A DNA stretch of 64,000 nt, taken from the human T2T-CHM13v2.0 reference genome, Homo sapiens. The notes below the pieces were generated by a model. That model made no database searches and was not told where the DNA came from. It saw only the letters and a list, made by a program, of their open reading frames with translations. The translations under genes and the position numbers were made by a program. Shown here piece by piece: positions 1 to 64,000 of this stretch; within the stretch, counting starts at the first letter, position 1, and each line of letters begins with the position of its first letter. The stretch lies in NCBI RefSeq assembly GCF_009914755.1, contig NC_060925.1. One strand, written 5' to 3'.

Positions 1-1000
1 TTAAAAATTATTTCAATCTCTTTGTTAAATTTATCTGATACAATTCTGAATTCCTTCTCTGTATTATCTTGATGTTTGTTGAACTTCTGCAAGACGAGTA
101 TTTTGAATTCTCTATTTGAAAGGTCATATATCTTTGTCACTCCAGGATTGGTCACTGGTGCCTTATTTAGTTCGTTTGGTAAGGTCATGTTCCTTGGGTG
201 TTCTTGATGCTTGTGGATGTTTGTTGATATCTGGGTGTTGAAGAATTAGGTGTCTATTTTGTCTATTTTGTCTTCACATTCTTGGCTTGTTTGTACCTGT
301 CCTTCTTGAAATAGCTTTCCAGGTATTCCAAGGGGAATGAGTGTTGCGGTCTAAGTTTATGGTCACTGCAGCTGTATCAGTACTAGGAGGTGCCCTAAGC
401 CCAGGAATGCTACAACTCTTGCCAAGTCCTAGAGGCACAATGATGCTTCTAAATGAAGCATTGTCCTAAAGGGAGAATTCCTTGGGTTACTAGGCAAAGT
501 ATCTCAGTCTCTTTTCTTTTGTTCCTTGAACCACAAGGAGTTTTTCTCCCCATGCTAGGCTGCCTGGAGTTGGGGGAGGAGTGACACAAGCACTCCTGTG
601 GCCACCACAGCTGGCACTGTGCTGGGTCATACCTGAAGCTAACACAGTACTGTGTCTTGCCTAATGCCCATGGTGACTACTGCCTGGCTACCACTGATGT
701 TTATTCAAGGCCCAAGGGCTCTTTAGTTAGCAGGTGGTGAACCCTGCCAGGACTCAGTCATTGCCTTCAAGGCAGAAAATTCCCTTCTGCCCCAGGGTGG
801 GTATAGAAATGCCATCCAGGAGCTAAGACCTGGAATCAGGGGCTTCAGGAAACTACTTGGTGCTTTATTTTATTGTGGCTTAGCTGGTACCTAACTAACT
901 AGTAAGACAAAGACCTCTATACTTTTTCTTCTCCTTTCCCCAAGTGAAGGGAGTTTTTCCCCAAGCTGCACTGCCTGGAGTTGAAGAAGAGGGTCTCAGG
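1..1000 (-). mobile_element. Old LINE-1 (L1M-type) 5'/ORF1-region fragment
   Basis: T-rich + strand text resembling antisense L1M ORF1/5' region; no intact ORF; family by recognition only. Confidence 0.55.
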
Positions 1001-1195
1001 TACTTAAAATCATCTATAGATTACTTATAATACATATACCTAATACAATATAAATGTCATGTATATAATTGTTATACTGTATTTTTATTTGTATTCTTTT
1101 TTGTTGCATTATTTTTATTGTTTTTTAAAAAATACTTCCAATCAAAACTTGACTGAGTCCATATATCCAGAACTTGGGTATATGTGGCTGACCAT
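1000..1195 (+). mobile_element. MER2-like TcMar-Tigger DNA transposon fragment
   Basis: Resembles MER2 3' half: aaatcatct.tagattacttataatac...taatacaat.taaatg...gttatactgtattt. Confidence 0.55.
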
Positions 1196-1369
1196 ATAGT
1201 ATTCTGTTCAGTTAGAAAAAATGTACCTATAGCTCAAAATTTGGAAACTTGGCTATCAGCAATTCAAGACTTAATTTTTTAAATATATTTTTTCTAGGCA
1301 CTATGCATAAATATGTAACATTAGCCTCAAAGAAAGAAAATAATAAACATTTATCTCATTTACTTATTT

Positions 1370-1848
1370 ATTTTTCTTTTTTTATTATACTTTAAGTTCT
1401 AGGGTACAGGTGCACAATGTGCAGGTTTGTTACATATGTATACATGGGCCATGTTGGTGTGCTGCACCCATTAACTAGTAATTTACATTAGGTATTTCTC
1501 CTAATGCTATCCCTCCCCCATCCCCCAACCCCATGACAGCCCCCGGTGTGTGATGTTCCCCTTCCTGTGTCCATGTGTTCTCATTGTTCAATTCCCACCT
1601 ATGAGTGAGAACATGAGGTGTTTGGTTTTCTGTCCTTGCAACTCATCATCACTGGTCATCAGAGAAATGCAAATCAAAACCACAATGAGATACCATCTCA
1701 CACCAGTTAGAAAGGTGATTGTTAAAAAGTCAGGAAACAACAGGTGCTGGAGAAGATGTGGAGAAATAGGAACACTTTCACACTGTTGGTGGGAGTGTAA
1801 ACTAGTTCAACCATTGTGGAAGACAGTGTGGCGATTCCTCAAGGATCT
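1370..1848 (-). mobile_element. 5'-inverted, truncated L1PA insertion (3'UTR on -, ORF2 C-terminal piece on +)
   Basis: 1370-1640 is the reverse complement of the L1PA 3' end (ttattatactttaagttctagggtaca...); 1641-1848 reads ORF2 peptide [17 protein letters not shown]...[21 protein letters not shown] on +. Confidence 0.9.
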
Positions 1849-2334
1849 CTTTCTTTTCTACTTTTTCTTTCCAAAGGAAAGCAAAACCTGATTGACAAGG
1901 TTGAGTAAAACTATGAGCTGATTAGACGTTGAACACTACTGCCTTCATGGAAATGTTACTATTTTGGCCAGAAAAAGAATTCAGAAAAGAAATAGCGTTT
2001 AAAAGTTGAACATTCATTTCAAGGAATCCTAATTTGTGTGTGTGTGTGCACTAATAGCTTCATAATCATTAATCATATATTATTTTGGTCACTGGCATAT
2101 ATTCCAAGTAAAAATAGCTTTTGAATCTAATCAATTATATTCTCTATGAAGCAGTGGTAAACATATTGTTTTATAAAAACATAAGACATTAACTGTAGCA
2201 CAGTGGATAAGTGCCCAGGACCTGACATTAGAATACTTAGTTTTAAATCCTGGCTCCAGAATTTACTGCAAATATATTCTTGTGCAATTTACTTACCTTA
2301 TCTTTACTTTCTTATCCATAAAACTGGAATTTTA

Positions 2335-2654
<320 letters not shown>

Positions 2655-2870
2655 AAATTGGAATTTTAATAATGTCTACCTCAGAGAGTTGTGAAGAGTA
2701 AATGAATTAACTTAAACAAAAGAATATAAAACTATTATCTCAGCCCCATATGGTATCTCTCACTTCTATAGTATTGAGACTATATAATTGATTTGACAAA
2801 TAAATCTGCTTGTTTCAGATGTAATCTTTATAATTGATGTGAAAAATATTTTATTTAAAAAATATCTTAA

Positions 2871-3190
2871 GGCCGGGCACAGTGGCTCACGCTTGTAATC
2901 CCAGCACTTTGGGAGGCCAAGCCAGGCAGATCACTTGAGGTCAAGAGTTTGAGACCAGTCTGGCCAATGTGGTGAAATGCCATCTCTATAAAAATACAAA
3001 AATTAGCTGGGCGTGGTGGTGCACGCCTGTAATCCTGGCTACTTGGGAGGCTGAGGAAGGAGAATCATTTGAACCTAACAGGTGGAGATTGAAGTGAGCC
3101 GAGATTGTGCTGCACTCCAACCTGAACAACAGAGCAAGACTCCATCTAAAATAAAAAAAAAAGAACAAAAAAAAAAACCAAAAAGAAAAA
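2871..3190 (+). mobile_element. Alu (AluS-like)
   Basis: Full dimeric Alu with A-rich tail. Confidence 0.95.
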
Positions 3191-3498
3191 AAATCTTTAT
3201 ACTACCTCTAAAGCTGTAGCTTGAATTCCTAGGAAACAGGAAACATTGTTTTCAATTCTCCATCCTCTCTGTATTTAGTATAGTACATTACTAATTTTGT
3301 GGACTTCTTAATATTGCTTTAATCTTGAGTTATAGGAACTAAATTAATAAGTAGTTTTATCCTATCATTAAATTGCTCTAAATATGAATCTTAAAGACTT
3401 GAATGAGTTTAAATATAATTCTAAAACTTATGGTAGAGCAATATAATGATTTCTTCTTCTCAAAGAAGTAATGGAATCTATCAAAATTAAAACAGTAA

Positions 3499-3897
<399 letters not shown>

Positions 3898-4076
3898 CCG
3901 ATGGTCATTTTTAACCATAATTCAATACCATGTGACAACTCAACTGCTATGTACTAGTTGAGAATAAACAGTGTATGAATTATCTTCACCAATGGAATAT
4001 CTATTCAAAATCAATAATAAGGGTTTCTTTTTTATTATTTCTAGTTTCTTATTTCTCTTTTTTTTTCTTGTTTCAG

Positions 4077-4134
4077 GGCTTTGAAGACTGCTTGGTATTT
4101 GATGAGTTAATGGATAAATTCAGTAACGACCTTA
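4077..4134 (+). CDS. KMO: KMO coding exon (exon 11), GFEDCLVFDELMDKFSNDL
   Basis: polypyrimidine tttcag|GGC acceptor, A|gtaagt donor, 58 nt; translation matches human KMO after the GQGMNA FAD motif. Confidence 0.97.
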
Positions 4135-4467
4135 GTAAGTAAGGTCAATTTCTCAACTGGACATGTACTAGCTCTTCTGACTAATTGTGGGCTTATTTCT
4201 GATCCTCAATGATCACAAACCTGTGATGTATAATGTATATTATCTCCCCAGGATTACATATTTTTCTACTAATAGTCTATGCCACCGTTTTCCCATAGCA
4301 ACAACTAACACCCAGAAAAAGAAACATAGTTTCTTTTGAAGTTTCTATGTGGAGGTCCATGAAGTGATTCACTCAGAGATAAAAGCTCAGAGTACCCGTG
4401 CTTGGCAGAAATAGGCTGCTTTCTCTCCCTTTTCAGCCTAGGTAACACCCTCTGCCTGCGCCTCCTA

Positions 4468-4790
4468 GCAACAGTCCCAACGTTTTGGCACCAGGGACGG
4501 GTTTCACGGAAGACAGTGTTTCCACAGACAGGGGGTGGGGGGAGATGGTTTCAGGATGAAACTGTTCCTGCTCTGATCTTCAGGCGTTAGTTGGATTCTC
4601 ATAAGGAGCGTGCAAGCTAGATGTCTTGCCTGTGCAGTTCACAATAGGGTTCACGCTCCTATGAGAAACTAATGCCACTGCTGATCTGACAGGAGGCGGA
4701 GCTTGGGCGGTAATGCCATCTCAACTGCCACTCACATCCTGCTGTGCGGCCCAGTTCCTAACAGGCCATGGACCGAGGGTTGGGGATAGT
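4468..4790 (+). mobile_element. MER1B-like hAT-Charlie MITE
   Basis: gtcccaa.....tggcaccagggac.ggtttc...gattctcataaggagcgtgcaa...gggttgggga. Confidence 0.85.
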
Positions 4791-4821
4791 CACCCTACAA
4801 CACATCCTCAGAAACACTTAG

Positions 4822-5870
<1,049 letters not shown>

Positions 5871-6130
5871 GAACACACTGTCAACGCTGGTTTGGGGCAC
5901 TAGAGAACAAAGATAAAGCAATAATATAGATTAATTTTGTTGTAATTTTTATTTAATCACAACAGGAAATGCTCTGTGTATTGTCAATAGTAGATTGTTG
6001 GTTATACAGAATGGTTATTTATAGTTTAAAAAAATTAGCGAGAGCATTGGTAGTGAACGTACCATTTAATTTGACCTGTGTAGAGTTCAGCACATTTTTA
6101 TAGAAGGTTTTGGAAAGATGTATTATTTAA

Positions 6131-6340
<210 letters not shown>

Positions 6341-7350
6341 TAAGAAAACACACACACACATAGCATTCCTTAGACTTGGGTGGATTGTGACTCTGGCCAG
6401 TGGCAATGACCAATACACATTATCTCTATCTACACTTTAAGGACGTTTAGGAGGTAACAAAACCTCTGATAATTCACATGCTTTTATCTTAGACATTTAG
6501 CAATATGTTACTTTAATGAAAATACAACTTTCAGATGTGTCAACATATTTAGAAAATCTAAGAAATGTTGAATGGCCTTTTCACTCATAACATTATAACT
6601 TGCATATTTAGAGTAGCATTGATTATCCTTTGGAAACTTATGCACTAAAAAAAAATGCATAATACCAAAAAGAAATTCATGTTCAGGAAGATTAGTACTT
6701 TGAAAAAAAAACATATTAATTCCATTTTGAACCAGTCACATGTAAAGCTCATGGTAAGTGATTGTGATTATAGTTTTAAAATAATAAAATGAAAGGATTT
6801 ACAAGATAAATTTAAAGCAGAGTGACCAGCTATTTGCCATCTCTCCTGAAGACAGAAAGAAACTGGACTTCAGCTTGAGCAAAATTGCATCAGATGTGGT
6901 AGAGGATAACCTACAAGATATTGTAGGCTTTATTGATGTATCTTGTCTTCTCCTTTAAAAACGGGATGGCTACGACACAGTATCTGTCCTAAAAGAAAGA
7001 GTAGGTCCAGACAAACATAGCTTTAAACAATCTCTTTTTGCCGTAAGCAATATTACAAAACAACCAGGAAGCAACAGAAAATTAGACAAATCTTTGAGCT
7101 CACAGATTGCCTGCAGTTCTGGTTAAACAAACCCTCTGCTGAAATTGACTTCCTCTATTGAACCCTGAGCAAAATAAACTTCCCTAGCAGGTTTCGTGTA
7201 ATTGCTGTACATTTTCGAGGCAACGTCCTATATGACCGACATTTACCAAAATGGATTGGGAATGACATTATGGAAACAAAAAATTATTTGACTACTTTGT
7301 GTTTGGCATTGCGATGAGTGGGAATGAAGAATAATACTAAGTCGCAGTGA

Positions 7351-7554
<204 letters not shown>

Positions 7555-7581
7555 TAAAGAATACACAAGAATACTTTTTAA

Positions 7582-7695
<114 letters not shown>

Positions 7696-8617
7696 TGAAA
7701 TGTCATAGTATTATGATTATGTTTGTTTCCAACAAATACAGAAATAATGGGACAGACACCAACTGTTTGCCTTCCAAACAGAAACTGTCCTGAGTACAGA
7801 GAGGGAACAGTGCTTACTGAAAAACATTACAAGGAGGTGGCAAAGAGAGCTTTTGAAGGGAAGAATCTCAAGATAGAAACTGATGCTAATATTTCTCAAC
7901 TTTTTACTTTATTTTAGCAAGATGTACTGTTCTTGATTTTTGCTTCATGCAATATTCTTATGAGTTTAATTTGTAAAATTAGACAGAACTGAATCACTTT
8001 TAAAAGATCTATTCCAATGGAATGCTATAATACATCCATTTTGGGCAGTTGGCCTAGAGAAGCCATTAAATGGAAGGAATTCTGATTCCCTAGTCTTCCA
8101 CTTTGGGGATTTTACAACGTCATTTATTCAACAGACAGTTTTATTTGGTACATAGCACTGAGCTGGCATGGTGATGAACATGACCAGTTCACACCTTTCA
8201 CAAAGCTCAGAGGCTAGTAGGGGATACAGACAGTGGCCCTGGAGAGAGATAAACTGCCCCCGAGGAGAACAGGAGGGGCCAGGACAGGGGAAGGCGGAAG
8301 ACACATGAGAAACATATTTCAGTGGAGCTGGAAGGCAGCACAGTGTGTGAGAATGGTCAGAGGGTGGAGGCGGGGCTTTAAACACCTGGAGTATTATCTT
8401 GAGAGAAACAGGGAGCCCAGGGAGGCCAGCAGACTCAGGTATGGATTTTAGAAAGATGTCTATATGGAGAATGGATTGGAAGAAATCAAGGTTTATCTGT
8501 GCAAGATGAATAAAACAGGGCCCCCACCCTTAAGGAGCTGAAAGTCTAAAAGGGGAAAAGATACCAGCAGGCAGTTAGAATGCAGGACAGTAAGTGCGGG
8601 GATAGAAATAGGCCAGG

Positions 8618-8829
8618 CAAATCCTTCAAGGAGGGATAAAAGTCAATCTTCAAACATTAACTTAAGCAGACCAAAAATTCTGATGACCACATCTAGATTA
8701 TTTTTTATAAAAATGATTTTCACTATAGCTATGTTAGTTATGCTAAGCTACTGTCCAATCTCTTGTGATGTGTAACTTTTACATGTGAGTATTCAAGTAG
8801 ATTTCTCTGTCAAAAAAAAAAAAAAGAAA
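8618..8829 (+). pseudogene. Retroposed mRNA 3'-end fragment (5'-truncated processed pseudogene), source unknown
   Basis: 14-bp TSD AGAAATAGGCCAGG at 8604-8617 and 8830-8843; polyA from 8812; ATTCAA hexamer at 8791-8796. Confidence 0.8.
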
Positions 8830-9339
8830 AGAAATAGGCCAGGATGCCATGGGAAAGCACCTGACTCAGGCTGGAATGAGCCTCAGGCCACTGTTTACAG
8901 CTGGTGTTTAGTCTCCACATGAGTCTTAGTCACAGAGGCCACCAGGCCACCACTCTTCTCCTGGAGACTTTTGGGAAGCTTCTGAGAAGGAATGAATGAT
9001 GTGTGGCCCCAGCACAGCAGTACTCTTCTAAGAATTCACAGCTCTTTTTCTAAACTGCAAAGGTTTTTTAATGGCTGGACAAAAGCTGACTGCTAAATTT
9101 TTTTCATACAGAAGACCTGGATTCATGAGTTTCCTGGGAGAGAGGGAGAAGGGAGGCTCCCAATCCTTGACTTTATCTTGATCTTATCAGTTCCTGATCT
9201 GGTGGTCATGCAAGTAAATTGTTGTTTCAGGTTAAAGAACAAAGAGGACATTGTTTACCCCTTTGTTGTTAAAAAATGAAGTCTATTTTCAGATTTTAAT
9301 CTCTGGACAAATGAAATGAGAGTTCTTGCTGTCTTACAG

Positions 9340-9540
9340 GTGATAAACAAAGGACTCTTTTTCTTGGGATCACTGATAGCCATCAGCAGTACCTACCTAC
9401 TTATACACTACATGTCACCACGATCTTTCCTCCGCTTGAGAAGACCATGGAACTGGATAGCTCACTTCCGGAATACAACATGTTTCCCCGCAAAGGCCGT
9501 GGACTCCCTAGAACAAATTTCCAATCTCATTAGCAGGTGA
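9340..9540 (+). CDS. KMO: KMO last coding exon (exon 15), C-terminal membrane anchor to stop
   Basis: cttacag|GTG; VINKGLFFLGSLIAISSTYLL...EQISNLISR then TGA. Confidence 0.98.
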   Translation: MINKGLFFLGSLIAISSTYLLIHYMSPRSFLRLRRPWNWIAHFRNTTCFPAKAVDSLEQISNLISR

Positions 9541-10091
9541 TAGAAAGGTTTTGTGGTAGCAAATGCATGATTTCTCTGTGACCAAAATTAAGCATGAAAA
9601 AAATGTTTCCATTGCCATATTTGATTCACTAGTGGAAGATAGTGTTCTGCTCATAATTAAACTGAATGTAGAGTATCTCTGTATGTTAATTGCAATTACT
9701 GGTTGGGGGGTGCATTTTAAAAGATGAAACATGCAGCTTCCCTACATTACACACACTCAGGTTGAGTCATTCTAACTATAAAAGTGCAATGACTAAGATC
9801 CTTCACTTCTCTGAAAGTAAGGCCCTAGATGCCTCAGGGAAGACAGTAATCATGCCTTTTCTTTAAAAGACACAATAGGACTCGCAACAGCATTGACTCA
9901 ACACCTAGGACTAAAAATCACAACTTAACTAGCATGTTAACTGCACTTTTCATTACGTGAATGGAACTTACCTAACCACAGGGCTCAGACTTACTAGATA
10001 AAACCAGAAATGGAAATAAGGAATTCAGGGGAGTTCCAGAGACTTACAAAATGAACTCATTTTATTTTCCCACCTTCAAATATAAGTATTA

Positions 10092-10142
10092 TCATCTATC
10101 TGTTTATCGTCTATCTATCTATCATCTATCTATCTATCTATC

Positions 10143-10184
<42 letters not shown>

Positions 10185-10204
10185 ATCTATCTATCTATCT
10201 CTAT
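10092..10204. repeat. (TCTA)n tetranucleotide microsatellite
   Basis: Direct reading; sits at the tail of the adjacent antisense Alu. Confidence 0.97.
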
Positions 10205-10476
<272 letters not shown>

Positions 10477-10542
10477 AGAGTTACCCTCTAAAGATAAGAA
10501 AAAGGCTATTAATATCATACTAAGTGAAGGACAGGAAAGGGT

Positions 10543-10670
10543 TTTATTCATAAATTAAATGTCTACATGTGCCAGAATGGAAAGGAAACAAGGGGAGACA
10601 ACTTTTATAGAAATACAAAGCCATTACTTTATTCAATTTCAGACCCTCAGAAGCAATTTACTAATTTATT
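10543..10670 (-). terminator. OPN3: Candidate OPN3 polyadenylation signals (AATAAA x3 on -)
   Basis: TTTATT on + at 10543, 10628 and 10665, about 1.2 kb past the OPN3 stop. Confidence 0.7.
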
Positions 10671-10924
10671 CTTCGACTACATACTGCAGCAGAACCAGCA
10701 ATACACTTGATTTTTAAAAGCACATTTAGTGAAATGTTTTCTTTGGTTCATCCTTCTTTAACAGGCTGCTGAGTCACTCAGAAATCCTTCAAACATGATT
10801 AATTATGAAGATGAAACACTAGAGTCATATAAGAAATAAAAATTGGGCAATAAAATAAAATGATTCAGTGTTTCTTTTCTATATTGTCAATGAAAACCTT
10901 GAGTTCTAATAATCCATGTTCAGT

Positions 10925-11335
10925 TTGTAGGGAAAGAAAAAATAATTTTTCCTTCTACCCACTTTAGGTTCCTTGGCTGGGGCCCCTATAACAAAAGACA
11001 GATTGACAAGAGAAAAACAAACATAAATTTATTAGCGGGTATATGTAATATATATGTGGGAAATACAGGGGAATGAGCAACTCTCAAAGAGCTGGCGTCT
11101 TAGAACTCCCTGGCTTATATAGCATCGACAAAGAACAGTAAATTTTTAGAGAAACAACAAAACAAAGAAAAAGAGCTTTGAGTCTGTAGGGGCAGCAATT
11201 TGGGGGAAGCAAATATATGGGAGTTTGCCTTGTAGATTCCTCTGGTGCTGGTCTCCAGGCTGACAAGGATTCAAAGTTGTCTCTGAAACTCCTCTTTGTC
11301 ATACTGCACATATAAAACGTCTTTTGTTTCCAACA
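10925..11335 (-). mobile_element. ERV1-class LTR fragment (MER31/MER67-like) in the shared 3'UTR
   Basis: aaaagacagattgacaagagaaaa...tttatt...ggcttatatagcat...tagattcctctggtg pattern; subfamily uncertain. Confidence 0.5.
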
Positions 11336-11828
11336 AGAGGATTTTCTTTTTCATTCTAGAATTATCTCCTTGATAACTTGATCAGATATAGGACATGACA
11401 CTGAATAGAGTCCAACAGTACAAAAAAAATTCAGTATGTTCTAGCTACTTCACACATGTGTACGCGACAGTTATTTTTACAGTAAGGTATTTTCGAGAAA
11501 AATGCATTACGTGTTTTGGAAAATAGAGTAATTTAAAAAATATATTTGAAATGAAAATCTCCAACACATTAGAAGATGATGATGTTAGATGCCCATCGTG
11601 TGCCACAAGTGGTTTTTTCATTATGTAAAGCACCCGTTGAATTAAAAGAATTTGTTTTTGTTCAACCTCTTCCTGAGGCCCAAGAGCATATGGGCAATTC
11701 GGATTTCCTGCTGGACCACAAGGTTCTGTTGATATTACATAGAACGGGTATTCCAGACACTTCTTATGATGAAAGTCCAAAAGTGGCATCCAATTTAAGG
11801 CCCCATCTTTCGTTGCCATTCTTCATTC

Positions 11829-12092
11829 CTACAAAGGACGAACTTGGATTACATCAACTTTGGACCCATTGGTTTTGTCGCTGTCGTCAACTGACAGTGA
11901 TTCATCACTGGTGATGATAAAAATGATGGAAGAAGAGTTGAAAGTCACTTTTTTCTTTGGCCTGTCCCCATCTTTCTGTGACATCACAATGGGTCTGATC
12001 TGCATTTCACTTCCAGCTGCTGGTAGGTCTTTAGCAGGCCTCTGGCACCTCAGCAGTCGGAGGCACAGAAGCTGCAAAAGGGATCTTCGAAA
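11829..12092 (-). CDS. OPN3: OPN3 exon 4 ([10 protein letters not shown]...DVIQVRPL*)
   Basis: ctgcccag|TTT acceptor, TAG stop, 264 nt; helix 8 and Ser-rich tail. Confidence 0.97.
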
Positions 12093-13399
12093 CTGGGCAG
12101 AGAAAAAATAAAGTGGAATATTAAGTAAAAGTTGGGCACTAATCTGGATTAACATTCGAGGAAATCAGTTGAGCTGAATTTAAGTTGTTTTTTGTTTGTT
12201 AGCAGGTGTGGATGTGGGGTTATGTGGTCATGCTCAGATCTACCTAAATCACCCCAGAGCTTTATGTCTTTTATTCATTCTAATTCTTATTAACCGGAAT
12301 ATGTAGGACCATTTCAATACCTTGTAATCCTCCAAGCTTCAATCTGCACACACTTTCTATGAGGGCAGGTACAACTATTAAGAGATTTTGAACATTAAGT
12401 TAGTCCACAAATATTCAGTGGGCATCTACTAGGTGACAGCCACTGTGCTATAATTAGAGACTTTTTACTATAAGCATCAAAAACAGATAAGGCTCTTCCT
12501 GGCAGAGTTTACAGCCTGGTGTACTTGCTAATGTCTCTTTAATTAGGTGAAGAATTTTTTTTTTCTATCGAAATTACTAATCAGTTGGGGAAAAAAATAC
12601 TATAGCAGACAGCACTAATGTCATCAACAAACATTGTTCTTCTCCGTGTCCTGGGTACAACATCCAATAATATTTCTTGGCCTCCTTTCCGCTTCTCCTC
12701 TCTGCTGTTCCTCTCTACAAGAACCTGGGGGGCCAACGCCTAAAGATCATAATATCACACAATGGAAGGAACCTAGATTCCTAAATGACTGCATAGGACA
12801 GATCCCATCTCCTCCACCCAATACATTATTAGACTGAACTGTGACCTGAAATGAGCAATAAACTCTGTATTAATTCACTGAAATGTTGGGGTTGCTTGTT
12901 ATAGTAGTCGGTCCATCATGACCAGTAAAACATAAATCAAAAGTTAATGTAATTGTTATCCCATTATTTAGAGCGAAATAAATGTTGAATATATGGACTT
13001 TCTCAGATTAGGAAATACCAATTAAAAATATAATAAATAGCTACATTGATTTCTGTCTTTTTTGTTTGTTTTTTGTTTTGTTTTGTTTTACAGCAAACAC
13101 TGCCTGATAATGTCTTGAGCTCCAATCTTATGCAAGTTAGCATTCAGTTTATACTCACATTTAAAAATATTTATTTTTTCTATCTGATTCAAAAATTTAA
13201 AAAATAAAAATATTTGTTTGAGACTTTATTCACTAAACCATTGTTTGGTTAAGTGTTAAAGATACATTACTGTAAAGGTTAAATAGAGTATGTATGCCAA
13301 AAAACGTTTTTCCATATAAATGGTAAGCTCTTTGAGGACAAGGACCGTTGTTTTTATTTATTTGTTTTTGTTTGTATCTTTTAGACTTCCTGTTTAAAG

Positions 13400-13548
13400 T
13401 ATGCCCTTAGGAACCAGAAACATCAGGACCATGTGGGAGCTTGTTAGACATGCAGAATATTGGGCAACCATACATACTGAAGGAGAATATTCATTTATTA
13501 CAAGATTTCCAGGTGTGGTGTATGCACATTAAAGTTCTAGAAGCACTA
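13400..13548 (+). mobile_element. MER5A-like hAT-Charlie fragment
   Basis: gggagcttgttaga.atgcaga...tatgcacattaaagtt..agaagcact. Confidence 0.75.
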
Positions 13549-14237
13549 ATTTATAGCCCATTGGCTGAGAGAAAGAGTGCAACAAATAATTGTTAGTTAA
13601 TGTATTTTAATTTTGTCTGTTGAGAGGGTGGTCCCTAAAATATCTTAACCTCTGATAGAAAATTAAAGTTATAAACCATCTCACTAGAAAAATTCATATG
13701 TGTGCATACTAAAAAATTGTTATAAACAATTTCCAGGGTTTCAGTGGCTCTTCTGAGGCCAACTCAAGGAATGTTTAGGTCCTATGGACTCCAAGTTTAA
13801 AATCTCTGGGTTAAAGGAAATAGACCAATTGAAGGCAACAAAACAGGGAAAGAAACACTGTCAGTGAGAGGAGATTAAGGCAGGTGAAAGTGAGTTTATG
13901 GAGAGTGTAAGCCAATAATACTCAAAGAGAAGGAAAGGCAAAATAAGAGGCAGAGAGATTTAGCACTGAACATAATAAGGTTATTACAAAAGTGCCCTCT
14001 TCTTCCACATTCTTGAGCATTAGAAGTCACAGTGATTATTATTGCCTGTTATTATTATGACCTGTTATCTTTAAAATTCCAATGGAGTAATTAAGCATTA
14101 TCTTTAACTTTTAAATTCTCTGAAACGTAGAGGCTCAGCTTTATAATAATCATTTTGTGGGCTCTCCTAGCCATGACTCATAGCCATCAAGTCAAAACCT
14201 TTCAACTACAGAAACAGATGATAAGGAAGTTCCTCTT

Positions 14238-14529
14238 CTTTTTGAGACAGGGTCTCGCTCTGTCGCCCAGGCTGGAATGCACTGGTGCGATAGTGGGTCA
14301 CTGCAGCCTTGACCTCCTGGGCTCAAGAGATCCTTTCATCTCAGGCCCCTGAGTAGCTGCGACTAAGGCACATGCCACCATGCCCAGCTAATTTTTTCTT
14401 TTTTTTTTTGAGAGAGCGGGGCATCTCATTATGTTGCCCAGGTTGGTCTTGAACTCTTAGCTCAAGCAATCCTTCTGCCTCAGCATGCCCAAGTGCTGGG
14501 TTTACTGGCTTGAGCCACCACACCAGGCC
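14238..14529 (-). mobile_element. AluJ-like element
   Basis: Antisense dimeric Alu. Confidence 0.93.
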
Positions 14530-15145
14530 CAGGAAGTTTCTTGAACCAAATTAATTTAGGCTAGACATTTGCTGTGGCATGTGAATAACAACCCAGGCCA
14601 ATTGCTACAAGTATCTATAACCCCAAGTGAGGAGTTATAAGCACTGGATTTGGGGATTTGAGCAAACTAGGTTCAAATCCTGGCACCAATACTTCCTGGA
14701 TTGGGCAAGTTATTTAACTTCTCTGAACTTATTCATAACCCATAAATAAAACAAGGAATAATATTAGTGCCTATTTTGTGGAGTTTTGTAAACTGGCTTG
14801 TAACTTGTTTGTGACTTGCTTGTAACTTGCTTGGTACAGTAGGAATTTTAAATGTATTATTAACATTGTAGCTGTTATTACTAGGCATAAACTATTTTCT
14901 GATGAATTAAATATTAGTTTTACTAGAATTCTACCTAACAAGTGTGAATCCCTATGGGTAGTTCTTAGAATTGTTATGATTTTCTTTGGAAATATTCTAC
15001 ATTTCTTCCAGATCCCTTTAATTCCTAAAAAATTCTTGTTTTTTTTTTAATTGAAGCGACTCTGAATCACCTCTGTAAAAGTATTACACTGTCATTTCCA
15101 ACTCTATGCCCAGGGTGAAAACAATCAGTTAATTGCAAAGCTTAC

Positions 15146-15397
15146 CTTTCTGATCATGAAGACATAAATCACTGGATTGTATACAGTGTTCGATTTAGCA
15201 AAGAGGTACGAAACAATAGATATTGTTGGAGTGACCAGGTGACCATGACCATTAACCACCAAGAAGCAGATCACGATATAAGGCATCCAACAGACCAGGA
15301 AGGTGAATATCATTAAAAAGCACATTTTGGCCAGTTTCTTTTCATATTTTAAAATCTTGATCACTTGAATTGTCTGAAGATCTTCCACACAACGAAG
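15146..15397 (-). CDS. OPN3: OPN3 exon 3 (TM6-TM7, retinal-binding Lys299, NPVIY motif)
   Basis: ctgcag|CTT, AAG|gtaagc, 252 nt; CWMPY and [13 protein letters not shown] motifs; Lys codon at 15196-15194. Confidence 0.98.
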
Positions 15398-16635
15398 CTG
15401 CAGAAAGGAGAAAGAAAGGAAAGGGCTTAAAAAACAAAAGAAGGGTTTCTTTTGTTGTTTTTATAACAGATATTCAGACACCATTCTTGGCCCCACCTAA
15501 ATGGAAAGAGAACTGAATGGCACCTTGGCAGGCTGACTTCTGATCCAAGACTCATAGCTGAGTCCAGCTTTAACCTTGCCGGGCCTCAGTCTCCCCACTT
15601 ACAACATAGGGTGGTTGAGCTACAGAGCCTCCTACATCCTTCAGTGTTTTTTTTGACGTTCTCTTATTTACTTAATAAGAATAACATTATTTTGCCTAGA
15701 TCTTCAAGTCTCTAAAAGACAGCCTGAGAGAGTCACGATAAAATGCAAAGAATTTCCCCGTGATCCTGGAAACTCTATAGAGTGTTAGTCCTCCAGTTCT
15801 CAAATCAGACTGCACACCCATGTCATGTCAGGTGTTCTGCATGATTAAGCCTGCAGCTGGCCTTGATGAGCACTTAATTCCCAAGTGAATTCTTACTGAA
15901 AACCAGCTTTTCAATTCACTGCTAATGACTGTAAAGTAGAATTTCAGGAGAAATTTGTTTGTGATTGGCTTCATTAGGGGATCACTTGCAGAGAACAGCA
16001 CTTGGTAAAACAACTCCTTCCTCTAAAACCAGCCTGTCTACTCGCAGTCTGTTCCCATTAAAGGGATGGAGGAGTAATGATGTACAGCCTGAAAGTTCTT
16101 TGAGTTTCTTGAATATGTTTCTTTTTGCTGTTTCTCCTATTATTATATATGTGTCATAATAATACACAGGCAAAGAATATTTCTGCACACCAAAAATGTG
16201 TTCCTAAATCAAAATAGTTCTCTCTAAACATTGTAATAAGTTATATGAATTATACTACAAAAATACAAATACTCTATATATTGATTTTTTAAGTAGTTAG
16301 CATATAGTTAATACTTAGTATTGATTACTTTATGCCTGGAAATTTACTGCATTTCAATGAACTCTAAGTGTACCTTTTGGTTCTAGCATTATCATAAAAA
16401 TTAAGAGAAAGAATTTCCAAAGAAATCATTTAGAACATGTGCTTAGATTATTTAGAAATATATTTTAATTAAAATTCTCAAATTACTGATATCCAAAATT
16501 ATATTTAAGAAATTATATTCTTATCAAAATCATGTATTCAGATTAGCAAAGAATAAATAGGAAAAATTTAAATCATTGATTTTTTTAGGGTAGAGAGACT
16601 ATGTGCAGGGAAAAGTGGGTATTAAATTTCTGGTA

Positions 16636-16939
16636 TTAGTTTGGTGCAAAAGTAATTGTGGTTTTTGCCATTAAAGGTAAACCTTTGAAGGTCACCTTAT
16701 TTAAAGGTAAATAATATTCCTTTACCACTATGCCAATTACTTTAAAAAATCAATATATAAAGTATTTGTATTTTTGTAGTAAAATTCATATAACTTATTA
16801 CAATGTTCAGAGATAACTATTTTTATTTAGGAACATATTTTTGGTGTGCAGAAAGGTAAATAATTTACCTTTAAAAAAGGTTACCTTTAAAGGTTTACCT
16901 TTAACGGCAAAAACCGCAATTACTTTTGCACCAACCGAA
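16636..16939. mobile_element. MADE1/Hsmar1-type mariner element with expanded arms and captured interior
   Basis: TA dinucleotides at 16634-35 and 16940-41; TIR ttggtgcaaaagtaattg(c/t)ggtttttgcc at both ends. Confidence 0.92.
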
Positions 16940-18816
16940 TACTACTATTCTGTGTGTGCAATTCTATTTTAAAAGAAACTGTTTTATTTAATGGGATAGA
17001 ATATTTTTCTATTTTCAAAACATCATTTTGGGGGAGCTTCCCTAGTTTATAGGAAGGCTGTGGGGTTTTGATAAAAGGTCTAGATTTGGAATTAGAAGAT
17101 CTAAGTTTATATCCCAGATTAACCACTTTTGCTCGCAGTGTGATATTGAGCAAGTCAACAACCTCCTCTAAGAGTAAACAAGAAAGGAGGTAAAGCAAAA
17201 AAACCTATGAGAATTAACAGAACTTGAGTTCCATTTCCACACGTATGACTTTGTGGGGTTGTTTTTGAGGTTAAATACTTATTTATATTTGAACTAGATA
17301 TGAGACTAACACACTTGTATGTATATGTACATTTATGATACTATAGGATATCTGGAATCATTATTGACTCTTCAGAGTTTCAATTAACAAGCAACATAAC
17401 CACATCTCAGTTATCTGCCTCCCAAACCTCCAGTATTTAGGTCCAATCGTTTTATCTGTACCATTTTCTGGGCAGGTCAGTCTTTATCCCCTCTCGCCAT
17501 TTATCAAAGGAGAACACTCATTTATCCATCTTGGAATTACATGCATGCTGGGGAAATTAATTTAAATAAATGTTTGTCTATACATCCCCAGTTCCTCTTT
17601 GGGATAAGGAGAAGATATTGACTAATGTTTTAGATTATTTGGGTTTATATATGTGAAGTTTTCATGATTATTTTTTATTTATCTTTTTCAGGCCTCTTTC
17701 TTTCATTACTTTCTATTCCTTCATTCTGCTCATTAAATATTTTCCAAATAAAAAACTCGATTTCATGTCTTACCCTCTTTATTCAATCATTTGAGGATAG
17801 TTTTCAAAATTGCTATGGATGAAGCAATTTTGAAATGATTGGCACAGGCACAAATTTGTCCTAAAGAATGAACCAGCTAAGACAAATTCTTCAGAATTCT
17901 CTATCAGATTGTTCTCTGGCTGTATAAATGGCTGGTGCCTAGTGCTCCTTAATCCAAGACATCTGTAGATTTTCAAAGAATTTCACTGTGAATCTTCATT
18001 CTCAAGTGTGTAGCTATGTCTCCATCGTTGTTATGAGTCACCTCTCTCTGAATAAGGAAACGGAGGCAAATTACTTGCAGTGAGCTCTCTGTTTAGATAG
18101 CAGCTAAAGTCAAATCTCTTCACACTTTCACCCCTTCTCCTGTCTTCCCCTTTCTATGCCCTCTGCTTGTAACTCATTCCAAAAATAGTCACTGATTACC
18201 TACTACATGCAGACACTGTTCCAGTCACAGGTGAGAAAATACATAAGACCCAGTCTCTGCTCTTGAGGAATTCACTATTTGGTGAGGATGATGCACACTG
18301 AGCGGGTAGAAGCCATGAGGGAGGTAAACAGGGAGGATATGGTAGTACACAGGATGGGAAACTGGTTCTGAGGGTGGGTTAGAGCAAGAAAATCGTGCTG
18401 TTAGCCTTGTGAGGGAAGGAGGAATTAGTCAAGTAAGGAGGAGAGACAGAATGTTCCAGAGAAAGAAAGTGTGCTAAGACAAGAGGCAAAATAAAAAGTC
18501 AGTTTCTGAAAACAAGAAATATTACCATTGGCCGCATCATGAGGTGGCAAGAAGACAGGAGTGTCAAGAAATGAGGCTGGACAGGTAGACAGGAGATGCC
18601 ATACAGGACCTGCCGGCCACACCCAGGGGCTTTATTTTGAGTCACAAAGACAGTGGAACTTCTGAAGGTAATACTTGAGAACAACTACTCTGATGGCAGT
18701 GTGTAAAGAATGGAATAGAGGAAAGCAAAAATTTTAAAAAGGAGAACTAAGTTTTTTTTTTTTAACTGAGTCTGTGGCAGTGGGAGAGGAAAAAATGGAT
18801 ATACCAAAAAATATAG

Positions 18817-19231
<415 letters not shown>

Positions 19232-19844
19232 TTACTCCCTAATTTCTGGTCTTGGTATCTAGGAATGATGACTATTCAATGAGAAAGCAAATAGACGAGC
19301 AGAAGATTTTAGGGAAAATATGACAAATTAATCTTTATATTTGTTAAATTTGATGAGTCTGTGGACCATCCAAGTGGAGGTGTTCAAGAGGCAATTGACT
19401 ACGAGGATCTGTTAGAGGCTGGAAGAAAGACCTGAACTGGAAATGGAGATGTTATCAAGCTTGTGTCAGAAGGAGAAATCCTGGCAGTATGAAAGACCAC
19501 CCAAGGCCAGTGTGTAGCATGGGACAAGAGCTAAACATAGGATGCTGGGGAGGCCCAAAGAAGAGAAGCCCTTGGAAGAGATAAGAAGATGGCGCCAGAG
19601 AGTCAGCAACAAAGACAGCAGAGAAAGGCGCCCTAGAATCGATGGCAGGAGACCACCACAAGAAAGTAGAAGTTGGCAATAGTCTCAAACGCTGAGGATG
19701 CTAGAAAGGAATAAAAATGTGTCCATGGGATCACATATCTGGGAGCTCATCAATGACCTGAAATGAGGGCTGTATTAGTGGCAGTGCGGTAGAGGAAGGA
19801 GTCACAAGTTTGCCTTAAGTTGAGGAATGAATGCTAGATAAACT

Positions 19845-20257
19845 TACTAAACTACCAACTCCCTGAACTACAACAGAAATGTATTTCTCACAGTTCTGGA
19901 GGCTGGGAAGTCCCAGGTAGAGTAGCTGGCAAGGTAGGTATCATTCTGAGGCCTCCTCTCTTGACTGTTATCTCACTGTGTGCTTCCATGTTCTCTTATT
20001 TATGCACTCGTGGGAAGACAGAAAGAGAGACAGAGAGAGAGAGATAGAGATAGAGAGAGAGAGAGAAAGAGCAAGCTTTCTGGTGTCTCTTCTTACAAGG
20101 ACACTAATCCCCTAATCCCATCAGACCAGAGCCCCATCCTCATGACCTCCTCTGACCCTAATTACCTCCCAAGGCCCCATCCCCAAATACTGTCACATCG
20201 GTGGTTAGAGATTCCACGTAGGAATCTGAGAGGGACACAAACATTCAGTCTATAACA
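19845..20257 (-). mobile_element. MLT1 (ERVL-MaLR) LTR with internal (GA)n
   Basis: caacagaaatgtatttctcacagttctggaggctgggaagtcc...taattacctcccaaggcccc...acacaaacattcagtctataaca. Confidence 0.85.
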
Positions 20258-21653
20258 GCAAGAAATTGGCATATTTGATATGCTCAATAAATATCAGGTA
20301 AATGAATGCTTAGTGAGTGACATTGTGGCACCAAGAGTCACCAATGGTTCTTTGAGTTAGCAGTGACAAAATGGAGAAAAATAAAGTGATAGCTAGAGGG
20401 AGCTGAGAGTAGATTGTGATTAAAAACAAAATAGCCTGGTAATATGCTAAAGGGAAAGGGCCAGTGGTAAGGGAGAGTGTGAAGATACAAGGGAAAGAGA
20501 AAATTATTAAGAAGTGTCTCTGGGGCATGGAAGGGGGTGGGGGAGCAATCAGAATACAGAATCGAGTTGGTCCTGGGAGACCTCTCCTGTCGCCCTGTAA
20601 CTGAAGAGAGAGTCCTAAGAATCAGTGGTTTGTGTAAAGAGAGGTAAGGAGTCAAAGGAACCCTTGATAATGGCTTTGTTTGGTCCGATAAATCAGAAGC
20701 AGACTTACTTGATAAGAATGAGAGGAGACAGTAGGGTGAGAAATTAAAATGAGAAATGAGTCTGTGTAATAGTCACAGTGTGGAGACAGTAGACCACACA
20801 TACAGGGATAGAAAGGTTGGTAGAACAAGGCTGAGAGGACATCTAAGTGTAGACAGATGTGTTTTGTTTTTTTTTTTCCAGCTCCTCCTTGCAGTTTGAC
20901 TACAGGCATAGAGAAAATAGATGATTGAACTGATCTAGGGATTTTGTCTTTAACAAAGTTGGCATATGTAAAGAATGTAGAAACAAATGATTTAAAGTGA
21001 TGCATGTAGCTAAGTCCGATTTTTTAAAAAGGTGAAAGTTAGAAGGGTTTGACGGAGTGAGCAAGAGACTAGAGACAGAAGCAGAGAATAGAGTTGGAAG
21101 AATCAGTGAATGAGGAAGGAAACATCCATGGCCAAAGCTAGAGACTGGGAAGTGGAGCCTGTTCCACACTGGGTTTGAGTTCAAACTGGAAAGTTCTTGT
21201 TGGCACCCAACGTGAAATTGTTTGTGGTCAGTTCTTACCCTTTATGACTCTGGTGTGATCGCCAAACAAAACATCTGTGCTGTTCTCTAGTCAAATTCAT
21301 ATGACCTCTGAATAAACAAAGTTATGGGAAGTGTGGAGTTCCCTCTTTTAAATTCTTAAATTTTAAGAGTGTTGGATAATGTAGGGTTTTTTGGTTGCTG
21401 ATTTTGTCAGTCAGAAGATTTTTCTTTCCTTCTTTTGGTTGAGAGAGGGATGTAGAGAGAGTAAATGCTATTCCGCATTGATCTTTCCAGAGAGTGACTC
21501 ATAGCATAAAATTCAACCAGATGGGAAGTCCCCTAGAACTGCTCTACCTCTGGGCAACTACTGATGACATAGGAAGACTTTCATTATTTTCCAGACAAAA
21601 TTTTCTACCCTGGATGTGGTTTGGGAGGGGGGCATCTGTAGTCTTCAACTCAC

Positions 21654-21973
21654 CATTCGAATGGAATATAGAATATGGCCATAGCAATGGGCTATGACAC
21701 CCAGGGGCACCACCAGGCAGCCAAGAAATAAGAAAAGCACAAAGGAGGAATCGTTGGCATCCTTGGATTTCCAGTCCACAGTGCAGCCTAGTCCGTGTAC
21801 GTCCAGGATGTACCTGTTCCATCCCAGGAGAGGTGCTCCTGCCCACGCCAGTGAGTAGAGCCAGATGTAGGTAATGGCCCTCCAGGCCCAGGAAAAATTG
21901 ATCACTCTGGCATGGACCACGCGAATGTAACGTTCATAGGCCAGCACGGTTAGGGTGGCAATGGAAACAATCC
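21654..21973 (-). CDS. OPN3: OPN3 exon 2 (ERY motif, TM4, ECL2, TM5)
   Basis: cttgcag|GG, ATG|gtgagt, 320 nt; LAYERY and PLLGWNRY..D...GCTVDW opsin motifs. Confidence 0.98.
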
Positions 21974-22169
21974 CTGCAAGAAGAGAAAGTGGAAAAGTAT
22001 AGCATGGTGCAGGGGGAAACCAGGCATAAGAGACGTGATACATTCTCCACTGGAAATACCTTACAGAGTATCTGAGATCGATAGAGTGCTCTCAAAGCCA
22101 AGAGTAATAGTGTCTATAGTCCCAAGGAAATTATACTGAAAATAGTTATCCATAAAAGGAACCACAGAA

Positions 22170-22480
22170 GGGCAGTCAGTGGCTCACGCCTGTAATCCTA
22201 ACACTTTGGGAGGCTGAGGTGGGAGGATTGCTTGAGCCTAGGAGTTCAAGACCAGCCTGGACAACATGGCAAGCCCTGTCTTTACAAAAGATACAAAAAT
22301 TAGCCAGATGTGGTGCCATACGCCTGTGGTCCCAGCTACTCAGGAGGCTGAGGCAGGAGGGTTGCTTGAGCCCAGAGAGGTCGAGGTTGCAGTGAGCTGA
22401 GATTGCGCCACTGCACACCAGCCTGGGCAACAGAGCCAGACCTTATCTCAAAAAAAAAAAAAAAAATAAAATAAAATAAA
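22170..22480 (+). mobile_element. AluJ-like element
   Basis: Dimeric Alu with A tail. Confidence 0.93.
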
Positions 22481-23658
22481 ATGGAAAATGCCATGCAGAT
22501 TAAAAAAAGATTAGACAAAAATTAAAAGCCCTAAATCAGCCCCACCCCAAAGATGCCCCTATTGTATTAAACTTTCTCCTGAAGAGAAATTCCAGAACGA
22601 GTAAGGGAGAGTCACTAGAGCAAGTGTCTCTTTTAGTTTACCTTCTCTTGGCTGTCTCTGACTCAGCTATTAGAGGTAAAGTCAAAGGGGGTTGCAAAAG
22701 CTCAAGCTGAATGAAGTAGCAGTAGAATGATGCAGAGGACTGCCGTAACCTGCGTACTACCAGCAGATGTCAGCATACAAACTGTTCACACACAAGGATT
22801 GCTGACAGGGGTCAGGGGGTCTTCTGGGCTTGCATGGGCTTCACGTATACCGCTATTTTGCAACAAGTCCGCTTTAATGATACTGTTTGTATATTTCTCT
22901 GTCACCTTCAGAGAGTAAGGTACTCACTTAACAAGCACCTACTATGTGCCAGGCACTGTGCAGTGGATGGCCCATGGTGACTAAGAGACAGAACTCTAGA
23001 TGTCTGAAGGGAATGTACGTGTGTAAACACTGACAATGACCATGCAATGTGTGAATGCTACCACTGCCACACAATGGATTGGAGACACAGAAAGGGAAGC
23101 ATTTGCACACAAGGCAGAAACACATTCCAGGAAGAGTGAAGAAATATGTACCAGAGCATGGAGACGTAAAAGGACACCAAGGGGTCTATAAACGATGATT
23201 CAAAGATGTCAGGGCTCACAGGAGATGGAAAGAGAAATTTAGAGAGAGCCACATTGACAAAGGCTTTTAACTTCTAGCTAACGTTTGTGTTATTTTAATT
23301 TTTTTTATTTTTTAACCTTTTCCTCTATGAAATAGTAAATTATGAATCTGTTACTCTCTTGTCCTTTTACATCATTAGATTCCCCTTTTCCTCCTCCTCC
23401 TTTTTCTTCAGTAGTGAATGCTCATTCTGGCAGTAGTAGAGAATGTAAAACACGATTGGAGGCCATGGAAACCAACTTGAAGGCTATTGCAACAGCAGGC
23501 GAGACATGATGGGACCTCAGCTAGGATGACATTAAAAGGCATGAACAACAAAGTCTGGATTCCAGAAACATTTAGCAACTGGTATCAACAGAATCTATCT
23601 GCTTATCGAATGTGAGGCGTGAGGGGCGAGAGGAGTTAAAAGTAACTTTGAGGTTTTT

Positions 23659-24157
<499 letters not shown>

Positions 24158-24621
24158 TCAAATGAAGAATGAAAATAAGACTGGTCTCCTGAGAAGTAAG
24201 GGAGAAAAGGGTGTGGGTGGCAAACGGGTTAAGAGGCCTGGAGGCAAGTCCCAGCTCCCCACGAAATAGCTCTGTAACTTTCAGCAAATCAAACAATCTC
24301 TTTTTGTTTTCATAAAATTGAAAATCCCTTCATATTTTAACATTTCACGATTCTGCAATTAATAAGAATGAAATACAGAGGTGCTGGACTCAGAAAGCAA
24401 TTGGTATAACATAGTTAATATTCATTTATACCATGACAGGTTTGTTCTTCTGTGGGAGTTGGAGGGTGGGGAGCAATATTATTCCCAGTGTCTCACACAC
24501 ATGGCATCCAATAAATGTTCTTTGAATTAATAAGCGAAATTTACTAAATACTCAAGTGACCGGAAGAAGATTGGGTTTTGGAATCAAGTGGAAGAAAATA
24601 CTTCAGAGAATAATGGTATAA

Positions 24622-24904
<283 letters not shown>

Positions 24905-25202
24905 GACAGACAGACAGACAGACAGAGAGCAAGAAGGAAGGAAGGAAGAAAGAAAGAAAGAAAAGAAAGAAAGAAAGGAAGAAAGAGAGAAAGGAGGGAA
25001 GGAAGGAAGAAAAAGAAAAAGAAAGAAAGAAGAAAGAAGAAAGAAAGAAAGAAAAAGGAAGAAAGAGAGAAAGGAGGGAAGGAAGGAAGGAAGAGAAAGA
25101 AAGAGGAAGAGAAAGGAGGGAAGGAAGGAAGGAAGAAAGAAAGAGAAAGGAGGGAAGGAAGGAAGAAAGGAAGGAAGGGAAAAGGAAAGAAAAAGAAAGA
25201 AA
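24905..25202. repeat. (GACA)n then about 270 bp purine-only (GAAA/GGAA)n tract
   Basis: Direct reading; expanded Alu tail. Confidence 0.97.
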
Positions 25203-28200
25203 GTAATGATATAATAGCAAATATAGCAAATAATGGATTTAATTCAAATCACAGTAGTGATTATTGGGACAATGAAAGTATCAAGGTAGATGACTTTCAT
25301 ATTCAGAAGTCTATTTTTACCTTATTAAATTTTTATCTAAAAAGTGATATTATCCTTTCTTTACCTGATTAGATTCCTAGAAAAAAAAATCTAAAAACCT
25401 AAAGAAAATGACATAAGTTGACGCTAATGAAATACTGTTGGTTTTACGTAGTTTACAAACTTTCTTATTAAGTATAATGGTATTTACTTTTATAACTGCC
25501 TTTATGTGTTAAAACATAGTTTGGCACTCAACTTTTAGTTGATTTACATTGAATACGATTTAGTCTTTCATAGGCAAGAAAACTCAGTACAAATAATTGC
25601 ACTGTTGTAAATTAGTAAATTTCAATGTACCTTAGAGAGGAATAAATGAGTTCTTATGGTGAAAGCAATAAGCTGGTAAAATAAGCTGGTATGAGCATAT
25701 CATGTTCATATATTCATTCATTCATTTAGTCATTACTTATTGCTTGTGATGTTTCAGTCACTGTGCTAGAAAATAAATATAAAGAGGTGAGTGAAACCAA
25801 CCCTCATGGCCTTAAGGTCCAGTGGGTAAGAGAGACAATAAAAAAACAAATCAAACAAGCAAATCAGTGCAGTGCTATGAAGAATAGAGAGTGCAGGGAT
25901 AGAGGATAATGTGAGGCATGGTGGGAAGGACACAGAAAGGGACGCAGCTGCTATTGGCAGGCTGTCAGGAAAAGACCCATTGCACTCAGAGCTGAAGTAT
26001 GAAAAATCCCAGCCTTGTGATAAGTCAGGGTGCAAGAGGTTAGTAACACTTTCCTTCTGGTTATTTTGGTCAAAGAGACTTTAACATTTACTAATATCGT
26101 TTTTGATCAAGCCTGTGTCTTAGCAAGCACAATGAGTTTCAGGTGCCTGATTTCAGCTGTTATGTACCATGACATGTTAGTACAGATCTAGCAAACCTTG
26201 TATTTCCCAAGTCCTCCCTGATAGCATGAGCATATAACTGAGTGGCAGCATGAGTCAGACTGACTTAGTCTTCGAGGGTAACCCAACTGAAATGATCTAA
26301 TCTACATCTTCCTTGCAAAATATGCAGCCCTTCTCCCATCAATGCTTTATTTACTAACAAATTTTGGTCTTGAGTTGGAATTAATTGCTGTATTTTATTT
26401 GATTCCCACAACACTCCACCAGGAGGATAAGAATGAAAGGACTGTCTTACAACTACTTTAGACCTTTAACTGATGTTGAGCCTTATTAACGCAAATAAAA
26501 ACTACATGGTACATGAGCAGATATGAGGAAGACAACCAAATTCTACTTCAAATGGTGCATCCATTTCCGTGAACACTGAAAAGCAATGGGAATGATGAGT
26601 GCTGCAAACTGGGTGCCGGTTATGCACCAGGTCCCATGATCATCACTCCACATATGATATGCACTCTTTTGGAAAGAAGGTCTGTGGCTCCAAGGGTTAA
26701 GGAATTGATGTCTCCACCAACAGGTGGTGGAGACAGTTTTGAGAACCCAAGACTTACTCCAAATCCTGTGATTTTGTCTTAATACCACCTGCCGCCACTA
26801 AAGGGTGACTTCTACCTCTCCACAAATTCTACCAGTGGTAAAGTGATGTCTGTGCCTTCGCTGCAAAGCTGCAGATGGATCAGGTATGTGCCTATCACTG
26901 TGCTGAGTAGGTCTTTTGGAGAAACCAGAGACATGTGGTCCTACCCTCAAGAAGACTGCAATACTGTATTTTTATATCACACACAACATTACAGAACAAT
27001 GTAAGATGATATGTGATCATATGTCAAAGTTATGGTGCAAAAACAAACCAGAAAAAGTAAAATCCCAGTGGACTACTGGCTTCATTCAGAGATAAAGCTT
27101 AAGTTGGGTTATAAAAGATGGAATAGGTGTTAAGGAACAGAAAGGAATGAAATGGGCATTTCTAGCTGAAGCCTCCTTGAATTATTGCAAGAGTGCCTTG
27201 GACTCTGGGGTGTGGAGCCAGGACCAAGAGGTGGGAAGGTCAGTCACTACAGGGGATGGCGCAAAGCTGATCTGCCTTCCATGGCTGTCCATGGTCCACA
27301 GCAGGGATAGTCCATCTTTTTCTTACTGTTTTCCCTAATAGAATTTTGAAAAACTATGTATACAACCATATTTAAACTGTGACATCTACATTTTTTGTCT
27401 TAAGTTTAAAGAATTGTGTAATATAAACATTTCAAAATTGGAACCATTGGAAAGGGCTTATGTACCCCCCAGCGGTTTTGAAGACAGCGGTCTGTAAAAT
27501 CAAATCTCGTTGGCATATCATTAGGCTTTGCCTAAGCTTGCTGCAACGGGATACACACCATGCCCAGGCTGCAAACTGCCCGGCATGTTCACTCAGAGCT
27601 GGCAGCTTTGATACTGCTGTTCCTTCTGCCTGAATTGCTGCCAAAGATCTCACAGTCTGGAGAAGACAGATGTGTAAACAAACAATTACAGGAATGTGAT
27701 AAGAGTTAAACAAAGCTGTGTCGGGGAGCTGGAGAATGCAATGGAGGAAGTACTTATCTCTGCCTGGGGAAACACTGGGGAAGGTTTTAAGGGAAAGCAA
27801 CATTTGAATTGATGAACAGGAGAATTTTATCAAGTTGACAAGAGTGAGGATATTTCAAGGCCAAGGATACAGTATGTATAAAAGCACAGAAGTGAAAATA
27901 TATATTTAAATGTCTACTCTGTGCATCAGTTTGAGTCAAATAGTTCTTTCCGGTATAACTTAATGATTATACACTCATTTGCAATATTTATCAACAAACA
28001 CATGTCATACACATACTGTGTGTCAGGCACTGTGCTAGACAATAAGAAAAAAAGATGAATTATAAACAGAGAAGTAAACTACTATAAAACAATGTGATAA
28101 ATTCAGTAATAGAGACATATGTTTGAGGCCAAAAGTCCTGTATTCAATTCCAGTTTTCTCCATATTACCTAATGAATGTCGTCTGACTTCAGATCAATTT

Positions 28201-28568
28201 CATTTTTTTTCACATAATTACTCTGTGACCATGGGAAAATTAATTAACATCCCAGAATCTCAATTTGCTCACCAGTAAAACTGAGATAATAGTACCAAAA
28301 TGCTGTCTCATCGTGTGGGTGTGTGGCTGTATTAAATGAGAATATACATATGTTTAGTAAAGTGGTAATGTGTAAGGTATTATTATTATTACTGAATAGT
28401 TGAATATCTTGGAGCTAAATTGCTTTAAGTAGTAGAAAGTGGGTGGAAGGCATGGGAGTGGACAGGGCTCTGGAGGTTAAATATCAATACAACTCTGGAG
28501 CTTAAATATTAATACAAGGTGTGTTTATCAATATACAACTACCCAATAATACAGTTATTTTCTCACTT

Positions 28569-28587
28569 TGGCCACTAGATGGCCACA
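28569..28587 (+). promoter_or_regulatory. Candidate CTCF site TGGCCACTAGATGGCCACA
   Basis: Matches core CCASYAGRKGGC at every position. Confidence 0.55.
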
Positions 28588-29854
28588 TTGAATAGCTTAT
28601 TTATAGTTCAAGTATCTAGACTGGGGTAAGCAAGTTCACACTAAACAGAAGAGCGTGCTTCAAAAAAGGCCATGACCGAGACCTGTCAATCCTTATCTGT
28701 TGTATGAAAAGGTTACTATGACGAAACCCATGCCTTCAAGGAGCACATAATCCAGAGAAGGAGGTAGAAGGAGAAACTCTGCCTATAGTGGGAGGAGGAA
28801 CACCCAACTCAGGGTATTTTCTGTGGGAAGCAGGTACCACCTGAGTGAGTCTTAAAGATTAAGCACACTTTAACAAGGCCAAAAAAAAAAAAAAAAAATG
28901 ATGGGGAAGTGAAGTGACAGCCAATCCTCTTATCCTATTCCAGGAAGAGAAAACAGCTTATGTAAATACATGGAGATCTGACAGAGCTTGCACCATTTAG
29001 GTGCCTGCAAATAATTCAAAATGGTAGGACGGAGTTCTAAACAGAGAATGAAAAGACTAAGGACTCTCCTAGAAAACCCTTAAATGCCATGCGTGGAGCT
29101 TGGAATGTGTCCCGAGGGCTCTGAGGAGCCATTAAGCTGTTTTTGTTCACTTCCATTACAATACAATTCTAGAGAATTTTATTTTCTTTTGATTTTGCTT
29201 TTGGAGGTTTTCCTTATGGGAAGTTCCCTTGGGCTGCAATGAGGAAAATGGATTGTGAGCCAAGCCTGGTTCTAGGGAAACCTAGTGGAGAAATATGGTT
29301 ACTGTGATAAGGAATGAAACTGATGCAGTGGCACTAGGGAAGGAGAGACGAGGAAGGTCCACCATATTTAAGGAAGTTAATCTTTGTTGGCTGTGGGAAT
29401 GAATGAAGAAGAATCAAAGCAAGTCTTGGGTTACTGGTTTGTTATAATTAATAGCTGATGTTGCATTGACTTAGAAAAGAAATGGGAGAGAAGTAAATTT
29501 GGAAGTGAAGATGATTAGGGGATAACTTATGTCATCATAGATTCTCTGGATCATTTTGAACAATATCTGGATGGACTGTGTTTCAAATTCTCTACCTATA
29601 AAATGGGGCAACTGTAAATACCTGTCTTGTGGTCTTCAGAGTTGGCTGGGTGAATGAGCACACAGTAAAATCTTCCAAACTAAGTGGATGCATTTTTCTC
29701 AAATTAATGAAAATTTTGCTCACTCAAAAATATATCAATTTGTAGAAATTTAAAAAGATGCAGTTTAACTATTTTTGTTCACAGATAGTAATGGAAACAA
29801 AACTCTATGAAGATTGCTTAATAAAGATACTACTTTACTAAGTAGTGGTCTTTA

Positions 29855-30402
29855 TGAGACCATCCCTAGAAGCTTTATAAAATTAATCAAGGAAAAAAGG
29901 ACAAGGGGAATGTAAAATAAACCAAGCCTGTGGTACATTCAGCATGGATTATGAGGTCAGCTTGCTCTCTGACCTGCTTCCTCATAGCTGTTTGCCTCTT
30001 GTCCCAGAATCACGTAGACCCTGTGACAAAATTATAGTTCCCCTTAACTGCTCTATGGATAACAGCTTGAACATTATATAATGTTAAGTTTTCCATTTGA
30101 GATATTCTTTCAGGTCCTACGTACCAGTGAAACTACTGACATCAGCTTGCCTGAAGGATCCCACGAGAAGCTGACTCACCAAAGAATGCAGTTTCCACAT
30201 CCTGATGATTTCATCCCCCGTAACCCAACCAATCAATGACCCCAATTCCCATCCTCTTTCTCCTCATGGTCCCCTTAAAAATCCCAACCCAGATCTCCTC
30301 AGGGAGATGAATTTTAGGGTCTCCTCCATCTCATCGCTCAGCACCCACTCAATCATGGCTGTTACCGTGCAGCGGGCATACCATCCTGTTGCTCCTATAA
30401 TA
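29855..30402 (+). mobile_element. ERV1-class solo LTR (LTR26-like)
   Basis: tgagaccatccct...tttataaaattaatca...gaggtcagcttgctctctgacctgcttcctcatag...; subfamily by recollection. Confidence 0.7.
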
Positions 30403-31255
30403 TCTAGTCATATGAAACAATATTAAAGAAAACCAGTACATTTAATATGCTTGAAAAAGTTTGTTCTTTTAAGCAAGTAACCAATTCTTCTTTGAAATCT
30501 TGTTTATATTGCTTATTTGTTGAGAAAGTTTCCTTCCTCCTTTTTATTTAATTAACAATAGTAATTTCAGCCCACTAACACTTATAGAGAGTACTTACTA
30601 TGAGTCAGGGACTGTTCTAAGCAGTTTGCCTGTGTTATCTCACTTAATCTTCATAACAACTCTGTGAGACATGTAGGAATTATAATTACGATTCCCATTT
30701 TACAGATGAAGAAACTGAGGCAATAATGGTTTAGTCATTTGCCAAGGTCACAAGCTAAAAAATAAAAGAGCCAAGACTCGAATCACACAGTCTGCTTCCA
30801 AAGTCCATGCTGTGCTATACTTGTTTTCTAATTCTTCTTTGAGAATTATCAAAAATTTTATATTAGTGATGTAGAGTCTCTATAGAAAGCATATTTAATC
30901 CATTGTCTGCTACGTATGTTCTGTAACCATGTCTAACTTTGATATCAGAAGAAGTCATTTTTTTAAACTCAATATTCTTAAATTGAAGAATTTTAGAGAA
31001 AATGAAAGACTACCTTCATTTGAATAATATCTCTCAGCTGTTAGAATGAGTGATTTCCATTTGACCAATAAAAGCAGTTTGCTAGAACAACCAAAGTGGT
31101 AGTTGGTTTTTATTATACATGTTTTCCACATCAGGATGTGGAAACTGCATTCTATTAAATTTTCATGTTCAGTAGTCTTCATATTTCGTGCACAATGACT
31201 CAGTTTCAAAGGAAACCCAGCACAACATCAAAATTAAAACCCTTTCTGTGGGTTA

Positions 31256-31570
<315 letters not shown>

Positions 31571-32064
31571 TTATGATTTCAGGTAATCAACTTATATAGA
31601 AATGTATTTCTGACCATTGTGTGTCATAGCTACCCAAATGCTTGCAGTGCATTTAAAACTGAGAGGCCCCTTAAGAGAGGGCCAGTGAACTACCAGAAGA
31701 GAACGATTGAATGAGGCAGGCCACATGCTGTGGTCTGTGGCTAGCTGCTCACAGTTTAAAATGCTGCACTGTTGTTTCCATTGTGCTCACTCATGCTATC
31801 CTTCACTGGTATTTCACATGCATTGCATTTTTTTTCTATTAAATTTAGTGACTTTTTAAAAAATAGGGTACACGGGGCAAATAGTTGCCATAGTTGTTAA
31901 AACATACGGACATTTTTCACCATAAGCATCTCCTCCTAGGCTACGCTGGGCACCTGTGCAGTAGCTTGGAAATCGTGCCAGGCTTACCTCCCCTCTGTTA
32001 TCTTTGGTTCTTTTAATATCAGCTCCCCTTGTTCTCTGACCATTCTGGCTTCAAACTTGGCTTC

Positions 32065-32334
32065 TTTTCTGCCTATAGTCCCATTTGGACAGATATCCTA
32101 GCCTTAGGCTTTTCTGCCTACAGTCCCATTCGGACAGATATCCTAGCCTTAGGCTTTTCTGCCCATAGTCCCATTTGGACAGATATCCTAGCCTTAGGCT
32201 TTTCTGCCCATAGTCCCATTTGGACAGATATCCTAGCCTTAGGCTTTTCTGCCTATAGTCCCATTTGGACAGATATCCTAGCCTTAGGCTTTTCTGCCTA
32301 TAGTCCCGTTTGGACAGATATCCTAGCCTTAGAC
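32065..32334. repeat. 45-bp minisatellite, 6 copies
   Basis: Unit ttttctgcctatagtcccatttggacagatatcctagccttaggc at 32065, 32110, 32155, 32200, 32245, 32290. Confidence 0.98.
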
Positions 32335-33299
32335 TTTTTGACTTGCCTCTGATTTGACAAAGCTTTAGGCGTTTGTTTCCCCCCAGTAATTGCTTAAACT
32401 CCACAAACCATAACCAAGGAAAAGGAGAGCCCTATCTTGGAATAGGACCTCATTAGAACTTTTTCCACACTTATGCCTCTGCTCGTCAGGAAAGGATATT
32501 GAACAAGATGGTTAACAATGCAAAAAAGGATCATTATTACACTAAGAGACCCAAGAAATATCCAGTATGACCAGAGTCTATGGGCTGAGTGGGAAAAAAG
32601 TTTGAATATAAAGTAACTTCTCTGTGGAATTAATTAAGGTTCAGAAGAATAACAAACATAAGCACAGTGGGGCCAAAGTCTAAAAAAAAAAAAAAAAAAC
32701 AGTTGGATGAAAGCACTTAACAGGAACTGAGAATTCTAAATTCTAATCCTAAATCAACTGCACTCATAGAATAAAAGTGTGAAGTGTGGTACCACAGATA
32801 AAATGGGAGGCATACGCTTTGTTTCCAACACTTAAAATTATTTCGTGAACACAGCAATCTAGGTTTTATGATAACCTACCACAGTATGCTCAAGAAAACT
32901 GCATCAGACTCTGATCCACTTTAGGAACACATTGTTTTGCTTAGTTTTCCCATTCCTCTATCCCCTATCTCGTATTTGCTTTTAAAACCAACAGAAAGCC
33001 TTTCTTAGGAAACATTTCTAAATTCATTTCTGTGCCTCATACCATTCCCACTATTCTAGTGCAGGTTCATATTCCGTAAATGACTGCTGTCAGCCATCTA
33101 TGACTAAATTTCTTTTGTTTGTACAGCCTTTGTCATCCTCCTGGGCACCACATACCAGATTAATCATTGACTGGACTCTATTCGTGTGCCATCCCAGATC
33201 TCCGTGACTCCACTCACAAGCTCCTACTCCCAACTGTGTGCCCTATTTGCCTTGCTTCCCAGCAGCGGTGGCTCTATGACTATAGTTACAAAGCTTCAG

Positions 33300-33752
33300 C
33301 TGCTGCCACTGTCACCACCATTGCATACCTGCATGCAGATAGTGCCTTGCTGCACTGGACCCATGGAGGCTCTGGCTTCCCTAGTGGCTGCCTGAAGCTG
33401 GCTGATCCAACCTAGAGGCAAACGGACATTAACATCTCATGGAGCAGAGTTGGACCAATGGCCAAGAGACAGGAAGAAGCCAGAGATTAGATTGCTTGCA
33501 CTCTCCTGTCATGCCATGGGTTGTTTCAAGCTGCGTTAGTATCAGGTGGTCTCTCTGAAGATGTCCTGCAAGACCCAGTGACCAATCGTGGCCAACTCGG
33601 TGGTGCATCCTCTCTCTAAGATTTGGCCTCCTCCTTTCCCTGCCTCTTCCTCTATTCCCTTACTTTTGATTCCCTGGGATTATGATCCCCAATAAAGCAT
33701 TAGCATATATGCTTTGCCTTAGGCTTTATATGCGGGGAACGTGTGCTAAGAT
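33300..33752 (+). mobile_element. Old ERVL LTR (LTR16-like)
   Basis: gaccaatgg..agagacaggaag and 3' end ...tccctgggat...cccaataaa...ttgccttaggctt...ggggaac...ctaaga. Confidence 0.55.
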
Positions 33753-36700
33753 AATCATCTTATTACTTTCACAAAGCCCTTTCTGGAATAATGACCTGCA
33801 AAGCTCCCTTCGCATAGCATGCTGGCTATTAAGAAACTCTGTGTATTTCTTGCACTACCTAGTCAACCTTCTCTTTCACCATTTATAACTTCCTTAGTGC
33901 ATACCTCACTCTGTCCGTCCACAACACAAACAGACTATCTTCATGGCTGCTATTTCCTACTTACTATATTTTGGTACAATTCTGTGTACTTATGTCTTAC
34001 CTCTCCAATTAAATTGTAAACTTAAGTATGACATGCTTAAGTATGTCTTTGTATTTTGACATCATTTTGGCACCGAGAATAGTACAAGGGATTATTATGT
34101 ATTTGCTGCTGATAAAAGTTATATACACATGACCATGTTTCTTTCCAAATAACAAGGAAAAATCCTGGAGTAAACATGGTCATCCCTGTAATTAACCAAA
34201 CACTCAGGTGAAATGTTGCTTAGAAATAGCCACAGTTGACATTTCAATGAAAAATTTTTTTTTCCCTCAGGGAACTAGCAATACACAGGTCAGAAGAATG
34301 TAAAACAAGGCCAACTCCCTGCTGTTTTTTACCTAAAGGATCACTTTTTCAACTCAAAATATGATTTGACAGTCCTTACATGATAATTTTTGGCTATTAA
34401 AAAATCTATAAAATATTCATTTTTATGAGTGTTATAAAGTCAAATGACAATCCTGTTGGATTTATCATCTCTTATTCTCTAATCAAAATAATACATTATA
34501 ATAACTTTATTTCATATGATATTTTATAATTTTCAAAGTACTTTTTAATGTATTTTTCTAATTAGATCTTTCCAGACATGTCAGGCAGGAAAGTCTCATC
34601 GTCCCCATTTGATGAGAGTGTGAGAAAAGGGGCTGATATCCGTGACTAGCCTAAGGTCACAAGACTAGGAAGGTTCTATTTGAATGAGAACCCAGACCTT
34701 CTGACTGCTAGTGTGGAGCTCTATTTGGATTTTCCCCAAAAAGATTACACAAAGCAAGTTGTTTCTCAGCAATGGCGAAGCTTGAGGTCTTTTTAATTCT
34801 ATGAAAACATTCAACACATGAATAAATTGTGGAATAGCTCTGTGACCTGCAATGATGAGTCTAGTTTCTAAGTGTTCCTTCCTAGATTATTAACCTGACA
34901 GCAAATGAAAAAAATCCGATATCCCAGAAGAGCAAATGAAAAATATGAGGGAATCTCAGAGGCACTGAATTAAATCTTCATTCCATCATTTATAATTTAC
35001 AAAGCTCTCAAGGGAGCTCAGGGTTTAGGTTTTAGAGCGGGTGATAACAACACTGATTCCATTTAAGTCATTTTCTATTACCCTGCTGCTGATGCAAATG
35101 GAGAGCACGGAAACACAGAGGGCGAGTGCGACTCTTCTCTCAAGAATGAATATCACACGCTCCACTGTAATTGTGTGTGAGTAATTAATCAACCAGAAAA
35201 TGTGATGTGATACCTCAGGACCATATGAGAAGAATGAGAGAAGAAGCTTGTCATATATAACGTGCTAAGGAAAAACATAATTGCTATATAGCCTGTGCAG
35301 TTCTATGTTTGGGCAAAATGCTTTAAGTTGTAAACAAACTTGTGAGGTGGAGGCGTTGGAGTATAAAGCAAAACCCATATTGGTGACCAGTGTGGAACAA
35401 TCTGGACAGGCAAGAAAAATCTCATTTCCTTGGAAGTCTTAGTCATCCTGATCTGAGAATGTCAAGTAATGAAGAACTAAAAAAAATAAATAAATAAAAA
35501 TAAAAAAAAGAAGGTGGGAGAAGGAAACTTTAGAAATATGAGATATTTTCCCCAAGACCACAAAGTAGGTGTTAGAACAAGGCTAGTTCCCAGACCCATT
35601 CACATTCTACTATTTCAAGCTTCTCTTCCACACTGTCAAATTGGGGTTAACACGAATTTAACTCATCTCTTTGATGTTCAATTTAACACCTTCTGGATCA
35701 GAGCAGCATGTCTCTTTCCTTTAATAAGAATGCTGTTTCCAAATGCCAGCTTTTGAAATAGCTACATACGAAACTCCTGAGGAGATGGTTTAAAATGCTG
35801 ATTCCTAGGCTCTGCCCTTGAAAATACTTGATCCAGTAGGCTTAGGACAGAACGTGAATATCTGTAAGTTTCAAAGTTACCACTGATGATCCTGACTTTC
35901 AGAACGATGGGTCAAGATTAAAATCAGATTTCCTTTAATATAATCTCTATCACTATTTGCTCAATTCCCAGGTTTTCCTCAATTCCCATCACTGGTGCAG
36001 GAGCACAAGAAACCACTCCAGATGCCTCTGAAGCCTTCAGTCTCAATCCCACACCAAGAGGTGCAGCGCAGAGGGGTGGCCCTCTCTCCTGTCTCTGATG
36101 GATTCCGCAGCCAGCCCATTTCTGGTCCGTGCTGACCTCCATCGTTTTCAGCAGAGCAACACCGCCATCGTTCTGTGTCTCTTTGTGCAGGCAGCAGCAC
36201 AGAATTGGGAATATATTTAAGGACCTTAATGTTCTATGGAATGGTTCTGTTCAATGAGAAGACTTTCATGTATATGCCAGGTTTAAGGCTTTCTTCTTTT
36301 CTCATTGTATCTTTTTTTTTTTTGGCACACCCACTTTTGTATTTATTTATTTTTGCTTATTTCATCTTATCTAAGAATTCTTCTACATCTTTAAGAAATA
36401 GAGAATAAAGAGATATGCCTCAAGCCTCCAGTGGGCAGGCTAGTTTATATATATATATATATATTTCAGATATAATTAAGGATCACTCCAGGCAAGGAGA
36501 CAGTACATACTTACAATTCAGTGCTATGGTGCCTTTTATGTGTGAAACCCTTCATTCTTCACGGATCTTTCTACATCAACACTCCTTCATCCTTTGGAAC
36601 TTGAGAACTTTCAGGAAAACCTTCTGGTTGTTTCATACTGGGCTCTAAAACTTGCTTGCCTTTGTCCCCATCTGCTGCTCAGTGGCTGCATATTAGGAAT

Positions 36701-37687
36701 TTGGAAATTGCCCCAACATAAGAACTGAACCATTCATTTGCGTTAACATTTCACAAAACAGTACTGCACGGGACACTAAAGGTAATACTATGCACAAGGC
36801 TCCCTAGTTGAGAGAGTCAGTACCGATGTCCGGGTGCCAGGCTGAGCCAGCCCTGAGGAAAGGGCATCTTTTCTAGCTTATACAGGCAGTTCTGATTTCT
36901 GTACTTTACTCATTTCTAGCTTTTATCCCTCTTTACCTATCTCCTTGTCTTTTGCAATTCTGCTGCTTCTTATAGTCCAATAAACTATAATAATGCCATA
37001 TTTTATAGAACCTGACACAGCATATCATAAAATGGCTGAAAGTGATGTCATATGAAAAGCTCTTGAAAATCTAACTAAATGCCCTTGAGGTTCACCCTGG
37101 CCTCACCAGTTCCCTAGACTCCAGACCCATCACGAAGTGAGAAGCTTGTTGGGGAGACATGGGCAGTTTCATCATGAAACAGACTGATGTTACTTCTTAG
37201 GGAATTCTCTCACATTATGGAAAGCAGAAGCCTGGCTGTACAAGAAACTTGTGGCATATTCTAAGTAAATCAGATAAAAGTGTTCCAGGACAAATCACAG
37301 CCTAACAGCAGACAGTCACCAGGCCGGTGTGTCTAAATCTTCTTTAAATGTTTGAGTTGCTCTAACGTATAGGGCCCTGAGTTTAGTTCTGGAGAAGCAA
37401 AGTCATAAAATATGGTCCTTGATGTAAAGGGGAAAACGCAATATGAAAGAACAAAGTAAAATACAAAATTGTGTATTTGAAATGCCAAATGAGACATACA
37501 GATGTTAAGTGCCAGAGGAGCCCAGACAGAGGAAAGTTCACCAAGTACTGGGGAATACAGGGTGGGGCAGGGTTGGGGGTGGGGGTGTTAAATAAAGGGG
37601 AGGGACTGAGGGAAGTTGAAAATAATCAATCTGAAAATTTGCCCAGCATGTACATGCCTAGCAATTTCAGGTTTAATTATAAACCCT

Positions 37688-38340
37688 AGAGCAGCATTGT
37701 TCAGTAGAAATATAATGTGAGCCACAAACATTATTTAAATTTTTAAAAGGTAAAAAGAAACAGATGCAATTAACTTTAATAACATATTTTATTTTACCCA
37801 ACTGGTATGGACTGGATGTTTGTGGCCCCCCAAATGCATGTGCTGAAACCCTAACCCTCAGAGTGATGGTATGAGGTGACATCTTTGGAAGGTGATTAGG
37901 CCATGAAGGCAGAGCCCTGGTGAATGGAATTAGTGCTGTTGTAAGAGGCCACAGAGCTAACTCTGGTTCTCTTTCTGCCATGTGAGGATAACACAAGTAA
38001 GCACACTAACCTGGAAGAGGGCCCTCACCAGAACCCAACCTGCTGGTACCCTGATCTCAGACTTCCAACCTCTGGAACTGTGAAATATAAATTTCTGTGT
38101 TTACAAGCCACCCACTTTAGGGTATTTTGTTATAGCAGCTTGAACTAACACATTAATATATGCAAAATATTATTTCAATTTTTAATCAATATAAAATTAT
38201 TGAGATATTTTATATTTTTCTCATACGAAGTCTTGGAAATATAATTAATATTTTACACTTACATCTCAGTATAAACTAGCTACATTTCAAGAGCTCAAGA
38301 GACACATGTGACTAGTAGTTATCATATTAGACAGCATGAC
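37688..38340 (+). mobile_element. MER33-like hAT element interrupted by an MLT1A LTR
   Basis: tagaaatataatgtgagccaca...taactttaataa.atatttta and ctagc.acatttcaag.gctcaa.ag.cacatgtg.ctagt flank the LTR. Confidence 0.75.
37803..38152 (+). mobile_element. MLT1A-like MaLR LTR
   Basis: tatggactg.atgtttgtg.ccccccaaat...gccctcaccagaaccc.acc.tgctgg.accctgatctcagacttcca.cctc. Confidence 0.88.
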
Positions 38341-41300
38341 CCTAGAGAAACTCTGTGCATATTGGGCAGGAAGAAATGTTATAAAGATATACTCTGAAGC
38401 ATTGTTTATTATATTATAGTGAAAAACAGGAAATGGACCTCCATCAAAAGGGAAAAATGTGTAAATAAACTGTGAACAAAAGGATGGAAGCACTGCTTGG
38501 ATTCACCTTAAATCCCTGTTGGTGACCTCTGGGGAAAGGAGGTAAAATGGAATGGAGGAAATACATAAGTGTGAATTTTATCTGCAATATTTTAATTCTT
38601 TAGATAAAAACAAATATAGAAATACCAGTCTTTGCTCAATGGGTAGTAGATACATGGACCCTTATTGTATTATTATTTGCATTTTTCTGTATTTAAAAGC
38701 TTTTAAGTAAATTACAAAATAAAATTCACTGAGGATATGGAGGTGCAAGTAGTAGACAATCAGAAGACTGGCTCTTTGAAGAAAGAATACAGACAGTCAT
38801 AAGTCAAGGGACAACTGGGGATGGTGACTCGACTTGTCAACTGATGGGAATGATCCAGAAAGGAGAGTTAAGGCTGTGAACAAGAGGTGACAGCTAAAGT
38901 TTTATATTCCCTGCACATCTGTGTGACAAATGTGAGTTCAATTTTGCAACCTCACCTTGGGAGAGTGTTGATGAAGCAAAGGGTTTTATAGAATGAGGGA
39001 GTAATGCCTCAGAAGCAGCAGTGATATTTAATGAGTCACCTATTCTACTACCTGGTACTGGGGTATACCTGGTGTTAAGGAAAACACAGCTGGGACAGGT
39101 GGGAAAGTAGGGTTCTTGGGGGCAGCCAGGGTTAAGTTAAAGGAAGGAGGTAGAGAAATGTTCAAAGATGTTGAAGTTATAGGGGAGTGTACGGCTCATG
39201 AAGGGAGGATCCAGTGGAAGCTCAGGATTGGAACAGATCAATAAGTATAATGGGTCATAAAGAGATGTGAGCCCAGGCATGGCCAACTGGAAAGGTTTTC
39301 CCTTCTGGCATCAACTGATTTTCGCAGGGATGTGAGGTACTATGGGATCAGTTCTGATCAACTTCTGGGGAGAGGCAGGGTAAAGAGTGTTTCCAGGGTG
39401 TAGGTCCTGAATGATTTGCTTGGTGGTATGTTGATTTCTGGAATATGTGCTCTCTCAGGCTTCAAACTGTGGACTTTTGAATTTCTTTCAATGTTTCACT
39501 CTCCTAACAGTGCTGTGGGGAGAGAGAGTGAGACATAGTGATCAAGGGCACTGGTTTAGGTTTCATATCCTCCACTTTTTGTGTGACCTTGAACAAATTA
39601 ATCTCCTGGTGCTTTAATTTTCTAAATGTAAAATGGAGTACTGATATATCTAACTACCTCATGGAGTTGAGACAAAAATAGAGTTCATTAATATGCATAA
39701 AGCTCTTATCACAGTACTTGGCATATGTTACACACTAAGTGTTAGCTATGGACATTATAATCAGTGTAGCTATATATTTATATGCATTCATGATTATCTC
39801 CTTAGGTTAAATTCTTGACAATATAATTGTTAGGTAAGAAGGTGTGCAAAATTTTAATGCTTTCTTATAACTTGCCAAAATACTCACCAGAAGAGAAATT
39901 AAATCTCACTACCATATCATCTGATACTTGTTTGATTCCCTCTTATTTATGTCACAATGCATGACAACCCACCACCCACCCAACAATCGATTACAATAGT
40001 CCTCTGTGTACCTACTGGCCCAGAATGCAGGAGTGCTGCCTGGTGATCCACATTTTAAAGAGGTGCCCATTCAATTCATTAGCACTCTTTAGTTTAAAAC
40101 CATTGTTCTAGAATTTCAACAATTGATAAATCAATTGCTAAAACATTGGTTTCACCCAGCCTCTTTGCAATGGTAACACTTTGGCCCACGCTCTTGTTGA
40201 AATTCCTCTTGGCTTCTATAACACTTCTCTCTTCTGCATCATGTGCTATTTCTATACCGCATGTTTTTTCCCTTTAAGGAGCAAGTAAGTGGGTAATCTT
40301 ATGTAACTGGTAAGTCCAAAGTGGCACTGGCTTCGAGCATAGTGTCCAGTAGAAATATATGGGCCGCATCATCCAGAGGCCTGAAGCAATGTCATCAGGG
40401 CTTTGGCTCTCTCCTCCCATCACTGGCTTAGTTTCTTTGTATTTGGACAGACTCCCTGGCAATCAAAGTACTGGCACGCTCTGACTCAAATCCCTGAGCT
40501 TTCAGAAGCCCAGGAAGTTTGTTTTTTTTAAAGAGTCTATACCTAGAAATCTTAAAAAAACAAAAAACAAAAAACAAAAAAAAACAAACAAAAAAAACTC
40601 TTTCTGGCTCAGGACTAATCCAGGGGTGGGAGTTACTATGCCAAATCAGGCAGGGCACCATGTTTGCATTACCAAGTCCACAGCTATTAATTTTCTTCTG
40701 ATTTCTCTTCCATTTTTGCAGTACTCTCATTCACTCAATCACTAAGTCAGGCTAATTTATCTCAACAGTTCTCAAATCTGTCCTTTGTTGTCCTGACTAC
40801 TATTGCCCTAATTCAGACTTTCACCAGCTCTTGCCAAACTGTTTTAATAGCTTTCTGTCTGATCACCCTTCTCCATTCTTGCCTCTCCTCGATTCATCTT
40901 CCATATGGACACAAAGATAAGCAAATGCAATCTGTTTCCTTATTTAATACCATTAGGTGCTTCTCCACTAGGATAAAGTAGTCAGAATTCCTTAGAATGG
41001 CATACAAAGCCCTCCAAGACCTTCCAGAGCCATCTACTGATCACCCTGTATGACCAAAACTAAATCCATTTGCTTTTCCTCAAACCCTGTTTCCAGTTAA
41101 ATGAATTACATACATTCAGACACCAAAACTGAAATTTTAGACATTCTCGATTTCTTTCCCTCTCTACCTAACTTGTAATGTAGACATTTTCCAAATCCTG
41201 TATTTCTGTCTTCAAATTGTTCTCTGCCTCTTTCATTCCCTTTGCTCTGCCCTATCCAGGCCTTATCACATTCTTTCTCCTTGCCTCCAGTATCCACATC

Positions 41301-41429
41301 TTTTTCCCAGCCTCCTCTCCACTGTCACCAGGCTAACCTTTGAAACATAAGTCTTATCAAGAAAAACTTTCCACAGTACCTCATCCGCTGAATAAAAGCC
41401 CCCAAATCTTAGCAAGCTATTCAAGGTTA

Positions 41430-41814
41430 CAGACACTGGACCCTCTTCCACCTGTCCTGCCTCTCCACGCCAGGCCAGGCACTCTATGCTCCAGGCACTG
41501 TGGACCCTCTTCCACCTGTCCTGCCTCTCCATGCCAGGCCAGGCACTCTATGCTCCAGGCACTGTGGACCCTCTTCCACCTGTCCTGCCTCCCCATGCCA
41601 GGCCAGGCACTCTATGCTCCAGACACTGTGGACCCTCTTCCACCTGTCCTGCCTCTCCACGCCAGGCCAGGCACTCTATGCTCCAGACACTGTGGACCCT
41701 CTTTCACCTGTCCTGCCTCTCCACGCCAGGCCAGGCACTCTACGCTCCAGACACTGTGGACCCTCTTTCACCTGTCCTGCCTCCCGATGCCAGGTCAGGC
41801 ACTCCATGCTCCAG
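41430..41814. repeat. 64-bp minisatellite, 6 copies, inside L2-like sequence
   Basis: Unit cactgtggaccctcttccacctgtcctgcctctccatgccaggccaggcactctatgctccagg at 41434, 41496, 41560, 41624, 41688, 41752. Confidence 0.97.
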
Positions 41815-43280
41815 CCATGCAGACTGTGTCAATGCCTCCATGCCTGTTTCTGCTATTCTTCCTACATGGGGTGTTGTTCCTCATATCAGCCCATGGAAAT
41901 CCTTCTCAACCATAAGGGCCAAGCAGAAACACCTTTTCTTTTTTGAAGCATTCCTAGATTTCCCTAGCAGGACTACTCTGTTTATATACTGCAGAAATGA
42001 TCACAGCCTGATTAATATGGTGGTTAATTGTGCATCAATGTCAGGCCCAATGGCTTGAGCGTTCCAGTACTTACAGATTCTGACTTTCAGAGAGTTACTG
42101 AGCCTTATTTCTCATCTACATATGGAAACATTAATACCTACCTCACAGAGCTGCTTTAAAAATTGAGATAAAACGTGTGAAGAAATCAGAACAGTTCATG
42201 GCACAGAAGCAGTTACCAGTGTTCCTGGACTTCACTGGACACCTCTGAAGGCACCACATCACATCTCACTATAGCATGTGCACCAAGCTTGGGGGTTATG
42301 GAATCAAACTGCCTGGGTTTGAAGCCCACTTCTACCACTTACCAGCTGTGTGATCTTGGTCAAGCTCTTTGTCTTCACATTGTCTATTTACCCATCTGCA
42401 AATGGGGATAATAAAATACCTACCCAACTAGGTTTTTATGAGGATAACATAAAATAAATATAGCAACCATTGGCATCCAGTTAGTGCTAAGTGTTAGTTA
42501 CAATTTCATCTCTGTATCCCAGAGTCTAGCACAGAAACTGGGACACGGTTCATGCTCAATAAATATTACATTGTAATGAACCCTATGCTTCACTTGGCAG
42601 TGTCTAGTTAAAGTTCTTATCTGCATTAAGCATACTGACTCATTCCATTGCAATTAAGTATTTTCTATAGTTAACACCCATCTATAAAATGCCAAGCTGC
42701 TGCCTATCTCATTGCTTGGTGAACCACCAGTGAGTGCAAATGTGTGTACAATTATGGATGGTTTATTTAGTCTTGAATAGGCTTCTCCGAAGCCATACTA
42801 TTGTTATATATGTGTAATTTGATTAATTTGCCAATAGTCTGTCAAGTGAATAGCACCCCTTCCAAAAACAGTATGCTAAAATGTTTTTACATTGATTTTG
42901 AGGTAGTTGCCATGCATAGAAAGATTACCTCTCATTTCTATTAATATAATTGCTTTGCAGAGGAACGGTATTTCTGGATAAAATTATTTTAAAAATACCA
43001 AAAATTGCAAATTTCTAACCTATACCAAACTGGGGCAGGATGAAAAATATTCTCTCATATTCAAAACTTTTGTTTTGGAATCTGTGTTATAATAAACCAC
43101 CAGAAGGAAGCCACTGTGAAGATTGGCGAGGGAAGGTAGCGGGGAACTGGGGGATCTATATGGGAGCAGCAAAGACAGCAGTTCCTATCAACAATGACCC
43201 TGTTGAAGAAGCACTGATAGGGGTCAGAAAACCTGAGGAAGAAAGCAGACTCCTTATGAATATTCAACACTTGCTCTAGT

Positions 43281-43487
43281 GCAGTTTTTCTCAACTTGGC
43301 GCTTATCGATATTTGGGGCTGGATAATTCTTTGTTATGAGGGAGCTGACCTGCATTGCAGAATGTTGAACAACACCCCAGCCCTCTACCCACTGAATGAC
43401 AGTAGCATCTGATTCCCAGATGTGAAAACCAGAATGTCTCCAGACTTTGCCAATAAAAGGCCAAACACTCTGGTTTAAAAATCACTG
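43281..43487 (+). mobile_element. MER20 hAT-Charlie element
   Basis: cagt..ttctcaac...atttggggctggataattctttgt...ctctacccact..atg.cagtagca...aatgtctccagac.ttgcca. Confidence 0.85.
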
Positions 43488-46355
43488 CCTTAATGGGAGA
43501 AAATTAGCAAAATTATTTAGATGGAACCTCTTATATCTAAATGTGTACTATTTTTAAGTAGCTTTATTGACTCATATAGGCTTACCCTAAAACTAATGAT
43601 CTGTACTAATAATACAAGAAGCCAGGACTATGATTGCGATATATTTTACCAGAGATGGGTCCTAGTGGTCCTCTGTTCCTCAGGTTGGAACCTAGAACAG
43701 TGTGAAGGCAAGAGGATGACATGGAAGAAAAGAGCCACTGGAAACTGCTAGCTGGTCTTTCAATTAGCAAATCGTTGCGGGGGGGTACCTGTGAAATGTA
43801 AGCAATTCCAGGGAATGCAGAGGTACCATACACATAGTCTTTGTTTGAAAGGAGATTACAATCTCCTGACAAACTATTTCCAGTGCAATTCTCATCTTTT
43901 GCTTTTTACTTTTAGTATCTGGTTGGTACTTATGTTTCAACAGCAGGGGTCATTACCAATGTTATGTATTTATAAAATGAGAACAGAACAATGTACAGCT
44001 CATTTCTCCATAATACTTCACTTAAATCATTTTAGGAAATTAACTGTATTATTAATTGCCTAAAAACAAGACTCCAAGCACCTCCTCAGCCATACATTCC
44101 CCCAAATTTTTCCTTTATAGCTGGTAAAATACTGCAATGGTTACACAAGCTTTAACTGTAAACTTAACTTACAAATATAGTAAAATTAACTTATAGTAAT
44201 GATAAAAAATAAAGTTTCCCCATACTGGGTAATATTTACTTTTATGTCAGAGATGAATACGGAACAAGTAAGAGTCTCAAATGAGCAGCAATAGAGAACT
44301 CAAGGGCTTTAATTATATGATGTGTAATAAAAAGAAATGGCATAAAACACACTGTACTAGTATCCTCAAGGATTAAACTATAAAATGCCTAAATATGTAT
44401 CTCATTCTGACTGAATTATAATCAGGTATTCATCTTCCTGCTACACTTTGTCAACCCTGCACCTCTGAATCCAGTCATTCCTCTGATGTGTATGCCTTAA
44501 TATTAAATAGTTGTCCAGAGTGTATTAGAATTAAATATATATTTAGCAACAAGCAAATGCCAAGAATCATAGGACATCAGCAGGGACCAATGAAGGTATT
44601 ATATATAAAGATTTTAAGCTCGACATATCAGAATAAAGAGATCGTTTTTCTGATTTCAGGAGTGAACTTAACTCCCTTCTCTTTCAATCGGAGTTGGCCC
44701 ATTTTATTATAATTATAAAAACTGTAATTTATAGGATTATTTCGCTATTTGTTGAAAAGCCAATCTAAAGTTCCAGAAGCCACACTTTTTAAATAGTGCT
44801 TTATGTGTTACATATTCTTACATGTAATAAATCACTCTTGAGATGCAAGCAAAGCGAAACAGTAGCATTTCATTTCTCATTAATGGGTCTCAATACAAAG
44901 TAGGAGAGTCCAGGCAAGTCACTTAACTCCTCCAGGTTTTATCTACAAAGAAACTGGTATAAATACCTGCCCTTTCTTACCTTACACAGTTGTCCTGAGG
45001 ATCACATAAGAAAATGTAGTTGTCAAGAGAAAAGTATTCCTACAAGTGCTGGAGCAGAACTGTTGTCATATATTTTTGTTATAGCCAAATTCTTTCAGGT
45101 GAATCACTCAGCTTTTGTACTGTTCGTGCCTTACAGAAAGCTGGAAGTACTGTGCCCCCTGCTGTTGAAATGTGAATACATTTGGTTGCTGGTTAAAAGG
45201 AAATGAACTACACTACAAATACCTCTTTATAATGAAGGTAAAAATACTAAAATAAAAATCTGAAAATTTTCAGAGGAAGCAGCCACCTTTATGCAACAGG
45301 AGCATGACTTTCACTTGATCCATCAAGATGAAGGCAAATAAAATTAATCTTAATCAGAATTTCTTGGTATTGAAACTTTATGATCTAATTTCTTTATACT
45401 TCCTCTCCCTAAGCCCTTGATGTCCTGGGCTTCTAGACCCAATCCCCTAGAGCTCCTCTTGGCTCCTTCCCCAGGCAAAAGAAAAAGTTTCTGATTAATG
45501 TGAAAAACTTAACTCACTGAATGTCATCCGAAATAGACTTCGGAGAGTGTTAAACGATTCGGCTTTTAACCTTTAAGCCACCTGTTTTCAACTGTGTAGT
45601 GAGTTTTGGCACCTTTTAAAAGGGATGCCGTGCACAAGGCAGAGACTTCTGTTTTGTTTTTTCTTTTGCCAGGAAACAGGAAGTGCTAGTTACAGTGGGG
45701 AGTGAGACGGGTAAAAAATGTCTTAAATGCTCATTAAGGTAAAAGGTACCTTACCTTAAGGAAAACATTCCAACAGAATGTTTGTCAGGTACAGAGCACT
45801 TATTTTTGTATCTCTAATTTCCCAGAATAATGCCAATTCATAACCCACAGTAGGTGTTCAATGGATGCTTATTAAATTAAATCACCTTGATTTGGATCTC
45901 TCACGCTGACTGGAAGAAAGGGTCTGTCGCATCCTCAGTCCCCCAAGATCTGGCCTTCGCACAGGTCTCTCTGCAAACCAGGTTCGGTCACATCTATGAA
46001 TCCAACTTTCATCTCCACGGTTTTTAAGATTCCCAAGTGACATGTTTGCATTTAGGGGCATACTTTAATTAGTATATGACGTCTTCATGCTGATGTCCTA
46101 GAATGTATTACTAATATTTCTATTACTATTCCTTAATGGTGATCAACTAAGAAAAAATAAATTATGAAGTCCATCTTGACCAAGAATTCCTCCCCACCAA
46201 GATTTGTAAAACTTTCTGCCACACATATCTGAAGATGATCTTTTTTGACTTTAACACCTAGAAATGTATATTTTAATTTAAAATAGAATTTTAGAAACTT
46301 CTAAGAAATCAGTAATTTTCTCACCAGTTCAGTAAACCACTTTACCAATTAATCT

Positions 46356-46368
46356 TTTATTTTTTATT
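46356..46368 (-). terminator. CHML: Tandem AATAAA, candidate distal CHML polyadenylation signal (about 4.9-kb 3'UTR)
   Basis: TTTATT on + at 46356 and 46363; consistent with a recalled long CHML 3'UTR. Confidence 0.55.
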
Positions 46369-49300
46369 GCATACATCAATATTTAACAGAAGAAAAATAA
46401 AGAACCCCTAATGTTAAACTGAATTACATGTTATCTTCTGATTCTTTTCAATGTAGACCTAAATTTTCACATGTATCAGTAAACACAATTTATGTTCTTA
46501 TTAACATTTTTGAATCTCACTTTTTTGCATACAATTTGACATATATCAATATTATTGAATGGCTATATAACATTCTGTGATAGCACTAGCAATACACCAA
46601 AATTTACTTAACCATTTCCAATCGTTGGGCTTTTTTCCCCCTTAAAGTTATCTGAGTGGAACTGCTAGAAAACTTTGTACAAATAGCTTTTCTTTCTTTT
46701 AAATATTTTCCTGGGCATATGCCACTCAAAGTGAGTATGTCAAAAGATCAGTTATAAAGCCCTTTTTATAGTCTTCTACACAGTTCTCTTAAAAGGCTAC
46801 TAATACACAATGCTGCTGCTATAAGGACACATGCAATTAAAACAGTTTTGCTAATACAATAGCATGAACTAAGTCAAAGTTGCATTTTTAATATTAGGAA
46901 ATTTGAATACCATTCAAATTGATTTTTTATATCATTTATACACGATCGCTTTATAAATTTGCCTAAGAGTACAAACCCTTATGGATATGCATATAGTTTT
47001 ACAAAAACTGAGTGCATCCATGTGTAATGCAAATAGCTTCTTTTAAATTCCATCTTGTTTTGTCTTTTTCCTATTTACTACACATTTAAAACTTTTTCTC
47101 TTAGTTGATCTACCTTGCCAATTGCCATGAAGTTCCTTTATACCACTATTGGTGTGAGACTTGTAGTATTTTTCTTTTTATACTTAACATTTTAATTCAT
47201 TTGGAATATCACATGTAAAGTGGATCTAATCTTTCCACACTGACATCTAGCTAGTCTTTCCACCAGCAGTTATTAATATTTCTTTCTTTCCATTGGCTTA
47301 TTAATTTCAGTTAAACTTTCTACTTGGCACCACAGAATATTCAGAAAGGTTGCTTAATAGCATGTTTTAAGGATTTGGAGAGCAAGGCTCCCATTTTTTC
47401 CCCCTAAATTAAAAAAACTTACATCTTTGCTTGCTTTCCTAAATAATTTATTACAATTATGCCATATTCCACACAGCAACCAGTTGGAATGTTAAATGGA
47501 ACTGTAGTAAATTTCATACTAATGTCACATATTGGCATTTCTTTGGATGTAGCTTTATATTTTAAAACACATTATCTAACTTAATCCCCACAATAATTCT
47601 GTGAAGTATTTCTCTTCTGTAGATGGTGAAATAGATACTAGGAGTGACTTTCCCAAGAGTATACAACTGGTAAGTAGTGAAATGAGAACTGTAATTCTGG
47701 TTTTCAAAAAAACTCCCCATCTCCCCATGTACTACTTTTCCACTACACTGGCATGGCTCCCATGGGAGTTTGTTCATGTTTAAAAATATAGCTCTTTAAA
47801 CTTGCTTCTATTTAGGCATCTTTCTTAATTTATCTCTATGTAGTTATATAACTTTCTTTAAAAGTCTCATATATATTAATAACCAAACACACTTTTTAAA
47901 TTGCAGTTTGTCACTGCTAAGATGTAGAAATGAGATTTTTAAAAATTGTGTATCCTGCAACTTCTTGAATTAGTCTTTGTTAGTACATTTTTATACTATA
48001 AGTTTTAGCAGTTGTAAAGCCATGTTAATAGAAAATATTTATGCTACTTTCCTTATCTTCCTCATTTTGTGAATGCTGGCTTTTATTGCAATGACAGGTC
48101 TCTTTAACCATATATAAAAATAGTGCCAACACTGTTTACTTTCCACTTGAGAAATGTTTATGTTTTCCCAGTAGGAATAATGGTAGTTCTTGGTTTAAGT
48201 ACTTAACAGACTCCGAGAAGTCTATTAAATAATTGCCAGAGAAATAATTAAATCAAGGGTGAATGATGAATTTTTGAAAAGTTATCTGTAATTAATACTT
48301 TGGATTTTACTATTTGTTCTTTTGATGCTGATTTAATGGCTGTTCTGCTTAACACCAGCCTTATAATCCTGAGTGATAGTAAATTATTTGTTGCTGTATT
48401 GTTTGTCAATATTTTATTTTGCATTTTGCATCTGTTGAGAATAAAATCCTTCTAAAAATGTCTTTTAGTACTGAGAACATGTCTGCCTCAAAAGACAATT
48501 TGAAGCATACTGTCCTTCATGATACATGGATAGACATTATTTAAACATTTGAAAAAGTTCACCAGTAAGTCCATTAGGGTCAAAGTCCAACCTGTCAGAA
48601 AATTATACTGGGTTACAATATCCCCTAAATTTTTAAATGCTTTTTATTGGTATAACTTCTCATTTCCCACTTATTTTGTATTAAGAAATATATTCATTTT
48701 CTTCATTTCTAAATCAACCTTTATTTTCGACTAATTTTTCCTATTTCCATTATATTCGGCTATACCATCTTTTGCAACTTCTGATTGTTCCTTTTCTCAA
48801 TTTCTTATGAATAATCTGTGATACTGAAAATCTTTTCGGTAGATCTGGAATACCTTCACCTTCATTTTATTTATCATCTTATGTATTTCTCATTTTAATT
48901 ACTATTTTATAGGTCTATTTCAAGTATTTCAGTTGTTCTGTTAGATTTAAACTTTAGGATAAAGTTTAAATATGACTTTTACTATATTTTTAAAAGTCAA
49001 TACAATCCATGACTTTGCTACTTTAAGTAAGTTGTCAATTACTTAAATCTGTCTAGTCTCATTTTCCTCACATATAGAGGAGCAAAAATTAGTGTATTCC
49101 GAACAAATTTTGGCCTGATAATATTTTTTGTAACACAATCTTCAGATCATGAGATGTGTTACTGAAGAACATTTTGTTAAAATTTAGCCAAATTCTGCTT
49201 CGAGATCCATGCTCTAAAATATGTTTGTTTAGTTCATCTTATCTTCACATTTCTCTGATTCAATAAGCTGCAGGACCAGTGTGTGCTTTTTACCCCCGGC

Positions 49301-49484
49301 AATGCTAGACTAATTTTCGTGGGCACTTTCTCTTTCTCCTGCAGCGCCTACACTCTCTAACAGTGAATGTTAGTAGAAAGATCAAAGGTTTTAGAATCAC
49401 AAAAGGCTGGGTCCCCATGTTGGCTCTTCCACATACCAGATTCTGAGCAAATTACTAATAATTCTCTTATTTCTTCTTTGAAGG

Positions 49485-49840
49485 TGATATGGTTTGGCTG
49501 TGTTCCCACTCAAATCTCATCTTGAATTGTAGCTCCTATAATTCCCACGTGTTGTGGGAGGAACCTGGTGGGAGATAACTGAATCATGGAGTTGTTTCCC
49601 CCATACTGTTCTCATGGTAGTAAATAAGTCTCACGATATCTGATGGTTTTAAAAGGGTTTCCCTTTTCACTTAGTTCTCATTCTCTCTTGTCCACCGCCA
49701 TGTAAGACGTGCCTTTCACCTTCCACCATGATTGTGAGGCCTCCCCAGCCACATGGAACTGTGAGTCCATTAAACCTTTTTCTTTACAAATTACCATCTC
49801 AGGTGTGTCTTTATCAACAGCATGAGAACACACTAATACA
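49485..49840 (+). mobile_element. THE1 (THE1B/C-like) solo LTR
   Basis: tgatatggtttggctgtgt...ctaataca; 5-bp TSD gaagg/gaggg. Confidence 0.93.
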
Positions 49841-51269
49841 GAGGGTACATGCGAATTTGCCTCACAGGATTGTTGAGAAACTGTCATGAGAAAGCATAAT
49901 ACTAGGTACCAAACACATGATAAATACTATTTCAGAGCAAAAACTGTCACAGGGATCATCATACTCTGACTGAAGAATGGAAACTGGACTAGAGGAAAAG
50001 CAAGTTCATGTCTTCTGACAGCTCCACAGGTTTTCACCATTAGAGTACTACCAGTTTTATGACGTTGGGTGGCTCTGGGAGAAAAAAAGTTTCTATACTC
50101 TGGATAACAGCTAAGAGGCAAGAGAGATTACAGAAAATTGTTACTTCACAATTTGTTAAGTGGGACACAACCGAAAGGGCATGGTAAATCCTCCTTTGAT
50201 TCATTCCTATCAGTTATGTTATAGTGATATTAATTAAAGTGGTAGAGCCAACAAGGTGGTATGTTTCATTCTCACTGAAAAACCTTGGGTAATCTATTTA
50301 TAGAGGGTTTTATAAGTATCTGTAATCTCAGGTTAAAAAGGCCTCACTCTGTTTCTCCTTAGGAATTCCTAAGAATTCCTCCTTAGGAATTTCAGAACAG
50401 CCCTTCTGAAGTATCTTCTCCTGGGGCACTTCATTTTTCCTTTTGGTCTAAGTTACTTGTTGGAAGCTATTTTAAGTGCCAGGGCAGGGCTCTGCAGAAA
50501 TTTTCTGAAGTATTAAATAAGAATAAATCTTATCTTTCAAATTTCCTTTGCAATCAACCTCCCCAAAATGAGCTTTACAACCACTAATTGAACTCCAATT
50601 CTTTTTGTAAATTAGAATACTGTGGTGGCATCATTGCCTCATCAGTTACAAGGGTCAAGTGAGTATTATAAACTTCAGACCTTCACAGTGCATAAAGGAT
50701 CATGCAAAGCTAATCTTTAAACGATTATAGACAAATGTATTTTATTATCATATTGGCATTTGTATTAGTTGCTATTCCTACCACCATGTCTATACATTTA
50801 TATTATATGCAAAAGATCCACATAATTTACCATTTGTGTATGTTTCACTATTCGAACAGGCCGCAGCAACTGTAACAGCTGCAAAAGTAATTAAAATATT
50901 ACTTGGGTATTACTAATTGTTCTGTAGACAAAGATAAAATCTGAAGATCATTAGCAAATACATTACCTTTAAGCTGAGTTGCTAATATGGAACCCTTACA
51001 TATATACCCAATACTAAAATAAAGCTAACTCTGTTTTAAGATTCTGGGTCATATAGCCCATTCTAAACAAAATGTTCAATAATCAATAAATCACTCATTG
51101 ATAGGTTAACAAAGATATTCAATGAATGTCTGAGAGTTAAAGACAACATCTGCATAGCATTCATCATATATAACCACTTCTAATTACTCATATGGGAAAC
51201 TGTCCTTTAAATGAGAAAATTCTGATGCCATGAAGGAGGTCCAAAACAGCATTTCGAGATTGCTCTTTT

Positions 51270-53240
51270 CTAATTTTGAAGGTGCTTCTCTGGGCTTTCT
51301 AGGTTTTTGCTTTCCTCAGAGGATTCTAGTTTGGCCATTACTACATTATTGGTTCCAGGAGCCTCTGGCTGCTTATCATCACCATCAAAGATAATGTCTT
51401 CTGGATTTGGAGGTGGAGGGCAGAATTCTTCAGTTGGAAAGATCTCCTGGAAAAGTGTTTCAGCTTGCTTGACAGCATGCTCATTTCCCAGGCCACAGTC
51501 AGGCCCAGAGCAGACATAAACATTGGAAGGCAAGCCATTATACGAGCTTCTGCTGATTCCCGAGGAATCTCTCATATTAAAATAAAGAGCCCACAAGAGT
51601 CTTGGCTTTGTAAGTTCTTCCTCGTTTATTTCTGTTTCAGTATACGGAGTGAATAATTTCTTCACCACTGATTCTAAGTCTTCTCTTGCTGTTTTAGAAG
51701 ATGAACATGTCAAATGTACCAGATAGGTGTCCTTCATGCATGTCATGGTTGAAGAACATAATTCTGTGACCCGTACAGCACAAGCTCCTGGCTCTGCTGG
51801 AGGAACTATCAGAATGGAAGTCTGCTGATCTAAATCTGTCTTTAGTATAGACTGATCTGTAATGAGTACTGCCCTAGAGATCTGCTTATACTGCACATTT
51901 GAGCATGTTTCCTCAGAAAGGTAACTGTCTTCCACAATAAAATATTTAGCATTTATTCTTTGACCAAAGTGATCTATAATTGCTTTACATCGTCCAGATT
52001 CTTTGTCGACTACAAAGCATTGTACTTTATGACGAAGACAATAGATTCCACCAAAAACTGCACACATCCTACAGAAACCCTGGGGAATTTCTCCTTGGCC
52101 ATACAAGGGAAATAAAAAGGGGGTGTTGCCAAACCGTCCGAGACACTGAAGGAAGTTTTTAGTTGCGTTAAGACCATCTATTGTAGTGCAAGATGATTCT
52201 GATGTCATTGCAATTGAGTGCAGTACAAAATGTTGAAGGTTGGGAGTTAGTTTTTTAGTTTTTAAGTATTCTGAAAATGAACACTGCCTGAAAGCTTGGT
52301 ATTCATCAGGATGTTGTTCATACTCTAAACAAAATGTGAGAAATTTCATTAGCATCCTCTTTTCAACCATGGTGAGTTCCTTGCTATTAAAGACATCTGC
52401 TCTGGAACAAGGAACTTGTTCTACCTTTCCTTCCCGAAATGCAAGAATCCTAGTGACATTTTTAAATTCTACATAACGACTAACATCTGATTTGATTAAA
52501 AGATCAATTAGCAATCCTTGAGAATACAGCAGTTTTGACACCAAATCAATATTAAACCTCCTGCCTTCTTTAACTATTTGAGAGTAAGTAATCCTATTTC
52601 TAATTGGTTCATCGGCCTTATCTTCTACTGTAGATTTGCTTTCATCTTTATCTCCATCTTTATCTGAAACTGTGTGCATACAAGTTTTATCTCCACAATA
52701 CTTTTCCTTCTCCACTGATTCCTCTACATCAGTTACTTCTAGTGAAATCTCTGTATCACTTTTCTGAGTGTGTTTTGCAGGCATTTCGTCGCTATTAAAA
52801 TACGATAACTGGCTTTCTTCAGGTAATGCAGAATCCAGAACTTCAGTGAAGGTATTAGACACCCCCAAAGAAGGATTTTTCTGCAGAGCACCAATCTCTT
52901 CAACGTTGTCCTCCATATCCTGACTGGCGTAGCAAAAAGCTTCTGTGTGTTGAATAGTTTCATCCTTCTTGCGAAGAGTGATGGCTTCTTCTGTTTCATG
53001 GATCAGGTCCTGCCATACAACAGTACTTTCTTCCCCAATGTCATTGTTTTGCTGATACTCCTTCAACCAGGATAGCAATCCTGAAAAGCTGAAACTAGCC
53101 CAGTTTCCTCCATAGTAGCTTCTTGAATCAATATGCAGAACCCTCTGACCACTTCTTGAACATGCAGCTGCAAGGATGGATTCGGGCAAACCTGTCCCTA
53201 TTATAACCACATCAAACTCTGTGGGAAGATTGTCCGCCAT
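51270..53240 (-). CDS. CHML: CHML / Rab escort protein 2, intronless retrogene nested in OPN3 intron 1, 656 aa
   Basis: Uninterrupted ORF with GDI/REP motifs [51 protein letters not shown]; Kozak aaaATGG. Confidence 0.99.
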
Positions 53241-53546
53241 TTTAGGAAGTAACAGCGTCTGGTGACAACTGCTGATGAAAGAAATGAGGTGTGATTATGC
53301 TGTAATAAAATCTGTCCTTCTGATGTTCCAGTTATCCCAGAAGCACTGAAGTTGCAGGTCCTAGCTGTTTAACGGTTACCCTTTTAAAATATTTTTTTTC
53401 TTATAAGTCAGTAGCATAAAAACATGAGCAAGTACATCTAATCACATCTGAGAATACTAAAATGGATGTGTGGTTTCATTTCTGCATTTCATCTTAGCAG
53501 TAAATGTCAAAATGCATCATATATGCATTTGTGACTGGAACTCTTC

Positions 53547-53572
53547 TCTGAAAGAAGAAAATTCAAGAAAGA
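53547..53572 (-). promoter_or_regulatory. CHML: Strong 3' splice acceptor 307 nt upstream of the CHML ATG
   Basis: - strand tctttcttgaattttcttctttcag|AGAAGAG; first exonic base 53547. Confidence 0.75.
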
Positions 53573-56500
53573 ATACATTGTAAACAATATAAGAGAAAAA
53601 TAATTTCATGCAACAATGACAATCCATTGGAGTGTGACATCTTATTTGGACATAAACCTCTACTAAAGCATGTCTTAAATGCTTTCTCACATATTTTCTA
53701 ATTTCTTGAAAATGGACAATAGAGATATAACAGCCCTCCCAAGAATCAGGCAACATAGTAATAGAGAATGAACATAATGTTCCACAAAAATAAAGAAGAA
53801 ATAACATAATACAATTCTCTAACTTTAGCTTTTAAGAAAACTATCATGTGAATAAATCTATACACAGCTGTGAGCTTAGACTAAAAGGAACGCATGGCTC
53901 CACTGTTTATAGAAACAGATTATAAACTATGTGCATACTGCCATGATTCAAAATATTTCTGTGGCCATTACAGTCTATGTGTGATTCCAGAACAGCTGAA
54001 TATAAGACCTTTCCATGCCACAACCACCCTTAGGATCTCATGGTAGCAACATGAGACTATTTCTACTCAATTACTAGTCAGATTATTACAAAAGGATTAA
54101 TTCAGTAAAACAACTGGCCATTTAAAAATATTTAGGCTCATAATAGCCCTGAGGAGGAAAATGTATTAAAAATATTATATGAATGTACACATGCATATAA
54201 GTAATAAAGGAAAAAAGTGTGTAAGTGTAAGTAAAAAAGGAAAACTTCTGATTTCATATTAAAATATCTTAACATAAATAATACCTACTTCTAACATTTG
54301 AATACAGTGATGTTTCCATTTCGCCACTGTCTCTGCAACCCTGAATCTCTGCATCCCAAGCAAAAGGTCTATCTAAACATCCTCTGCCAAGACTAACACT
54401 GTTTGTTCTTATTTTTGAAGGGGAAGTTTAAAAAAAAAAAAATAATAAGGTTCTCCTGTTAACTTTGAGCATAATGCTGGTTACATTCCATGTGCGGAAG
54501 ACATCTGTGTGATGCCCTGTGTGGCCAGAGGTAGAAAGGCCAAGGTGCTGAAGAGCATACTCACCTGAAAGTCTTTAGGCTAAAGCAACAATACTGCTAA
54601 ACTTTCTAATATTCATCATTGCACAGTTTTGAGCTCTGGTTTTCACTACTGTTAAACCTACTGAAATATAAATCAGTACAAGCTGTACCTGTCTAGCCCA
54701 AGATGACTAATAATCCTGGATACTGGAAAAACAAGCCATTCAATTGGAACTTAGATTAAATTGCATAGGGCACACACCTTTAGTTTAACTAAAATGGCAA
54801 TCCTAACAGTCCTGTCTAGTCAAAGCCTCTGTCTCAAAAATATCAAGGATTCCACTCATTTTTGGCATTCCCTAAGAAGCCAGGAACTAAGTACAGAATG
54901 CAGCAGTTGCCTGGCCCACTCAAGTATAAATATAAGTATGTCTGAATTACTTATTCTGCTTCTTCCAGCAGGGTGTGAAGATGGAGACTGAATCTATGAT
55001 GGTATCTGAAGAGGTGTAACCATAGTACATGCTGCTTCTTGGCTTAGAAAGACAGGGCTCAGGGTAGGAGTAGGAGCAGAAGACACAATCAATAAGCGCT
55101 AAGATCAGTCACGTTCTAACCTACAGATATCAAAGGGGTCATCAAAATGCAAAGCAAGTAGGATGGCCTTACAGAGCATTAAGCTGAATTACCCAATAAT
55201 AGAGATGAGAGAACTGATAGCTGGAGAGATTAAGTGACTTGAGAAAGCCCGCACAATGCATGAGTCGCAGGATAAGGAACAGGATCCACTCTTGTGCCAT
55301 CAGACCAATGGTCTTTCCAACAGATAGGGCAAGCCTCTCCAAAAGCCTCTGCATCAAGAAGCTACTTCCCTCATTTTTAACTTCCTCCCCTTCAATACTC
55401 CACTGTTAGGTAGTTCTTGCTCAGGGATAACTCAGGAAGTGCCCTCCTTTTCTTCATCCTTAACCTGGATCTAGAAGCACAAACTCCGGAATTTACTCCA
55501 GGCAAAGAAATCATCTTCGCTAAAAACTTTTTAAACTCTATAGTAACTTCACTACTAACTTGCCCCCCCGGGGTTAAGTCTCGGAATCTCTTATCTCAGG
55601 GTTTCCACCTCTACATTAAAAACAGGGAGAAAGTCATGGTTGAAAGCACTAAATGCCCTGAAAAATAGGGCAGCCCTCAGGCAAAAATCTAAGTGAACTT
55701 AGAAAATCACTGGGCTGGGACCCTAGGAGGGATGGTGAAGAAGAAAAACAGGAAGGGAGAAGTGACTAGGAGACACAGGAGGGTGGGATCAGCAGAGGAA
55801 AGAGGTGAGGAAGAGGGTGGATGACAGCTAGCACTTATAAAGAACTCAGTACACCCTTGTGTTCAAACTCCCGGGCACGAAAACAGAATTTTCCAGCACA
55901 GAAAAGGCACTTCAAGGAAAAAAGAACTTTGATGTCTGTGAACAAACACCTGTTGACTACCCTGGAGAACACTACTGATGATACTTTAGGCTTGGGCTTG
56001 AATAACCTTCTTAGCATTGCCGAAGAAACTGCCTGATAGGTATTTTACAATTAATATAAGGAGTGTAATCCCATAGTCGTCCATACCACAGCCTACATAC
56101 ACTTGCAGTCCCCTCCCTAAATTTCAAATGTTTGTTCAAATGAAATTATCAGATTAAAGCTTATGAGGGGCGGGGAGGAAAATATTATAACCTCTGAAGC
56201 AATCAAATAAAATCTATTTTCTTATTTCCTTCAAAACGCCAAAAAATGAATCATTACAAATATAATATTTGGGTTTGTCATAGCATAGAGGTTACTGAAT
56301 AAGAAAATATTTTTGATAATTCTACAAAGATTTTTGTTCTCCCAAACCTACCAAGATTAAAGCAATAAAGTATCAATGGATTTCAGGATTTAAAAAAGGA
56401 ACTTTAAGCCTTGAGAAATACACATTTCTATTTCAAATCTCCCTACAAATGAAATTCCTGAGGCACACAAAAAAATAATTTCCTTTCTACGCTTCCTTCA

Positions 56501-57059
56501 ATGATTTGCTGAGTTGTTGATCATCCTTCAAAACATCATGTCTCAGTGAAACTTAAATCTTCCATAATAAGAGTACTGTCGAAATACATCTTCAACAATG
56601 AAGTTCTACTTTAATGAAATCTACCGATTGCAGAGCTAATTACAGTATTTGTTCACCTGAGATGGTATTGGCTGAGCCATTTGTAATCTCACCCAAGATT
56701 CTGGTGTGCTGGAACCCATCTATAAGACGGAAAATAGTAAAAACAGCTTACAGGGCACATGCCAATTTGCATTCTGAGGACCTGAATGAAACTGTCTCAT
56801 TCCCTAGAAAGCATTCAAAGGTTTACAAGTACTAATGAGAATTTTTTTTTACACATTGTTATTTTGGTTTTCTACTCTCATTTTAGGAAACAAATAGTAG
56901 TACATGAATCTAATCTCATCACTCCCTCCAACTTTCACGAGTTAATCACTTTTTTTCTTGAATCTCTTGACTCTACAGGCCCTCGTCTCTTTCCTCAAAG
57001 TGTAAAAAGCCGTGGTTTCGTGCCTTGTTGAGTGATCTTAGGAGGTAAAAACAAATAAG

Positions 57060-58100
57060 AAAGGAGGCGGGCCGGGGTTTGGGGTCAACGTGGGGGGCAG
57101 ATGAGAGACCACAGGAATGGAGTCCTGGACAGCGTGGGGCGGGAGGGGACGGAGGAAGAGGAAGGCACCCGCCATGCGGCTGGGGTCGGGCAGCGTTGAG
57201 GAGGCGAGCGGGGAGCGGGGCGGTGTAGGGCGGGGGGCGCGGGGCCGAGCGGGAAGCGGTGCGGGGCGGGCTGGGGGGCGGACGCACGGAGCGGGCAGCG
57301 GGGTGGGGAGTGGAAGTTTGCAGAGGGGAGGCTGCCTTCTCCCAGTCCAACTCACCGAAGAGGCTGCCGCTAAACCCGTCCCACACGCAGCCCACGGTGT
57401 CCCACACCCAGCCGTTCCTCAGGCAGGACACGAAGGTAAAGGTGACCCCGAAGAGGGACACCAGCAGGTCGCTGAGGCTGATGTTGACCAGGAGGAGGTG
57501 AGTGGGAGTGCGGAGCCGCTGGAACTTGTAGTAGAGGACGAGCACCAGCAGGTTGTTGCCGACGCCCAGCAGCCCAATGGAGCCCAGCAGCAGCGCCAGG
57601 CGCTCGTAGGTGCCGGGGCTGAAGAGGGGCGCGGGGCTCAGTGTCCCCGCCGGCGCCGGCCCCTCAGCGCCCGCGGCCCCGCCGCCGTCCCAGTAGCCGT
57701 GGCCGCCGCTGCGGTTCCCCGAGTACATGGCCCGGCGCCGGCGCGCCTGGCGGGCGGAGGCGCTCAGCTTGCGGCGGGGCTCGCGGCGCGCTCCGCACTG
57801 GGTGGGGCTGGGGCTCCGCCGCCTGCTCTGGCCATTGTGCACTGAGGGGCCCGCGCTACCGCGCGCCGGGCCCGCCCTCTTCCCGCCCCTTCCGCCCGGC
57901 GCACCCCCGTGGCCCCGCCCCTCCCCGCGGCCTGTCCTCGTCGCTCCGCTGCTCCCGGCGCGTCCTCTTAGCCCCGCCCCCCCGCGGGCGCGTCCTCGCG
58001 GCTAGCTCGCCCCGCCCCCACTGGCTGGGCACCTTCCGCTGGTCGGCGTGGACGCGCGTCGCGGGATAGCCTGGGGGCCAGGGCCGCAGGGTAGCCTCGA
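57060..58100. promoter_or_regulatory. CpG island / TATA-less GC-box promoter of OPN3 (probably shared with CHML)
   Basis: Very high GC and CpG density; multiple CCCGCCC Sp/KLF boxes at 57870-58020. Confidence 0.92.
57356..57728 (-). CDS. OPN3: OPN3 exon 1 coding part (MYSGNRSGG... TM1-TM3)
   Basis: ATG at 57728, TTCG|gtgagt donor, 373 nt; [32 protein letters not shown] motifs. Confidence 0.98.
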
Positions 58101-59451
58101 TGGCTCTTCACACCCCCACCTCCCTGCACCCACCTTGAAAGCTTCGTGTCCACTCACCCATTCATGCACTCACTTATACATTCATTTATTCCTAAGTATT
58201 TATGAGCGCCTGCGCCCACCACGTGCTGGCAAGAATTGGGCTTCTCCCCTTCCTGGGAAGCTGTAATAACCCACAACCAGCCTACGAAGCCCATCCCGCG
58301 TCATACACTCAATGTAAACAAAAGCAAAGAAAACATTGAAGAGCTCGGGGTAGTCTTACCGGAAAACTGAGAAGAAAAACAACAAATTGATAGACAGGTG
58401 CCTGCCTAACTACCTGACTGCTAGAGGACACATGTCCCAGGGCTGATACAAGAGCCTGCCACCCTTGGAGAGTCTGGGATGAAAACTCTCTGAAAATGGC
58501 ATTCCAATGGAACTGACTTTAAGCCCTGGGCTGGACCCCAAGGCCTTCCAATACCGTCCTTCCTGTGCTTGAAAGCGTGGGTAGATCTTTCCGGTCACTG
58601 AGGCCTGCTAAAGTCCTTCACAGGCAGTGAAAGATTCAACCTAAATCTAGCAGGTATAGGAGGCAGGTGCTATATTTAGAACAGCACACATTTCCCATTG
58701 GGCCTCTTCTCCTGTAGTGATGAGAATATAGTACAAGTCAAATATAGGTTGTGAACGTCATCACACTCTGCAAGAGCTGCTTCTGCCTTTGTGGTTGCAC
58801 AATCCCTAAGGAGGCCCTACAAGAAGATCACAGTCCCCAGCCACACCTGCAGCCTGTCCTGGACACTGGTGACGAACACAGGGTTTGTGCAAGCTAAAGA
58901 AACTGCTCTCCATACGGGCGTGCCTCACCTCTGTTTGAAAGATCAGTAGGGAATGACTAGCTTGGATCAATCCACATTCTGAATTCCCTGGAGAGAGGAT
59001 CTAATAGGCTGGCAGCAGCTCTCCACCCTGGTGCACTGAGCAATAGCTAAGGGGCAGTGTGCTCTGCCTTTGACACCTTGATTTTCCTTCAAGGCTTCTG
59101 CTCTGGACTCGCCATCTGTGAGACTTCCTACCCACCCACCCCTTAAAAAACACACACACACTTTTAATTGTTAATTTTAGATTTGTACAACCACTGAACA
59201 AAACATAACTATTTAACAAGTTCTATATGTTTAATGTCGAAAGTGTTTTCTGTGTCTAGTCTACAGTAAGTTCTCAATAAATAGTAATTTGAATGAATGA
59301 ATAAAGAACTCGCTATATTTTTTCCTATTCATTCTTCATTGCTGAGTCATTGCCCTTATAAAGCTCACATTCCAGTCGTGTTGGGAGAACAAACAAAAAT
59401 TAGATAAATACGTAGGGTGTCAGCCACTGACAAATGCCATGAAGAAATAGG

Positions 59452-59673
59452 GGTCAGGCGTGGTGGCTCATTCCTGTAACCCCAGCACTTTGGGAGGCCG
59501 AGGCAGTAGGATTTCTTAAGCCCAGGAGTTCAAGACCAGCCTGGGCAACAAAGTGAGAACTGCCCCCTAACTCTTCAAAAAATAGAAAATTAGCCAGGCA
59601 AGATGGTACATGTCTGTGGTCCCAGCTACTCAGGAGGTTGAGCCAGGAGCTATGGGAGATGGGGCAAGGAGTT
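59452..59673 (+). mobile_element. AluJ-like element, 3'-interrupted
   Basis: Left arm and part of right arm, then LTR sequence. Confidence 0.85.
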
Positions 59674-60110
59674 TGTAAGAGTTAAAGAAAGAGGAAAGAA
59701 ACACTAATAGCAGCTCAACAGTCAGACAGTGTTATTTGGAAGAATAAACCTAAGAGGGGCTTCTGGCCGATTTCGGTCAGGAGCACTCTCTTACAGACTA
59801 AGAGTATTTAAGGATTTTAGAGTGAGAGAGCTTATCACAGGCGTGGAATGTTTCTGTTTGGAGAAGAAGTTTATTGCCAAGTTGGAATGTCTCTGTCGGA
59901 GGGGAGGTTATCTCGGGGCTCGCATGTCTCTGGTCAGGGAGGGGTTTATCTTAGGGTTGGAATGTTTCTGGTCGGAGATGTCATTTGTGGTGTATGGTCA
60001 TGCTGACCTTAGCCATTAGGCTGATGCTGTTTGGATTTAGGTGGTTTTTGATCAAGGGGAACTTTAAAATGGCAGTGCTTGTCCATGATGGTGATGCACC
60101 TGCTCTGTCA
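59674..60110 (-). mobile_element. MER61-like ERV1 solo LTR
   Basis: - strand begins TGACAGAGCAGG.GCATC.CCATC.TGGACAAGCAC.GCCATTTTAAAGTTCCCCTTGATCAAAAACC and ends ...cttaca. Confidence 0.85.
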
Positions 60111-60558
60111 AGGTTGTTATTTAGACAAGGTGGTTATGGGCAGGAGTACTGTATTGGTATGTTGGAGGAACAATAAGGAAGCAAGAATGAGAATCGGGAA
60201 ATGCAGCCAGTCAGGTGGGTGGGCAGTGAATGGCCAGAATATGCAGGACCTTGGCCATTTCAATAAAAGGACTTTGGCTTTTACTCAATCAGAGTAAAGT
60301 CCAGGGCAATGCCTACTAGCAGTGAATGCAAAGGAGGAGTAAGAGGCCTTTGACAAATGTTTAAGCATTTTTGACACAGTAATTTTACAATACTATGAAC
60401 CATTAAGGACATTTATTGAGCTTGACAGAAACAGGCAATGATAAGGATATATGTTTCTTTTTTAATTTTAGAATTATGTAATGACAGGATAATGGCAGAA
60501 CACTACAATCTTTTATTAAAAAAAAAAACAAAAAACAAACAAATGAAAAACACCAGCA

Positions 60559-60972
60559 TGATATAGTTTGGATGTTTGTCCCCACCCAAATCTCATGTTG
60601 AAATATAATCCCCAATATTAGAGGTGGGTCCTAGTGGTAGGTGTTTTGGTCATAGGGGGCGGATCCCTCATGAATGGCCTGGGCCATCCCCTTTGTGATA
60701 AGTGAGCTCTGGTCATCTAAAAGTGTGTGGCAACTCCGCCATCCCACTCTCTCTCTCTCTGTCTCCCTATCTGGTTGTCGCCATGTGAGATGCCTGCTCT
60801 CACTTTGCCTTCCACCATGAGTAAAAGCTCCCTGAGGCCTCCCCAGAAGCTGAGTAGATGCCAACACCATGCTTCCTGTACAGCCTGCAGAACTGTGAGC
60901 CAATTAAATCGCTTTTCTTTATAAATTACCCAGTCTCAGGTATTTACAGCAGTGCAAGAACAGCCTAATACA
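60559..60972 (+). mobile_element. MST (MSTA/B-like) MaLR solo LTR
   Basis: tgatatagtttggatgtttgtccc...ctaataca with perfect 5-bp TSD CAGCA at 60554-58 and 60973-77. Confidence 0.92.
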
Positions 60973-62665
60973 CAGCATAAGGACAAACATGTAGACCAAT
61001 GGAATAGAATAGAGAGCCAAGATATAAACTCTTACATATATGGTCCATTGATTTTTGACAAGGATGCCAAGGCCATTCAATGGGGAAAGGAGGAAAGGAC
61101 AGTCTTTTCAACAAATGATGCTGGGAAAACTGCATATCCATGTGCAAATGAATGAAGTTGGAGCCTTACATTATATCATATATAAAAATTAACTCAAAAT
61201 TGATTGGAGACCTATATGTAAAAGCTAAAACTATAAAACTTTTAGAAGAAAACTTCTTGGGTATGACACCAAAAGCACAGGCAACAGGAGAAAAATAGCT
61301 AAATTGGACTTTATCAAAATTAAAAACTGTTATGCATCAAAGGGCACTATCAAAAGAGTGAAAAGACAGCACAGCAAATGGGAGAAATACTTGCAAGTCA
61401 TATATCTGATAAGGCATCAATATTATAAAGACCCCCTACAACTCAACAACAAAAAACTCCACACAACCCAATTCAGAAATAGGCAAAGGATCTGAGTAGA
61501 CATTACTCCAAAAATATACTAATGGCCTAAAAGCACATGGAAGGAAACTTACTGTGATTAGTCATTAGGGAAATGCAAATCAAAGCCACAATGACATACC
61601 ACTTCACACCTACTAGAAGGGCTATCATCAAAAAACAAAACAAAACACAAAAACAAGTGTTGGTTTTTGTGTGGAGATGTGTAGAAATTAGAACCCTGTC
61701 GTACTGCTGATGGGAATGTGAAATGGTGTGGCTCCTGTGGAAGACAATTTGGTAGTTCCACAAAAAGTTAAACATAGAATTATTGTGAGCTCATTCCTGT
61801 AATCCCAGTGCTTTGGGAAGCTTAAGCAGGATGATCACTTGAGGCCAAGAGTACAATGACCAGCCTGGGCAACATAGTAAGACCCCATCTCTTCAGAAAA
61901 AAATAAAAAATTAGCTGGGTGTGGTGGCACATACCTGTAGTCTCACCCAACTATTCAGGAGGCTGAGGCAGAAGGATCCCTTGAGCCCAGGAGTTTGAGG
62001 TTGCAGTGAGCTGTGATCGTGTCACTGCGCTCCACCCTGGGCAAGAGAGTGAGACCCTGTCTCAAAACAAAAAAAATTGCCATATGATCTAGCAATCCTA
62101 TTCCTAGGTATATACACAAGAGAATTGAAAGCAGGGACTCAAACAGGTATTTGTATACTTATGTTCATAATAGGATTATTCAAAATAGCCAAAAAATAGA
62201 AACAACTCAAATGCCCATCAACAGATGAATGATACATGGAATGTGATATATACATACAATGGAATATTATACAGCCATATTTTAAAAGAAATGAAATTCT
62301 AGTACATGCTACAACATGGATGAACCTTGAAAACATTACGATAAGGGAAATAAGCCAAACACAAAAGGACAAATATTATATGATCCCAATGATATGAGGT
62401 ACCTATAACAGGCAAATTCACAGAGACAGAAAGTAGAATGGTGGTTACCAGAAGCTGAGAAGAGGGAAGAATAAGAAGTTAGTGTTTAATGGGTAGAGAG
62501 TTTCTGTTTAAGATGACGAAAAAATTCTGGAGACGAATAGTAGTAATGGTTGCACAAGATTGTAAATGTACACAATGCCACTGAATGGTATACTTAAAAA
62601 TGGTTAGAAAGGAAAATTTTATGTTATGTATATTTTACCACTTTTTTTTTTAAAAAAAGAAAAAA
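60973..62665 (+). mobile_element. L1M (L1MB-like) ORF2 3' part and 3'UTR, interrupted by an Alu
   Basis: Degenerate ORF2 peptides DQWNRIES, LIFDK.AK.IQWGK, DFIKIKN; 3'UTR catggatgaaccttgaaaacatta... Confidence 0.9.
61786..62076 (+). mobile_element. AluJ-like element nested in L1
   Basis: Alu text between L1 segments aaacatagaatta... and ...attgccatatgatctagcaatcc. Confidence 0.92.
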
Positions 62666-63137
62666 GCATGTGCAAATTGTGCCTGCATTTCACTCTCTCA
62701 GAGTGGGAGAAATAAACTACTATAACCAGTTGAGGAAGCAAGCTGAACTCAGTATGCTGCAACCAAAAAGCAGCTTGTTCTCCCTACTCATTTCAAATGT
62801 TTTCTGACCATTTGCTCCTTCCTGCCCTTAGATGGAATTTTGGCAGCTTCCAAAGCTTTTCTGCTCCCTTGCAGTTGACATCAAGGCCAGCACATTGTAA
62901 TGCTGAAAAGCTAAAACTCACGGAAAACTCGCTTGTCCACACCCTCCAAGATACAGCCAGCCTCAGGCCTGGAGAACTTCTGTGAGGGTGGAGGTGAGAA
63001 GGAAAACAACTTTAGCTTCCCCCATTTTCTTGATCCGCTCGCTACCTGTAGATGCTGCTCTGGGCCCCTTTGAGATTGTGAGGGAAAAAAAATCTTCCTT
63101 GATTGGTTAAGTTGTAGTCTGATATTGGTGCTCTCTG

Positions 63138-63395
63138 CCAGGCACGGTGGCTCACGCCTGTAATCCCAGCACTTTGGGAGGCCGAGATGGGCAGATCACT
63201 TGAGGTCAGGAGTTCGAGACCAGCCTGGCCAACATGGTGAAATCCTATCTCTACTAAAAATATGAAAATTAGCCAGGTGAGGTGGCATGCACCTGTAATC
63301 CCAGCTACTCAGGAGGCTGAGTCAGAAGAATCACTTGAACCCAGGAGACAGCAATCCAGCCTGGGCAACAGATTGCAACTTTGTCTTTTAAAAAT
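63138..63395 (+). mobile_element. Alu with deletion in the right arm
   Basis: gccaggcacggtggctcacgcctgtaatcccagc... Confidence 0.92.
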
Positions 63396-64000
63396 AATTG
63401 ATATTAGTGCTCTCTGGTTGTAGCAAGTTTTAAATGTTGGGTTTTTCTCTTCTAGGATGATTTTCAGGTTCTCTAGAGAAATTGAGATCTCTGGCATCTT
63501 TCTCACACAACTCTCTCGACAGAGGCAATGCCTTTAGTAGCTGTCTGCTGGGATCTCACTCTCTGACCCTGCTTGGGGACCCTCCCAAGCTGACCCAGTC
63601 TGGCCCCTCTACTGAGAGTCTAGCGTCTGTTCCTCTGTACATATGTATGCATCTTTTGCCCTGCCAAATTCTGGAAGTGGTCTGCTGCAGAGAGCTGGCC
63701 AGCCCCAGACTCTCCCTGTCAGTGCCCCTGGGATGGAAAGAAATGGGGAGATGTCATGGCTCCTCCATGCTGAACACTCTCTCTGTGGAAGTGCTCATTA
63801 AGGATATCCTTGAGCTCCTAATGAACTCGTTGCCTTCTCTTAAATAGTTTGAAGGTGAGCAGGAGCTAATGCTTGCGGAACTGGTTCCCAGTGACTGCAC
63901 ACATCCTCCCGCGTGGGCCGTCTAGCCTGTCCTTTAGACAGAAAGAGGTTCATTTAAAACCCTCTAAACACCCTCTTACATTGGAACATTAAATTATCAC

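What the first reader, a model, noticed from the sequence alone, without database searches (positions are those of the whole stretch)
16180..16941. Mariner MITE that captured an inverted copy of neighbouring DNA, giving a pseudoknot-topology double inverted repeat near OPN3 exon 3
Seen: TA-flanked Hsmar1/MADE1 termini enclose 304 bp. The interior (16729-16854) is the reverse complement of 16180-16304, about 420 bp away, with 8 substitutions and 1 indel in about 125 nt by eye, and a short A/T microhomology at the arm junction. Established: canonical MADE1 is only about 80 bp, binds SETMAR and is the source of miR-548 hairpins. Inference: local templated capture during gap repair or template switching (a Pack-MITE-like event). 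In OPN3 pre-mRNA the order is arm, interior, arm', interior', i.e. two long interleaved competing stems about 0.8 kb before the exon 3 acceptor.
Basis: partly seen in the sequence, partly recalled or inferred. Interest (0 to 1): 0.8.

Follow-up and report, generated by a model that had tools for sequence, protein, structure and literature searches.

The report
Fossil mariner palindrome with repair-copied neighbouring DNA
A dead 'MADE1' mariner mini-transposon in an OPN3 intron carries a back-to-front copy of DNA from about 420 bases away, most likely a scar of break or replication repair at its palindromic centre; similar scars sit in other MADE1 copies, and no function is shown.

Summary
TA-flanked MADE1/Hsmar1 termini span 304 bp (16636-16939). 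Inside, 16729-16854 is the reverse complement of 16180-16304: 8 substitutions and 1 indel in 126 columns. In the T2T genome this segment has only those two places. The composite is single-copy, and only the outer ~48 nt of each arm match other MADE1 loci.

The insert lies at the palindrome centre, flanked by a 22-nt direct duplication and 3-nt microhomologies read by eye.

The event is not a one-off. I tested 38 MADE1 end-pairs with enlarged interiors. Nine, this locus included, hold an inverted copy of otherwise unique DNA 143-1113 nt away. Five hold a direct copy 780-5074 nt away.

Best reading: a templated insertion at a break or stall in the palindrome centre, by fold-back priming or template switching. 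It is not a mobile Pack-MITE.

Nothing indicates a function.

The locus is a new member of a known kind. The recurrent MADE1-centre pattern is the interesting part.

The parts
16180..16304 (.). Segment A: the presumed source (template) of the captured DNA. It is unique intronic sequence.
   Evidence: It is the reverse-complement partner of 16729-16854, 92.9% over 126 columns. Those are its only two places in the genome. I saw no direct duplication flanking it (by eye).
16305..16632 (.). 328-nt spacer between the source and the MADE1. In the fold-back model this is the loop.
   Evidence: Coordinates.
16634..16635 (.). Left TA target-site duplication of the mariner insertion.
   Evidence: Read directly.
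16636..16682 (.). Left MADE1/Hsmar1 terminal inverted repeat, up to the original palindrome centre.
   Evidence: Only query positions 1/2 to 48/50 of 16633-16728 match other loci. There were 279 candidates, of which 40 were scored, giving 50 matches of 80-100% identity, two of them this locus's own arms. The arm is listed as an ITR in PMC6326780 Supplementary Table 1.
16683..16724 (.). Left locus-specific palindromic extension. It consists of small AAAGGT..ACCTT hairpin units.
   Evidence: In the whole genome, 16664-16728 matches only itself and its mirror at 16852-16911. The unit structure was read, D5 and I4.
16703..16724 (.). Left copy of the 22-nt direct duplication that brackets the insert.
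   Evidence: D1: 16703-16724 and 16852-16873, 91% identical.
16725..16851 (.). Segment A': the inserted inverted copy of A. Homology is clear over 16729-16854; the last AAA is shared with the right duplication.
   Evidence: (I1).
16852..16873 (.). Right copy of the 22-nt direct duplication.
   Evidence: D1.
16852..16892 (.). Right locus-specific palindromic extension, the mirror of 16683-16724.
   Evidence: (I2).
16893..16939 (.). Right MADE1/Hsmar1 terminal inverted repeat.
   Evidence: Listed as an ITR in PMC6326780 Supplementary Table 1.
16940..16941 (.). Right TA target-site duplication.
   Evidence: Read directly.

Best explanation
An Hsmar1-derived MADE1 mini-transposon inserted at a TA site in OPN3 intron 2. 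Its centre had grown into a longer palindrome: about 155 bp remain once the insert and one duplicate are subtracted. Later the palindrome centre broke, or stalled a replication fork.

The model I favour runs as follows.
1. The left end was resected.
2. Its 3' tail folded back on itself and paired through about 3 nt (TTA) just right of segment A, some 420 nt upstream.
3. A polymerase copied 125 nt of A. This automatically gives an inverted copy.
4. The extended tail was released.
5. It joined the right half of the element through an AAA microhomology. The central 22 nt were left duplicated on both sides of the insert.

The result is a single-copy, immobile repair scar. In the OPN3 pre-mRNA it incidentally creates a 125-bp duplex (A':A) that competes with the 91-bp arm hairpin. 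There is no evidence of function.

What is shown: the anatomy, the uniqueness in the genome, the flanking duplication, and recurrence at other MADE1 copies.

What is inferred: that A is the template and A' the copy, the break at the centre, fold-back priming rather than another form of template switching, and the timing.
For: Uniqueness. The interior has exactly 2 genomic places, both local. The arm extension is unique to this locus. By contrast, a genuine multi-copy mariner-type interior (L066) gave 376 candidates.

Acceptor and donor. A' is bracketed by a 22-nt direct duplication (D1). A has none that I could see (by eye). Canonical MADE1 copies have no such interior.

Junctions. The shared bases are TTA on the left and AAA on the right, read by eye.

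Recurrence. Six pattern searches listed 63 MADE1 end-pairs with enlarged spacing. The reversed-pattern control gave 0 matches in each call. I tested 38 of the 63 against their flanks or the genome.
- 9 of 38 hold an inverted local copy: this locus, L048, L058, L041, L046, L061, L069, L073, L079. The gaps are 143-1113 nt, median 396.
- 5 of 38 hold a direct local copy: L040, L059, L060, L070, L076. The gaps are 780-5074 nt, median 1283.
- The inverted copies lie nearer than the direct ones (exact Mann-Whitney p=0.004, or 0.018 with the weak case L072 included). Fold-back of a resected tail would predict this.

Background. 170,460 bases of flanking DNA in 59 loci held only 3 non-dispersed local repeat pairs. 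Two of them straddle a MADE1.

Centre duplications. A duplication of the palindrome centre also brackets the inserts in L048, L058, L040 and L073, read by eye.

Experimental precedent. Fold-back-primed inverted insertions of 2 to about 150 bp at double-strand breaks have been shown in yeast (PMC11724301, passages read).
Against: - No outgroup sequence was available. The pre-insertion state and the direction of copying (A to A') are inferred, not seen.
- A 22-nt duplication of the acceptor is not a simple prediction of fold-back priming plus end joining. It needs a staggered break, or a return switch upstream of the departure point.
- The yeast fold-back events are mostly under 14 bp with a 41-nt loop. 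Here 125 nt were copied across a loop of about 420 nt.
- The distance-orientation trend rests on 14 or 15 cases from a non-exhaustive, partly hand-classified survey. Two cases cross over: L076 is direct at 780 nt, and L046 and L079 are inverted at about 1.1 kb.
- Arm divergence (10 of 91) and A/A' divergence (9 of 126) are statistically indistinguishable (Fisher p=0.34). Capture at the time of transposition cannot be excluded.
- The survey was conditioned on enlarged elements and had no matched non-palindromic control. A specific role for the palindrome is therefore not proven.
Confidence: 0.55

Rival explanations
1. Replicative template switch without a double-strand break (short-range template-switch mutation, FoSTeS-like). 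A nascent strand that has just copied the palindrome centre dissociates, perhaps displaced by hairpin formation. It primes on the complementary-strand template about 420 nt behind and copies 125 nt in reverse orientation. It then returns 22 nt upstream of its departure point, which duplicates the centre.
For: The four-point template-switch model produces exactly this kind of local inverted copy, including events whose return point precedes the departure point (PMC7954356, passages read). A return upstream of departure explains the 22-nt duplication directly (D1). Complex multi-step junctions with small snap-back pieces are seen in L058 and L048. The short-range bias of the inverted copies also fits.
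Against: The described great-ape events act over 'tens to hundreds of nucleotides' and are usually much shorter than 125 nt (passages only). Direct-orientation copies from 0.8-5 kb away are not what an intra-fork switch predicts. Sequence alone cannot separate this model from the break model.
Confidence: 0.28
2. Abortive gap repair after excision by Hsmar1 transposase. The element was excised, the gap was refilled from the sister chromatid, and synthesis switched template to nearby DNA. This left 'filler' DNA between the re-copied ends.
For: Template switching during SDSA that captures 'stuffer' sequence is the accepted origin of many non-autonomous elements. PMC3814204 discusses Rubin and Levy 1997 and notes that Made1 itself shows MMEJ-type junction features (passages read). 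Arm and A/A' divergences are not distinguishable, so the timing is compatible.
Against: Copy-to-source identities across the 14 local-copy cases range from 80.6% to 96.1%. The events are therefore spread over a long time. By inference, some occurred long after the roughly 50-Myr-old burst (date from the PMC9062482 abstract). The inserts sit at the palindrome centre with a duplication of the centre, not at deletion junctions of a longer element. None of the composites was ever re-mobilised; each is two-copy where tested.
Confidence: 0.12
3. The double inverted repeat is a selected RNA element in OPN3 pre-mRNA: a switch between two long stems that affects exon-3 splicing, ADAR editing or small-RNA production.
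For: Both stems are thermodynamically strong: A':A is -155.6 and the arms -106.3 kcal/mol. The full 801 nt fold at -249.8 kcal/mol, z=-17.9. The two stems are mutually exclusive. Both lie in the transcribed intron, 0.8-1.5 kb upstream of exon 3.
Against: The stems have accumulated 7% (A/A') and 11% (arms) mismatches with no sign of compensation. All differences are mismatches between the arms. Strong folding follows trivially from any inverted duplication. There is no Rfam match, mir-548 included. Equivalent structures occur at other loci irrespective of gene context. No expression, editing or conservation data could be consulted.
Confidence: 0.04
4. The composite is a member of a mobile or dispersed family (a true Pack-MITE or an unrecognised repeat), or A is the derived copy and A' the original interior.
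For: The architecture, TIRs with TA duplications enclosing foreign DNA, is that of a transduplicating element.
Against: The interior has only 2 places in the genome and the arm extension only the 2 local arms. The genome-wide pattern search for this spacing returns this locus once. The 22-nt acceptor duplication brackets A', not A. The search tool skips very common words, so its counts are lower bounds. That caveat applies to abundant repeats, not to a two-copy result.
Confidence: 0.02

Closest known systems
Short-range template-switch mutations in great-ape genomes (four-point model; PMC7954356, passages read)
   Same: A local jump to the complementary strand copies nearby sequence in reverse orientation and creates a new inverted repeat. 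Return points upstream of departure, and complex multi-step events, are described.
   Different: Here the copied tract is 125 nt and the jump about 420 nt, at the long end of what that paper's passages call 'tens to hundreds of nucleotides'. The acceptor is the centre of a transposon-derived palindrome. The same acceptor type recurs at other loci, also with direct-orientation copies from up to 5 kb away.
Fold-back-primed templated inverted insertions at double-strand breaks (yeast; PMC11724301, passages read)
   Same: A resected 3' tail folds back on inverted microhomology on its own strand. It is extended by a polymerase, unwound, and joined to the other end. The result is a local inverted insertion with short junction microhomology.
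   Different: The yeast events are mostly 5-34 bp (up to about 150 bp) with a 41-nt loop at an enzyme-made break. Here 125 nt were copied across a loop of about 420 nt at a presumed spontaneous break in a palindrome, in the primate germ line, with a 22-nt duplication of the acceptor.
Filler DNA and abortive gap repair in cut-and-paste transposons (Rubin and Levy 1997, as discussed in PMC3814204, passages read)
   Same: Template switching during repair synthesis places foreign 'stuffer' DNA between transposon ends, with microhomology at the junctions.
   Different: That process is tied to transposase excision and usually comes with internal deletion of a longer element. Here a complete MITE gained DNA at its centre. 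The ages of the comparable events are spread widely, and none was mobilised.
Pack-MULE / Pack-MITE transduplication (plants; recalled, with the review PMC13317346 seen only in the search listing)
   Same: Terminal inverted repeats and a target-site duplication enclose host-derived DNA.
   Different: Those elements carry gene fragments from elsewhere and amplify as composites. This one carries non-coding intron DNA from 424 nt away and exists once.
Canonical MADE1 / mir-548 hairpin (PMC1784062, passages read)
   Same: The same termini and TA flanks. Intronic, and transcribed by read-through of the host gene.
   Different: It is 304 bp rather than a short hairpin. The arms are separated by a 128-nt loop and there is no match to any Rfam family. 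It is not expected to be a Drosha/Dicer-type precursor (inference).
Palindrome centre-break and cruciform-resolution instability (PATRR translocations, centre-break rearrangement; recalled, not read here)
   Same: Breakage focused on the symmetry centre of a palindrome, followed by error-prone joining.
   Different: The known outcomes are small central deletions and translocations. Here the outcome is a templated insertion with duplication of the centre, in an arm-short (about 40-90 nt) dispersed palindrome.

Membership tests
MADE1 (Hsmar1-derived MITE) | TA target-site duplication at both ends | tested here: met
   TA at 16634-16635 and 16940-16941.
MADE1 (Hsmar1-derived MITE) | Terminal inverted repeats homologous to other genomic MADE1/Hsmar1 ends | tested here: met
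   Positions 1/2-48/50 of the left arm gave 48 matches outside this locus at 80-100% identity, from 279 candidates of which 40 were scored. Both arms are listed as ITRs in PMC6326780 Supplementary Table 1.
MADE1 (Hsmar1-derived MITE) | Short (about 80 bp), nearly perfect palindrome with only a few bases between the arms | tested here: not met
The element is 304 bp. A locus-specific extension of about 42 nt on each arm and a 127-nt foreign insert separate the TIRs. It is a modified derivative, not a canonical copy. Canonical copies are visible (for example L009, L018, L027).
Pack-MITE / transduplicating DNA transposon | TIRs enclose host-derived DNA | tested here: met
   A' is a copy of intron DNA 424 nt away.
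Pack-MITE / transduplicating DNA transposon | The composite has transposed: several copies with the same interior and different flanks | tested here: not met
   The interior has 2 places, both at this locus. The spacing-specific pattern search finds this locus once.
Templated insertion / short-range template-switch event | The inserted tract is a copy of nearby sequence that is otherwise unique in the genome | tested here: met
   2 places, 93% identity, 424 nt apart, opposite strands.
Templated insertion / short-range template-switch event | Microhomology at the switch points | tested here: inconclusive
   TTA (left) and AAA (right) are shared at the junctions by eye. Three A/T bases in AT-rich DNA are weak evidence, and the left junction is blurred by later mutation.
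Templated insertion / short-range template-switch event | An ancestral or orthologous allele lacking the insert | not testable with these tools
   No primate genomes or human pangenome were available. The tool states that the window's genome has no relatives here (header).
mir-548 microRNA precursor family | Match to the Rfam covariance model / compact MADE1 hairpin | tested here: not met
   No Rfam match at E<=1 in 15900-17300 on either strand.

The most novel reading that the evidence does not exclude
The thousands of near-identical MADE1 palindromes act as dispersed natural 'break reporters' in the primate germ line. Their symmetry centres are recurrent sites of breakage or fork stalling. 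Repair there copies nearby unique DNA under an orientation-distance rule: inverted copies come from within about 1 kb, by fold-back of the resected tail, and direct copies come from further away, by invasion of a duplex. A duplication of the palindrome centre is often left around the insert. The OPN3 element would be one dated scar in a genome-wide, multi-million-year record of how human-lineage cells repair palindrome breaks. The same process would also continually create new long intronic dsRNA-forming inverted repeats.
Probability: 0.4. Interest if true: 0.65.

Novelty: new member of a known kind. Interest (0 to 1): 0.42.

Why it matters
The OPN3 locus on its own is a neutral-looking repair scar. 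It explains an odd 304-bp 'MADE1' and a strong predicted intronic RNA duplex, and nothing more can be claimed for it.

The wider observation is worth following up. In a small, non-exhaustive survey, 14 of 38 enlarged MADE1 elements, plus one weak case, had acquired copies of otherwise unique DNA from within about 5 kb. Local templated copying (14) outnumbered Alu-like insertion (7) as a cause of enlargement in this sample.

If that holds genome-wide, MADE1 copies give a large set of identical natural palindromes. With them one could measure palindrome fragility and templated-insertion repair in the human lineage: tract lengths, distances, orientation and junction types. Events could be dated against primate phylogeny. 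This bears on how inverted repeats, dsRNA-forming introns and complex small structural variants arise.

My four literature searches found no paper describing this for MADE1. They cover only the open-access library.

Tried and rejected
- Dispersed repeat or mobile composite: rejected. The interior and the arm extension are found only at this locus.

- Rfam scan of 15900-17300, E<=1: no match, so no mir-548-type assignment.

- L1-mediated retro-insertion at the TTAAAA-like centre: considered because 7 of the 38 tested loci carry Alu-like inserts there. Rejected for A'. It has no poly-A tail. The duplications flanking the inserts in L048 and L040 do not start at an L1-endonuclease-like site; this was judged by eye, and the motif is recalled.

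- Simple fold-back inverted duplication of the whole left flank: rejected. The spacer is not duplicated and A' lies between the two arms.

- A bias for sources at lower chromosome coordinates looked possible after the first 4 cases. It disappeared: 6 lower against 3 higher among the 9 inverted cases.

- A perfect separation of inverted (near) from direct (far) copies held for the first 11 cases. L076, L079 and L046 weakened it to a trend.

- Dating. The K2P distance between A and A' is 0.067, which gives about 15-34 Myr depending on the assumed rate (the rates are recalled). Arm and interior divergence do not differ significantly, so the order of insertion and capture stays open.

- SETMAR data. 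The supplement of PMC8327481 held as text has no OPN3, KMO or CHML entry. Supplementary Table 1 of PMC6326780 lists the two ITRs, and lists OPN3 in its gene sheet. No other number begins with 241761, 241762 or 241763, so no ChIP peak is listed there in the text held. The stored file may be cut.

I used 30-nt bins instead.
Full report
OBSERVATION

- TA dinucleotides at 16634-16635 and 16940-16941 flank an element of 304 bp, 16636-16939.
- Its arms, 16633-16723 and 16852-16942, are 91 nt long and 89% complementary (I2).
- Between the arms, 16742-16854 is 95% complementary over 113 ungapped nt to 16180-16292 (I1).
- With one gap the homology runs over 16729-16854 against 16180-16304, at 92.9% of 126 columns. 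That is 5 transitions, 3 transversions and 1 gap column.
- The two copies are 424 nt apart.
- This cannot be chance. The partner scores E=1.7e-44 against the whole 3.1-Gb genome.
- Both arms appear in a published hg19 catalogue of Hsmar1 ITRs, at chr1:241762544-573 (+) and 241762818-844 (-). OPN3 appears in the gene sheet of the same file, whose title names 'Genes with ITRs' (PMC6326780, Supplementary Table 1, passages seen). The structure is therefore present in a second, independent reference assembly.

ANATOMY

Only the outer part of each arm is MADE1.

- When 16633-16728 was searched against the genome, there were 279 candidates, of which 40 were scored, giving 50 matches. The 48 matches outside this locus cover only query positions 1/2 to about 48-50, i.e. 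16633-16682.
- The inner 16664-16728 matches nothing but itself and its mirror, 16852-16911.
- This locus-specific extension consists of small self-complementary units of the type AAAGGT..ACCTT. There are three on each side, arranged as mirror images (D5 and I4).
- The foreign segment A' (16725-16851) sits exactly at the symmetry centre.
- It is bracketed by a 22-nt direct repeat, 16703-16724 and 16852-16873, 91% identical (D1). The repeat is itself a small hairpin.
- Subtracting the insert and one repeat copy leaves a palindrome of about 155 bp as the presumed acceptor.
- At the junctions the acceptor and the source share TTA on the left and AAA on the right. This was read by eye. It is weak evidence in such AT-rich DNA.
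- I saw no flanking duplication around segment A (by eye).

From the bracket duplication, and from the fact that ordinary MADE1 copies have no such interior, I infer that A is the template and A' the copy.

IS IT A REPEAT FAMILY?

No.

- The 132-nt interior has two places in the genome, both here.
- A pattern search for the two arm cores at this spacing finds this locus once.
- For contrast, the interior of another end-pair, L066, belongs to a real multi-copy family and returned 376 candidates.
- The tool warns that very common words are skipped and that counts are lower bounds. That caveat concerns abundant repeats, not a two-copy result.

RECURRENCE

I asked whether other MADE1 copies carry similar inserts. 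I searched the genome for the two 16-nt arm cores separated by enlarged gaps.

| Gap (nt) | Mismatches allowed | Loci listed |
|---|---|---|
| 120-150 | up to 2 | 12 |
| 151-181 | up to 3 | 14 (two paralogous pairs) |
| 182-212 | up to 3 | 10 |
| 213-243 | up to 3 | 9 |
| 244-274 | up to 3 | 12 (includes this locus) |
| 275-305 | up to 2 | 6 |

That makes 63 loci in all. The reversed-pattern control gave 0 in every call.

Coverage was as follows.
- Sequence was obtained for 42 loci.
- The interior was compared with its flanks (1.0-1.5 kb each side) or with the whole genome for 38 loci: 31, and 2.
- 4 fetched elements (L074, L075, L077, L078) were not searched.

Results for the 38 tested loci:

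- 9 hold an inverted copy of nearby DNA.
  - this locus: 126 columns, 92.9%, gap 424
  - L048: 203 nt, 96.1%, gap 396
  - L058: 183 nt, 90.7%, gap 315
  - L041: 78+34 nt, 88% and 100%, gap 773
  - L046: 160 nt, 80.6%, gap about 1103
  - L061: 47 nt, 95.7%, gap 143
  - L069: 105 nt, 91%, gap 192
  - L073: 103 nt, 91%, gap 244
  - L079: 35 nt, 94%, gap 1113
- 5 hold a direct copy.
  - L076: 96 nt, 85%, gap 780
  - L060: 143 nt, 88%, gap about 1189
  - L040: 142 nt, 95.1%, gap 1283
  - L059: 86 nt, 85%, gap about 2100
  - L070: 84 nt, 89%, gap about 5074
- 1 is a weak direct match (L072, 71%, gap 362).
- 1 is a tandem duplication that includes the MADE1 (L043).
- 1 has its only other copy on a different chromosome (L071).
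- 7 carry Alu-like inserts (L044, L050-L053, L064, L067).
- 5 carry other dispersed repeats (L049, L056, L057, L062, L066).
- 9 are two neighbouring MADE1s, spurious second anchors, internal MADE1 rearrangements or AT-rich expansions (L038, L039, L042, L045, L054, L055, L063, L065, L068).

The labels 'Alu-like' and 'L1-like' are mine. They rest on recognition by eye and on many hits to my other loci (57-74 hits for the Alu-like ones). No repeat library was used.

Two-copy status was verified genome-wide for this locus, L048 (29), L058 (30), L041 (31), L060 (35), L059 (36), L069 (47), L070 (48), L072 (50), L076 (58), L079 (59) and L046 (61). L073 (51) has its local partner plus 5 much weaker hits of 46-61 nt. 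L040 and L061 were checked only against my other loci.

As a background measure, 170,460 bases of flanking DNA in 59 loci held only three non-dispersed local repeat pairs of at least 75 nt and 85% identity. Two of them straddle a MADE1: L063, a 404-nt inverted pair at 96.8%, and L032, a 143-nt direct pair.

The survey is conditioned on enlarged elements and has no matched non-palindromic control. It shows that local templated copying is a common cause of MADE1 enlargement. It does not yet show that MADE1 is more prone to it than other DNA.

REGULARITIES

- Inverted copies come from nearer (median gap 396 nt) than direct copies (median 1283 nt). The exact Mann-Whitney p is 0.004, or 0.018 with the weak case L072 included. 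An earlier perfect separation was broken by L076, L079 and L046.
- A duplication of the palindrome centre brackets the insert in at least five cases. Here it is 22 nt. It is about 16 nt in L048, about 23 nt in L058, about 44 nt in L040 and about 15 nt in L073, read by eye.
- Several junctions contain extra snap-back or tandem pieces (L058, L048).
- Source-to-copy identities range from 80.6% to 96.1%. The events are therefore spread over a long period.

MECHANISM

These features match templated insertion during repair or replication at a structure-prone palindrome.

My preferred version is a break at the centre followed by resection. The 3' tail folds back onto its own strand at a microhomology. 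A polymerase extends it, which necessarily produces an inverted copy of DNA lying within the resected stretch on the same side. The extended tail is then released and joined to the other end.

This mechanism has been demonstrated at enzyme-made breaks in yeast, with tracts of 2 to about 150 bp (PMC11724301, abstract and passages). Direct copies from further away would arise by microhomology-primed invasion of a duplex.

The centre duplication requires a staggered break, or a return switch upstream of departure. One possibility for a staggered break is nicks at the base of a small extruded hairpin, followed by fill-in. That step is inference from recalled cruciform-resolution work, not something read here.

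The main rival is a purely replicative short-range template switch (PMC7954356, passages). It explains the duplication more simply and the distant direct copies less well.

Excision-gap repair by Hsmar1 transposase (abortive gap repair; PMC3814204, passages) cannot be excluded for this locus. Arm divergence (10 of 91) and A/A' divergence (9 of 126) do not differ (Fisher p=0.34). But the spread of ages across loci, and the absence of any re-mobilised composite, argue against it as the general cause.

The K2P distance between A and A' is 0.067. This gives roughly 15-34 Myr under substitution rates that I recalled rather than measured.

RNA AND FUNCTION

OPN3 is transcribed from the minus strand. 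Intron 2 therefore contains, in order, the right arm, A', the left arm, a 328-nt spacer and A, followed by 782 nt to the exon-3 acceptor.

- The pairings are interleaved. With no linker between the right arm and A', the two helices cannot coexist (geometric inference), so they compete.
- The A':A duplex is predicted at -155.6 kcal/mol and the arm duplex at -106.3 kcal/mol.
- The 801-nt stretch folds at -249.8 kcal/mol (z=-17.9) using A':A. With A blocked it folds at -170.8 kcal/mol using the arm stem.
- Such values follow from any inverted duplication.
- The stems carry 7-11% uncompensated mismatches, there is no Rfam match, and no conservation, editing or expression data were available.
- The SETMAR-binding core is present in both arms (catalogue entry). 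No ChIP peak with coordinates in 241,761,000-241,763,999 appears in the text held for that supplement, which may be truncated.
- I therefore assign a low probability to a selected function.

PRIOR KNOWLEDGE

Four full-text searches were run.
- MADE1 / Hsmar1 / palindrome.
- MADE1, template switching, filler DNA, abortive gap repair, Hsmar1, inverted duplication.
- templated insertion, palindrome, cruciform, transposable element, primate.
- MITE, captured, flanking sequence, template switch, mariner.

None returned a paper describing capture of local DNA by MADE1 elements. The library covers open-access papers and bioRxiv only, so this does not prove absence from print.

The mechanism classes themselves are well known: template-switch mutation, fold-back templated insertion, and filler DNA.

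VERDICT

The 'Pack-MITE' analogy holds for the architecture only.

The locus is a new member of a known kind of mutational scar, with no evidence of function. The recurrence at MADE1 centres, with an orientation-distance trend and centre duplications, is the part worth a proper genome-wide and phylogenetic study.

Noticed in passing
L005, L006, L008, L013, L014, L015, L023, L024 (around position 1501-1560 of each locus): Many of the best genomic matches to the left arm are half MADE1 elements. They stop at or within a few bases of the palindrome centre and continue into unrelated, mutually different sequence. No second arm was found within 1.5 kb. This is compatible with centre breaks followed by loss of one half, or with large insertions.
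   Followed up: no
L021, L028, L044, L050-L053, L064, L067; also 5 of the 6 loci listed: Alu-like insertions sit at or very near the MADE1 centre. The centre contains a TTAAAA-like motif, which is the L1 endonuclease target by recall. This suggests the centre is also a preferred retrotransposition target (classified by eye).
   Followed up: partly
L063:1067-1470 and 1745-2148: A 404-nt inverted repeat, 96.8% identical and not found in my other loci, straddles a complete MADE1. It may be a larger inverted duplication centred on the element.
   Followed up: no
L032:872-1014 and 1667-1808: A 143-nt direct repeat (93%) straddles a half MADE1.
   Followed up: no
L066:1526-1710 (chr7 of the assembly): The interior between mariner-like ends belongs to a high-copy family: 376 candidates, 86-89% identity over about 175 nt. 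It is probably a known longer mariner-derived non-autonomous element. It served here as a positive control for what a real family looks like.
   Followed up: partly
L071 (chr2 of the assembly), interior 51-150: The only other genomic copy of this MADE1 interior lies on a different chromosome (85% over 100 nt). It is either a distant templated insertion or an old low-copy repeat.
   Followed up: no
G000:C23:2344882-2345080 and G000:C24:2408853-2409050: This pseudoautosomal X/Y pair of MADE1 elements has both arms continuing into the same Alu-tail-like sequence in mirror orientation. The palindrome appears to have been extended by inverted copying of an inserted repeat (by eye, from the 80-nt ends only).
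   Followed up: no
window 16683-16724 and 16852-16892: Before the capture, this MADE1 centre had already grown by about 80 nt of mirror-arranged mini-hairpins (AAAGGT..ACCTT units). These are unique to this locus and are more diverged between the arms (6 of 40) than the TIR parts (4 of 48, counted by eye). This suggests earlier rounds of snap-back synthesis at the same centre.
   Followed up: partly

What the first reader, a model, noticed from the sequence alone, without database searches (positions are those of the whole stretch)
53507..57728. OPN3 exon 1 spliced to the CHML acceptor predicts a bicistronic-like mRNA with a truncated 137-aa opsin ahead of REP2
Seen: I find no CpG island at CHML itself, but there is a strong acceptor at 53547 on the same strand. 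Joining the OPN3 exon 1 donor (57356, phase 1) gives G|AG AAG AGT TCC AGT CAC AAA TGC ATA TAT GAT GCA TTT TGA, i.e. OPN3 aa 1-124 plus EKSSSHKCIYDAF* (stop 53509-53507). The CHML ATG follows about 266 nt later. The stop is in the terminal exon, so EJC-dependent NMD is not expected. I recall that annotated CHML transcripts share this first exon. Inference: CHML acts as an alternative last exon, so one splice/polyA choice toggles full opsin versus REP2 plus a TM1-TM3 opsin fragment that could interact with OPN3 or its partner GPCRs.
Basis: partly seen in the sequence, partly recalled or inferred. Interest (0 to 1): 0.72.

Follow-up and report, generated by a model that had tools for sequence, protein, structure and literature searches.

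The report
OPN3 first exon spliced onto CHML
The splice that joins the first exon of the opsin gene OPN3 to the nested gene CHML is real, conserved in placental mammals and already annotated and published, and the short opsin piece it predicts has only two membrane helices and is probably an upstream reading frame, not a working receptor.

Summary
Observation confirmed to the base. On the minus strand, OPN3 exon 1 (ATG 57728, last base 57356, phase 1) joined to the acceptor at 53547 reads OPN3 1-124 plus a 13-residue tail. The stop is at 53509-53507 and the CHML ATG lies 266 nt further on.

It is not new. The hub's RefSeq table lists this junction as the selected CHML transcript and lists the same exon under OPN3. 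ESTs were reported in 2011. GENCODE annotators called mouse Chml_Opn3 a "bicistronic locus" in 2018. Of 100 short OPN3-like database proteins, 16 carry this tail, all from placental mammals.

- The product has TM1 and TM2 only, not TM1-TM3, and lacks ERY, K299 and NPxxY.
- An independent intronic CHML start exists: RefSeq 53668, and 17 of 17 mouse 5'RACE clones. A poly(A) knock-in at the Opn3 ATG leaves Chml expressed.
- Tail conservation runs past the stop, so it need not be coding constraint.

Best reading: a retrogene uses its host's promoter through a conserved alternative last exon, and the opsin ORF acts as a long upstream ORF.

The parts
59340..59350 (-). NRF2 antioxidant response element published as lying in the 'CHML promoter'; it sits about 1.5 kb upstream of OPN3 exon 1
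   Evidence: The motif from PMC9019883 is found once in the window. The paper's ChIP primer is at 59376-59395.
56901..58400 (.). The only CpG island of the window, covering the shared OPN3/CHML promoter and exon 1
   Evidence: 500-bp windows with GC >= 0.55 and CpG o/e >= 0.65.
57356..57843 (-). Shared first exon (488 nt, 72% GC): 115-nt 5'UTR plus OPN3 codons 1-124 and 1 nt
   Evidence: Hub RefSeq table.
57764..57835 (-). 23-codon upstream ORF in the shared 5'UTR; its ATG is in the context ACAATGG, 8 nt from the annotated 5' end
57350..57355 (-). Donor GTGAGT of exon 1, used for both the CHML exon and OPN3 exon 2
53548..57355 (-). 3,808-nt intron removed in the chimeric CHML mRNA; the competing OPN3 intron 1 is 35,382 nt
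53668..53668 (-). 5' end of the RefSeq single-exon CHML transcript. It is not preceded by AG, so it is a start site. It lies 121 nt upstream of the acceptor; the mouse 5'RACE start lies 112 bp upstream.
   Evidence: Hub table; sequence; mouse RACE.
53548..53572 (-). Polypyrimidine tract and AG of the CHML acceptor
53507..53547 (-). Tail of the 137-codon ORF (EKSSSHKCIYDAF plus TGA)
   Evidence: The tail is present in 16 of 100 database hits.
53241..53506 (-). 266-nt spacer between the two ORFs, holding 7 ATGs that open ORFs of 1-13 codons. The last 136 nt are ATG-free.
53271..53273 (-). Second acceptor (…tttcatcag|C). Exon 1 joined here gives a 147-codon ORF that overlaps the CHML ATG out of frame, with its stop ending at 53201.
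   Evidence: Hub table. The same kind of tail occurs in 4 primate database proteins.
51270..53240 (-). CHML (REP2) coding sequence, 656 aa, uninterrupted
   Evidence: Pfam GDI (E 2.5e-58) and RAE1_2_domI_C (E 5.4e-56).
46328..51269 (-). CHML 3'UTR (4,942 nt) with AATAAA at 46368 and 46361 before the annotated end
21654..21973 (-). OPN3 exon 2, the competing distal acceptor. It encodes most of TM3 and the ERY motif.
   Evidence: Hub table.

Best explanation
CHML is a retrogene sitting in intron 1 of OPN3 in the same orientation. It has no CpG island of its own. Part of its expression comes from the OPN3 CpG-island promoter: exon 1 is spliced to an acceptor 307 nt upstream of the CHML ATG, and the 7.2-kb CHML exon then acts as a proximal alternative last exon with its own poly(A) signals. 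Each transcript from the OPN3 promoter must therefore either stop at CHML (3.8-kb intron) or skip it and reach OPN3 exon 2 (35.4-kb intron). All of this is shown. Inferred: on the chimeric mRNA the opsin ATG opens a 137-codon ORF that works mainly as a long upstream ORF and holds down REP2 translation. REP2 would then be made by ribosomes that leak past the opsin ATG (context G at -3, T at +4) or reinitiate, and by mRNAs that start at the intronic site 53668. The peptide is a two-helix hairpin without the retinal lysine or any G-protein-coupling motif. It is most likely an unstable by-product, not a receptor or a regulator.
For: 1. The junction and ORFs are exact.
2. The hub's RefSeq table gives exon 1 plus 46328-53547 as the selected CHML transcript and lists the same exon under OPN3.
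3. Human ESTs DA323545, DN996875 and AA745052 were described as exonization in OPN3 at CHML (passages). 'OPN3;CHML' is in a table of RNA-seq fusion transcripts (passage).
4. [quoted passage not shown] In mouse NM_021350 the coding region starts at nt 791; in the human chimeric mRNA it starts at nt 796.
5. Of 100 database proteins, 16 carry the tail. They come from dog, sloth, tamandua, rhino, bats, rodents, pika, colugo, pangolin and a monkey. The first 7 tail residues are invariant in 15 of 16.
6. The NRF2 element reported to drive CHML mRNA and Rep2 protein lies upstream of OPN3 exon 1, not in the intron.
7. Retrocopies expressed as chimeric transcripts with upstream host exons are a described class: 13 human and 14 mouse cases.
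8. The fragment has only 2 hydrophobic spans and matches 7tm_1 at positions 2-60 of 260. ERY (138), K299 and NPVIY (305) all lie beyond it.
9. Conservation continues past the stop. The guinea-pig protein reads through, and its next 5 residues equal the human read-through (5 of 5). The stop is lost in 2 of 16.
Against: 1. In mouse cortex and cerebellum 17 of 17 5'RACE clones start in the intron, and Chml in situ signal persists after a poly(A) knock-in at the Opn3 ATG. In that tissue the chimeric mRNA is therefore not needed for Chml.
2. No call here measures how much of human CHML mRNA is chimeric.
3. No call shows that any ribosome reaches the CHML ATG on the chimeric mRNA. Twelve ATGs precede it, and reinitiation after 137 codons is generally held to be inefficient (my knowledge).
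4. The intronic-start leader is no better, with 15 ATGs, so neither form explains REP2 output well.
5. The tail is as conserved as the opsin part: 9-12 of 13 residues against 0.78-0.93 identity. That fits a coding role as well as a splicing role.
6. Most of the 16 database proteins are automatic gene models, which may copy each other's annotation.
7. An NRF2 element 6 kb away could also act on the intronic start.
Confidence: 0.55

Rival explanations
1. The chimeric exon 1-CHML RNAs are non-productive for REP2. They would be a side effect of a nested gene's acceptor and poly(A) sites lying in the path of OPN3 transcription (transcriptional interference). REP2 would come essentially from mRNAs that start at the intronic promoter near 53668.
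For: In mouse, 17 of 17 5'RACE clones start in the intron, and Chml persists after the poly(A) knock-in. Kaer et al. classed the human ESTs as interference-induced exonization. Twelve upstream ATGs, including a 137-codon ORF, precede the CHML ATG in the chimeric leader. The ATG density of the leader resembles neighbouring intron: 10 observed against 6.4 +/- 1.9 in shuffles, and 30 against 19.2 in the intron control.
Against: The acceptor and the first 21 nt after it are kept across three placental superorders. RefSeq chose the chimeric form as the selected transcript (hub table). The published NRF2 element for CHML lies upstream of exon 1. The intronic-start leader carries 15 ATGs. There is no CpG island and no clear core-promoter motif at 53668.
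Confidence: 0.2
2. CHML-bound transcripts start inside the broad CpG-island promoter, downstream of the opsin ATG. They would then lack that ATG altogether, and the 137-codon ORF would not exist on most CHML mRNAs.
For: Exon 1 holds no other ATG after 57728 in any frame. Such an mRNA spliced at 53271 would have no upstream ATG at all. The NRF2 paper's numbering (-1622 to -1612) places its 'TSS' at about 57728. CpG-island promoters usually have dispersed start sites (my knowledge).
Against: The absence of further ATGs in exon 1 is not unusual (shuffle mean 0.79, P = 0.37). The RefSeq 5' end is 57843 for both genes (hub table). No start-site data were available to me.
Confidence: 0.15
3. One reading: a true bicistronic mRNA whose first product, a conserved 137-aa mini-opsin, is made and acts on OPN3 or partner receptors, for example by retaining them in the ER.
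For: The ORF is kept at 13 tail residues in 13 of 16 mammalian models, and the tail is 9-12 of 13 identical to human. The stop is in the last exon, so EJC-dependent decay is not expected. Highly truncated GPCR variants, including one 2TM form, are on record and often act as dominant negatives through ER retention (abstract and passages). Another truncated OPN3 mRNA (143 aa) is about as abundant as full-length mRNA in skin cells.
Against: Only TM1-TM2 remain. The stop is lost in 2 of 16, and conservation runs on past it. The tail length equals chance. The 7.2-kb region after the stop could still expose the mRNA to EJC-independent decay (my knowledge). No paper in the library treats this peptide. 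The authors call their comparable fragment 'presumably nonfunctional'.
Confidence: 0.1

Closest known systems
Retrocopies that 'piggyback' on a host gene's promoter through chimeric transcripts with upstream host exons (Carelli et al. 2016, e.g. Taf9 in Ak6)
   Same: The coding sequence is intronless (656 aa in one exon), lies in a host intron in the same orientation, and is spliced to the host's first exon. It has no CpG island of its own.
   Different: Here the captured host exon is coding. It brings the host's start codon and 124 codons ahead of the retrogene ORF. CHML is not named in that paper's main text (0 occurrences), and its supplement could not be read.
GENCODE 'bicistronic locus Chml_Opn3' in mouse (Lilue et al. 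2018 preprint)
   Same: [quoted passage not shown]
   Different: This is an annotation statement only. I saw no test of translation of either ORF from the shared mRNA in the passage shown. The later mouse 5'RACE disagrees for brain.
Nested-gene-induced exonization and cryptic polyadenylation (Kaer et al. 2011)
   Same: The same human ESTs are used, and the same idea applies: the nested gene diverts host transcripts.
   Different: That paper treats it as interference with the host. The conservation found here suggests a maintained splice.
Highly truncated GPCR splice variants (Wise 2012 review)
   Same: Alternative splicing yields fewer than 7 TM helices, and a 2TM sst5 variant is listed.
   Different: No evidence here that the OPN3 fragment is made, retained in the ER, or binds the full-length receptor.
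OPN3 e1-e3-e4 variant, 143 aa (Haltaufderhyde et al. 2015)
   Same: It also ends shortly after exon 1, so it is nearly the same N-terminal fragment.
   Different: It arises by exon-2 skipping with a frameshift, not through the CHML exon. Its stop is not in a CHML-bearing mRNA.

Membership tests
Functional opsin / rhodopsin-family 7TM receptor (for the 137-aa product) | Seven transmembrane helices | tested here: not met
   There are two hydrophobic spans, 44-66 and 77-103. Past residue 100 the maximum KD19 is 0.57, against 1.74 for TM3 of full OPN3. Pfam 7tm_1 is matched at profile positions 2-60 of 260.
Functional opsin / rhodopsin-family 7TM receptor (for the 137-aa product) | Retinal-binding lysine in TM7 (K299 in OPN3), plus the E/DRY and NPxxY motifs | tested here: not met
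   ERY is at 138, K at 299 and NPVIY at 305 of the full protein, all beyond residue 124.
Retrogene expressed through a host-gene chimeric transcript | Uninterrupted coding sequence related to a multi-exon parent gene | tested here: met
   The ORF is 656 aa in one exon and matches Pfam GDI and RAE1/2. Descent from CHM is taken from the literature, not tested here.
Retrogene expressed through a host-gene chimeric transcript | Lies in a host intron in the same orientation and is spliced to upstream host exon(s) | tested here: met
   Hub RefSeq table; splice signals; ESTs and RNA-seq; 16 + 4 mammalian models.
Alternative last exon / intronic polyadenylation isoform of OPN3 | A terminal exon inside an intron with its own acceptor and poly(A) signal, mutually exclusive with the downstream exons | tested here: met
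   The acceptor is at 53547. AATAAA lies at 46368 and 46361, before the end at 46328. The exon is listed under OPN3 in the hub table.
Bicistronic mRNA | Two separate ORFs for distinct proteins on one mature mRNA | tested here: met
   A 137-codon ORF is followed, 266 nt later, by a 656-codon ORF.
Bicistronic mRNA | Both ORFs translated from the same mRNA molecules | not testable with these tools
   This needs Ribo-seq, reporters or proteomics. No paper found or 48 addresses it.
Dominant-negative truncated GPCR variant | Binds the full-length receptor and retains it in the ER | not tested
   No binding claim is made, so no complex prediction was run.

The most novel reading that the evidence does not exclude
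The chimeric OPN3-exon-1/CHML mRNA is a conserved, truly bicistronic placental mRNA. It would yield a two-helix 'mini-opsin' with a conserved Cys-containing tail that modulates trafficking of OPN3 or partner receptors. It would also yield REP2 by regulated reinitiation through the cluster of short upstream ORFs, so that opsin output, mini-opsin output and Rab prenylation capacity are coupled at one splice choice.
Probability: 0.08. Interest if true: 0.6.

Novelty: already known. Interest (0 to 1): 0.25.

Why it matters
Three practical points follow from the architecture.

1. Any Opn3 allele that alters exon 1, the promoter or intron 1 may also change Chml. The 2025 mouse study checked exactly this for its knock-in and found Chml spared in brain.

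2. Work on the 'CHML promoter' is in fact work on the shared OPN3 promoter. OPN3 and CHML expression data should therefore be read together.

3. REP2 partly substitutes for REP1, whose loss causes choroideremia. Knowing which leader REP2 is translated from, and how strongly the 12-15 upstream ATGs hold it down, would show whether REP2 output could be raised.

The mini-opsin idea would matter only if the peptide is shown to exist.

Tried and rejected
- Kasper et al. 2002, the paper on human OPN3 splice variants, is not held. [quoted passage not shown]
- A search for transcript accession numbers gave nothing useful.
- The uORF/Ribo-seq search returned no paper with CHML among the 20 listed of 4,130. 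The 2026 paper on 14 polycistronic human transcripts mentions neither CHML nor OPN3 in its main text.
- Rfam gave 0 matches at gathering score in 46000-58200, so there is no known structured element or IRES family.
- I tested whether the lack of ATGs in exon 1 after the opsin ATG is special. It is not (0 observed, shuffle mean 0.79, P = 0.37).
- I tested whether the CHML leader is depleted of ATGs, as a scanned leader might be. It is not (10 observed against 6.4 +/- 1.9).
- Protein-level selection on the tail could not be tested. No mammalian DNA other than this window is reachable with these tools, and protein sequences hide synonymous change.
The supplement of Carelli et al. 2016 is not held.
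- No structure or complex prediction was run. The joined human peptide cannot be handed to those tools by reference, and I make no binding claim.
Full report
**1. What is in the sequence**

Everything below is on the minus strand.
- OPN3 exon 1 runs 57843-57356. Its ATG is at 57728, and the exon ends with a single G of codon 125 followed by GTGAGT.
- An acceptor with 17 of 20 pyrimidines at -23..-4 (…ttttcttctttcag|AGAAGAG) opens an exon at 53547. OPN3's own three acceptors score 17-19 of 20 on the same crude count.
- Joining the two gives OPN3 residues 1-124 plus EKSSSHKCIYDAF and TGA at 53509-53507, 137 residues in all.
- The CHML ATG is at 53240 in a good context (AAAATGG), 266 nt after that stop. 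It opens an uninterrupted 656-codon ORF that matches Pfam GDI and RAE1/2.
- The only CpG island of the window is 56901-58400, over exon 1. The CHML side is CpG-poor.
- The stop lies 41 nt past the last junction, in the last exon.

The tail length is not remarkable in itself. With the base composition of this leader a stop is expected every 14.4 codons, and all three frames close within 9-17 codons.

**2. It is already annotated and in print**

- The hub's RefSeq table gives exon 1 plus 46328-53547 as the selected CHML transcript. It lists the exons 46328-53547 and 46328-53271 among OPN3's other transcripts too.
- Kaer et al. 2011 listed three human ESTs as 'exonization in OPN3' at the nested CHML (passages).
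- A 2019 RNA-seq study lists OPN3;CHML among its fusion transcripts (passage).
- Mouse NM_021350 has its coding region starting at nt 791. The human chimeric mRNA has it at nt 796.

**3. The other annotated forms**

- Position 53271 is preceded by …tttcatcag, so it is a second acceptor. Exon 1 joined there gives a 147-codon ORF that runs across the CHML ATG out of frame and stops at 53201. That leader is 519 nt long and has only 2 upstream ATGs.
- Position 53668 is not preceded by AG, so it is a start site inside the intron, 121 nt upstream of the acceptor. Its 428-nt leader has 15 ATGs.
- The selected form has a 795-nt leader with 12 ATGs.

**4. Conservation**

I searched the exon-1 peptide against the large protein collection, restricted to lengths of 68-217 aa. 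That gave 100 hits at E <= 1e-10 among 212 candidates. I classified all 100 by what follows the end of exon 1.

| Class | Hits |
|---|---|
| CHML-acceptor tail | 16 |
| 53271-type tail ending …LMWL | 4 |
| Continue into normal exon 2 | 3 |
| Look like read-through into the intron | 52 |
| Other | 21 |
| Lack the exon-1 end motif | 4 |

- The 16 with the CHML-acceptor tail are named as opsin-3 or opsin-3 isoforms of dog/wolf, sloth, tamandua, snub-nosed monkey, rhinoceros, squirrel, two bats, pocket gopher, guinea pig, colugo, jerboa, pika, wood mouse, pangolin and deer mouse.
- The 4 with the 53271-type tail are all primates.
- The tails are 9-12 of 13 identical to human, and exon 1 is 0.78-0.93 identical.
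- The first seven tail residues are invariant in 15 of 16.
- The 13-residue length is kept in 13 of 16. The stop is lost in squirrel (+4 residues) and guinea pig (+6), and one record ends a residue short.
- The guinea-pig extension after the lost stop equals the human read-through in 5 of 5 residues.

Conservation therefore continues beyond the ORF and is strongest next to the splice site. That is what a constraint on splicing or on the leader would give, but it does not exclude a coding constraint.

One caveat applies. Most of these records are automatic gene models, and they do not show translation.

**5. What the peptide would be**

- Pfam 7tm_1 matches residues 59-116 at profile positions 2-60 of 260.
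- Hydropathy gives two spans, 44-66 and 77-103. TM3 of full OPN3 (118-137) is encoded mostly by exon 2 and is replaced by a polar tail.
- ERY (138), K299 and NPVIY (305) are all absent.

So it is a TM1-TM2 hairpin with a tail of about 35 residues bearing three cysteines. It is not a TM1-TM3 fragment and not a photopigment.

Truncated GPCR variants do exist and often act as ER-retained dominant negatives; one 2TM variant is listed in the review (abstract and passages). A different OPN3 variant that also ends just after exon 1 (143 aa) is about as abundant as full-length mRNA in skin cells, and its authors call it presumably nonfunctional (passages).

**6. How CHML is expressed**

For the shared promoter:
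- RefSeq's choice of selected transcript (hub table).
- The conserved acceptor.
- The location of the published NRF2 element. The NRF2 response element reported as lying in the 'CHML promoter' at -1622 to -1612 occurs once in the window, at 59340-59350, about 1.5 kb upstream of OPN3 exon 1. The paper's ChIP primer lies beside it. That paper reports NRF2-dependent CHML mRNA and Rep2 protein and never mentions OPN3 (0 occurrences).

Against exclusive dependence on the shared promoter:
It holds for mouse brain, and RefSeq's 53668 transcript is the human counterpart.

**7. Mechanism I commit to**

Shown: this is a two-output transcription unit. The proximal CHML exon lies behind a 3,808-nt intron, has its own AATAAA signals at 46368 and 46361, and holds 15 PAS hexamers in all. 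It competes with OPN3 exon 2, which lies 35,382 nt from the donor.

Inferred:
- The proximal acceptor is transcribed long before exon 2, so making full-length OPN3 requires skipping it.
- On the chimeric mRNA the opsin ATG (G at -3, T at +4) captures many ribosomes, and the 137-codon ORF acts as a long upstream ORF.
- REP2 then comes from leaky scanning or reinitiation, from 53271-spliced forms, and from intronic-start mRNAs.

The leader shows no depletion of ATGs: 10 observed against 6.4 +/- 1.9 in shuffles, and the neighbouring intron has 30 against 19.2. It therefore looks like recruited intron, not a tuned leader. No known RNA family is present.

**8. Placement and novelty**

- This is the known class of retrocopies that use a host promoter through chimeric transcripts: 13 human and 14 mouse cases in Carelli et al. 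2016 (passages).
- The unusual feature here is that the captured exon is coding.
- Searches of the held library found no paper that tests translation of the 137-aa ORF or the route by which REP2 is translated from the chimeric mRNA. Supplements and non-open papers, Kasper 2002 among them, were not visible.
- The finding is correct but already known. The open part is quantitative and translational.

Noticed in passing
window 57764-57835 (-): There is a 23-codon upstream ORF in the shared OPN3/CHML 5'UTR. Its ATG has a strong context (ACAATGG) but lies only 8 nt from the annotated 5' end, so its use would depend on the exact start site.
   Followed up: no
window 59340-59350 and 59376-59395 (-): The NRF2 response element and ChIP primer published for the 'CHML promoter' lie upstream of OPN3 exon 1. 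The paper's numbering puts its start site at about 57728, the opsin ATG, and the paper does not mention OPN3.
   Followed up: partly
window 53507-53578 (-): In the intronic-start CHML leader, an ATG at 53578 is in frame with the opsin tail. It gives a 23-codon ORF that ends with the same 13 residues and the same stop, so the conserved tail frame is also open on the non-chimeric mRNA.
   Followed up: no
window 10525-13043: The KMO last exon (9340-13043, +) and the OPN3 last exon (10525-12092, -) overlap tail to tail. This is a known feature of the locus (hub table; cites Halford et al. 2001).
   Followed up: no
proteins P0002 and P0005 (lemurs): Two lemur database models reach the CHML start region through other donor/acceptor combinations. 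One keeps a few residues of intron read-through before the …LMWL tail. Several splice routes therefore seem to lead from exon 1 to just upstream of the CHML ATG in primates.
   Followed up: no
literature: Chml and Opn3 appear together in the female-biased gene lists of mouse pituitary at several ages. This would fit a shared promoter in that tissue, unlike the brain 5'RACE result.
   Followed up: no
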